Assembly (NCBI GenBank): GCA_037447605.1 | Contig: CM074805.1 | Coordinates: 3,753,361 to 3,817,360 of the forward strand | DNA: 64,000 nucleotides | Source: Zygnema circumcarinatum SAG 698-1b | Taxonomy: Eukaryota; Plantae; Zygnematophyceae | Direction: 5' to 3' | Shown: positions 1 through 64,000 of the stretch, in pieces | Layout: the number at the start of each line of letters is the position of its first letter | Position numbering within the stretch: position 1 is the first letter of the stretch | Notes under the pieces: generated by a model | The model's input: only the letters and a program-made list of their open reading frames with translations | Told to the model about the DNA's origin: nothing | Database searches by the model: none | Made by a program: the position numbers and the translations under genes

Positions 1-1374
1 ATCTTCCCCGCGGACACCTCGGGGCATGACTCATCCTCGCTTTGTCGATCGGGTGCCAAAGAAGATGGTGCATTTTGCACCAACTACTAAGTCAGCTGGG
101 GCCGACGAGATTGCACGGTTGTATGTTGACAAAGTGTGGAGCCAGCATGGTCTTCAGTCAGAAATTGTGTCTGACCGTGATCCACGATTCACCGGCCATT
201 TTTGGACGGAAGTGCTCAAAATCGCGGGACCAAGGTGCGTTGAGTACAAAATTTTCCACCGCTAAACCGATGGGTTTATCGAACGGGTGAACAGTCCTCG
301 AGGATTACCCGCATTATGTGGGACCCACCGATGGGTGATGAACCGCCCCGCTGGCTGAATACGCCATCAATAATGCTTACCAGGAGTCCATTGGTACCAC
401 CCCTTTCTTCCTGAACTTTGGTCAGCATCCCCTAAATCCCCTGCAACCAAGGGATCAGCCCCCTGATCCGTGGAACATGGGCGTCCACAGAACCCCCGAC
501 CCTTGGAAGCTGAGAGGGACTGATGGGACTCAACCTCCCGCAGTCAGATCTTTTGTCCGGCTAATGTCCGAGGCGCTGCAGAGGGCACGGCAGACCCTGC
601 TAGCGGCCCAGTCGCGACAAAAGGCCTATGCTGACCGTCATCGTACCCAACTCACCTTCCGTGAGGGGCTTATGAGAGGTGTTGCTGGCACGCTTAACTT
701 GGAGACTCAAAGCTTGGCGGCGAACACGAAGCCGGCCCCCGCTTCATGACCTTAAGGTCGCGGAAGCTTAATCAATGATGTCGCTTACAGGTTGGACTTA
801 CCATCCCACGTGAAGGTGCATCCGGTCTTTCATGTGGGCTTGCTAAAAGTCTACCGTAGCGATGGGAGGATCCAGCCACCTCCCCCACCAGTGGAACTTG
901 AGGGTGAACTTGAGTATGAAGTTGAAACCATTCAAGCCCACCGTCTTGTGAGAAAGGGTCGATCTTCCCGTCACGAATACCTCGTGAAGTGGTTGGGCTA
1001 TGGGGTTGAACATAGCACATGGGAAGCCGAGGGCAACTTAACCNNNNNNNNNNGGCGCGGGGTCCGACTGACAGTCCGTCCGTACCAACGGTAACCCGTA
1101 ATTCTACGGACGACGGTTACGTTCCAAAACGTAAGGAAGATGTGGTCGGGATTCCGTGATCCCTCGACCACATCGGCGACGCGATACGTATATGTCTCAG
1201 TATACCGCGCCGCATCGAACCCTTGCAACCCTCGCAAGGTTCGATCCCAGGACCCTTCCCGGTCCTAGGTGGTCCCCGACGCCTTGGCCACTCGGCCCGC
1301 GCCCGGGGTGAGAGTACTAGGACGGAGCGCGCCCTAAGTACACCTCCCGTGGGTGACTGTAGCGTTTCGCTACA
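1..1374 (+). mobile_element. Degenerate Ty3/Gypsy (chromovirus) LTR retrotransposon: integrase C-terminus, chromodomain and probable 3' LTR
   Basis: Frameshifted pieces read HGLQSEIVSDRDPRFTGHFW (integrase core), AQSRQKAYADRHR, LPSHVKVHPVFHVGLLK and EYEVETIQAHR...YLVKWLGYGVEHSTWE (chromodomain). There is an N gap at 1044-1053. The LTR-like non-coding tail ends in TGTAGCG-TTT-CGCTACA at about 1374. Confidence 0.9.
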
Positions 1375-2694
1375 CATTATAAGCATGAGTGTTCAGTGTT
1401 ATCCGCCTCTCTCTCCATCTCTCTCTCTCCCCACTCTCCCTCTCCCCCCCATATATACACGTAGAAAGGAAAAAGGAGGCAGCTGCATACTACCTCGCAT
1501 GCTCACTCAACCTCAGAACCATCTGACCATCCGAAACCATTCAGCTACGCGAGTGGAAAAAGGCCCAAAAAAAAGCTTCCTCCTGGGAAGTCCCGGTGTC
1601 GCACCCACACCTTTTACTCTTTTCTTTCATTTTTGGAAATGGTCAAACATCAACATCGATGGTGTGACCAATCATGTTGGACATTGTCCTTGACCTGTTC
1701 TTGGCTGACGTCACAAGGTGACGCCTTGGCAGACTGCTTGTCTCTGTTGAAGCAGGGGACTGTTCGCTGCCTCCGGCAACACCTCGTGTGTCGCCCTCCA
1801 CGGGAACTCGTGTTCCCACTGATGATGACATTTCCACTTTATCACTCTCAAGGCTCTATCTCAATTCAATCATCGCCCATAACTCACAAAAAGAATATCA
1901 GAGATAAGCACAGCGGATAACAACTGAGAGAAGTGTAGGAGAAAGCTCACGGCTCTAAAACTCCTTATATGAAATGTCCACCCACATGAAGTTCTCCCAC
2001 CAATATGCTAGTTCTCTTACTCACTACCTCACGACACAAGTAAGGCAGCCCAGCAACACGAGCAGGCACAGAATAAGAAACTAGTGTGGTTTTTTTCTAC
2101 ATAGTAAAACTAATCACTATATACTTTAACATGGCGCTGTGACGTGACATGTGCCGCCATTGCCAGTCCTTGCAAACCGGCCGAGCGGCGCACTGAGACT
2201 CAGTGCGCCGTTTGTTCATGTACATGTGATGACATCATCGCCATCGTGAGCTCAATGCCACTTCCTCTCTCCAAGCAGGCCACGAAGACAAGTTTGGTCT
2301 CAAGGTCACTGACAGAAACAGAAACATAAAGCAAAAACAGTTTATTTTTTTAAACAGCGATTTCGGATTTTTTTTTTTTGGAAAGCCAAAATCCTTAATT
2401 TCTTATGTGTTCAATGTAATTGGTAGTAGGGGTAAGTCTTTCATTTGTCTTCGGGTGCTTTGTTGAGCTGTTGGTTCTTCGTGGTTCCCCCATCTTAACT
2501 TTGTGCATGCACATGTGATGGCATGGCCACATGGCGAGACCAATGCCAATTTTTCCTCTCGTTCTCATTCCACCTGCAAAACGATTCATGGGCTATGAAT
2601 TTTGTCGTCCAAGGTCAAATTTCATTGGGCCGCAAATTTCAGGATCACGGCTTTTGTGGACTCCAGTAGCGTGTGCGACGCAAAAAGAAAACAT

Positions 2695-2765
2695 TGTGCC
2701 AGCCGGGAATCGAACCCGGGTCTGCACCGTGGCAGGGTGCTATTCTACCACTAGACCACTGGCAC
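2695..2765 (-). tRNA. tRNA-Gly(GCC)
   Basis: Reverse complement is GTGCCAGTGGTCTAGTGGTAGAATAGCACCCTGCCACGGTGCAGACCCGGGTTCGATTCCCGGCTGGCACA. Full cloverleaf with A and B boxes, anticodon GCC, and a TTTTCTTTTT Pol III terminator just downstream. Confidence 0.95.
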
Positions 2766-3266
2766 TTGCTGTATACTCATGGTGACCAATGTATTTTATT
2801 TGTTTCTTTAGTCAAGTTAACCCCGCCATCTCGTAGCTTTTGTCCCTTTCACGTTGGTTAGCCAAGCGGACCATCTTGAGACCATCATGCTCTGATTGCC
2901 GCGATTGACTTGCTGCGAATTATCAGACAATAGCGATCGCGTTCCAATTAGAATAGACACGCTTGTAGGATCCATGATCTGTTTGGGCTAAGAAAAAAAA
3001 ATGAAGCTTTTGATCCCATAGCAACGGCAACAACAACATGGCTCTAAATGGGCGAGGAATGGCATTGGTCTCACAATGGCGAGGCCATCGAACGTGCATG
3101 GAAAAAGGGTGAGCGTGAAGAACGAAATGTAAAAAGGCAGCCAATGGCCAAAGGAGGAAAGCGAATGCCGCGAGCATAGCGTTGCTAGAGAGCAGCCGCA
3201 AAGCTCGCCAAATGTGGCGCAAATTCTCTATGGAGGAGCAGAAGGGGCGATCAACAACGTGTGCGC

Positions 3267-3319
3267 CTCCTCCTCCTCCTCCTCCTCCTCCTCCTCCTCC
3301 TCCTCGTCCTCCTCCTCCT
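3267..3319 (+). repeat. (CCT)n microsatellite
   Basis: Trinucleotide run read directly. Confidence 0.95.
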
Positions 3320-5658
3320 TCGGCCCGCAGGGAAGCACAACCCTCTCTGCTGCCGTACCGTGTGGGGGGGGGGGGGTGCGACCGCCATGGCTGCCTGGGC
3401 GGGACTAGCACCTGCCCCCTCCCTCGCCTCGCTGCAGGTGCGCGTGCCGGGACTCGAACCCGGGTCTGCGCAGGGATGCCGGGCCGGGCCGGGGCACGTC
3501 CAACGACTCCAACGATCCGTACGGCTCGTACGTGTCCCGGCCGGCGGAGGCGGGGGACCGGCGGGGACCGCCGGGGACCGACAGGGCGAGCGGGTGGAAA
3601 CAGGGCGGCCCTCTACTCTCCTCTTCTCTCCCTCGGCCTCCCTCTCCCTTTGTCTCCCTCCCTCCCTACCTCTCCCTCCCTCCTGTCCAGCCTCGGCCTC
3701 GGCCTCCGCCGCCCTCGCGATGCCCCTCCGCCCGCCGGTTCCTCGCGCCTCTCTCGCCCCCCTCGCGGCGCGCGCTCAGGCCTCCGCTTCACTTCTGCAC
3801 TGCGGAGCCTTCGGCGGGAAATTGAGCAAGAGAATGGGCCTGGAATTGGAGGGGCAGAAGTCAGAGCAGCCTGGTCTATGAGGAAGGTGGGGAAACTTGC
3901 CTGGAACACGGTAAAAGCAGAAATCGGTCTGGAAAGGGAGAAATTAAGCAAACTCGTGTTGTTTCGTGTCTTGCTGGTCTATCGAATGTTAATGGAAAAT
4001 AGTTAAGGCAGAATTTCTAAGCAAGTAAGCGCTATATGCGGAATTTTTTATATGGCGCATGCGACAGAATGTTGTCGCGCCAAATGAAGAAATTTAACGT
4101 TCATACTCCTGCAAATTGGCGTAACCACTTCGAAAAGCAACAGAGTACAGGTCTGGTGGGTTTTGTAAGCGATGCATCAACTGGGTTTAGTTGTAATCTA
4201 TTTAAATGGAATGCAAATGGTAGGTCAATGTCAAGGCAGGTAAGCTCTGGAGAGACAATTAGTGTTTTGTTTTTCACAAGATTTTTGAAGGAGAGAAGTG
4301 AGGAGCGAAGCTGAGGGAGTATCGTCTAGACTTATTTCTTCGACGTGATTTATAACGCAAATGCAACTAATTTTGATAGATTTTTTCTGTATTATCTAAG
4401 CTGATTAGTCGAAAGGTGAAGTCGGACGAGTCGATATAAAATTTATAACGTTTAGTTACTGAAGGAATTCAACCTTCTCGGAATGTGGAATTTCCTTTGA
4501 TGCACAAGCATGATTTCCATCGAGCATGAGCTTCTCTGTAGTGGAGACTAGCCGATGTAATTCTGGGCCTAAGCCTTTCTTAGCACGTAGTTGCTCTTTT
4601 TGGTTTGCAGTTAACTCACTGGACTTCAAAATATAACACTTTCATATATCATGCTCTTCTACAAATTTATTTTGTAGATATAAGACAACTTTTCTTACCA
4701 CTGGCACGAAAACCTTGACCTGCACTACAGTCAACCACAAACATAAAAAAATGGATAGACCCGTCTGTCACGTGGTGGCTAGCTTAACTAATCGGCATTT
4801 GAGCTTTCCATATAGGTTATAGAGAGGCATAGGTTTTGTGTGAGTGCCAACCTACCTGTAACGGACTTTACGTGGAAGATAGCGATTCCGCTGCACCTTC
4901 TAGAAGCACCCATTTTAGCTTTAGTGCCCTCATGGCTTGCGGCTACTTTTAATCACTTATCTGCCCTCTAAGCGCCCCTTTCATTCAAGAAGAGAGCGCG
5001 TAAGGTAACCTTTGTCTAATAGGGGACAATCCTTTGCTTCAGTGCCACATGCAATTTTGGCATTTGTGGTTTCCCTTAGACGCTTTTGAACCTCCTTCTT
5101 TCCCCTACTTCACCGACTAGCTAGTTATGTGACGCCCCCTCTCGCTTCAATGCGCCCATTGCAAGCCCTCCACTTAACTCCTTTTTTCCATATATTTTGA
5201 TCGGCTCCCTGCAGGGTATCTGTGCTCCCCCATGCTTCGCCATGCTCGCTCTTTGGACCATTCCATGCGCTTGCCTTGTGTGCTTCCATGAGTTCCCCTG
5301 ACCCAAGTTCAACTCTCCAGCCGCCGCCACGTGGCGGTGTGGAAGCTGCTGCACTCGGAGCCCCCCTCGGGGTGTCTCCCTCTGTTGGCCCATCGTCTCC
5401 CACTTGGGTACAATGTCCCTTCCTCACCCTAAAGCTTCTGCTTTTGGGACTACTTCAGATAGGCTTCCTTAGCTTGTGATTCGCAGTTCAGATGCGAAAT
5501 CTGAGGGGCAGCCTTGCGCTGCTGTGGGTTAATGTTAATGCCTGTATGTTCTAGAAGCTTTGTTGAGGAGTTAGTTATGTGAGCAATCGTCTTTGTTTCT
5601 TCGGGGAAAATGTCAGGATACCACGACTAAATAATTTGCGTGTTATGTCTGCGATTCG

Positions 5659-7892
5659 ATGCAGATGGACTGCCCGCACTTGCACTATCTCCACAACTCT
5701 TTCCCGCCTCCTCCACCGTCCTCTCCCGCTTTCCATCTCGGCAGCCTATTCCTCTCTGAAAGCTCGAGCCCTTCCGGAGCATGTGAGAGAAGCAGCCCCG
5801 CATCTGCCCCTCCTCGCATCGCCGTCATTTGCCCCCCCCCGAGCCTGCTTTATCGCACAATTCAACCGTCGGATTTGGGGGTGCTGCAAGCACTTCACGA
5901 GGCTTTGTTCCCGATCAGGTCCGACATCAAACTCACTCCCAACCTATCCTCACAGTCAGCTCCCTAAGGAGCTCCATTCTGTCTGTTAGCAACTGCTTGT
6001 ACGTCAGATGTTGAAATGTGGGGCAGAAGAATGCCATCAAACGTTAACACTCTTTTTCCTGTGGCATAATAACTTTTCCTTCCCTCTTGGACTTGTTCTG
6101 ACCCAGCTCTTTAGGTGTTTCGCATTTCCTGGCAGATACGAACCGGAGTTTTTCACGAGTGTTGTCTATGGCCGCGGGATTGTGTCGTGGGCGGCGGTTG
6201 ATGCGGCATCGCCGGATGGCCTTGTGGGCTTCGTGACGGCGCGAGTTGCTTCTATCAATGAGAGCGAAGTGGGTTCGGCGAATTCTATGTTGCTGGAGGG
6301 AGATTTGGATGATTTGGCAGATGTTTGTTTGTAGCGTTGTGAGCATTGAAGCGCACTCAGCATTCAGTAGAGGAAGGGGCGTTGTTGGGTGTCGATTTGA
6401 ACCCATACTTGTGTGGAAAGCAAGTGCAGGGATCTAGTTTATGGCTCAAGATATGGCAAAATGAGTACAAGAATGGCATTAGGACATTAAAAAAAGAAAA
6501 AAAACCGTTATGTTTGGAGGTGGTAACCGACGCAAAGTTTAGGGCACACTTTCGTGCATGAACTTGTGCTGGAAGTGACATGGATTAAAGTGGATACTTT
6601 CCAACGTGTTCAACACAATCAGCTAGTTGTCCGCAAGACTTGAGCTTGCTTCAGTGCATAATCTACTGCTCTTCTTCCCTCTGACCTAACAAAATCTTAC
6701 TTGTATAGGTGCCTTTTTTCCAACCCACGATCATTACTATCTTCCTAACTGCCCAATTCGTGGAAGCTGCCTGTTTTCCCCTGCTGCTTAGCTGCCAGTT
6801 TCTCCACTTGAGCCGGTCCCTTACTGACTCTGAAAGCCCAAACTTATGCAGGAGGTGGACCTGCTCGGCTACGAGCTTGGGCAGAGTGAACGGCAGGTCA
6901 TTTACATTCTCACTCTGGGAGTAACCCAACCTTATCGAAAGCTGGGGATAGGTGAGTCCCCTCTCTTCTCCTCCCACCATTAGTGGGAGAGGGAAAACTA
7001 TGCACATACTGGCGACTTGGCCTTCGTCCGAGATGCTTTTTTCTCTGACAGAAGCAGTGGCAGTTTCTCACTATCCCCAGTGCTCTGTTGCTCCCAGCAT
7101 CCATGCTCATAGGGAAGGTGCTGGATTACGCTGCCAGCTGTCCTTCCTGCAGAGCTGTCTACCTTCATGTCATCGCATACAACCATGCGGCGATCCTGCT
7201 GTACAAAAAGAACCGTTTCCAATGTCTGAGGCGGCTCAGTGAATTTTACTTCATCGGCGGCAGTTTGTATGACGCCTACTTATATGTGTACTATGTAAAC
7301 GGGGGACGCCGGCCCTTCTCGACAACGTACGTTTCTACCTTAACCCTCCCCATCCTTTTGTTTGATGCAACTCCTTTGGAAAGCGGCATTCCATTCCATC
7401 CCCTCCATTCCACGCAAGCTGCCGCAAAATGCTGGCCTGCCCGCCTGCATTTTAGATGCACAATGTGCCGGCGAAACAAACAAACAAGCACGCATGCATG
7501 CATGCATGTCAAACATGAATGCTGCTTTCATAGCATGTAGCACGTGACTTCTTCCAGTTCTGCTGCTCCAACCAACCAACCAACCAACCAACCAACCAAC
7601 CAACCAACCAACCAACCAACCAACCAACCAACCAACCAACCAACCAACCAACAGCGCTCTGCCATGTGGCAGCAGCGACATTGTGGGGTCCGCCGGGTCC
7701 TTTCTGCGCAGCTTCGTGGCGGTGGTGGAGCGGCTCCTCTTCTCCCCCCGCGCGGAGGGGGACGAGAAGAGGAGGAGGAGGCGGCGGAGGGCCGCCACGT
7801 GGCCGCTCCTCCGCGCGGGGGACCTCTGGGCGGCCCTCTTCGGCCGCACCGCGCTGCCCTGCGGAGAGGCCGCCGCCGCCCCGTGCGTGTGA
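5659..7892 (+). CDS. NAA60: GNAT N-alpha-acetyltransferase 60 / MCC1-like; exons ~5659-5918, 6136-6268, 6852-6951, 7098-7326, 7676-7892
   Basis: Spliced reading gives [15 protein letters not shown]...LVGFVTAR...[21 protein letters not shown]...[50 protein letters not shown] junctions keep the frame. The start codon is less certain. Confidence 0.88.
7567..7652 (+). repeat. (ACCA)n microsatellite in the last NAA60 intron
   Basis: About 21 tandem ACCA units. Confidence 0.95.
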
Positions 7893-8290
7893 AGGAGAAG
7901 GAGAAGGAGAGGAGAGGAGAGGAGAGGAGAGGAGAGGAGAGAGAGGAGAGGAGAGAGAGGAGAGGAGAGGAGAGGAGAGGAGAGGAGAGGAGTGGAAAGA
8001 GTGTAGGTTAGGGCAGGCTCAGGCAGGCAGGCAGGCAGGCCTGCGGGCGCCATTGAGAAAGCAGAAAGTTTTCCGGCAGGAAGGACCGTTTGGGTACGAG
8101 CAGGAAGTGTACAGTTGCCAGGAATGCGGGACGAGAGAGCTCTGTGAAAGAAAGTGAGAGGGGGGGGGGGGGACAGAGAGAAAGAGGGCAAAAGAGTGAG
8201 AGAGAGAGAAGAGAGCAAGAGAGGGAGAGAGAGAAAGAGAGCACGAGAGTGAGAGAGAGGGGGGGAAAAAAAGAGCGAGAGAGAGTCGTG
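7893..8290 (+). repeat. (GAGAG)n and GA-rich polypurine tracts in the NAA60 3' region
   Basis: Read directly. Confidence 0.85.
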
Positions 8291-9722
8291 GGCTGGGGAG
8301 AGATAGAAGGACAGAGCTCTCTCGGTCGTCCGCCAGCCTCCTTGGGGCCGCAGAACATGCGCTGCTCTGGCCTAATATAGGGACTGCCGTTTCTGTCGAC
8401 GCATTTGGCACTTCCGTGTGGGTGAAGAGCTTGCATGTTGTGGGGGAGGAAGAAGGCTTATGTGCCCACTGCGCTGAGCATGTTCAATCATCTCCTTTAT
8501 GAACCCTAGCAGCAAAAGCCTGAATTTTTACTATTGTGCTGTAATTTGCATTGGAGTCTGTCACACGTTTTAGTCACTTGGCACGTCTTGGCCACATCTA
8601 TTTTTAACTTTCCTTAGTCGTTTTCTGAGCTAGAAAATTCGTCTGCTTTGTCAGGGAGAGGGGTAGGGAGAGGGAGGGAGAGGCTAAAGCTAGTAATGGC
8701 GTCAGGCGATTCTCAGCTGTGTTGTTTTAGGATTTGGGCTAAAGGGCAGCTCCCACTCACCCATGTTGCTGCACAAGGGCGCTACGTGTGACTGGGTGTA
8801 TTGCATGTATTGAAATCAGAACATTTGAATTGTTTGAAAAACCGAATGACACGAATGAACCGAATGATGTCGGCGATGCTTCGAGTTGGAAGTCGTACGG
8901 CGACAATCGAGGAGTTAACCGGATCCTTCAGATTGCCCGAATCTTACGTGGAAAAACTGGAATCCACAAACCCTATAATGAGGTTTTGGGCTGACTTTTA
9001 TATGATTAGGTTTGATAGCTCGATGTGAAGGTAGATTTGCCGCTATGAACACCTCCCTTTGATGCAGATCACAAGATCAGTCAGTGTAGGGCTCGCGGCT
9101 TTCATCCGCGTCCTCACCGGTTTCCACATGCGGGCGGTAGAAGTTCAACAGTTGAAACGAATAAAAAAAAAAAATGAGATATAAAGGTGGATCCTACGGT
9201 AGAGATAACCATAGCTCAAAAAGACGGCTGCCCTACACGATGTGTTAGAAAGGGAGGATCAACTTCACAACGTTTTGTGAACTTAAGGAATCAATAGCTT
9301 CTCTGTAGTGCTTGCACATTCAACAATAGCCTTAAGAATAGTGAGAGGTCTTAAGTAGACCGCACGCATACTAAAGCAGTCCCCATCCTCCTGTTTGAAG
9401 CTCTCTCACGCTCCCATACAACGAGCAAACCCTGATTATGCATCAGATATCCATGAAAAACCATTCTTTTTTAAGAGAAGTCCTTATTCAAAATCAATTT
9501 CTTGTAGAAACAGATCATACACAATCACCAACATTTAATAATTCACTATTTTTCCTCATAATTGACATTCAAAGTAGACACGCGTTTGCAATTTTTTAGC
9601 GTTAGCTCGATTGGTGTATTGCTACAAAATGACATCAAGGCCTTCACTTCAACTCGAGCTAATCGTGACTCACTTCTGTTTCTAACATGCTCAAGTTCTT
9701 CAATTTGTCCAGTTGCCGCCAG

Positions 9723-12700
9723 CTAGGTCACGGGCGTGTCGACGTTAAAAACTTCACTTAAGGAGGCAGTCTCTGCATCTCCAATTTGTGTCTCCTCCAA
9801 CATTCGGACAACTTTTCCCATAGGCGGTCTCTGCAATGGATCATAGTCTAAGCATTGGAGGGCAACGTTGACCAGCACCGTTAGTTGCAGTTCATCATAT
9901 CGGTGCTTCAAGGCAGGATCAAGTATGCCATCATGCGAGTTTTGCGTTTCCGATTGCCTTGCCTGCACCCATTTCAAATTTGTTCCACAGGTCACAAGTG
10001 AATTCAGGATTCATGTCGAGATTCAAATCAGAACAAAGATTCTGCACATGACAAGTACAGGCTACAGTTGTGCAGCAGCTCTTGTTGTTGGTTTGGCTGG
10101 ATCCACTAGATCCACTAGAAACATTAGCAGACTGTGGATCCGTTCATACCAGGTCCACAAGATCCACATCGCCTGAAGCACTCCGCCCCGAGATCAACTC
10201 TAGAAGAACCATTCCAAAGCTGAACACGTCCACCTGCTCGCTCACGCTTTCCTCGCCAATGTACTCAGGTGCCACGTAGCCCCACGTGCCCAAGACCTGA
10301 CCAAGGAAAACATTACGAACAGAAGATGAAATTTTCTTTGAGACAAATACCATGCGAAATAGTCGACAAGTGAATTCTTACGGAAGCAATGCACTAATTG
10401 GAATCTGAAACCTGGCAACTTACTCTGGTTGTCATTGAAAACACTCCATCTGGAAGGAGCTTCGCCAATCCAAAATCAGCAATTTTTGGCTGGAAGGCAT
10501 CCGTCAAAAGGATGTTCGACGGCTTAATGTCTCTATGCACAATCCTTGGAGAACAGTCTTCATGAAGATAAGTGAGAATAGTCAAAGAAAGAAGAGCGAG
10601 TCAAGGAGTGCAACAAGTATGCAGTTAGCAAAGACCAGGCAGCCATAATACCTGGCAGGTTTCCTTTATCATGCGCACAAGAGCAGCACTATACATGCAA
10701 TTGGCTTATCTTCGTAAGTAGATCACATCAAACCCTTTGCAAAACGTCAGACTTTATCACGAGTATGGAATTGCAAGCTGTGGATGGATATGCAAGCGCC
10801 CTCGCAGTGCCTATTGCAATGCCGCAGCGTTGAATCCAAGATAGTTTCTCGTCAGCCTCTGCAGCCGCCAGAAAAAAAAAACATTTTTTTTTGGTATCGA
10901 GTGAATATAAGCGAAATGAAAGAAGGGAACGTTCTTTAGGCGCAAGTAGCTATGTTGTCACGTTTTATCTCCATAACTAGCTATAAACGACTGAAACACC
11001 AAAAAAAAGTCATTCGAAAGGGTAAGGATCCCGAAACCTGCTCAATTGTATCGGATACATACGAGTTTCATCGACTAAGGCAAGCAAAAAACGTCCAGAT
11101 CCACTTCATCAACCATAGTAGACGCAAACGTAAACTTCGTTAGAGAAGACACCCATGTGAGAGACACACTGAGATAAAGTAAAGCCAATGAGAGCATCAA
11201 TAGAACAACTTGTTGGAGAAATTCGCCGTACCGTGTAAGTGAAACGCCAGATTTCCGTTGGACACATATTCATACACGAGTATCCTGTGTTCGCCCTCAT
11301 TGCAAAACCCAACCAGCTGTACGAGATTGCGATGATGGGTCATACTGATAATGTTGACCTCTGCTGCATATTCTGATTCCCCTTGACCTTGCGTTCCACT
11401 CCGATTCAACACTTTGATAGCAACCTCGCGGCCATCTTCAAGGAGGCCCTTATATACATTTCCAAATCCTCCTCGTCCAAGAAGTGTGTCGAAGTGGAAA
11501 CCCCTCGCTGCAATGACGAGTTCCTCATGACTGAACTGCAGAGGGCCGTCTGCACTAGATACAGTGGCTGCAATTTTGCCAACACAATAAGTCAAAAGAG
11601 GAGATCAAAATCAAGATCGCTGCAAGATTTTATTCTAGATTATGTGGCCTGCAAAAGAAACGTCCCTCGATTCTTTCTAAAACAGTTTATCGAGATACCA
11701 ATTTTCACCTTCCAGATTCCGAAGTTTCACGTCAGAGGGCTGATCCGTGGGCTCAGATTCTGGGGTGCAACTTAAGCATGAAATGGCTGATTCACGAGGA
11801 TAGTGCATTCAATAAGTAGTGTTTGCCTGCTTCTGGTATTGAAGAAAATCAACTAGGAATATCTCACTGATGTTGTCAATAGGTTACAAAAAGAGACAAG
11901 TAATGCACTAAGGTTGACAACTTCACTTCTTTCTGTTTCGTGAGTTTCAGGAGGCTTACCTGCTGGCCTCGTTTTCATCCTCCTCTTGGAAAGGATTATC
12001 CGCCTTACTATGAAACCGAGAATAAGGATGACCACAACAAGTAATGAAATCAATACTCCAATGAGAAGTCCCCTTTTGCTGGCACCTGTTGATGTTGTAT
12101 CTTTTCCTGTTTCTTGAGGACAGGCGGCAGGTAGACCGTCGCCACAAAGGTATGGATTTCCATCTCGTCTGCACCCAAACCCCATAAATTTTGGAGAGCG
12201 TCTCCTTCGAAAGAGGAAAAAGCACAAATTAAGAGCTTAAATGCCCGCCCTTGAACAAACATGAAGACTGGAAATCTGCCGAACTACACGAATCCCTGTT
12301 ACTGGATGTTCACGATTGCTCATGCCTCAGCATAGACAAGTTATTTTTTTGATCGCCAATATCTTGGTCATGACATCATCGACAACGTTTACATGATCAT
12401 GTGGCACGCCATCAGCCATCAATTAGTTGCTGCGTGTAGGGATTACATGAGGTTGTCAAAAGGAGAGATCTTCCAGATATTCCGTGCTCTAAGAGTGGCA
12501 GACTAGTTAGGCCGAGCAGTTCATCGGCCCTGCCTGACACCCATCTCTACCAACTGGGAGGCCGGAAAGTGGTTTCCTAGGAGATTCTCTCTCATGAGAT
12601 GTGCAGCTCTTTAATAAAAGTGTGACTATGGGCACTGCTGCCATCCAGTACAGGCCTCTACCTCAGCCTTCCACTGGATCCCAAAATCACTAGACATTGC

Positions 12701-15700
12701 ATTTAATAACCAATACCGTATTTAAAGTGATTCATTGTGTGCTTTCATTTGATGGTAAGACCTGTGAGCTCTCACTACTGCCAACTATTCATTGAAAAAA
12801 TGGCCTGAACTCAACCATACCTTAAATATGAACTCGCAGCAACGGCAGCCGGTACATATCCACTGAAGTTGTTGAAGGAAATGTCACTGCAAGCCACAAA
12901 TCGCTGAGTTTGTTATAAGCGTTTCAAAGGTTTTCACAGTATTCATTCTTTCTTGAAAAAGTTAGGGATGTTCTCTTACATCGCAATACTTGTGAAGCGC
13001 GAAAATACATCAAAGACACTTTGAGGTATCGACCCTGTGAACGAATTGTTGGCGACGTTCCTGCATCAACAAAGAAGTGTCAACTTTTTCTTTTTTTCTT
13101 TTTTTTTTGTACCGGATATTTATGGTTCTGTTAATGTGGTCAATGTAAGTACAGTGTACGGTCGATAGAGGACGATAAGTGACCCCACGTGCTAGAGTTT
13201 TCGGGATTCGGGAATGGACGATGTGGGAAGTGAAGCGTCAAAAAGGAAGCCGAAGAGACGTACTAGAGACGAGTGAAGGAGAGAGGCCGAGAGAGGAGGA
13301 AGGAGCAGCCCCAATAGCTAAGCTTGCGTTCGGATCAATAACATCCATGGGGCTGCACCATGGAAGCACAATGCGTGGCTTTCTCGTTTACAATGCGTAT
13401 TATGCGTGAAATTCCAGGAATTGAGTAGTATTCTATAAGTGTAATGCGTTCAACATTAGTCATACTCTGTAGTCAGCGGAACTTAACAGAAGTAACTCAC
13501 TAACGCACGGCACGATTGCACGTGCGAGCGGACGCATCCGACGGCAGCGCGTGATAGTCGGACTGGAGGCTCTCGGGCCCCTCCCCTTAAAGAGCCTCAA
13601 CTTGACTTGCTCAAGTAAGTCATGCATTTTAACCGCCGGGAAAAAATGGGCCATGCGCATAGTGCCCGATTTCTCATCATTTCAATCGTGGGGTTTGCTG
13701 TGTATGGTGTTTCGATGGGCTGCATCGATTTCAAGTTCTCGGATGTAGCAACATCGGCAACAACTTTTGGGCACCCGAAAACCAGACCTCCAAACTGGGG
13801 GGGGGGTTGGCCTGAGGGCCGGCCCACAACTCGACCCCCCCCCCCCCCCGGACAGGGAGGGTGCCCGGCCCGGTCTAATACATTTTAGAATGAATGGAGT
13901 GGCCCTGGCTCACTTGCTACGAAATTTTTGCAAGACTGTTTTGCGGTAATAGAAATAATAATAACAATAGGAACAGCTCTACCAGTGTCGTCCTGGAGCC
14001 TCCTGAAACATGGGCATTGCACTAGGCCATTCTTTTTGGCTGAACCATGCTCCGGGGGGAAGGCCTGCTTCTAGATTCCCGTGAATGCAACCCAGCGGTT
14101 GTTCTATAATTTACCCATACGTTAGGTAATAAATATAATTCTTGTACTCAAGTAGACAACTACACTTCAACCCTCCACCAAAGAAAAGCCTCTCATACAA
14201 TATCTTAAGAGACATCTATACTTGCGAATTAGGGCAGACTTTACTTACAAAATAACTTCTGTAGCAGTTCCGTCGATTTCTGTTGGCAAATATTGGAACA
14301 GATTTGGAAGGACTCCAGTCATCTTATTTTTTGCAGCAATCCTGCACCACATCAATCACCACGTCATGAATCATCTTGCAGAACATGGATGGCGCAGTCA
14401 GAGAACTTTGGCCCTCCTACAAGGAGGTTTATCATGAAAACAACGGATCAATATTCTCCGAAAGGAGGTCTATGACGGATATTAGTTTTGACGAGTTTCA
14501 GGAAAGCCAAGCTCGACGTTTCTCTTATCAACATGGCACTTCAATGAAAATAAATCGACCTTCGCCGACGGGTGTTGTCCATGGCATTCTTTACGTGTTG
14601 CACGTGCAATTGAGGCTGCATTGTGTGGCGCCTTTTGGGCACGGCATGGAGTGAAACCGGAGGTCACACATGCATGCAGAGAGCAGCAATGTGCTCGACC
14701 TTGTCCAAGCCTTCAGTGATTCAATGGAGAAAAGTCGCAACCTAGCCAAAAATTGTGCCGAGCTACGTGCTTGGAATACTGCAATCGCGCTTAAATAGAC
14801 TTGGGCTTTTGAAGGAATCGTGAAAATTGCACGAAGTACTGTTGTGAAATGTTACTGCACTGCAGATTAGTCTCCTATGTTTTGATAACTAAGCCTTTGA
14901 GGCAGCTGATGTGATTTATTTAGAAACAGTGGAACCTCATCCTAACTTCTGTTCTGTAGGTGGTCGACATTTACGGGCTGTCACTACCCGTAGGCGCGCC
15001 CAAATGCAAGCAGCAGTCAAATAGACCAAAGATGGCTAGAAATGTACACAGGTATTGGCTCATTGGGCAACAATATCTGGGGTACCTAAGTTGGGTAGTT
15101 CTACCAAGTACCATAGAAGCACCATTCGTGATTTTCACATTTTTTATGCGTGAAATGGAAAACGTGCGATGCAATTCTAAATGTAAGGACACTCACAATG
15201 TTGATAAAACTGTTGCAGATTCGAGAACTTGTGGTAGGTCTCCCGAAAAATCATTATTTTCAATGTTTCTGTGCAAGTATTGGAAAACAACATTTGGGCA
15301 ATTTCTTTCAAATCGTGACAGTTGCTCTATTTTTCTACCTATATTTGACGAGTGGAGAAGTTGAACTCCTTCCCATGGTTTCCTTTTCCAATGTATCATT
15401 TTCCCCACGGAGTACTGCCTTCCAGTTAAAATTCACTAAATCAATTTGTAGCGACCCTTCCTAGAACTCCATGCAATGTTAAGCAGCTGTAGACAACGAT
15501 CGACTATTCACTGGTGCAGGTTCTGAGGCCAACACTATGAATTCTTGAAGTTCCTAACTCGATCAAAAAATAAAAACTTTGAAAATGTATCAAGTTAGAG
15601 GCGTGACACAAGCAAGCTGGTTTAAGTGTGTGCTTACAATGATTTTAGTTCTCCAACATTGGTCAAAGTCAGCGGTCCTGTGAACTGGTTGTTGCTAATG

Positions 15701-18700
15701 TCTCTGCCCAGAAAAGAAAGAACATGGCTATAAAGAATGAAAGCTGAATCAACGACCAAACATTATTCTAGTTATATGTCACATGCATCCTTATCCACCC
15801 TCTATTAAGAATATTCCAAGAATCCTAATGTTGTCAACATTAACAAATGTTAACATTTCTGTTTTTTCTGCTCCCTTTTTCTGTTTCTGTTACTATGACA
15901 ATTTATCATGCTCAAAGGAATATCAACAAATTACTTCTCAAAATTCACTAAATGCAGGACACAAGCAGGTAATTTTCAAAAGATGACGAATTAATATGAT
16001 GTCCTGAGTCTGTAAGGTCTGTTTGCGGCGGGCATAGTTAAACTACCCACTACCAACAACATTTGGAAACAATTTCAACGATTCTCACAAGCGACCTTCT
16101 GAATCTGCAAGAATTCGCATGCTCATCTGTGTAACCTACAGACATGCAAAACTACAGGGACCTCATTCTGAAATTAATAAGAGCTACATACTCCGGATAA
16201 GAAGAACGGCTAAAAATACTAATATTTCCCTGGCGCATAAGTAATAAGGTATAGATACATCTCTCCACTAATTTTATTTGGGAAGAAATGATTCTGTAGA
16301 GACATGGTTTGGATATATCCCCAGCAGCATGCCGGCTGTAGAAAGTAAGAAATTAAAAACATGCGAAGAGTGCCTAGTGGTATTATACTTGACCAAGTGC
16401 GGTTATTGCTTGCATCACTCAAGTTCAAGATAACGCATCAATCAAAAATAAATTCGTGGTTTAAGCCTAAAAAATGCACGTAACAATCCTAAAAAGAAAA
16501 TTTCCCCCATATAGTTTCATTTATGGACGAAATTATCTTCAGTTACGTCTAGTTTGTAAAGTATCAGAAAATGAAAGAAATAAGAAAAGAAAAAACTGAA
16601 AAGGAAACAATCTGCTCCATTACGTTTTCTAATAACGCAATGACTCTTCTCTTGGCCCTGGGCGGCGCTGCTTACATGTAAGTGCAATTTGGCGGAAACG
16701 TGTCATCGAAAATGCTTCCATTAAAAAAATTCGATGGGAAATATCTGCACAAATCCATCAAAAAATTAACGTCAAACCTATTTTTTTATCCTATTCGTAA
16801 ATTGCCAGTTTTCCTTCATCCATGAAGTGTGTCATTCTATGAATACGATACGCCCAAGTTCAACAAGTAAACATGTTATGAAACGGCTCCACAGTCGAGA
16901 TTGCATGATGCCAAGTTGCAGAAAATGGAAATATTGGAAAAGAGTCTCGAGAGGGCGACCATCCAACTCAAAGCACTCATATCAGTCCGTGCACTGCGGA
17001 AAAGTTGAGGTGAGAGGGAAAGAATGGGAAGCAAATGTATCTTACATTTGTGTGAGGTTTGCCAGCTTGTGCAACCTCGGTAGCTCCCCAGAAAAATTGT
17101 TGTATGCAATGTTTCTATACACAAAAAGATACCGTGACCAAGCAATATAGTCAAGAACTATCATTCAGATGTAATCAAATGTACCCTTTCAGGAGGAATG
17201 GGAGTTAGAGTGGAAAATCTAGTAGTTAAAAGGGGAAGTCGAGGAAGAAGTCAGATACAAACTGTGGAGGATGTTCGAGCCCATCATGTGCTTTGATCAT
17301 GGCGTCACATAAATGATAAACCTTTACGCTATAAGAGAAAGGTTTTTAAGATTAAGTTCTTACGTATAATCTTTGAATGCGAACCTGATAAATTTGAGGA
17401 ACAACAAATAAACCTTTGACCTTAGCCATACTTCATTCCTCGTCAGAAGCGCAAGAGATAGAGAAGGTTCTGCAGTTCAGACAGAAATGTCTTGAGATTT
17501 TCAAAGTGTGAGTTGATTCAAAATCGTACATGAACCGAAGGCTGCTCAAGGAGGCCATGGAACTCGGAATCGATCCATTCATGGACGTGTTCACAATAGT
17601 CCTGCGATCAAAAGAAAAAAAAAATTACGATTTTTGTCACAGGATTTGCTCTGAGGGGGTCTTCAAACAAGTCATCTAGAGCGAGCAAAACATTCAGAAA
17701 TCCAAGTTCCATTGAAATCTTTTTTTCTGCAATCACTGCTGGATATCTCTTATCCATTGGAACTAGCCATGTGGACTCCCAAATTGGAAATCTATGCCAA
17801 ATATTGTGAGACCACAGCCTTCAGCTTCTGAGGTGATGGTAGGATCTAGGTTTGGTTCATATTTAAAGCCAAAAATATCTGTATTCACGTCTCCACTTGG
17901 CATGCATCACTCTGCTCAAAACTTTCACAACGAATTCAAAACACAGAATCTGTTGAAGAAACGAAGCGCTTTGATATGACAATAGCCTTTAGAGAGAACT
18001 TCTTCTGGGGGGAATAGCATGCAGGAATGATGAAGGCCCTTCGAAAAATTACTTACAGAGATGCAAGACTCGTCATGTTCGCGATACTCTCACTGAGCGT
18101 CCCAATTATTCCCTGCCCATATATGGTCCTGTTGATCGGACACATAAAACAAGGAGAGGGCATCAACAGAAATAAGGGGGTCATCGGCAGAGAGGCGAGC
18201 TTGGTGTGAGAGTGTTGTGACCACATATAACCTTTAACAACACAAGGAATTCACAGTCTTCTTCTACCAGCACTCGCGAATTTTCTTCATAAATGCGGCA
18301 GTTACGAACAGTTGAACTCAATAGTCACGAGTATACGGTAAAAAATAATGAGAAAACAAATCTTTTTCGAATTGGCTTTAGCTGTTTCGCTTGTCGAAAG
18401 TGATTAAGGTGAGGGGAAGAGTTTTAAAATAGTTGAATGTGTAGACATATTTACATGGACCTACCATAACAGCGTTCAGCGTCACATATCATAGGGAATA
18501 GGGTCATTTCGGTACATGTCCAATTCGAGTTCATGAATTTCTCATAGTGACATTACATGCAGATTTAAGAAACATGATGCAGGAGCCGAGTAGCACAACG
18601 ATTAAACGCACATCGCGGAGATGTGGAAGGAGAGGTGAGCGACATTATCGCAGGATGAGGGATTTCGTGTGGTCCGTTCTATGAATATGTTCGAAAGGCA

Positions 18701-19425
18701 GGCAGGAGAGTCACATGTACAATCGCTAGATATGCTTAGCAGTGAAGTTCCATGAGAAATTTCCGAATTCAATGTTTCCGTCAAATCAATCTTGCGTTCA
18801 AAAAAGAAATCCATGATCCAAGAATTGCTGGCGTCAGCACTGCAACACATACATGGCAGTGATGGCTTTCGTTTTGTTATCGCACGCGCTGACAATCCTC
18901 AAAGGGTTGTCAGCGCAAGGGTCCCCCGTCTTCCACCGTCCGTTGCTGTTCAGAAAAGTCGATCCGCGCAAGTTTTCCGCGACATCGTTGTACGCTTTAA
19001 CTGCGCGCAGGCAACAGCAGGACGTGAACAAGACTCATGTTCAACAACACATTGGTATGAAAACGCATCGTTCATATTCTGTAGTTACTTCTTATCTGTA
19101 GTTTGCCCAAGAGGTTGCTGGTTTGCTCAAATGCTCATTTCTATAGCAATGTTGCGTATGAAAAGTTCAGTCGGTGCTTGTTGCTGCGGGCATTAAATCG
19201 TTAATTCTGCATTGAATAAAATGTTAGATATCAAGGAAACTGATATCTGGATAGCCCAATGCTGATCGCCTGCTAACTTTACAACCGTTAAGGGGCAACA
19301 AGAACGCTGAAGTACGGACTATCCTCAGGGCGAGTTGGGCCGACGAATTGGCCGAGAGACGTCGCGCTCCAGCTCAAATACAAGAGTGCGGCGAGCGTGA
19401 AGCGCGAAGGTGCGCAGCCCGCCAT
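9723..19425 (-). CDS. LRR receptor-like Ser/Thr kinase (signal peptide, LRRNT, 8 single-exon LRRs, TM, RD kinase), ~16 exons
   Basis: Exon 1 (19425-19320) reads [25 protein letters not shown]...TRPED. LRRNT exon has WKTGDPC. LRR exons lie at ~18128, 17602, 17113, 16744, 15704, 15268, 13060 and 12886 (e.g. [23 protein letters not shown]). Then GNPYLCG plus TM (12168-11960), and kinase motifs [57 protein letters not shown]. Confidence 0.9.
10572..10791 (-). other. U12-type AT-AC intron in the RLK kinase domain
   Basis: 5' end ATATCCAT; branch-like TCCTTGAC and TTCTTTGAC; 3' end CAC. Removal restores ARALA-YLHEDC in frame. Confidence 0.85.
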
Positions 19426-21663
19426 GCTCCGCAAGTGCTCTCGTCTGCCCTAGCCCCTCATGGCACTGCAGCGCAGAGCCATACGCATACTGTACAGCGG
19501 CGGGCTGTCTGCGGACGGGGCACGCACTGAGGGAGGGAGGGAGGGAGGGCGCGGAGGACCAAAAAGGGAATGCGAGGCGTCAAAGCGCGGTTTGGAAAAC
19601 GGTACGGAGCGAGGCGCCGTACAGGGACACACGTCAGCATGAGGCTGCGGTCTCACGGTCCAACTTCCGGTTCAACCGGTTGCAGCGCTGATGAGTGAGA
19701 AACTGCGGCGCGAAGTTTGACGAAACGAAGTTTGCAGCTCGTTCAACTTCACCTTTCGCACGAGCCACGCGCAGACCACAGGCGCCGCTTGACGACATCG
19801 GTCAAGATATGATATCTGAAAAGATGCGGTTACTTGCAGCCTCGATTCGAAAGCGTCAGTGACCATCAGCGGATGGCCAATGAAGGGCCATAATTTTATA
19901 AAGTTAGATTTTATTTGAGATTTTACGATTCTTCTGGAGATCTTAAGATACGACGACGAGGATCGCACCTTTGCGTTGGCGGCCGGTTGGGGGGGAACGG
20001 AATCGAGCAGGGCGGGAGGCTGGAGGGAACTGTCATCCCGTTACCGTACGGTTTCGTACACCTGCACCTGTTATTGTTCAGTACTGTAAATGCACATTTT
20101 CTGTGCTCGCCGTGATGGCGAACGGGACTGCGACTGCCCAACTGTTCTGATATGACGTCAAGATTGCGTGGTTGTCGTCAGCAATGTGTGGACGCCGCGC
20201 GAGCGAGATTGGATGTGGCGATGCCGCCCAAGGGACATGGTCCACATGGACTGCAGCAGCACGGGGAACCACGAGGAATGGGGGACGAAGGATCTGAGGA
20301 CGAAAGGAAACGTTAACTTTGGACTGGGCGATAATCTTTCTGGTTTTCGGCATGTAGTAAATTCACCGCTTACACGCCGGCTAGTTTCCATGGTGTTGAA
20401 CTTCGTATTTGTTGAATTGCTGGTCTGCATATGTTTCAATCCATGCAATGTGTATACTTCGCGAGAAAGTCAGGGGACCCTTCAATGGCATTTGATTCAT
20501 AGAGCACGACTGTGTGCTGTGTTTGCATTGCCGGTTTCACTGCGCCCTTTGCCCATCCTTTGCAGCACGGTTCTCTCTCCGCATCCCTGCATATCAATTT
20601 TCAGTCCTGCACCCCATCATGCGAGGCAAAAGCATTGCGTTGATGAAGCTCGGCGAAGCAAAGGCTCGACGCATAGTTCCGCTCCTAGGAGACGCCGACA
20701 CCCTTGAGGTCTAGGAAAGAATCGAGGTACCAGCTTCTAGAGATCATCGATTTGCTTCACAATTTAGTGTGTGGAACATTCTTTGCTTTCATTGAGGTTC
20801 TCCATAGTTGCTCTGTCCATGCACATTTGATGGCGTCGCCATTATGAGATCGATGCTTGCACTAACATTCCAACGGAATATAGTAAAGACAAAAATAAAC
20901 TGGCATTCATCTACACGATGGCAATGCCATCAACTGTGCATGGACAAAGATAAAATGCCAAAATTCATGGCATGTCACCGGATGTATGCTCCACTATTTT
21001 TTCCACATATCGCTTCCATTCTGCCCAAACATTTCCCCTCCGATTTGTAACGTGCAGCAATGGCGGTTAGATGCTTCATGCTGTTGAGACTTGGCACAGT
21101 GATCCTCGGGTGTTCAGAGCTGTTCAGCTATATCCGGGCTCATGGTTTACTCGGCAAACTTTGTCCTTTCAGACATTCTAAAAGAAACCAATGGTTCTGT
21201 GAACAGTTTGGACAACACGGCGGACATATGCAGACGTGCAGCAAAGGGAAGAGGAGGGGGGACAGCTCACTGCTAAGAAAAGCTGGTACACGATGCCCAT
21301 CTTTATTTACGAACGTTAAAAAAGAATATCGTACAACAGCAATGTTGTGTCACTACTTCTGCGCCGACAAGCTACTCTCCGCCTATCAAAACATTGAAAC
21401 TCAATGTAACGTGTCTGTACACTATCTTACAACCAATCCAATCAATCCAATCTCTCATATGAAACCCACCCGCCTAAAAAAAATTCTGCATGTGATCGAA
21501 TCTTCGTCTGCAGTACAAAGCTCTATTTCCTAGCACTTGTTCCCCTCCTTTCGCAACGAGGTGCTGTGAGTACTCTGCCATATAGACATCTCTCTAACCT
21601 TAACGAAGCAGCGCCCGCACACCCTCCTACGTCTAAAAAAAATAAAGTGTTAACCTGGACAGA

Positions 21664-22698
21664 TCAGGGGCTCCCTGCTCTCCCGGGCCCCACTCTGCTG
21701 CTCACTGCCTTCAGCGGTATTCTGAACCGGCTCCATAAAGCGGTGATGCCCCCTCTCCCCATCTCTTCTTTCCGAGATTCCGAGTTTTCAGAAGCTTCTG
21801 GCAGCTCGTATGTGGTATGCAACGCACTAGAAATCTGTGATGACGCTCTCCGCAATTTCATCCTCCCCTCCTTCACAGCCTCCACCTTTTCTCTCCCCCC
21901 TCCCTCCTCTCCCTCACCCTCTCTCCCTCCCTCCTTCCCTTGAATCGGGCGCCGTGGAAGAGCGCCGACCCACCACCTCATTGCTGACACAATCCTTTTG
22001 TTTGGCGATGCCTCGGCGGAGTATTCCGCACTGATCTGCTCCGAAACGTCCGACTTGGTAGTCATCAATCGCCAAGGGACGACATTTTCTTCGCAAGTTT
22101 TTCCTCCCTTGACGCCGCAGGCGAGGAAGGCCTCGATCTGCCCCTCCTCCATGGACCGCACCGACAGAATGCTGCCGCCGGCTTGAGTCTCCTCCGCGCC
22201 GAAGGAGAGCCCTCCCTCGGAGAGAATCCGCTCCGGAAGGACCAGCGGCAGCGGATTTCTAGAAGCTTCCAGGAAACGCTTCTTGTCGTCTTCCTCTTCC
22301 CCCGACTGTGAGCAATCAGTCGAGGCCTCTACCTCCTCCTCATCCTCCTCCTTAACCTCGGCAGCCATGGCTGCTTCCTCCTCAGCAGCGTTCACTGCCG
22401 GCTCAGCCTCAACAGTGATGGCTGCTGATGCTGCCTCCTCCGCATCCGACGGCTTGCAGGGGTGACACGTGGCATCCTGCAGGGGCGCCCCGTCAGCGCC
22501 GTCCCGGCCCTGCCAGTCCCCGAGGTGGTCGGCGGGCGCCGAGTTGTACCGCACGACGGCGAGGGGGAGCGGCTCCTCCTCCTCTCCCGCGCCGCCACGC
22601 CGCGGGAGGGGCCGCCGCGCGACGCGGCTCGACCGGTCCAGCGAGTGCGTGCGCTGCAGCCGCTGCGGGTGCAGAGGCGCGAGCTCGAACAGCACCAT
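21664..22698 (-). CDS. Hypothetical intronless 344-aa low-complexity (Glu/Ala/Ser-rich) protein
   Basis: Long ORF starting at a GCCATGG context, downstream of a GA-repeat leader and a G-box-rich GC island. No family recognised. Confidence 0.55.
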   Translation of the reverse strand: MVLFELAPLHPQRLQRTHSLDRSSRVARRPLPRRGGAGEEEEPLPLAVVRYNSAPADHLGDWQGRDGADGAPLQDATCHPCKPSDAEEAASAAITVEAEPAVNAAEEEAAMAAEVKEEDEEEVEASTDCSQSGEEEDDKKRFLEASRNPLPLVLPERILSEGGLSFGAEETQAGGSILSVRSMEEGQIEAFLACGVKGGKTCEENVVPWRLMTTKSDVSEQISAEYSAEASPNKRIVSAMRWWVGALPRRPIQGKEGGREGEGEEGGGREKVEAVKEGRMKLRRASSQISSALHTTYELPEASENSESRKEEMGRGGITALWSRFRIPLKAVSSRVGPGRAGSP

Positions 22699-22704
22699 GG
22701 CGCC

Positions 22705-22738
<34 letters not shown>

Positions 22739-24056
22739 CTTCCTCCTCTCTCTCCGCGTGCGTGCTGGAGTGTCCTTCTTGCCGGCTCGCTTTCAGCAGT
22801 CAGTTCCCGTCCCAGCGGCGCTGCCTGCCGCGTAACGCGGCTTTAAGGTGCGAGGGGTCAATGGCCGCCTGCTGACCGCGGCCAATGAAGCGCGTGCCAC
22901 GTGGCACGCGGCGGCTGGCTGCGCGGCGACCTCGTGACGCGGCAGTTATGGCACGGAGCCGGCCGCGCGCGCACGTTGCGGAGCGGCGTAAATGCACGCG
23001 ACACGTGGCTGCTGTTGCATGTCAGCCATGGCGGGGCGTACGGACGCCCGCCCGCCGGGAGTACGGCCATGTGCGGGCAGGTTTCGGGAGGCGGCCGGGT
23101 CGCACTAAACGACAAAAACACTCAGATTTTTTTGCATGGGGACCAGATATGGAGAATGTTCTGGCCGGATTGGCCCTCGATTTTGAGCGCCGATTGACTC
23201 ATATTTTTTTTTTTTTTTTTTTTTTCTATGGAAACTGGAGATATTTTGATTTTCGGAAGCCAGAAATGTCGGTGCCGCTGGCCATGTGACCCCCGGGCCC
23301 CGTCTCCTTGTCGTATTGGGCCGCTCAGCCGCCCACAACCGCGCATGCGACAAACCGGCTTTGCACAAAATCTTGTCCTCCGCATGCAGCCGTACGGAGG
23401 GTAGGTCCCCAACGGAGGCGGTGATGTTCGTACCGTACGAATATCTCCTCCCTCGCCCTCGCAGCCGCGGGCGGCGGGGCCGGCCCTCCCCGCGGCCGCG
23501 GGGCGTAACCGCCGAGGGGGATACGGCGAATCTCAAAGATTTCGTCCGCTCATAGGATCTTCGCAGATCCTGCCGTCAGTGCGTATCTGTGGCCACTAAG
23601 CGACGGCCCCACGTGTGCCTTCGGATTCCGTACGGGGGTGAATGACGGGCGGGTCCGGCGGCCGGGCGCCAGCCTCGCGCGGGCCCGGGGGAGCCGCCGG
23701 CAGAAGGGCTCGGGCAGGCGGGCAGGCGGGCAGGCCGGGGAGGAGGGCCCCTGCGGGCGGCGGGCAGCGGAAAACATTTGCGGTCAGACGCGCCTGTGGG
23801 GCCCGAGGCCTCGCGGGCATGTGCGCGGGGGCAGGTGCAGTGTACGGTATTCGTACGGTACGGCCTGTCGCGGTGGCGACGGCTGTGGGGTTGCACATGC
23901 ACGCGGCTCTGCTGATTGCAGCCGACCGACCGTACACGACCAGAGTCAAGCATTAAAATGTGGTGACAACAGAGAGACTTCTGGCGGTGCATGCATGCAT
24001 GGGAAATTGGGGACGGAAATCAACAGGAGTGAACAAGAATACACATAGCAAACTTT

Positions 24057-24386
24057 CATTGAACTCGCGATGGCGAGGCCATCAAATGTACATGGATAAA
24101 GGCAAAATGTGGAACCACGAAGGACTGGTCACAAAGGACCGAAACACAATAAAACAAAGCTAGGAGCGGAAAACTACGCCTAGGCACAACAACGCAGCCC
24201 TAGAAGCAGAACAAGAACAAGAACAAGAATCATTTTCCTGTCCATCGGCAACCCTATGCGTAGCTTTCCGCTCGTAGCTTTTTTCTTTTGGCCTTAGGTC
24301 CCCTGCGACCAGTTTCTCGTGGTTCCCCATGCTGATTTTTTCCATGTACATTTGATGGCATCATCGCCATCGTGAGCTCAATGCCG
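24057..24386. mobile_element. Putative MITE / foldback element with ~100-bp imperfect inverted repeats
   Basis: 24057-24150 (CATTGAACTCGCGATGGCGAGGCCATCAAATGTACATGGA...GGAACCACGAAGGACTGGTC) matches the reverse complement of 24285-24386. Related copies occur elsewhere in the window. Confidence 0.55.
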
Positions 24387-24929
24387 CATCTCCTTTCGGT
24401 TGATGTCCTCTGTCTGTCCGCGATGCCGCGATGTGTTCGACGACCGGCCGCACCACGCCCGAATGTCTCATTGGACTCGCCCACGAGCGAGCCCGACCCC
24501 GAGTCGAGGAAGTTGCGGATCCACCGCTTGAAACAGCGGACGCGGACCCTGCGCAGCGCCGTACGGACCGTACGGGTCGGCCCGGTGAAGAAGGTAAGGT
24601 TTCTCTCTCCCGGGCGGCCTTCGGCGGACGGCGCGCGGTCCCGTGCCACGTCGGAGGGAGGTCAACGAGGCTCCGCACTGTCAATCCGTCGTAAATGGTA
24701 CAAGTTCCAACCATTGGCTTGCCAGGCAATGGTTGGGGGTCAGAACCATCGGTCGGCGGGCCTAGCCAACCAATAGAGATCGATAGTTTGGAATCAATGG
24801 CAACAGACCAGACCATTCGTTGCTTTTTACATGGCTAGGTTTCCAGTGCACATGCGATGACTCGTTAGGGCATCCATGTAATCTATCTACAAGCGTGTCT
24901 TCAAACCTGCTTATTTGCTTTTTTTTTTT

Positions 24930-25072
24930 TCGGTTCCCAATGCTTGGCAACCAGTGCCAATGCTTCGAAACATCAGTTGCCAATACGTGACAACAGTTGC
25001 CGATGCATCGAACGGTTGGTTGCCAATGCTTGATAGGCATTGGTCGCCAATGCTTGAACCATTGGCAACTGA
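24930..25072 (+). repeat. Degenerate tandem array with (T)TGCCAATGCTTG core, ~6 units, period 18-25 bp
   Basis: Cores near 24937, 24955, 24977, 24997, 25020 and 25045. Confidence 0.7.
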
Positions 25073-25850
25073 ATGACCTTTCTTGAAGATGGCTTGACTG
25101 TGAGAAGTCGCCACTGCCACTGTGACCCGTCCATGACGAGTAGATCCAATCACAAATGAGTGCAGCATGACAAGGTTGAAGCCGGAAGTTAGTCACCTTC
25201 CCCACACAAGGACACCAAAGCGCACGGATCAATTGTTCTTTCTGGGCCAATGTTAATGCCAAAGGACCCCAACAAGGAAAAAATAAAGAATGGCGGGACA
25301 AACAATTGTAACACCCTCTGACTCAGTACCTCATGACCCTCTAGAAGGGACGCTTCCATATGCCTGCCAGCGCGTAGTTTACAACGTTCGTCAGTTCTAC
25401 TGAGGACCACAGGCGGTCAATAATTCGAAAATTAAAATTCACAACAGGCTACTCTCCTCTGCTTCCCTATAGCCTGAAATTTTGCGAAACAAGGGCATTT
25501 TCAGATACTCATCTGGAAATAAGAACAAAATAGAGGCACAACCCTTGTGCCAAAATCCTTTCTAGTTTACAAGCTGTAGGGCCGCTGCTGTGCTGCACTA
25601 GCGCCCTTCAAAAGCATTAATTTCCTGAAGCCTTCCCTTCAGGAATTCAAACATTGATGAACAAGGCCGGGAGATGGGGCAGGGCGCTCGAGTGGAAAAC
25701 ATGTACAAAATGCTTACTGAACAAATGCTTTGACTAGAATAGAGCCTGAGGAAGCGAGTCCCCTGTAATCCATACACTCGACAAATAAGAATGACAGAAG
25801 TAGGAAGGTACTAATCGAATATCACACTCTGGGATATGGTTTCCAGGGTT

Positions 25851-28800
25851 TCAGGGAGTTGGCTTAGCTTGCAAACTCGAGTATCCTCTTTCAGAAGCGG
25901 CGTGGGTCTCCCGCCAGGTCAGTTTGCTCTTGGGAGTGCTCAGTCCATCCGGAACTTGTCCAAGAGGAGATGAGGAACTTTTTGGCGTCCCATTAGTTGA
26001 AGCTTTCCGCGATTCATGGGCACCATTTCCCTCCATGTCCTGGACTTTTGGATTTTTGCCGCTGCTTAACGAGAGATAGTAGTGCATGACACTCGCGGTC
26101 AGCATCAGCATCATCTTGGGGCGAACCTGGAAGTCACACGCAAGAGGTAGCATTGCCATCATTACACAAACAACAAATTCTGGAACAATCATTTGAACAA
26201 AACTCCAGCTGAGTCCATGTCGAACAACAGATAATGTCCTCCTCTGTATCAGAACCGCCACATGGAGAGAGAAGCGGCCCTTGTAGCGAGGAGTTATGCT
26301 GTAGCACAGGTATGCTCGAATTCCTCTCACAGCCTTGCAGCATAGAGGTCTTCTCAAAGACTGTGCAGACACTTGAAAATGAAAAAAATGTTTAGACCAA
26401 AAACTCTTCAACTTGAGAACGACGAAATAATAGACTGCTGCGTGCGCTAATGGTCACCCATAGCTTTTCCACAGTTTCAGTTTTCTTGCGAATTTAAAGT
26501 GCGCCTTACATGAGGTTGATGACATACCTCAACGATGTCATCAGCGACGAGGAAGATAGAGCAGCCGAGCTTGCGGGCCACACTGATGATGTAGTTGGCA
26601 TTTTTTTTCTTCTCTTTATCTGAATCGAAACGGGGAAACCATTCGGGAAAATCCAAAAGAGGGTTCAAAAATTTCTCCAACATTTCTCTTAACTCTGATC
26701 TACGTAAAAACTGCAGTTCTCCCTCGCTCACCAGTTTCGCCCTTTGTGACTAAAGAAAAGTCCACCACCCGGCCATCCACAGCTCCCAAAAGATCGAGGA
26801 AGAAAACTCCGCTGGCGAGGCTCTTGTCCTGCGAGAGGTTCAGATCTCCTGATTTAGGATTTTTTTAGGGCTGACTTTCCACCAGCAAATGCAGGTCCAT
26901 GCTTGAAATTGATCCTTGTCCTTTTGATGCTCCTTGTCCACAACGTCGTCAACTGAGAAAGAACTCAAGTTCCTCGCCCTCTCTCTTCTATCTTGCATAC
27001 ACACCTTGAAGCTGGCCATCCGAGACGCCTTGCCAGCCGCTTTTACCCTCTCATTAGCCCACTGCAGAATGGCAGCATCTGTGACCTCATGGCTCTGCTG
27101 GAGACTCTTCAGCAGCTGCAGCATGTGGAAGCGCATCAGCTGCCAGAGGAATCCTGAGCCCCATATCGCCAATACCCCTCCAAGTGAGCGGCAGACACAA
27201 GGAAGGGACAAATGTGGGTGAGTGATAGGACACAGTAAAACCTAAGGTGTGACTTTTAGATACAGTTCAAGATGATCCCCATACCAGCTCCACATACGGC
27301 AGTAAATACTCGAGAAAACGTTTCCTTGCTAACCTTCGGCTTGGCGAAGGAAAACTTCGTAGTACGAGCACCAGAAAGTACTAGATCGATCAGTACAATC
27401 TGCATCACTACGCTTGACTTATTCTAGTTTCTTTCTGGATATGTACGTTCCACGAGGTTTACAATCAATTGACAGTAGAAACCTTCAAATATTTTCAAAT
27501 TCTGAAGGTGAGGTCTTATGTGGCCTGCGCACCGAGTATGAGTGTTTTGTTGCCAGCAGCGAGATCTTCTCCCGCTATCCCTACCATGGAGAGGCGCATG
27601 TCCTTGCCAATCTGCACCGCCTGGATGCATCTCTCCAGCTTCAGGAAGGGCACCTTCAATGGCGATTTACTGGGCGTCCGGTCCTGCTGAACACATCCGG
27701 GATGCAGCTTCTCCAGAATACTCAACAGAACCATTCTGCAGAGAGCACAACCCTCCCACTTTTCTTGCCTCAGAGGAGCTGCCAACACTGAAAGTTTGTT
27801 GCGGCTAACATGAACGCTGGCTCACCTGATTCGTGATGTAGTCTGTTAATGTAATCAAGTTTTGGCTCTCTGACAGATTCCAAAGAAGAAGAGTCCTAAA
27901 GAAAGCAGTAGACATACCCATCTCTCACAGCCTGTATGAGGTTTCCGCCATAGTCGTCTATGCCCAGACTCATAATCCAGCTGCTCAGCGCCTTCACCTC
28001 TGCAGTCTGCTCCTCCTTTTCTCCCAGCAGTCCCGCCCTGCGCAACTTCGCTTCATCCAGAACGAGCCCATTTCTGCCCGTCCAGGCAACAACACAGTAG
28101 GGGGGCGGGTCAGATTTCGTATGTTACTATATGGAATTTGCTTTGTGGATTAGAAAGAAGGACATTTGATCACTGCTTTGAAAGCAGTACTTCTGATTCT
28201 GCTTTTACTACCAATCTCGCACAAAATCGTTACTGATTTCAAACATCATATGCATGAAATTTTTCAAGTCTGACACCCCGAGTTCTCAGCAACCACTGTT
28301 GAACGGAAACCGAAGAAGTCAGGAGATCTTCCCCGTCACTCTTTGCCCCCGACTTATTCCTCTAGCCTTTCCTCTTGATTCCTTTCAGTTTTCTCTCTCT
28401 TCATTTTACATTCAACCTGCCTTCAACCTGTGGCATTTGAATCTCTCCTTCACCATCCACCCTCCCCATTCTGCCATGGAACCTTACCCTTTCCTCCGTC
28501 AAGTTCAATTCTCATTATTCCCCCATTAATCTTCTCTCCTCTTTCATCCAGTTTCCCTTCACCTTCTTTAATCCATCCCCTCCTATGTATTCACTCTTCA
28601 TTCGTTAACTACTTAATTCCTTCCCTTCCAGTGCCACCAAGGACCCTTCGCGTTTTCACTCCCTTTTTTCTCCCCAAAGGCTGTGGCAGCCTACCTGGTC
28701 TTGAACACATTCGCTACAAAAGCAACATTGAGGGCAGCGGAGCCCTCCAGAGAATTTCGGCCATTAAGGAATTGTCCGCAGCCCAATCTTTCCGCCTGCT

Positions 28801-31355
28801 GGAAAAGACGTGCCGCCCTCTCCTCCCCCTCCACTTCCAGAGGGGAGAGATCGCACTGCTCAGGGGCCAGTTGGTGCAGCAGGCGAGTGTAGGCCTCGCC
28901 ATCCTGCAGGAGCAACTTCAGCAATTTTAGGCACATACTCCCACATCCATGCAAGTTGGATTAGCTGCGGTAGAGAGAAGAATCACTATCCGTTTGCTTC
29001 AACAAAACACAGTCGAGAAGGACGGGAACGACAAAGTCAAATCACCTTGATGTCTGTTGTGAAGTTGTTGATCGTCTTCTTGTAGCCAGTCTTCCTTAGC
29101 TGGTGGTTAATCCATCGCAGTAGCATTGCTTCTGAGGTTAAGCCGGCAAGTTCTTCAAAGTTCTGCACCAGGTGCCGTTTCCTTTCAGTGCTCCAAGCTT
29201 TTTATGATTAATTGAAAGCCTTTTCTTCAACCTTTCTCCAACACATGCCACCAGAACAGAAAGGTCTCAAGCAAACTGTGTGGAAACTTCCTACTGGTTC
29301 TACCTCTTGCTACTGGCAATCCCCACTTCACTTGCACGAAAGCAATAGAATTTATCAATCCGACGCCCAAACTGCATAGTACTCTCACCTCATTGTCGGC
29401 CCAAAGCTCAGTTAACTCGGGAGTTGTTCTAACATTTAAAGGACCCAATAACTGGATCTGTAACAACATTCCCGGGTGAAACAGATGTCAGAGTGTAGTC
29501 ATCTGCTATGCAAAAGCTGATACTGCATATGTAAAATTCGGCCAGTGGCCTTCAACGCACTGCATCTACTTTGAGATCTGAAACCAACCTTTACAATTTG
29601 TGCGATCAGACCAAGAACAAGATGAGGCTGCCCAAAACCCACCCGAGACAGGGAAACCAAAATAAGGACAGGAAGAAAATAATTATTTTTTTCTTAGCCT
29701 TCAGCATCTCGCTCTCGTTAAAAAAAGCATCTAAAAGCTAATAAGGCAGAAAATGCACGAGCCTCCAACTACTGTCTGTCCTCACCTTGCCTTCTGCAAG
29801 GTCTTCTGTGCCAATGTTCACAACAGAGCAACCAATCGCCTTGGCTGAACTCAAGCAGAGAGTGTGGTTCTCCACTCTCTCCCAGGGGTTGAGATTCTCC
29901 TTCATATTAATCACGCGCTCATCTATTGTTCCAGGAACTGCCACATTTATGAGTTTACTGAAACATATCAACAGGGAGCACCGTGCCAATCATGTGTGAG
30001 CTTCAGCTGCGGAGAAACACGGAACAACACAAACATACCCTATCTCCCACATTCCACTCAAAAATAAACTTCAAACTGGGGAAAACGGAAGGTGCTCCTC
30101 ACCAAAGAATGACTCCTTTCTTCACAAGTTCAATGAGTTGATCGGTGTTTGGATCGATAGGTAAAGATTTTCCAAAGTGAGGATCACCCGCCAAAAAATG
30201 ATTGATGTGCTCAACATAAGCGCGTGTTTCAGATTCACTCAAAGTGTGAACTGCTGTGCTCATATTTGACCGGATGAATGCTCTCTTGGCGGCACTTTTT
30301 CGAGGGCTAGCTTTCTTTTTATACCGAGATGACACGTCGTCAAGATCCAATTGAAGCTGCCACACACAGAACGGTGTGCGGTAAAGGGCCAGCATATAGA
30401 CTCAGCACAAATGCACAACATAGTAAAAAAAAATTTACCATGAATACAACAGTAACAGTATTTCATGATTGGGCTTTGAATTCTGAAGAACTGAAAGGGA
30501 CCTATACAAGTCTCCCCTCTACATGTCAGATGAATGGAATTTGCCTAAATGGATTTTTTTGAGATCTTTAATATGAAGAAATCGCACTGGAGTGACCAAA
30601 GATTGCAACATGCAATATTGTCGGTGCATTAGCAAGACAACCACACGATACACGACACATCCATTTCCACCAGTGTTACGCAAATTTTGTCGCACTTAAA
30701 ATGCTAATAGCTGACAATTCAAAACTTACTCTGAGAAAGGCCTCAAAGTTAAACTGGCCTGTCTGCTCCGAGTCGAAGTCATGAAGGAGGTTGCTGACAT
30801 CATTATCATCCAATGCCTCCTGAAATCCAAGCTTTGCAAAGCTGTCCTTCAAGTGCTCCGGAGTGAGAGCGTCGACTCCAGGCTGAATAGATTCAAACTG
30901 CGAACACCGTAGAAAAAAAATAGGGTTGGATGACGGATGTGATATAGAGATGAAACGATCCTTTAACCAAGGAAAAAGCATGGATTCCGAACCCATAAGG
31001 TTAAGCCGAAAAGCAGACAACGCTTTATTACGTCATGGATTCTTAACTTCTTAGAAAAATAGGAATTCACGTTTTAAACGTCGCATTAGAATGTAGTTGC
31101 CTGACTCCAAAAGGTTTGGATTTCTATCAAATAAACATTGGTTCGACTTGCACAATATCTTCATACTTCCATACAGAATCTAAACAGCAAGTATAAGCTG
31201 CTGCATTCTTGAGATTTAAAGAAACGGAAGATTGTGAAGGACAAAGGTACAGGGAACCATGGCCTTACAAGAGTGCGGTGACTGCGCAGCTCCGCCTGAG
31301 TGAACTGCTTCTCCAGAACGGGGTCCCGCACGCTCACTCCCACATACGTCGACAT
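25851..31355 (-). CDS. FIM: Fimbrin (plastin-family actin bundler; EF-hand-like N-terminus plus 4 CH domains), 14 coding exons
   Basis: [25 protein letters not shown]; YVEHINHFL; [17 protein letters not shown]; [21 protein letters not shown]; [10 protein letters not shown]; [14 protein letters not shown]; [18 protein letters not shown]. All junctions are GT-AG. Confidence 0.95.
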
Positions 31356-31657
31356 CCCACAACGCTGACGCCGTCTGCAGAGGAGAGGAGGGCCGACAGC
31401 TGTTCCAGGGAAACTTGCAAAAGGTAGAAATGCAACAACAAGAGCGGACAGGGGGGCGATAGAAGAATGGTGGTGGTAGTAGGGAATGGAGTGCAGCTGC
31501 GGCGGCTCGGCCTGCGCTACAGGCCCGGCCTGACACGGGAGGGAGCAGGCTGCGCAAGGGTACCTGCTGGTGCTGGAGCCTGCAACGCTTGGAGAGGGCG
31601 GTTGAAACCAGCTGGTAATGCGAACAAAAAAAAACTAATGGACTATCTTCTACAACA

Positions 31658-31728
31658 GCGCATTTGGTGTAGTGGTAACATATCACCCTCCCACGGTGAT
31701 GCCGGGGGTTCGATTCCCCCAATGCGCA
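31658..31728 (+). tRNA. tRNA-Gly(CCC)
   Basis: GCGCATTTGGTGTAGTGGTAACATATCACCCTCCCACGGTGATGCCGGGGGTTCGATTCCCCCAATGCGCA. Cloverleaf, anticodon CCC, upstream CAA, downstream TTTT. Confidence 0.93.
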
Positions 31729-32911
31729 CTTTTCCTCAGATACTGAAGTCACCTTGGCAGGTTTTGTCTCCAATTGTTACGTATACAATTATGGTTTCAA
31801 ACTCTGCTTCTGTTCCACACTGAGATTGTATTTTTGTATTTTCTTGTTTGCGGTGGCACTTCTTACTAAAGTAGTATGGCCTTTTTCTTTTCGTCATTTG
31901 TCCATGTACAATTGATGGCATCGCCATCATGAGTTCAATGCCGATTTCTTTCTTTCCTTCGTGCATGTGAGACCAATGCCATCTGGTTCCCTTTTTTTAT
32001 CGCTGATACCTGCACATTCTTCCTTTTTATGACTAAATCTCGATCACTCTCATGTTGATGAATGATAAGTCAAACCAGGAACTCGAAAAACATTGTCAAA
32101 CGAGTCTTGATCGGTCAACATAGCTTAACCTTTTCAAAGTGAACTTTGCAACAAAATATGCTGAAAAATGGGACGCTTTCAATTGTAAAAGTGTGATCTA
32201 CAACTTCGACAGCAGTATAGCAAAACTTGAGCAAAGCTCTTATTCTCCACGTGACAGTCTCTCTGCTTCACAGTGGTTCCGCTTCACATCCAAGTCCAGA
32301 TAACTCCAACCGAGGGCTTGCTCCTTATCTACACTTGATCGGTATGGAGTCTCTGTCCAGTACTCGATGCAAAGTTTTTTACATCAAAAGTCTCTGAAGG
32401 ACCAGTGCAAGATATTGCCAACCCACTGAAAACCTGCTGCTCTCCTCTCCTCCCTCAAAAGCCTTTGCGACATCTTCCTTTCCATCTGCTGAGTTTTCAC
32501 TGCTGGGTGAAAATAATCTAGATGGGGCATGAAAACCAGTCTTCGATTGCTATATCTCACTTTGACTCGCCTCCACAAAGTTTGATTCCTCCTCTGAAAC
32601 TGCTTTCGCGGCTATTTACAGTTTGGCGGCTCCCCCCTGTAAGAAGAGAAAATGGGTCATAGTTGAAAACCCAATATCAGACTCAGTTTGAAGATTGATT
32701 CGAAGAAATGGTTCACATCACATGTGACTTAGCACTACAAGCGGTCACTAATGCTTTTCTCAACCATGAACGCCAGCTCGTACTTGCCTGGCTAAACGAA
32801 CCAGTGGCTGATGCTGTATTTACTTGTCCAGAGGATACATGATGCCCAGCAACTGTATGCTTGGGTATTTCAGATGAGCCTTTTTTCCCTGCGTTGCGTC
32901 ATCCAACAAAG

Positions 32912-33807
32912 CTACGTGTACTTATCCTCAGGAAACCCACGATTCTTCCAAGACAGATTGCAGTGTTCCCCCCCTCACTCGACTCTCACAACCCGCAGGA
33001 TGGAAGCAAGACTCCTTTCTAGGTTTGAAGTTCAACTCACCACCATCGTGCTGTTCGTTGATGATATGAGACCTCTTCCAGACGAAGCTCCGGGGCTTTC
33101 TTGCCAGGGAATTGGGTGAGACAGGAATCCTAGAGAATCAAAATCCAAAACCTTTCAATCGCGTGACAAATGAAAGCGATCTTCCCACAGTCATTCATCG
33201 ACCCAAAGCGAATGATCATAAGCTTACTTCTTTAAGATCCATATTAGCAACATAGAGAAGGCAACCTTGGAGCATGGCGCCTCGAGGATCTACCTGCTTT
33301 CAGATGGAAACGACTTTCTGTATTCGCCTACAGAAGTGACCATAGCCTGTTCAGTAATCTGGTTAGATTTTCGAGTCTTGTACGAATCAACGGGCCGTGG
33401 CACCTTGAAGCAGCTTTCATTCTTGGCAGCCTTATCGAGTAGATGCAACTCATTGATATATCGTCTTTGATTTCTCAGCAAAAGCTTCTCGTCGAATGGG
33501 TCTGGGCAGCAAAGGTAGCTTTCTGAATTTCATCACGAAGGGCACGGGAAGAGTCAGTATTTCCTGATCAGCACCGACTGCCCTGAAGCCCTTCATACAG
33601 CGACATACAAGAGGACCTGTGAATTCCGGTTGCTTCCAAGCCTTCCTACTTTTTTTATTAAGTGAAAGACATGCACAAAGGATGCAAAAGGCACGGGTAA
33701 GTGCTAAATTAAGACAAAAGGTTGCAAAACAATAAATCTTATTGCGACAAGCTTCGATAAATACCTGCGGTAGAAAAGGGAAATCTCCGTTTTCTCGTCC
33801 AAACCAT
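32912..33807 (-). CDS. Possible spliced orphan gene (about 3 exons)
   Basis: GT-AG-compatible joins of ~33807-33765, ~33522-33294 and ~33129-32912 give an open frame MVWTRKRRFPFSTAESYLCCPDPFDEKLLLRNQRRYINELH. A GC island lies upstream at 34400-35200. No homology recognised. Confidence 0.25.
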
Positions 33808-34848
33808 CCTTGCCAGAGTCCTTCAGTTTCGATTTGAAGCTTTTATGTTGTTGAGTTCTCAAGTTCGAATGGTCTTACACATTAGTAACTGCACTTACTT
33901 GAAAACGGAATAGAGTTTGAAGAAGGAAGAAGTGAAAGGGCATGAGGTTAGAATTACGATCAACTATCCTCAATGTAGGGTTGCGTATGACGTTTCATGT
34001 AGTGAAACGACATGAGCGTGCTTAACTTGACCTAAGATTGCAAAACTTACGAGAACCGAAGTATTTTGTTTCATTTTACCATTGAAATTCTTAACGGTGG
34101 CTATGCATGCTCGACCATAAAAACGACGGGGAAACTAGCGAGGGGATGATGGAAGTGCATTTCCAAGTACAAATGAAATTCTCTTGGGGCATCCTATTAG
34201 CAGAGCATTGCGAATACATCCCACAGAAAGGAAGAAACCACCTTAGAAGGAATGTATTATAATATTAATGATTTACATCCTTCCTATGAAAACATTCCAC
34301 GATGCTTCAAAACCAAGAGACACACTTCGACAAGCTTCAAAACTTGCAACTACCCTGCAAGCCTTCCCCTCCCCCGCCACACCCCCCTAGCAGACCATCC
34401 AGATTCTCTCGCCTACCTGGAAGCCTACTGAGCACGCACAGTTCCATTCCAAGTTCTCTCTGTTCTGCCTGTTCTTCACCTGCAAGCCTCCCAGCCCCTA
34501 ACAGGCCTCCAGCGAACCGAGAGCTGCACCGTCCGCGCCGCGTGGGGCGAGCGCAGGCGGCAAGAGCGGGCGGAGGGCGCGGCTGCAGGGCGGCGCGGCG
34601 CAGGGCAACAGCCCTAGCAGTAGCGGGCAGCGCCGCGCGGGGGGGCACCTCGCATGGCCGCCGAGGCGGGCGGGGCGGGGCGAGGGGAGGAGTGGGGAGG
34701 AGAGAGAAGGGCCTCTCCTTGGCGCGCCGCCTTGCGCCTCGCCTCGCCGGCATGGCGTGGGCCCGCCCCGCTCCCGCCCCCGCCCTCCGCCATCGCCACC
34801 GCGTCCGTACCGTACCGTCGACCACTGTGGGACAGAAGGCACTCCCAG

Positions 34849-34886
<38 letters not shown>

Positions 34887-35378
34887 TCGCCGGTTCCAGC
34901 ATCTGCCGCCACCATCGCCCGCTCGCGTCCATCCCGCTACAGCCCGCGATTGGACGGAGGTGAATCGCCTAATTTGTCCTGCACCGTCCGTCCGTACGTC
35001 GCCGTTTGTCAAGTGTACGGCCTGCTACGGCCACCTGCTGCGAGGCTGGCGGCAGCCCTACAGGCGCGCCTCTGGGCCGGTCGGCGTCCCTCGCACGCGC
35101 ATTGGCTGCCGCAGTCGGCGGCGAGCGCCTCCATTATAGCGCGCCCTCTCAGCACCCGCCTGCCCGCCGGGCCGCGCCATGGCCGGCCTCGGGCCGGGAC
35201 TGACTGGACTGAGAGGCGGAGGCAGAGGCAGAGGCAGAGGTAGAGGCAGAGTCAGTGGCAGACCGCCGGAGGACTCGCTCCTCTCCTCGGAACGAACCCT
35301 AAAAAGACTCCCTCTTATCCTCCTAATCCTGTGTCCTGCACATCCCTTTCTCTTCCACCTCTCGTAGCAGACGGCTCC

Positions 35379-38300
35379 ATGACGGAAGCGTGGGTGCCTC
35401 CCCCAGCGGGGCAGGTGGCGGGGCCGTACGGGAGGCTGGGAGAGGACGAGAAAGTGGAGGTGAACTCCTTCCGAAGCGGTTCCGCGTACGTGCGGGCTCT
35501 CCTGCAGACGCCGAAGCGCTGCGTCGCACGGATGGGCGCCACGTGGACGAGGGAGGCGGAGATGGAAGCTGCCAAGAGTCACTCGGGGGCCGACATGAAG
35601 CGGCACCTGAACTGGTTCGACATGTTCTGCTTTGGAGTGGGCTCCATTGTTGGCGGCGGAATCTTTATTTCCTCGGGAGAGGTGGGTGGCTGGATGAAGG
35701 AGGACTCGTTAGGTTAGGGCCATTAGAAAGTTAGCCTTTCATAACTTTTTCTGGGACGGGGTTTTGTGGGATTAGAAGTCACAATGTTGGGAGAGGCTGG
35801 GGTGGGCCCAATGAATGAAAGGTTCTGAATGCACTTTTTGAAGAGCTATGAGCTCGAACGTTTTATATTGTAGTTGAAGAACGATGGTTTAACCTCCTCG
35901 CATGTATGCTAATTGAGCTTACACTAAGATGGGAGACACTTGGCCAGCAGAAGCGGACAAATGGATTGAACTGATTGCAACAACGAAATCATTGTGATGC
36001 CAATTGTCAGACTTAGTTTGAAATTAGGAAGACAAGCTCAGCATTTCGTATCCTGGAGTCTCAAAACTTTAATAAAAAAAAATAATGCGATGCAATGTGC
36101 AGGTGGCCCATGACTTGGCGGGCCCCGCGATCATCGTCTCATATGCAATCGCGGGCATGGCGGCCCTTCTCTCAGCCATGTGCTTTGCCGAGTTCGCGGT
36201 GGAGATTCCGTCAGCCGGCGGAGCCTACAGCTACATCCGCATTGCATTTGGTGAGAAGAGACAGCAAGTTGGAATTCCAAACGTGTTCCCAATCAGATGG
36301 TCCCTATCATTCGCACGCATACAAAACTCAATACCCCCCAACCCTCCATGTGTTTGTCTTTCCTTCTACTCCCTTTTCTTGTGGTGGTGGTATCTTCATT
36401 CGGCAGGTGAATTTGTTTCTTTCCTAGCGGGCTGTGCTATCATTGGAGGATTGCTTTCGGGCCCGCCTGCGATAGCGCGTGCATTCACGTCGTACCTTTG
36501 CACAGTGTTCGGAAACGATGACACCAATGCTTGGCGCATTCACGTAGAATGGCTTCCAGAGAACTTGAACGAGCTTGACTTTCCGGCTGTCGGCTTGCTA
36601 TTGCTCCTCACTGGGATCTCCTGCTACAGGTAGAACACTCACATCCCTGCCTCTAGTCCTGTTAGGGCAAGCTGCTTAAGGATCAATAAAATTGATAACA
36701 AACTGAGGTTTTTTATGAATGGCAGCTGAGAAAAAATGTGGTAGCATGGCGGATGAACTTGCAGTTCAAAGGAGAGCTCCACCTTCAACATCATTACTAC
36801 AATAGTTCACATCGGCTTCATCCTCTTCATTATCGTGGCTGGTTTCGTGTATGGAAACGCAGAGAATCTCGTTCAGGCAAGTCCCGGAGGCTTCTTTTAT
36901 AAACTAAGCAATTTTCCCGCAGTCTAAAGGCGTGTCATTTCTTGCTTCCCTGGAAAGCTTACTTCCATAGGCCGTGCTTTTCTCGTCTTTCAGTTAACAA
37001 AAAATAGCCTGTTACTGAGTCAAAGCCGGCTCTTAAAACCTCCCTTCTCGTTGCTTCTCCTTGACATTGCCCACAAACAGGCGAGCAGCCCTTCATACCC
37101 AAGTGGGTTTTTTCCTTACGGCCTTTCTGGCGTATTCAGTGGAGCCTCGGTTGCCTTCTTCAGCTACATCGGATACGACTGTGTGGCCACCATGGCAGAA
37201 GAGTGCGATAATCCCGGGTTCACTATGCCAACGGGTATTGTAGGAAGCCTCCTGTTTTCTGGGGCTATCTTCTGCTCCATGGTGGCCTCACTTGTCTATC
37301 TGCAGCCATACAATCTTGTAAGTTGCCGAAAGCTAATTTCAATTGGCTGAGTTCCGACAACCTACAAAGGAGATCGTCCTGCTTATTTGATTTTTTGTGA
37401 AGTTCGAACGCGTTGACAGTGACCCCATCAATTTGGTTAGGTTCGCCGACAGCAGTATCATGCTCTCAACCTTGGAGAGAAATACGACCGTTGTCTAACC
37501 AATCTAACATCCATCCAGAAACCCTTTTCATGTACTGCTGGACCGTGTCCAAAATAATGATGCTTACTTGCCCTTCTTTGGCGGTAATAGTTGAAAGCTG
37601 ATGTTTGCAATCCGTCCTTCCTTTTACAGATAGACGTTGACGCGCCGTATGCCGTTGCTTTCGATTACGCCGGAGTGCGATACGCGACGCAAATAGTGGG
37701 AATTGGGGCAGTTCTGGGAACAATCACAGCCTCCATGACGGGCATCATTAGCAGCGGACGATACCTCACGGCGATGGGCAGAGCTGTCGTCATCCCGCCA
37801 TGGTTTGCGAAAGTGAATGCAAAAACAGGAACTCCCATCAACGCGCACATAGCAGCATGTCAGTATCCACTGCTTTCTTCCTTCTTCAAGTCTCCCTGAA
37901 TGTGATCTGAGGGAATTTTTGTCGCCCTCTTCCACGTCGAATCCATGCATCTCTCCGATCTTGAAAGTTCGTAGAATCTGGATGTTTGGAGGGAGTGCTC
38001 GTCCACAGCCCATATTTAAATTATGTCTCTCTCCCCTTCGACTGTTGATGCAGTCATTCCAATGGCACTCGTCGGCCTTTTTGTGGATACCAACGTGTTG
38101 GTGAACATCAACTCCGCACTTGTGCTATTCGCGTACTCTCTTGTTGCTGCCGCTCTTATCGTCTATCGCTCCCACACGCAAGGAGGAGCAAGCCTCATGG
38201 CCACATACCTCTACCTCACAGCCTTTATCGTCACCACGATCGCCTTCACCTTCGTCTACCAATTGAATTCTGCAAGCTATGGTGCTCTGATTGCTTTGGG

Positions 38301-38592
38301 AGGTCTGTGCATCATAGAGACTGCCACCTATGCCTTCATGTGCTGCCGCCAAGTGCCCAGTCCGCGCACATGGGGGGTCCCCTGCATGCCATACTTTGCA
38401 GCTTTGAGCGTGTTCACATGCGTCTTCCTCTTGGGTTCGTTCAACGTTACGTCGGATGCGAATCCCCTTGCACCCTTCGCATGTATCCTCGGTGCAGCCG
38501 TATTGATGTACTTGTTGTATAGTGTGCACGCCTCGTGGGACTATGCGCATAGTATCAAACCGAGTCCTGAAATTGAGATTGCTGAGAAATAG
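35379..38592 (+). CDS. CAT: Cationic amino-acid transporter (APC superfamily, plant CAT-like); exons ~35379-35680, 36103-36250, 36407-36629, 36765-36876, 37081-37317, 37630-37858, 38054-38592
   Basis: MKRHLNWFDMFCFGVGSIVGGGIF; AGPAIIVSYAIAG..ALLSAMCFAEFAVEIPSAGGAYSY; GFFPYGLSGVFSGASVAFFSYIGYD; PPWFAKVNAKTGTPINA; WGVPCMPY. Confidence 0.93.
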
Positions 38593-39702
38593 GCCCACTT
38601 GGTAGTGTTGATTATGTGAATATGCAGAGGTGTAATTGTTTAGTCGCTAGCAGCAAAGCTGCACTGTAGCTGAAAGGTCAATTTTGTTATTATTTTTTTA
38701 GGATTAGTTTGTAGGTTTTTCTTGTATCACGGTACTATATTTACATCACAAGTGCGTGAGAACATTGGTCAACAAGACTTGATGCTCCCGCTCATGGTAT
38801 GTTGTTAGGATGGCGTTTTGTGACCATGTCTTTACTAGCGGTGGCAACGTCAAGACTCAGAAGTCCTTAACTTGGAAATGGAAAATCCTAGATGTCACCT
38901 GATTACTAAAAATGAGACTTCTAGTCATCGCCTAAAGTTCTTAGCGATTGACAAATGACTTACTAAGAAATGACTGCACACATCCAGTAAAATTGGTCAG
39001 GTTTTTATTTGACCCTTTCAGCATGTTAGACGCATCTCACTCACATTTATCATGATGCTTTTGCTGTTGGTCATACCCCAGTTAGTAATCACGCCTGGTA
39101 AGGACGTCTTGAGTTGGTCACAACTGACTGACTGAGAACCTTTCAACTAGTCATTTTTTGACCAAGGGTGGCGCCAATGGTTGACCCGGAAGGCACATTC
39201 CGTGGCAGCCCTGACTAAGACCCTGTCGGGGTTTCATGATTTCGCGTTCCGAAATATGTGACACGCGTTTACCGCACATGAATCAGTCCGCCTGGGCCAA
39301 ACCCCGGACTACGGTATGAACACACCCCAACGTATGGTGGTGGCCGTAGCGCCTTATTTTTACCGCAGTACGGCTCGGTAAGGACACACATCATTCGTAC
39401 GACAGCGGCCCTGCCACGTGTCCCTATGCTGAGGCCGTACAACCTATGGATGGGTCTGGCGGGCACTGGGCAGAGGCAGCTCTGGAGAAGCGTCCGTCTG
39501 GAGGCTCTGCAGGGCTGCGTGCCTGCCCCTCCCGCCCCACCTCTTGGCTGGGCACTGGAAGGCGTGAGGAGGCATGATTGCGGGACGACGAGCAGGATTT
39601 ATGCTGTATAAAGAGGCGAGGAATATGGAGATATAAGTTTGTTCGAGGTTGTTTGCAGGCCTTTTTGGAAATTAGGGGAATTCTGTTGCAGAATACACAC
39701 GT

Positions 39703-39713
39703 TTTTAGGGTTT
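39703..39713 (-). promoter_or_regulatory. Telo-box (AAACCCTAA) upstream of UBL5
   Basis: TTTAGGGTTT about 45 bp before the ATG. Telo-boxes are typical of plant housekeeping and translation genes. Confidence 0.5.
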
Positions 39714-39755
39714 CCCTGCCTGTTGGGAGAGGCAGGAAGAGCTTAGCAGGTCGCA

Positions 39756-39977
39756 ATGATTGAGGTGGTGTTGAATGATCGTCTCGGTAAAAAGGTGCGG
39801 GTAAAGTGCAACGAGGATGACACCATCGGCGATCTGAAGAAGCTTGTGGCTGCGCAGACAGGCACTCGGCCTGAGAAGATCCGAATTCAGAAGTGGTACA
39901 CGATATACAAGGATCACATCACTCTGGCGGACTACGAAATCCATGACGGCATGGGCCTGGAGCTTTATTACAACTGA
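39756..39977 (+). CDS. UBL5: Ubiquitin-like protein 5 (Hub1)
   Basis: 73 aa, [38 protein letters not shown]...GMGLELYYN, with the di-tyrosine C-terminus. Confidence 0.98.
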
Positions 39978-42810
39978 GGGGGGTATCAGACAAATGCGAT
40001 GCAACAGGAGGGTCGTTTTGATCCATTTTTTTCGTGTATAGCTGAAGTCAGATTTCAGTTGCAGAAAATGCTTTTTGTATGACGTATTTGGTCTCTTCAT
40101 GGATTAGATTCATGAAAAGGATCTTTTGTTGTTGTGTACATTGCCAAAATTAGGGTTTCATTTTCATGTTTCATAGCGAGCCAGCCAGGATCTTTGTGCG
40201 AGTTACTAGTCACTAATCTCTTCCCATTCGAAAACCTTTTTAGAAGCCCTGATTTGATAACTAAATATACTGCATTTTGTAACGACGAACAGGGTGTAGG
40301 CATTTTGATGGCACGAAAGCTCTGAATTCTCCACTTGAAATGCCCAGGATCTTCGTGTGATGTGAGGATGTTTGAGCTGTTCTACACTCCTTGCTGGGCG
40401 AGCCATTCAATATAGATGTGTGCTGACGTTATGAAGTCAACTTACTGATGATTGCTTTCTTTTTGGTAATTTATCATAACGAGGAAGATTTAGTTCCAGT
40501 CCAAAATTTCTGTTAGCAATTTCAGCATTAACGGTTGAAGTCAGTCACACAAATGTCATTTGGTTTGCTTTGGTGAATTCCATTTTTTTTTTTCGGTTTT
40601 GTGCTTTGCTGATGACAAATGAACTCGAAGGAAAGTTGATTATTAGGAAGTAGGTGACCTCGGAACTAATACGTTTACGATTCAAGGGACTCCTGGCAGC
40701 TCTATTGATTTCTATTGTCTACAATAGCTTACATTGTCATGCTTTGTTTCAATGGTTACACCTTTGGATTGCACGAATGTTCTTTGTTTTATTTGGTAAG
40801 TCACGTCAACAATTACACTAGGGCCCTTTCACATCTTTCAAAACCTAATTGCAGTGTTCACTTTACAATCTCTTTCCGGTAGGGAATCTGTTCGTCCGTT
40901 CGTTCCATACGTAGCGTTCAATTACAGCAGTTGTATGGTCGTTCTAAAAAAAGAAAAAAAGGGTTTCCAAAATTCTGAAACTCTTAGATATTCGAACGTT
41001 CGCATTCTAATATCTAAAACGCTAAAACTGCTTTGTACGGACGCACAGCCGTCCCTAGGTCAAACTCGACCGACCTCGTCCTCCTGTCCAGTCCTTGTGA
41101 CTCCAGTCCCCCTCTTCCCGCCGCATACAACCATACATCACGCATGCCTGCATACATACATACAAACATGCATGCAGGCATGCATGCTCATGTCCGGACA
41201 GCGGAGCCACAGCGGCGGGCAGGCAGCCAGGCAGGCGCATCGTACGACGTCCGCCCGGCACCGCCCCCGGCCACGCCCGGCCGTACAGGCAGCTCGGCCC
41301 CTCACGACCCGGGATCTGCTGGCTGGACGCGCCACATAAATGCCGTTTCTGGCCCACGTGGAGGCTCATTGGCGCGCCACGTGGCCCACGCAGCTAGCGG
41401 CGGCGGCTCGCAGACAACGGCCCCCCCCCGGCGCGGTACTCTTTCTCCCTTGCGGTGGCAGTTCCATGAGAGGAGCCTCGCCTGCAGAGCGTTGTATATA
41501 GCGGTAACAGGAGTATATATGAACGTTCACATGTGCGAGTTTCTCCCCCTTCCAGTTACACCTCGAACAGCTCCGTGTTGCGCTGTGTCGTTTCGGGATC
41601 CGATATGTTCAGCGAACCCGAGGCGCGGGATTTCCGCCGGAACGCGTACGCCCCGCCGGCGGCAGAGTACCGGTTCAGGTAGGGCTCGCCCGCCGCCGTC
41701 GGGCTCTGGGACTGTCTGACAGCCAGCGCGGCCCCTCCCGCGCCGGCGCTGGGCGGGCATTCAGACCATGGCCATGGGCCATGCATGCGCGCATGGCCAT
41801 GCCATGCCGTAGCCATCCATGGACGCATGCATGCATGCGCTGGGCGTACGGCCGCCCTGGCGGGCTCCTGGCCACAGCTTGCGTCTGCCTGCCTGCCTGC
41901 CTGCCTGCTTGCCTGCCCGCCTGCCTGCCCGCCCGCCTGCACTCATTTTAGGGTATCATCGAGGCACGAGGAAGTCGCTCCGCAGGTATTGTACGCTGTG
42001 CCGCTGCTCGACTTCTTCCTGTCCCTGCTCTGCTCTGCGCTGCTCTCTTCCCTCGCCTGACCAAGGCATCCTTGCTCGAACTTTTCTCGTGCACCTGCGT
42101 CGCTCGCTTTCCCTCTGTGTCGCTCTCTCTCTCTCTCGCTCTGTCCCCCGCTGTCTCCCTCTTCGTGTCCTTGCGCGTGCTTGAGGCGCCTTACCTTCCT
42201 CCTTTGAGTCGTTTCTCACTTGAACGTTGAATAGTGGTCGTATAGCTGTCAGACGTCTGCAGGGCGGGACAGTGGCGGGAGTAATAGAAATTTTTTGCTC
42301 ATTTTATTGCGACGGTAATCTTCTTGTTCCGTTTTGATGTCGCTCGAAACCTTGTTTATCGTGTTTTAGCAATGCCAACTGCATGGTCTAGATAAAAGTG
42401 TCGCTTATGATTTATGGGTAGGTCCTTAAGTCTGAATTAACTCGTGTGGGGTGGTAATTTGCGGCTGCAACGCTTTGACGCTCCATTTTTTTCCCGTTAT
42501 CGGAAGCTTACGTTCACGTATGAGAAATTGTGCCGCAGCAGCAATTCCTTTAGATAGACGGTTCGGCCACATTTCAGTTCCAGGTTTAAAGCCTGTTCGT
42601 TTCTTGCGATCTGTCCGGCAACCATTGACGCACGGATGCTGGCAATTTTGCAGGAAAGAGTGAATGGAGCCATTCCCTTGTTGGCGAGGGAGCTACAAGG
42701 TGGATGCATAGTGTGTTGAACAACCTAGCATAAGGAGTAAAGATCAGTGAGATTATAGTTGGACGCCCTCTATCCTGCTGGAATTGAAGGAGCAGAGTCT
42801 CGTATTTGGT

Positions 42811-45800
42811 ATGGCCACAATGCAGGGCCGTCCTCATTTCAGGAGGAAGATAAGCCATTGGATTTCCTTAGGTTCCAAAGACAAGGACAAAGGGTTCTCG
42901 GAGAAGGGTATCCCTTCAAAGTATCAAAGCTCTCCACCTGATTTGAGTCTTTTCAATGATAAACTTCGGGCTAGTCAGCGGTCCCAGTCTCAACCTGAGC
43001 TACGGTCCGAACTGCATAACAATGATCCTATTACACCGCTTGAACGATCGCTTAGTGGAGATTTTGTTTCTGGGCTCCGGGAACATGCTGCAAAGAAGCC
43101 GGGAAGTCGGGCGGCTGAAGAAATAAGTGCTTTTGCTGGGGAAGTGTTTGTCTCAGAAGCAAGAGAACAGGCAGGGAGTGGCAGAGGCTCGCTTGATTCA
43201 CGATCCAACGGGGCTCTTCCACCTGCCTTTCGCCCTAGGAGCCCATGGCGAGGGAAACACGGGTCGCTTTTTAAGATAAAGGGAAAAACGGGCAGTCCGA
43301 CACCGGAATTGACTGGAAAAGAGGAAGTAAAGGGGAAGCTGCATAGCGTGGATGTGTTGAATGGAGAAGAAGACGGTGTAGTGCAGGAGGGCAGGACCGG
43401 AGAAGGCAAAGAAGGCAAATTCTGGGGTACTATTGGTAAGATCAGGACGAATGAGAAGAAAGTTCTTACTTATTCTGAGTCAGGGAGAATAGCAGCTAGT
43501 AAGACTGGGAGCCCTAAGGCACGGAAGACTATAGGCAGCCCAATTAGGAAGAAGGCCCAGTCGGTGAACAAGCCTCGGCGAGTGATTTCACTACTTGGAG
43601 CCGCAACAGAAGTGATTGGATTGTTGGGAATGGAGCATGTTTTGGTGGGAAGGTCCCACGAATGCACTCGGCCTGAATCGGTTGAGAGGCTGCCTTGTGT
43701 CAGCTCGCCAGCTATGGGGAAAGACCTTGATTGTGAATCCAGTGCAGGTATCGATGGCAAGGTGAGAGGCCTTTAAGAAAGCTAAGTTATAGTGCTGTTT
43801 TGTTCTGGTGGAACTGCAGTCAACGCGTCCGTATTAGTCAATCTGGGATAACTTTTTATGCTAGACCTTTGTTGTAATTTCACCCTCGTTTGACTCATTT
43901 GTTCGTACAGTTAGATACCAATCGTTTTCTGCAGAGGTTTACTAGACGTGGGATTCTTTCATGTCAGGATATGTTGAATGTACACTTTTCGTCACCCCTC
44001 CGTATTTTTCGTCTAAAACTATGTTGCTACTTTGGAAAAGCTTGTGGGCGGTGAATGTATTGCTTATTGGCTTAATTCTTTTTTTGCTGGCAAGGATGGG
44101 ATCAAATAGTGATGTTATAGTCAGTATAGAGGTGGGCTACAGGGAACGCCACAGTCGGTATGGCAGTTTTCTTCCGTTTGGTTGGGATAGTCGTGGGAAA
44201 GAATTGACAGGATGCGATGCAGCCCTTGCTTGTGAAAGGACCTGACAGCATAGCCGCTCATATTCTGAATGATGGTGTGTGGAGTGCAATGCCAGACAAC
44301 TCTCTCTCGGTGTGGTCAAGTGGTACTGAAACATTTGTCATCATTTTATCGCTTGATAGGCCACTCAACCTTGGAAGGAGGTGTTTGCACTGTAATTTCT
44401 CCCACATGTTCCCATTACTCTGGGTGTTATGGAATATCCTCCATTATAGACGAATCATGTGGGTAGCTTGCTGATTGAAAAACTCGTGGGAATGTAAACA
44501 CTGCAGGTTCAAGAGCTTTTGAAGAAGGGCCTTGCCCGCTACTCCCTCGACCTGCAAACCATGAGCGACCTGCAGCCCGACCTTATCATCACGCAGGATG
44601 CCTGCAGCGTGTGCGCCGTCTCCCTCGACGAACTCCAACAAGCAGCCGGAGAGTACCTCGCTGCTGCCGGACGGGCCTGCCAAATTCTCTCTCTGCAGCC
44701 CACCACTGTAAGTTCGAACCATTACCCCCCTTCATTGAATTCCTTTCCTCGTTGGCAGCATTGCATATAGGTGTTTTTATATGCAACACTATAAGAACAA
44801 AGCGTGCATATGGATCATCCTCCATTCGTCGTACGCTGCGTGCATCTCACCGTGTGTCTCCATGGCATTCGACAGGTGGCACACGTGTGGGAGAACATCC
44901 GGCAGATTGCGGATGCTTTGGGCGAACCTGAAAAGGGCGAAGCGCTTATGCACACACTGCAAAGCCGATGGGCGGCCGTGGAAGATCGCATTCCAACCAA
45001 TGCGGAGGCTCCGTCTGCAAACGTGGCATGCCTTCAGTGGCTGGACCCTCTAATGGGGGCAGGCTATTGGGTGCCTGAAATCGTCCAGTGTGCTGGGGGA
45101 ACGTGTGCAACAGGGCAGGTGGGTCTTAAATAAGAGACCGTACGCTGCATAAAGGAAGGAGTACTATTTCTTCTTTTGAAAGCTATTCTGCTTTAGGGAA
45201 ACTTCTTTTGCTTTCTCGCTTCTTACCATGTGTGAGTGCACTGGGTTTGCAGGCTGGAGAAGCTACCGGTGTGCTCAGCCTTGAGCAGCTTTTGAAAGTG
45301 GACCCGGAGATCATTGTTGTGATGTGTTGTGGATACGGACTAGATGCTGCAGCTCGTGAACTCAGCAACTTGGAACGGAAGAAGGAGTGGACTCGCCTGC
45401 GGGCAGTAGCTTCGGGACGCGTCTTCTTGGTAGATGGGTCCAGGTCAGCATTGGTTCACTCTGGGATAAGATTGTAGAGGAAAATCTGCTACTTCAGACA
45501 GCCATTTATCTTCTATTGACCTGGTATTTGTCTTATTGTTGGGCTCAACTTAGTTCATTTCTCAGGAAGAGGCTGACCCGTTTGCGTAACGTTCTGCAGA
45601 TATTTCAACTCCTCCGGCCCTGCTATTGTGGATTCGGCAGAACTTCTAGCAGAGATCTTGCATGGGTGGGAACTGGGATGCCATCTTTATGAAGGTGCGG
45701 GATTCATTAGGTGGAAGACGAGTGGGAGGGGTGTCTCTTCTCCTGCAAGAAGCAGGTCTCCTTCGAAACCTTCCCATGTGTTGGTTCTGAATGATGACCT

Positions 45801-48800
45801 CGAGGCAGCCCTCGACGGCTTCAGACTTCCCAAGGACTCTCCTCTCAATTGGATAAAAACTAGTACAAATTGGGACATGGAAATCAATGGCAAAGTCGCC
45901 GGCTTGAAGTTGGACGATGAGTCAGAGGATGCAGATCAGAGGAGGCACGAGGAGGCTGAGAGAGAGGTTGGTGAAGGCGGTAACCGTCAGCGGCGTGAAG
46001 GTGTAGTAGTTTCTTCAAGAAAGGGTGACTTAGTAGCTGAAGGTACTGGTTTTCTAGAGAGTTTAACACCCCGGAAAGGCTACAGAATTCCAGAGTATCT
46101 CGATGACACACAGCTTCTAGAAAGGCTTGCCGACGGCGTTTCTGTGAATGGGAGTGTGAACGGCAAAAGGGTTGAAAGCATAGACCTCGAAAAGGGAACT
46201 TTGGTGAAGGGTGGGATGCAAAAAAATGGATGGCTACAAGCGCCCAAGCCCCCCAAATGGGGCCCTCCATCGCCGACGGGTAGAGATTCAACACTGCACT
46301 GCCTCACAGCAGGGTCGAAGAATAATGCCCGTGAGGATGGTGAGTTAGGCGGCAGAGTGGGCCCCACAGAGGTCGGAGATGGGGAGGTCATGAGCAACCC
46401 AAGCAGCACACGTGGGATGACAGTGGGTCCACTGGTTGTCACGCAATTGGAAGGGGATGCAGCGGACCATGAAGAGAATACCCCAAATGCTGAGGCTGAT
46501 AAAGAGAAGGAGAATACAATTAGGAAGGCAGAAACTGGCGAGGGATCGGCTGTGAACCCTCACAGGGTCGAGGATGAACTTAAACTTCAGGAAATGCCGA
46601 ACGGTTCATCGATGGATCATGTCACAGTCAAGGATGTACATCCGTTAGACAACAGTTTGCCCAACCCGAACCCCTCCATGGCGTTGCGTACACTTCTACT
46701 GAAGGTGTTGTCTGATACTCTCCCAGCAGACTGCCTTCTATTGAGTGGAGGACTGGCCAGCGACGTGTTGGCTGAAGCCGCTTTAGAGATAGGCAAAGGA
46801 GGATTCAAAAGTGCCATTACAGTCGCATGTGGAGCAAAGGCTGCCGATCGACCCCACTCTACCGCAGTGGCCATGAAGACAGGGTTGCCGCAGATTGTTC
46901 TCTCCCAGCGGCCGATGGACCTCCTTGAAGCAGAGCTCAAGTTTGTTGTTCGGACTCTTCGCACTTTTGACCCCCTGGAGGTGAGCATTCCTTGGAATAA
47001 GCTTCATGAGTCTTCGTTCCCTGCAGCTTAATAGAGAAGGAAGACTGAATGTTTCGACGGAGAAACATTCAGCTGTTGTCACCTTGAATTGGCGGAATAG
47101 GTCATGGGGGATTGGTTTGTGTTGACTTCATGGCAATGGTTGAGAGAAGTGCAGGTCCGTTCCGGGTTGGCATTGGCGGGAGCATTGAGGATGGCCCAGC
47201 AGCAGGGCTTCACTTCAGTGGTAACAGGAGATGGAGCCGAAGAGCTTTTCACTGGGTATGAGAACCTACTGCACAGCGACCTGTTGGTGTTTTTCTTGGA
47301 TAACTACTATGTATTCGAGCTCAACAGGGTAACAGACAATGCCCAAAGGTAGAGGGAAGAAGGCTCATTTCCCGTGTGTTTTCTTTATCTTGATTTGGGA
47401 ATGTGCGCGTTGCTGGCAGATACGGATTCATGGCCAAAATGACGGAGCCGAAGCTGCAGGAATGTCGGCAGCATATGGTGGAGTATTTGCGCTATCCCGT
47501 GGTAGCACTTGGAGAGGCCTTGGGGCTTGAGGTTAGCTCAACTTACCTTGTAGGGCTTATGGGGAAAGGGATGTGCGGGCTATTGGCTCCTTCCTTTCCC
47601 GTTGGCTAGCGGTATAGGAGATGCATACAGGGTGATAATGGTGGAGCTGCTGCCTTGGAGACTGCTATCATGGTCCTTCTGAATTTCATAGGACATTGTC
47701 ATCAGAGGGTGTGACTTAGTGGAGGTGTGCTTTTTATGCGGATCTTTTGCACCATGTATGTGTGTCTTGGCTGTTAACTTTTGTGTGTCTGGATGAGAAT
47801 CAGGTTCGACAGCCTTTCCTTCATAAAGACATACGGCGGTTCGCTTTAGGATTGAGCAAGGTAGAGCTTATGGGAGAGAATTTCGCTGGAGAAGGTGATG
47901 GTCCAGCAGGAAAGCTTTTACTGCGGCAGGCATTCCCGGAAGTCTATGCTGCTGGCCGACAAAAGGAGCAGATTGAGGTGCTTATCTCTGTTCTTCCCTT
48001 AATGGCTAAATCTTATAGAACTTTAGAAAAATCTGGACAGTTGAGGGCATACGGCATGTATGTTTTTACAGTTAGACGAATCCCTACTTCTTAGCCTTTT
48101 CTGACAAGCTTTGTCTCCTCTTCTCATCCAGGTGGGAGCAGGGACTGCTTCTTTGAAGCGTACCCTATCCCGACGGATAAGCCCCGATGAGTTCCGTATG
48201 GAGAAAATGCGCATTAGAAAAGAAGACCGCATTCGATTGCGAGATGCTGAGCAGCTGCACTATTACCGCGCTTTCCGGACTGTCGTAGGGGGACCCGACC
48301 TTGCAGGTGTTGTGAGGTTTGGCCCGGAGGCATGCGTTGCCTGCGGATATCCCCCCATGTTTGCAGACCAGCTCGTCTGCAGCACCTGTGGGGAATATCC
48401 GGCAAGGAAAGCAAGCAGGGGCGGAGAAAGCAATAAACAAGCAACCCCTGAAGCAGGTCACAGCATGCAGGAGAGCAAAGCGAAGGTGGGGGGTGGGGGA
48501 ATTCAGGGCCGGAATGTGCCTAAATCAGTCCCAGTCAGTAGTGAGGGTAGGGACAGTCGGAGGGGGGCAGAGACCGACGGTAAGAATGTTAGCGAGTATG
48601 GGAGGCGTGCTGTTGGAGGCGGGCTTAAGGGCAGTACATTCGTGGATTCTCATTCAAAGGTTGCTTCTGGGCTTGGAGAGCGGTTGCAAGTCAAGACAAC
48701 AGATCGAGGGGGACGTGAGTCGAACGTCATAGTGGGGGAGGATTGTTCGACAGAATGCTTGAAGTCATCTGCCCAAGGAAAGAGAGGGAGCGGACCTTGT

Positions 48801-49151
48801 CAGTATCACAATGGAAAGATTGGAGGAGGTTGGACACGTCTCAACCCCACGGCAGGGCAGGCACTGGACCTGTGGGGGCTGCTTGAAGGGGCAGGGAAAA
48901 CATTAATGGAGGCGGGGAAGGGGGGTGCGTTGGAAGATCAGGGGGTAGGGGCCCTATTGGAAAGCATTGATAACGGTCTGGGAGCGTGGCATGAGATGAT
49001 TTATGGTGATAGCGAGGCAAGCTCAGAGGGTGGGTCAGTGATTGAGATCGATTTTGGAAGCAGAACGGAGTCAGAAGGGGATGAGGAGGGGCGGGGAGAG
49101 GTGGATCATGAGCGGATGGAAAATGGAGGTGAGTGCCAAGGGAACATATGA
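42811..49151 (+). CDS. Multidomain protein: disordered N-terminus + BtuF/cobalamin-Fe-siderophore-binding (class III SBP) domain + disordered linker + asparagine-synthetase-like PP-loop domain + CxxC..CxxC Zn ribbon; exons ~42811-43761, 44507-44707, 44876-45118, 45253-45443, 45600-46980, 47155-47255, 47420-47531, 47804-47977, 48132-49151
   Basis: SBP motifs: RVISLLGAATEVI..LG....LVGRSHEC, PDLIITQDACSVCAVS, CLQWLDPLMGAGYWVPE, DPEIIVVMCCGY, LRAVASGRVFLVDG.RYFNSSGP. Synthetase-like motifs: LLLSGGLAS, VVTGDGAEELFTGY, EVRQPFL, GKLLLRQAF, RQKEQIEVGAG. Zn ribbon: CVACG..CSTCG. All GT-AG joins are in frame, and the two domains are linked within one exon (45600-46980). Confidence 0.85.
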
Positions 49152-51064
49152 CACGACTTTTTCCCTTGAGACTGGGGTTTCCGTTAATTGTGAAACTTTG
49201 GGTAACCCCTTAATCCTGTTAATGTATTAATTGTGACAGGCAATATGGAGGGATCGAAGTCTGCATTTGTGCCTGCAAGGAGCATTTTGAGGACTTCATC
49301 GCCGGTCGTCTCTTCAACAATCTCGGGTCGATTACCATTTCCGAGACAACAGGGTCGTTAAACCGTGATTTTCTTCGGAGGGGCCACCCTAGGGAAGTCG
49401 AGGGTGGATAAGAGAGCACACATGGAACGGAAGTGATTCCAAATCCATGTTTGGAACTCTGACAGTCCCTCTTAATAATCGGCTCTCGTCCGCACCACGT
49501 GTGACCAGGAAACATGGAGAAAATCCTTCCATGTCCTGGAACCTGGAAAAATGGAGGAACGTGTAGATGCTAGCACTAGTGGGCTCCAATTTCTGCCCGT
49601 TTTCCTTTTCAATTCTTTTGCACCACTCCGGCATGGAAACTCCGGACCTTTTTTCGATTTCGGTTTGTTTTTCAGTTCGTATATTCTTTTTGTGGAGGGG
49701 ACATGCTAAAGGAGAAGATAGTGGGGTGAGCAGGGGGTTGTGGGCACCACGGTACCGGGGAAGGAATAAGGCTCAGCCAGTTGGAGGTGTTGGACGCGCA
49801 TGGCTAAGGGACAGAGAGGAGCTCTGCCGGAAAAGGTGTTGGAAGGGAGCCCTGCTGGTTTCCATCGCCCTTATAAGCCGGCGGCTGCATGGACCAGGCT
49901 GTGGAGCCACCTAGTAATAACGTAAATAAGTCGCGTCTTTACAAAGTTGGTTAGTTGGTTAGACGCTTTCTATGGCTCAGTGACTATCCTCGTTTGTAAC
50001 GGATGTGGCTGAAAGGAATGCCGCATCCGTCTAGTAGGAGCTCAGGGAAAACTAGAAGCGGAGCAGAAGAATGCCCGCAATACTCGTCGTTTATGGGAAG
50101 CATGTGCTGGAGACATGACCCGCGTTCATGGTTCTCTTGTTTGTGGACTTGCACTGAACCGAGCTGCAGACGCATGTTCTTGCAGCATTTTCTGGCACTT
50201 TAGTTTCTGCGCAAAGCTTTCCGTCACCGTTGTCATCACGAGTGCATGTGTCAGGCTTGCTCTACTGCTGATCCTCTAAATCGCATTGGGGAAAATGGCA
50301 CAAATGGGATCCACGCAGCATGTTGTCATCTGATCGGCCCACTGCACCAAGGTTCGAAGCCGCATATAAGTTCGCAGTGCATTTGTGCGGAGTAAAAACT
50401 TACAATCATGCAAATTGCGCTTACCATACTGTAAAGCATGACCTATGCAGCTTCACCCCAAGAGAAGATCTGTTGGTGCCACTTGGCAGGTCTTGCTGAT
50501 AATCGCTACAAGACTTGCCAACTCAACTACACATGGGCGTGCAGTGTACCACAGACAGCTTTGTCTGACTGCAAGTTCAGTTAGCCGACTTCGTCACTAG
50601 TTTCGAACTTTGAATGCTGACGAAATGCCGGCGTAAAGCGTGGATTCAAAAATTTGCCATGTGCGCCAGCCGCATTCAATAAGATTCCATTTCAGCTTTT
50701 GCGTGTACATTCGAACACCACCGTTGCTTTTAGTTCTACCAACCAAAGCTGAGTACCACCAAGGAAATGGAAACAATAAAGCAATTGCGATAGGCTGAGC
50801 ACAGCACAACGCAGAGCAGAAACTTGGTGACGATACACGCAAAACCATACAGAAAGAAACAGCCCATGACAAGTAGCCGTAGCTGATGCCTTCAATATCC
50901 CTTTTCTCCCGTTCAAAACAAGGGGCTCTTTACCACAACACGGCAATCTAAACGAACGGATGGATCTGGAGCTGCAAGTGTGAGCATGAATTCCAACCCC
51001 ACATTAGGAGAAGGTGGCCCCTTGAGAACCACAGTCGCACAAGGTTCCGAGGAGTGATTGGCAT

Positions 51065-52161
51065 TTACTCCTCCGCTTCCTCCTCCACAGCCTTCATCTG
51101 CCCCTTCTTGGCATATCTCTGGTTTCGCAAGAACTTCGGGTCCATCTGTTCACAACAGGAGAAACTTAATGAGAAATGCGGAGAAACAGTGGACAAACTA
51201 CGAAATGGCACTCCAGGGATTAAGTTTCTCAAGACCTTTCAGTGAGTGAATGGGAAGCCAACTAGTCCAGACAAAAGCACTTTCTGCTGTTCCTGCTAAA
51301 TATACGAACAGCATGCACCAGTGAATACTTTAGAGCAGACCTATTCCCGACAGGTTATCTATTGCCATTAGGCTGTTCCTGACAATCTAAAGGAGGCAGA
51401 TTTTGCGAACGCTGAAAGGGACGACACCCGTGGTTCGACAAGACAATAAAATGTTAAATGCTGAAGGACCTTGACATAAGCAACACTAATGTGTACCCGT
51501 CCAGCCAGGCAACAGGTAACTACACGGTTTGTTGAGGACGATGTTTATCAGCAATCCTACTCGAAATCTTTTGGGCATAAACGGACAATACTGCAGCGAC
51601 AAGGTGATGATTCCCAGCCCCTAGTTCTAAGGCAGTGTTTGAATGTCCTCTGAAAGCGAGCCCTGAACTCTGCTCAGCAGCCAACTGTTTACCAAAGTAG
51701 TAGAAATCGGAATCGATGAAAGAAGCCATTTTAAAAATATTGCCCTTCTAATTGACTTAGGATAAGAAAAACTTAGCTTCCCTTGCACTTCCACATACAA
51801 TTTTCCTGACAAGTGACACCACTAAAGTTCTGAAATACCCCCGCTTACTTAAAGCTCTTAATTTTCGAAGCAAATCGAAAAACAAAAAAAATGATGAACT
51901 TTCTTAGCTGCACACTGACGAGGGCCCGACAAACTCTACAAACACCATCAGGCGGCAACGTCAAAGGCCAAAACTAGTGTCCCTCTTGCGATACCTTCGC
52001 CAAGACAAGATCACCCAAGAACTACAACCATCAAATAGAGGAAATGAAGTAGCACTCACCCCCCGGCGGCTGGGATACTTATTCCGCTTAGGCTTCTTGA
52101 TTCCATTCTTGTGCTGCTTGTAGGTCTGATTGTGCGCCGTGTGATTTTTTGACTTGGCCAT
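51065..52161 (-). CDS. RPL29: 60S ribosomal protein L29 (eL29); exons 52161-52060 and 51145-51065, plus a 5'UTR intron
   Basis: [25 protein letters not shown]...G|[14 protein letters not shown]. Confidence 0.97.
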
Positions 52162-52919
52162 TTTCCTGCATCAGAACATTACCCTCAGCAGAATATTGTC
52201 ATTACCACATGCTCCTGGAAAACTGCTTGGAGGCCTTCATTGAAAGCCAATGGCAGAGCTCACCGGAAAACCAATTCCAGGGAAAATGGAAAAGGTACTA
52301 ACCGCAACCCATTCATAAGTGTCACATACCGAATCGTGATTGCTCATCCATGCAAAGTCTCGCTATGAATATACACGAAGAGAGACAGCAATCAACCCAA
52401 AAAACAGTTCTAAACCTAAACCGTTCCAGGCTAGTGAAAAGGCAATCCTTTTCACTGCAAATTACGTGTACTGAAAGATGTTCCACTGCTTCAAGCTCAA
52501 AATGCTACAATCTCCTTTCTCTGGCACTCTCTAGTACTTTGCGTAAGCTAAAGCGATGCATATCAGGTGAGCATGCTCAATCCAAATGTTGCTTGGATTG
52601 CATTGGAACCAGGTGTTGCTTGTTTCTTCAGTGTGACACTTGGATTCTTTTGATAAACTTATTCGACTTATTACTTCGTTTCTTCATCCTGCGATGTCTC
52701 AAAACTCTATTACTGATTTACGCCTGTCTGCCAACAAGCTAGTCAGTGGTATTCCAATCCCTTAAAAAAATTATTCTCTATGAACACTGTCTTTGCATGT
52801 GATTGAGAAAAACGATGCTATGCTATCCTGGCATGTTTGGTTTCTCATAATCCACTCGAATCACCGCTTCATCAGAGGAATAAGGAGTTCAAAAAGCAAT
52901 CTCCTCAATATAAGCACAA

Positions 52920-53739
52920 AAACAACTAACCCTAACCCTAAAAACTCGTAGACGCAATTCTACCACGTCTGCTACGTGAAAGCATTAAACACTTATGCCA
53001 CTTCGTGAGGGAGGAAAAATTGCGCGACTGAGCGAGAGAGAGAGAGTGGGAGAAAAAGAGAGCGAGCGAGAGGACGAAAGGGAGCGAGCGAGCGAGAATA
53101 GAGAGAGTGAGAGGGAGGGAGAAGCAAGCGAGCAAGAGAGAGAGTTAGAGAGAGAGAGGGCCGAGGCAAGCAGAGGGAGAGAGTGTCTCTCTCACCGCGG
53201 AGGGAGGGAGGAGCGCCCGCCCGCCTTCCCGCCTTCCTGCCTGTCGCCGGAAAGAGTGAGAGAGAGCCCTAACGCGCTCCGCTCCGCCCCTTTGAGGCCG
53301 TCGCTGAACCCTCCCGAACTGCGGTTCCATGCGCGGAATTCCGTTCAATCGCAGGCCACGTGCAGTTCACCGTCCCGTCCGCCGAGCCGAACTGTACGGC
53401 GCCACATGGAGCCGCGTCACTGAACCCCGCCCCTCCGCGGCCGGCGCCAAAGCTCGGCCCGCCGCAGCCCGCCACGTGGCAGTCCCCGGCCTCCGTCCGC
53501 CCGCCATGCTCGCCCTCCCCTCGCTCGTGCCTCCTCTCGCTCTCTCTCCCTCTCCCTCCCCGCCCTCCGGCCCCGCTTTCTCTCCCCCTCTCTCTCTCTC
53601 TCTCTCGCCCTCTCCCTCTCCCTCTCCCTCCTGCTCGCTGCGCGGCCCTCCTCCGGTGCCGGCGGCGAGGCGGGGCGGGCGGGTGCGGGTGGTGCCGCGG
53701 GCGAGCGGCGGAGTGCGGGCGGCGATCGGACGGGGGAGG

Positions 53740-53740
<1 letters not shown>
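52920..53740. promoter_or_regulatory. Divergent (bidirectional) promoter region of RPL29 and PRMT1
   Basis: Telo-like AACCCTAACCCTAAAA (~52928), GA tract 53030-53190, GC island, G-box GCCACGTGGC (~53471) and CT tract 53530-53630, between head-to-head genes. Confidence 0.6.
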
Positions 53741-57932
<4,192 letters not shown>

Positions 57933-58750
57933 TGCAAGCATCAAGGTTTTGTTCTTCCCGAAAAAAAGTTCCTATTGTGAGGGTTGGTGGGGGGAGAAGG
58001 GGGGGGAGGAGGGGGTGTAATCCTTTATTCGAGGATGGAAGAGTCAGCAAGGTACGGGAGCCGCTTCAGCAGTTGAGCGGCTCTGTAGGAGGCGTAGGAC
58101 TTGGCCCTCGTGGCAGACACAGGTCAGCTGAGACTGCACGTAGCTGCATTTCAGTTTTAGGCCTTGCAACGGTTTTTTAGGTCCGTCTGTCCCGTATTGG
58201 CTGCAACGGACCTTGCAAGTCCCGTCTGTCCTTGCAAGGCTGCATTGGACACGCATTTAGCGTTGATGAGCGCAAGTTACCGCACTGCCTACGTATGGAA
58301 GTAGGGAGTCTTGGCTGGGCATTTTGAGAAGCAGCAACAACACAGCACGGAGGCGGGCTGTGGGGTTGGAATAGTGAGTCCCTTCAGAGGATGAGGAGCC
58401 AAGAAATGTACGCAACATTACAAAAATTCTTAATTCTTTCCTTGTTCTGGTCAGTTCCACAACACATCTGCAAATCACTATGGGTACGGCCTTCAGTTAC
58501 TTATTCCCGCCTCGGCTTTTTTTATTTTCTCAAATTGGGACTGCGTCCTTCTCACGTTACAAATCCGTTAGCCCCCAATAAAGCATAGCGTGCAGTAGCA
58601 CCCTTCAATAGGGGGTTTCAGAATTGAAAATTTTGATTTTAAAATTTGTTTTCAGAAAAGTGCTTTGGATTTCACCGCTACTACTTTCGTAGGAAACAAT
58701 GCACTCATTTCGAATTCCGAAAGTGCAAATATTTTCAAGTCTGAAACCCT

Positions 58751-61700
58751 TTAGTAGACCGGGAACGAGGGGTCAATTTCCTCTGCCCAAGCCTGCAGGC
58801 CCCCTGCTATGTCCATCACATTGCCAACTCCGGACTTCCGCAGCTTCTCCACCGCCAGCTGTGAGTCGTTGCCTCGCCGGCACACCACAAAAACGATGCA
58901 GCTCCCCAGCCCGAGCTCATCAGCTTCCTTAGAGTCCCGTGTTCCTCCCTCCGCTTTCAGATTGGGGAAGTCTCCCACTGAAGAAGTAGCAGGCGGTGCG
59001 GCCTCGTCTCCTCGCACTCCCTTTCCCTCCACAATCGCCAAAATTTCGGGTACACGAGCCTCGAGAGTTGGAAAGGGCACATTGACAGCTTCCGGCAGTG
59101 CCCCTATCTGAAATTCATGGGGAGGGCGGACATCGATGAGGACATGAGGTGTGCTTGAAGCAGCAATCCTGCGATACTCTGCCACAGAAACGGCCTGCGA
59201 AGGAGGAACTACTTGCAGCCTCGGAGGTGCCTGCACGAATGGGGAAAAGGGACGAGCGTCTGGTTGAATTCATTCACAATTCAGATAAAACCTTCGACAA
59301 TTATCCCCTCCCACAGCAGGCATTGTGACGCATAGAAAGGGGCTATGCCTGACTTTCATGCAGTCAATAACAAAACAACAATGGCATGAATGAGTCACTT
59401 ATGTATGCATCATTCTGCACAGAGCAATGAAGAATTATGGCATGCTGATGGTGGCACTACCTGGTCGTGCAGAGGCGAATGGGTGAATGCTTCGTAATCA
59501 AACTCCGGCAAAGATTGCTCTGTGATTTGAGGGTCCGCCCCGCAGCACACGCAGCTCGACAATTGACCTCGCAACTTCACCTGCCACCCACGACATCCAG
59601 ACTTAGGTTCAGGGTATCCCACAGTACTTCCTCTCTTTAACCTGCTCAGAAAAGCCATCAACCCTTGCGAGCTAGAATCTGAAGGGACAGCTAACTTCGA
59701 AACCAAAGGAAAACTTGAGTTTGACATGGGCCCATTATGGGCTTAGTGCCATGCAGGAATAAAAGATTTCAAAGCACCTATTTTCCTCTTGAAATAAGGG
59801 CAGAGTAAGGGCCGCACCAGATGAATGCGGGTCGTCAACGCATCAAAAAGCAGCATACGCCCAGAAAGGGGTTCTCCAATGTCAGCAGCGATCTTTACGG
59901 CCTCGAGGGCTTGCAGGCATCCGATCACTCCAGGCACTGCACCCGCCAAACGTGGGTACAACATAGTGGAAACCGTCAAAGGTAGCAAAATAAACATGCA
60001 TAAACAATGCACGCAACATAGATAAGACAAAAGAAGAGTTTACCTCAAGCCCAACAAGCACAGGCAGCGTAAGTCTGACATCCGCTGTGAAAGATAATGC
60101 CTCCAACGTCTATCATAATTCCAATCAGTAACACAGTCTTTATGACCCTCTATGACCTCTTTATGAGTCCTTTTTCCAGACGTTAGGGCAAGTGGAGGTT
60201 GTACCTACTCCAAGCACGCCTGCATCACTGCAGCGTTGGCATGCTGCTTGGGGCGGAGGGTGGGGAAAAAGGCAGCGGTAGCAGGGCCCCCCGCGGTGGT
60301 TGTACACGGTCAGCTGCTCCGTATCAATATCAATCCACAGCGGGCAGCTCGTTAGCAAATCGGTAATCCTTTCGTCTAAGTTCTAGCCTTGTGGGAAGGA
60401 CGAAAAGAACTCGTGGGCTTTGTCAAGAAACGTCCATGGGTCGTATTCTTGAAGCTAAACGTTTTCACAAGAGGGCAACATACAGCGATTGTGTCCTTCC
60501 ACAGTATTCACATAACAATGCGGATTTATTCTCTAGAGCATGAAATCAGATCCTACTTACGTTGAGTAAGAAAACGGCTGATGTTTCCTAAGAAGTTACT
60601 ACGGCTGTACAAAAATTTGTGTCTTTGTAGAAAGTGAAAGGTTTCGATTCTTTAAGTGGTTATAATTTGAGGTTGTTCCGGCAGGTGTGCGCATTTCACC
60701 TGTCCTTCCAGTCCCAATGCTGCTCCTGAAACAAGTGGCTGCCCTTCCTCAAGCAACCAGGAACAACACGACGGACCAGTATTCCCGTGAACATAGGGCA
60801 AGATGCGTCTATGCGCTTTAGTTATCAAAGTTTTGAAGTAGGAATGAACAAGCAAACAGCTATTGGATGATATGCAGATGATAGAGATTAATGCATAATA
60901 GTATCAGCGAGTAATGGCTCATTTGCTTTCAGTACTATGCATTTCACAAACTCCAGTGTGTAGAGCTTCTGATTTGATTTCGTCCTTCGCTGTCACTTAC
61001 AGATGTGGACGGATATCAGGAGTTGAGAGACAGCCAATTATCCAGAACGTTTAGAACACTTCAATTAAGAAATTTTAATTTCAGACGAGGCTAGTTCCTA
61101 CCAATGTTGTGGAGGCTCACCGTGCCAGTCACGACGCAGGCGTCGTTCAGCAAATAGCGCGTCGGCACATTGTCAGATGCGTCGACCACGACGGAGTATC
61201 TGCTTCTCGTTGCAGCCCCAATACAAAATAAGTCACAAGTTTCCCGGCTTCTAAGCCTTCCAGCAAACTCCGAAGAAGTAAGTTGAAAAAAGAAGAAAAG
61301 GGAAACTCACTGGCGAATAATTGAAAGCGAGTTGGCTGCAGTGATGCCATCATGGTGCTCGACCACTTCAATCCATGAGTTTAACCTGTGAACCGTCACC
61401 ACAAAACCATACTCAGTGAATGAACATATCAAAATATAGGAAGTCCGAGCTCATTGGTTGTAATTGCCAGTAATTTCCAGAAACACTATCCCTTCTCTCT
61501 CGTTTTTCCGCTCTCTCACACAAGCTAAAGAACCGTGAGAGCATGCCAGTCTGGCCCCTTTCTGCATGGCATTCTGGGAATCATGAAAAATTGAAGCCCA
61601 GTAGAACTCACTGCCTGCATGCGGCTGCAGCAGACGCTGCCTTGTGCAAGCCAATCGAGGCTTCTGTGTGAATGACCTGCAATCATTGCATTGACCTGCA

Positions 61701-63055
61701 ATCACTGAATAATACAGTTGGTCCCATTGGCTTTAAGTGAGCCTGTACTCTCTTCCCACTTCGTCACCAGGACTGCTCTCACTCTGCCACAAGCACTGCA
61801 GGGAGCCCGAAGTGAAAGGCAGTGAAACCCTCCCTCCCTCCTCCCCCACTCTCTCCCCGCCTCCCCTTCCCAAGCTCGCCCTTCGCCTACAACTTCCTGC
61901 CATTGTCCCCCTCCCTTCCTTCCCAAACACACACACGGTAGAGTTCCCAGACTCTCAATGACTTTGAGGTGCAATTAACGAATCAGACTAGGTCTTTCCA
62001 AACTAAAAATCCTCACAATATTCAGGTTATTCTTCCAATTTCATTGTCTCGGCGTATAGAATACTGCATTTGTAGCTTTGGTTAACGTAAGACATGGATG
62101 AATCATATCCGTTAAGGCGTCACTGCGGCTGCTGGGCTTCCGTTCAATTCGCTTTCAAAAGGAATTTTAATTTTCTGTCAGTGCTTCGTCGTGCTCCTAA
62201 CCTGCCGATGCAAGTTGCTCATCTCTACCACATCTCGATCTGCGATACCCAGCTTGCCTGCATGTCCAGCCAAACAACTGCGCTTTCCAATTAAATATCA
62301 AAGCATTGTGGGGAAAACGCAAGTTGTCAACGAAGAAACTGGAGAAAAAACAGCAGGATACAAATGCAATAAAACATGTACCTATTCCAGCAGCCGCAAG
62401 GTAGAGTGCTGCAGGAGCTCCAAGACCCCCTGCTCCTACGATCAGAACAGACGCTCTCTTCAAATTCTCCTGGCCTGAAACCTCCTCATCCCAAGCACTT
62501 ACAGAAGACTGTGACAGCCTCTAAATTGAGGGTTGAGGTAACGTGATCTTCACTTAATTGTGCACCAATTTATGGATTCTTCTTGACCAAAAATGTCACA
62601 AACCTGAAAATTTCACTTCCTCACAGCCTACATTGTTAATACCTTGAGGGCGAAAGCCATAGTCCCTCAGTCTTTCAAGTGCAAAGTGAAGGGGTTCCTA
62701 TGCTTGTCCTTAGAGGCAACAGAGTGACGAGCAATATAGTGAAAGATGAGATTGTACCACGTGGTCCAAAGCTTGGCAGCACCAGGTGGCGACTATATCG
62801 AGCGGCCATAGCTGCTCTGCTGTGCAGGGATGCAGAGATGCTTTCGTTGCCCTCACTGCGGCCTTCAATCCTGCTCGCTTCCTGCTTCTTGGATTCACCT
62901 GCCAATACAGCATTCTCCGCTTGAAGCTCATGAATGCGGCGCTGAAGCGCTGCCTGCTGTGATCGCAGCTTGGCGATTTCTTCTTGAGCGGCAGCTAGGG
63001 AAGGGGAATGCGTCCGATCCTCCTGCTCCGTCACTGCAGGGCTGTCAGCCAGCAT
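58751..63055 (-). CDS. MOCS3: Adenylyltransferase/sulfurtransferase MOCS3 (UBA4/CNX5): MoeB/E1-like plus rhodanese, ~11 exons
   Basis: [15 protein letters not shown]; [23 protein letters not shown]; SNLHRQ; [16 protein letters not shown]; [13 protein letters not shown]; GPCYRCLFP; [13 protein letters not shown]; rhodanese [26 protein letters not shown]. Confidence 0.96.
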
Positions 63056-63285
63056 GGCTGAAGCAGGGCCGAAGCGAAGACTGCTTTGAGAAGCAGATTG
63101 AAGAGCGGTCGTGTTTGCAAGTGCAATCTCGGAATTCGGGTATTCTGTATTTTGTCCGTTCGACTGGCAAAATTGATTGTTATCAAAGCAGAATTACAAG
63201 TTTCGCTTGCGCTGAGATCATGCCCTTGGAGAGAGGAAGGGAAGGCGGAGAAAAGAAAGCGCAGAGCAACCGAGCTGTCAATGCA

Positions 63286-63333
63286 TCGAGCAGAGGATAA
63301 AATGCCTCGAGCAGAGGATAAAATGCCTCGAGC
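63286..63333 (+). repeat. 21-bp tandem duplication upstream of MOCS3
   Basis: TCGAGCAGAGGATAAAATGCC twice, then TCGAGC. Confidence 0.9.
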
Positions 63334-64000
63334 GACACCAAACACGCTTGCTGCGTGCCTTTTCCGGAGGATGCCGCTGCGGGGACGGCCATGCAGCAGC
63401 CTCGCGTTCCTAGCCACCTCGCGTGCACTTCCAGCTTCTCTCACTTCTCTATCGTTCTATACTCTTCAGAAGGAAAAGGAAGTGGCATTGATCCCACTTC
63501 ACGATGTACATGAACAAAATCAGCATGTGGAATTCAAGGCTGCATGGAGTGATTCTGAGCTTCAATCGCCTTCGCCAACTCCTGTCCTGTGCATGTTCCG
63601 ACGCTGGCAAGACAAATTAATTTCTTCCATTTTTATTACTTCCGGGCCTTTTCTCACACACACCTTTGCATTTGCCTACACTCAAAATTTGTTCTGTGCT
63701 GACCTATAAACCATGTTAGAGGACGCCAACTCAACAACAATATTGTGAGCTTGTTGCATTCTAACCAATCTGCGAGTGCATTTCGTAACTTCGCAAACAA
63801 CGTTGAAGTACATCGTTCAGTTTCTGTTTTCTAACGAGACTGCAATACCCTCCAGAGGTGGCATGGCTGCTCCAGGTTCAAAGGAACAGTTCTTTGCGCA
63901 TTCGAACATTTGTTGACTAACAACCCTACGTGTCTCAATTTCAAGTTCCGTGTCTAGCCGAATCTCCCCGCTGCTGCTTTCATAGCCATAGACTCATAAT

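What the first reader, a model, noticed from the sequence alone, without database searches (positions are those of the whole stretch)
42811..49151. Intron-containing fusion of a prokaryotic-type BtuF (B12/metal-chelate) binding domain with an asparagine-synthetase-like PP-loop domain and Zn ribbon
Seen: the spliced ORF carries a complete BtuF-like class III solute-binding domain (SHEC, TQDACSVCAV, QWLDP..GYWVPE, CCGY), then a glutaminase-less Asn-synthetase-type adenylation domain and CxxC-x10-CxxC, separated by long disordered linkers. The domain junction lies inside a single exon, so it is not a gene-merging artefact. Known: BtuF-type proteins are normally exported ABC-transporter subunits of prokaryotes, and many algae use B12 while land plants do not. 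Inference: no signal peptide is apparent, so this may be an intracellular corrinoid/metal-chelate sensor or modifying enzyme, possibly from domesticated HGT. I do not know this architecture as a characterised protein.
Basis: partly seen in the sequence, partly recalled or inferred. Interest (0 to 1): 0.85.

Follow-up and report, generated by a model that had tools for sequence, protein, structure and literature searches.

The report
Green-plant vitamin B12 repair-like fusion gene
This alga expresses one gene that joins a vitamin-B12-gripping part to an amide-making enzyme part. Microbes keep both parts among their B12 salvage genes, which points to an undescribed B12 repair step, although this alga's enzyme part looks switched off.

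Summary
Spliced transcript contigs from two studies confirm the introns, and one contig spans both domains. The fusion is old and not unique. It occurs in Prasinoderma, Chara, Closterium, a lycophyte and ferns. The missing signal peptide is inherited: the prokaryotic kin are a cytoplasmic, Cys-rich BtuF-like subfamily. In prokaryotes the two halves are often neighbouring genes, beside cobyrinate diamide synthase CobB, DUF71-B12 and B12 transporters, some under cobalamin riboswitches. Stand-alone eukaryotic copies of the enzyme half occur in B12-using lineages. Best reading (about 0.5): a corrinoid side-chain amidation or repair module, in which the binding domain presents the corrinoid. In this alga both Mg-binding aspartates are changed (D>A, D>E; invariant in stand-alone kin), yet the domain is strongly conserved. 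This copy is therefore probably a B12-binding pseudoenzyme. Chara, Prasinoderma and one land-plant-like copy are intact. I found no paper on the family or the fusion. The scan earlier noted the changed residues in this window and a parallel CobB–BtuF-like fusion elsewhere in this genome; I did not check that second gene. No activity has been shown.

The parts
42811..49361 (+). Whole coding span, 10 exons, 1490 aa
42811..43761 (+). Exon 1: about 253-aa disordered Ser/Pro/Lys-rich N-terminus with no signal peptide, then the start of the BtuF-like domain (RSHEC at aa 281-285)
43570..45717 (+). Cytoplasmic Cys-rich BtuF-like (class III binding) domain, aa 254-568, over exons 1-5; motifs SHEC, QxxCxVC, QWLDP, GYWVPE, CCGY all intact
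   Evidence: fold of P0001 domain pLDDT 92 matches heme/B12 binding proteins
44507..44707 (+). Exon 2 (TQDACSVCAV)
44876..45118 (+). Exon 3 (QWLDP, GYWVPE); Peripla_BP_2 E 8.9e-5
45253..45443 (+). Exon 4 (CCGY); Peripla_BP_2 E 1.6e-6
45600..46980 (+). Exon 5: end of the binding domain, about 310-aa disordered linker with short conserved islands, and start of the Asn-synthetase-like domain
46681..48407 (+). Glutaminase-less asparagine-synthetase-like PP-loop domain with C-terminal Zn ribbon, about aa 890-1210, exons 5-9
46756..46758 (+). Ala915 in place of the PP-loop Asp (E. coli AsnB D238 equivalent)
47155..47255 (+). Exon 6; contains Glu1018 (47239-47241) in place of the Asp equivalent to AsnB D351
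47420..47531 (+). Exon 7
47804..47977 (+). Exon 8; contains RQKEQ, with the Lys equivalent to AsnB K449 retained
48132..49128 (+). Exon 9: end of the enzyme domain, Zn ribbon (48333-48389), disordered tail, and a conserved acidic island at aa 1368-1442 (48879-49103)
49240..49361 (+).
   Evidence: loose end at 49129 in 4 runs maps to 49240/49241 after AG

Best explanation
The gene is an inherited green-plant fusion of two parts of an undescribed corrinoid salvage module. In intact members (prokaryotic gene pairs, Prasinoderma, Chara, P0040), the cytosolic Cys-rich BtuF-like domain binds an imported corrinoid. The PP-loop domain adenylates a free side-chain carboxylate with ATP and amidates it with ammonia, restoring de-amidated or incompletely amidated B12. 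It would do the b/d/e propionate work normally done by CbiP/CobQ, while its frequent neighbour CobB does the a,c acetates. In this alga the enzyme half has lost both Mg-binding Asp but stays strongly conserved. It most likely works as a non-catalytic or weakly catalytic B12-binding chaperone, sensor or scaffold. Shown: gene, expression, domains, distribution, gene context and residue changes. Inferred: ligand, chemistry, amidation site and loss of activity.
For: Adjacent genes for the two halves in Thermoplasmata, Chloroflexi, a gammaproteobacterial MAG and a Bathyarchaeon, and in L163, L165 and L167. CobB above the NCBIfam cut-off sits next to or within three genes of the enzyme gene in 4 of 6 further loci. 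Other neighbours: DUF71/Diphthami_syn_2 (published as a B12-salvage subgroup, PMC3541065), BtuCD/BtuF, TonB receptor, DUF6580, and BtuR/CobU/CobS. Cobalamin riboswitches lie upstream in L005, L012, L168, L170 and in 5 of 15 binding-domain loci. The same binding domain is fused to DUF71 in bacteria (TM 0.92). Named stand-alone eukaryotic hits are non-Dikarya fungi, oomycetes and a dictyostelid, the lineages reported to use B12 (PMC8085122). Side-chain de-amidation is a known way for B12 to lose activity (PMC9822362). The PP-loop Asp is present in 204 of 204 stand-alone homologues where the motif was matched (5 of 209 unmatched), and the second Asp in 211 of 211. The altered domain is 77% identical to P0001, against 42% for the linker.
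Against: No biochemical data exist for either half. About 50 thaumarchaeal loci and several other archaeal loci, which are more distant members, show no B12 neighbours. None of 80 loci chosen by the binding domain had the enzyme gene nearby. No glutaminase is fused, so the nitrogen source is assumed. Lycophyte and fern copies persist although vascular plants reportedly lost B12 metabolism (10.1101/2023.06.07.544158). Fold hits cannot separate B12 from heme or siderophore binding. Several neighbourhood loci are related Thermoplasmata and so are not independent.
Confidence: 0.5

Rival explanations
1. The module is corrinoid-linked but does different amide chemistry: cleaving or re-attaching the nucleotide-loop amide at side chain f (CbiZ/CbiB-like remodelling of pseudo-B12), as proposed for DUF71-B12.
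For: DUF71-B12 is a frequent neighbour and was proposed to replace CbiZ (PMC3541065). L023 places the enzyme gene between CobU/CobS and btuFCD. Algae are known to remodel B12.
Against: The AsnB fold is a ligase fold. Its most specific neighbour is the side-chain amidase CobB. CbiB was not seen among the annotated neighbours.
Confidence: 0.2
2. In this alga and in ferns the protein has been co-opted for a B12-independent signalling or scaffolding role (metal, redox or nucleotide sensing), and the B12 link is only ancestral.
For: Catalytic Asp lost in Zygnematophyceae-like, lycophyte and fern copies. Ferns also lose the QxxCxxC and CG motifs. Land-plant copies gain a C-terminal membrane anchor. 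Long linkers carry conserved islands.
Against: The window's binding domain keeps every Cys motif. Zygnematophyceae are reported to keep METH. This rival is compatible with the best explanation for the ancestral role.
Confidence: 0.2
3. The enzyme half is an ammonia-dependent asparagine synthetase, or the binding half is a heme, siderophore or cobalt/Fe-S binder unrelated to B12, and the B12 context is incidental.
For: Closest solved structure is AsnB. Top fold hits of the binding domain include heme-binding proteins. Thaumarchaeal members lack B12 neighbours.
Against: Repeated riboswitch control and clustering with CobB, DUF71 and btu genes in unrelated phyla. The AsnB TT-x-R Asp-binding segment (role recalled from memory) reads PMELRN in this family.
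Confidence: 0.1

Closest known systems
BtuF / class III (helical-backbone) solute-binding proteins, PF01497
   Same: Fold (best Foldseek hits E about 1e-16 to 1e-13, TM by query 0.64-0.72, to heme-binding proteins and BtuF) and Pfam family
   Different: No signal peptide or lipobox; 14-20% identity; subfamily-specific HEC, QxxCxVC and PCG motifs; far below the NCBIfam BtuF cut-off; fused to an enzyme
Asparagine synthetase B synthetase domain / beta-lactam synthetase (PF00733)
   Same: PP-loop adenylation fold (1CT9, E 2e-35 by profile, TM 0.69); Lys449 equivalent kept
   Different: No glutaminase domain; added Zn ribbon; different substrate loop; D238 and D351 equivalents replaced in this copy
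DUF71-B12 (COG2102 subgroup; PMC3541065)
   Same: A PP-loop amide ligase relative clustered with B12 salvage genes; neighbour of both halves; fused to the same binding domain in bacteria
   Different: A different PP-loop family; prokaryotic; its function is also only predicted
CbiP/CobQ cobyric acid synthase and CbiA/CobB
   Same: Proposed reaction (corrin side-chain amidation); CobB is a recurring neighbour
   Different: Unrelated fold (dethiobiotin-synthase-like plus glutaminase; own knowledge); act in de novo synthesis; no CobQ match for this domain
Algal CBA1
   Same: An algal B12-acquisition protein, described from memory as periplasmic-binding-like
   Different: CBA1 acts in uptake and is not reported as an enzyme fusion; sequence relation not tested

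Membership tests
PF01497 Peripla_BP_2 (class III binding fold) | HMM score above the gathering threshold and two-lobe helical-backbone fold | tested here: met
   exon 4 alone 28.2 > 27.5; P0001 64.3; fold
BtuF equivalog (PRK03379) | NCBIfam cut-off 234 | tested here: not met
   homologues score about 23; no hit listed for P0001
BtuF equivalog (PRK03379) | Exported (signal peptide or lipoprotein) partner of BtuCD | tested here: not met
   no N-terminal hydrophobic segment; the subfamily lacks leaders
BtuF equivalog (PRK03379) | Binds cobalamin | not testable with these tools
   context only
Cytoplasmic Cys-rich BtuF-like subfamily (annotated 'cobalamin-binding protein') | SHEC, QxxCxVC, GxWxPE and CG(F/Y/W) motifs; about 40% identity to members; no leader | tested here: met
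Asparagine synthase B (PRK09431 / TIGR01536) | N-terminal class II glutaminase and score above cut-off | tested here: not met
   P0001 scores 64.5 vs 499 and 39 vs 267; no glutaminase found
Asparagine synthase B (PRK09431 / TIGR01536) | SGGxD PP-loop Asp and the D351-equivalent Asp | tested here: not met
   A915 and E1018
Short AsnB-like + Zn-ribbon family (archaea, fungi, oomycetes, amoebozoa) | Clade membership, FDPxExR, GDG/A, IRDxE, C-terminal CxxC..CxxCG | tested here: met
   45 of 54 near-invariant columns kept; nests in the eukaryotic clade
Short AsnB-like + Zn-ribbon family (archaea, fungi, oomycetes, amoebozoa) | Catalytic aspartates intact | tested here: not met
CbiP/CobQ cobyric acid synthase | TIGR00313 / PRK00784 match | tested here: not met
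   no such hit for P0001, P0040, P0058, P0215, P0014
CBA1 | Sequence family membership | not tested

The most novel reading that the evidence does not exclude
There is an unrecognised vitamin B12 repair pathway, present in archaea, bacteria, early fungi, oomycetes, amoebae and green plants. A cytoplasmic Cys-rich binding protein hands hydrolysed (inactive) cobamides to a set of amide ligases (this AsnB-like enzyme, CobB, DUF71), which rebuild the side-chain amides. Green plants fused carrier and enzyme near their origin and later turned the fusion into a pseudoenzyme in several lineages, including vascular plants that no longer use B12.
Probability: 0.4. Interest if true: 0.88.

Novelty: new variant of a known kind. 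Interest (0 to 1): 0.74.

Why it matters
B12 limits many algae, and no eukaryote makes it. An enzyme that re-amidates spent or incomplete corrinoids would be a new metabolite-repair route, would widen the pool of usable B12 in nature, and could explain why non-producers carry CobB without the rest of the pathway. It assigns a testable job to two large families now mislabelled 'asparagine synthase' and 'ABC substrate-binding protein'. It also adds a gene to the B12 toolkit of land-plant ancestors, one kept in ferns and a lycophyte after B12 use was lost.

Tried and rejected
Gene-merging artefact: rejected by spliced contigs and by 7 of 7 intron positions and phases shared with a homologous gene. 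Species-specific or recent transfer: rejected by distribution and trees. One operon transferred whole: not supported, because the plant binding domain groups with the main bacterial set (support 96) rather than with the Thermoplasmata genes next to the enzyme (long branches make the root unsure). Prokaryotic fusion in L005: rejected; the 942-codon ORF runs through an N gap and over three separate genes. RNA editing restoring the Asp codons: no differences in the contigs. Pfam on the N-terminal and C-terminal regions: no hits. Paper searches for the fusion, DUF6580/DUF5522, an Asn synthase under a cobalamin riboswitch, or cobamide re-amidation found nothing relevant; the library lacks most subscription journals. 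The long-protein search found only 3 fusions because it needs exact shared words, so absence from mosses, seed plants or chlorophytes is not shown. One search had a coordinate slip for exon 7 and was redone. The joined model was used only inside local scripts, built from window coordinates.

Full report
Gene model. The region holds one plus-strand gene. Nine exons from ATG 42811 translate without a stop and with GT-AG introns. Contigs of four public runs from two studies skip exactly these eight introns, with no letter differences. One 4251-nt contig carries both domains; these runs are unlabelled assemblies, but clean intron skipping shows they are spliced RNA. A loose end at 49129 in all four runs maps to 49240, which reveals a tenth exon, so the protein is 1490 aa and ends at 49361. 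The inter-domain linker lies within exon 5. Layout: disordered aa 1-253, binding domain 254-568, linker to about 880, Asn-synthetase-like domain with Zn ribbon to about 1210, disordered tail. P0001, a close relative returned by a tool, stood in for it.

The fusion is old. Exon 5 searched against 1.84 billion representatives gave seven long relatives, all with Peripla_BP_2 plus Asn_synthase above cut-off. Named ones are Closterium, Chara braunii, Diphasiastrum and Adiantum; a further one is Prasinoderma coloniale, which has a short linker and an extra N-terminal binding domain. All green-plant binding domains, Prasinoderma included, form one clade (SH-aLRT 100). The streptophyte enzyme domains form a clade (99), and adding Prasinoderma to it is not rejected (AU p 0.385). 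All seven introns of a land-plant-like homologue match window introns in position and phase. One fusion event near the base of green plants is the simplest reading, though not proven. The window's nearest kin are P0001 and Closterium, which suggests a zygnematophycean alga.

Binding half. Its relatives are at least 1268 proteins, about 40% identical and about 305 aa long; after a few Closterium hits, the named ones among the best 120 are prokaryotic and auto-named 'cobalamin-binding protein'. They start directly with the domain (median residue 2) and share HEC, QxxCxVC, GxWxPE and PCG motifs. The predicted fold (pLDDT 92) is the class III binding fold of heme-binding proteins and BtuF, at 14-20% identity. 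So this is a distinct cytoplasmic subfamily and not BtuF proper. In bacteria it is also fused to DUF71/Diphthami_syn_2 and to DUF5522. Five of 15 loci with long flanks have a cobalamin riboswitch upstream, as does L170.

Enzyme half. It belongs to a family of about 330 aa, glutaminase-less AsnB-like proteins with a C-terminal Zn ribbon. The family occurs stand-alone in archaea, some bacteria, Mortierellales, Umbelopsis, chytrids, Coemansia, Saprolegniales and Acytostelium. No Dikarya appear among the named best 120 hits. That matches the reported range of B12 use (PMC8085122), though it is a best-hit list and not a census. The plant domains nest among these eukaryotic genes (support 85), sister to a largely Thermoplasmata clade (joint support 99).

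Gene context. Of 80 genome loci, six have the Cys-rich binding gene directly beside the enzyme gene, and nine have B12-module neighbours by my probes. The rest, about 50 of them Thaumarchaeota on a distant branch, have none. All six further loci, chosen only for similarity and contig length, lie in a B12 context: for example DUF4430-DUF6580-enzyme-CobB-binding protein (L163), btuCDF/CobB/binding protein/enzyme (L165), and riboswitch-TonB receptor-DUF6580-enzyme-DUF71 (L168). The CbiA-like neighbours pass the CobB cut-off. L012 reads riboswitch-TonB receptor-DUF6580-enzyme-binding protein-DUF71. L023 puts the enzyme between BtuR/CobU/CobS and btuFCD-like genes. Ring-synthesis genes were not seen in these flanks, so this is salvage context. 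DUF71-B12 has been predicted to act in B12 salvage (PMC3541065); the passages I read in that paper did not describe these two families as part of it.

Mechanism (inferred). AsnB-type domains adenylate a carboxylate and attack it with an amine (established knowledge). B12 carries seven side-chain amides whose hydrolysis gives inactive acids (PMC9822362). CobB amidates a and c; CbiP/CobQ amidates b, d, e and g (own knowledge), and CobQ was not among the annotated neighbours. A module of carrier plus CobB plus this ligase plus DUF71, placed behind B12 importers, fits re-amidation of damaged or incomplete corrinoids.

State of this copy. Stand-alone homologues keep the PP-loop Asp (204 of 204 matched) and the second Asp (211 of 211). 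The window has Ala915 and Glu1018, and also N992S and W1111G. Chara, Prasinoderma and P0040 keep both Asp; Closterium, the lycophyte and ferns have lost the first. Yet the domain is 77% identical to P0001, more than the binding domain (65%) or the linker (42%), so it is maintained and not decaying. Land-plant copies add a C-terminal hydrophobic anchor, and ferns lose the binding-domain cysteines. Vascular plants are reported to have lost B12 metabolism (10.1101/2023.06.07.544158). This suggests repeated conversion to a non-catalytic role.

Verdict. A real, expressed and ancient green-plant fusion for which I found no description. A B12 link for the family is well supported by context (about 0.8). 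The specific re-amidation chemistry is a hypothesis (about 0.4-0.5). This alga's copy is probably a pseudoenzyme with an intact corrinoid-type binding domain.

Noticed in passing
window 48879-49103 (+): A 75-aa acidic stretch (aa 1368-1442) in the disordered tail is nearly identical in P0001, and traces appear in Closterium; no Pfam match; a possible interaction motif.
   Followed up: partly
L172:8001-9478 (Closterium NIES-68): Closterium also has stand-alone copies of the Cys-rich binding domain, with no enzyme domain within 8 kb downstream; they are close paralogues of the fused domain.
   Followed up: partly
P0058 (Prasinoderma coloniale) aa 27-242: A second, Cys-free Peripla_BP_2 domain precedes the fusion, echoing prokaryotic clusters that hold both a canonical BtuF and the Cys-rich protein.
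   Followed up: partly
P0040, P0051, P0005, P0006 C-termini: Land-plant-type copies end in a hydrophobic segment plus basic residues (tail-anchor-like); the algal copies do not.
   Followed up: partly
L161/L171 (SRR33208242/41): A fully intact fusion (54 of 54 conserved columns) from an unidentified land-plant-like organism with 89-174 bp introns; it would be the best land-plant candidate for assays if it is a hornwort or liverwort.
   Followed up: no
L028-L080 (mostly Thaumarchaeota): Thaumarchaeal members of the enzyme family sit in a conserved non-B12 neighbourhood; they may be a functionally separate branch.
   Followed up: no
L012: The MAG is labelled Gammaproteobacteria, but its enzyme pairs tightly with an Acidobacteria protein (P0284); possible mis-binning or transfer.
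   Followed up: no
window about 51961-52161 (-): The start of a ribosomal protein L29 (eL29)-like gene, recognised from memory; ordinary.
   Followed up: no
window about 6100-7300 (+): Exon pieces resembling a NAA60-type N-acetyltransferase, seen in a mis-set translation; probably ordinary.
   Followed up: no
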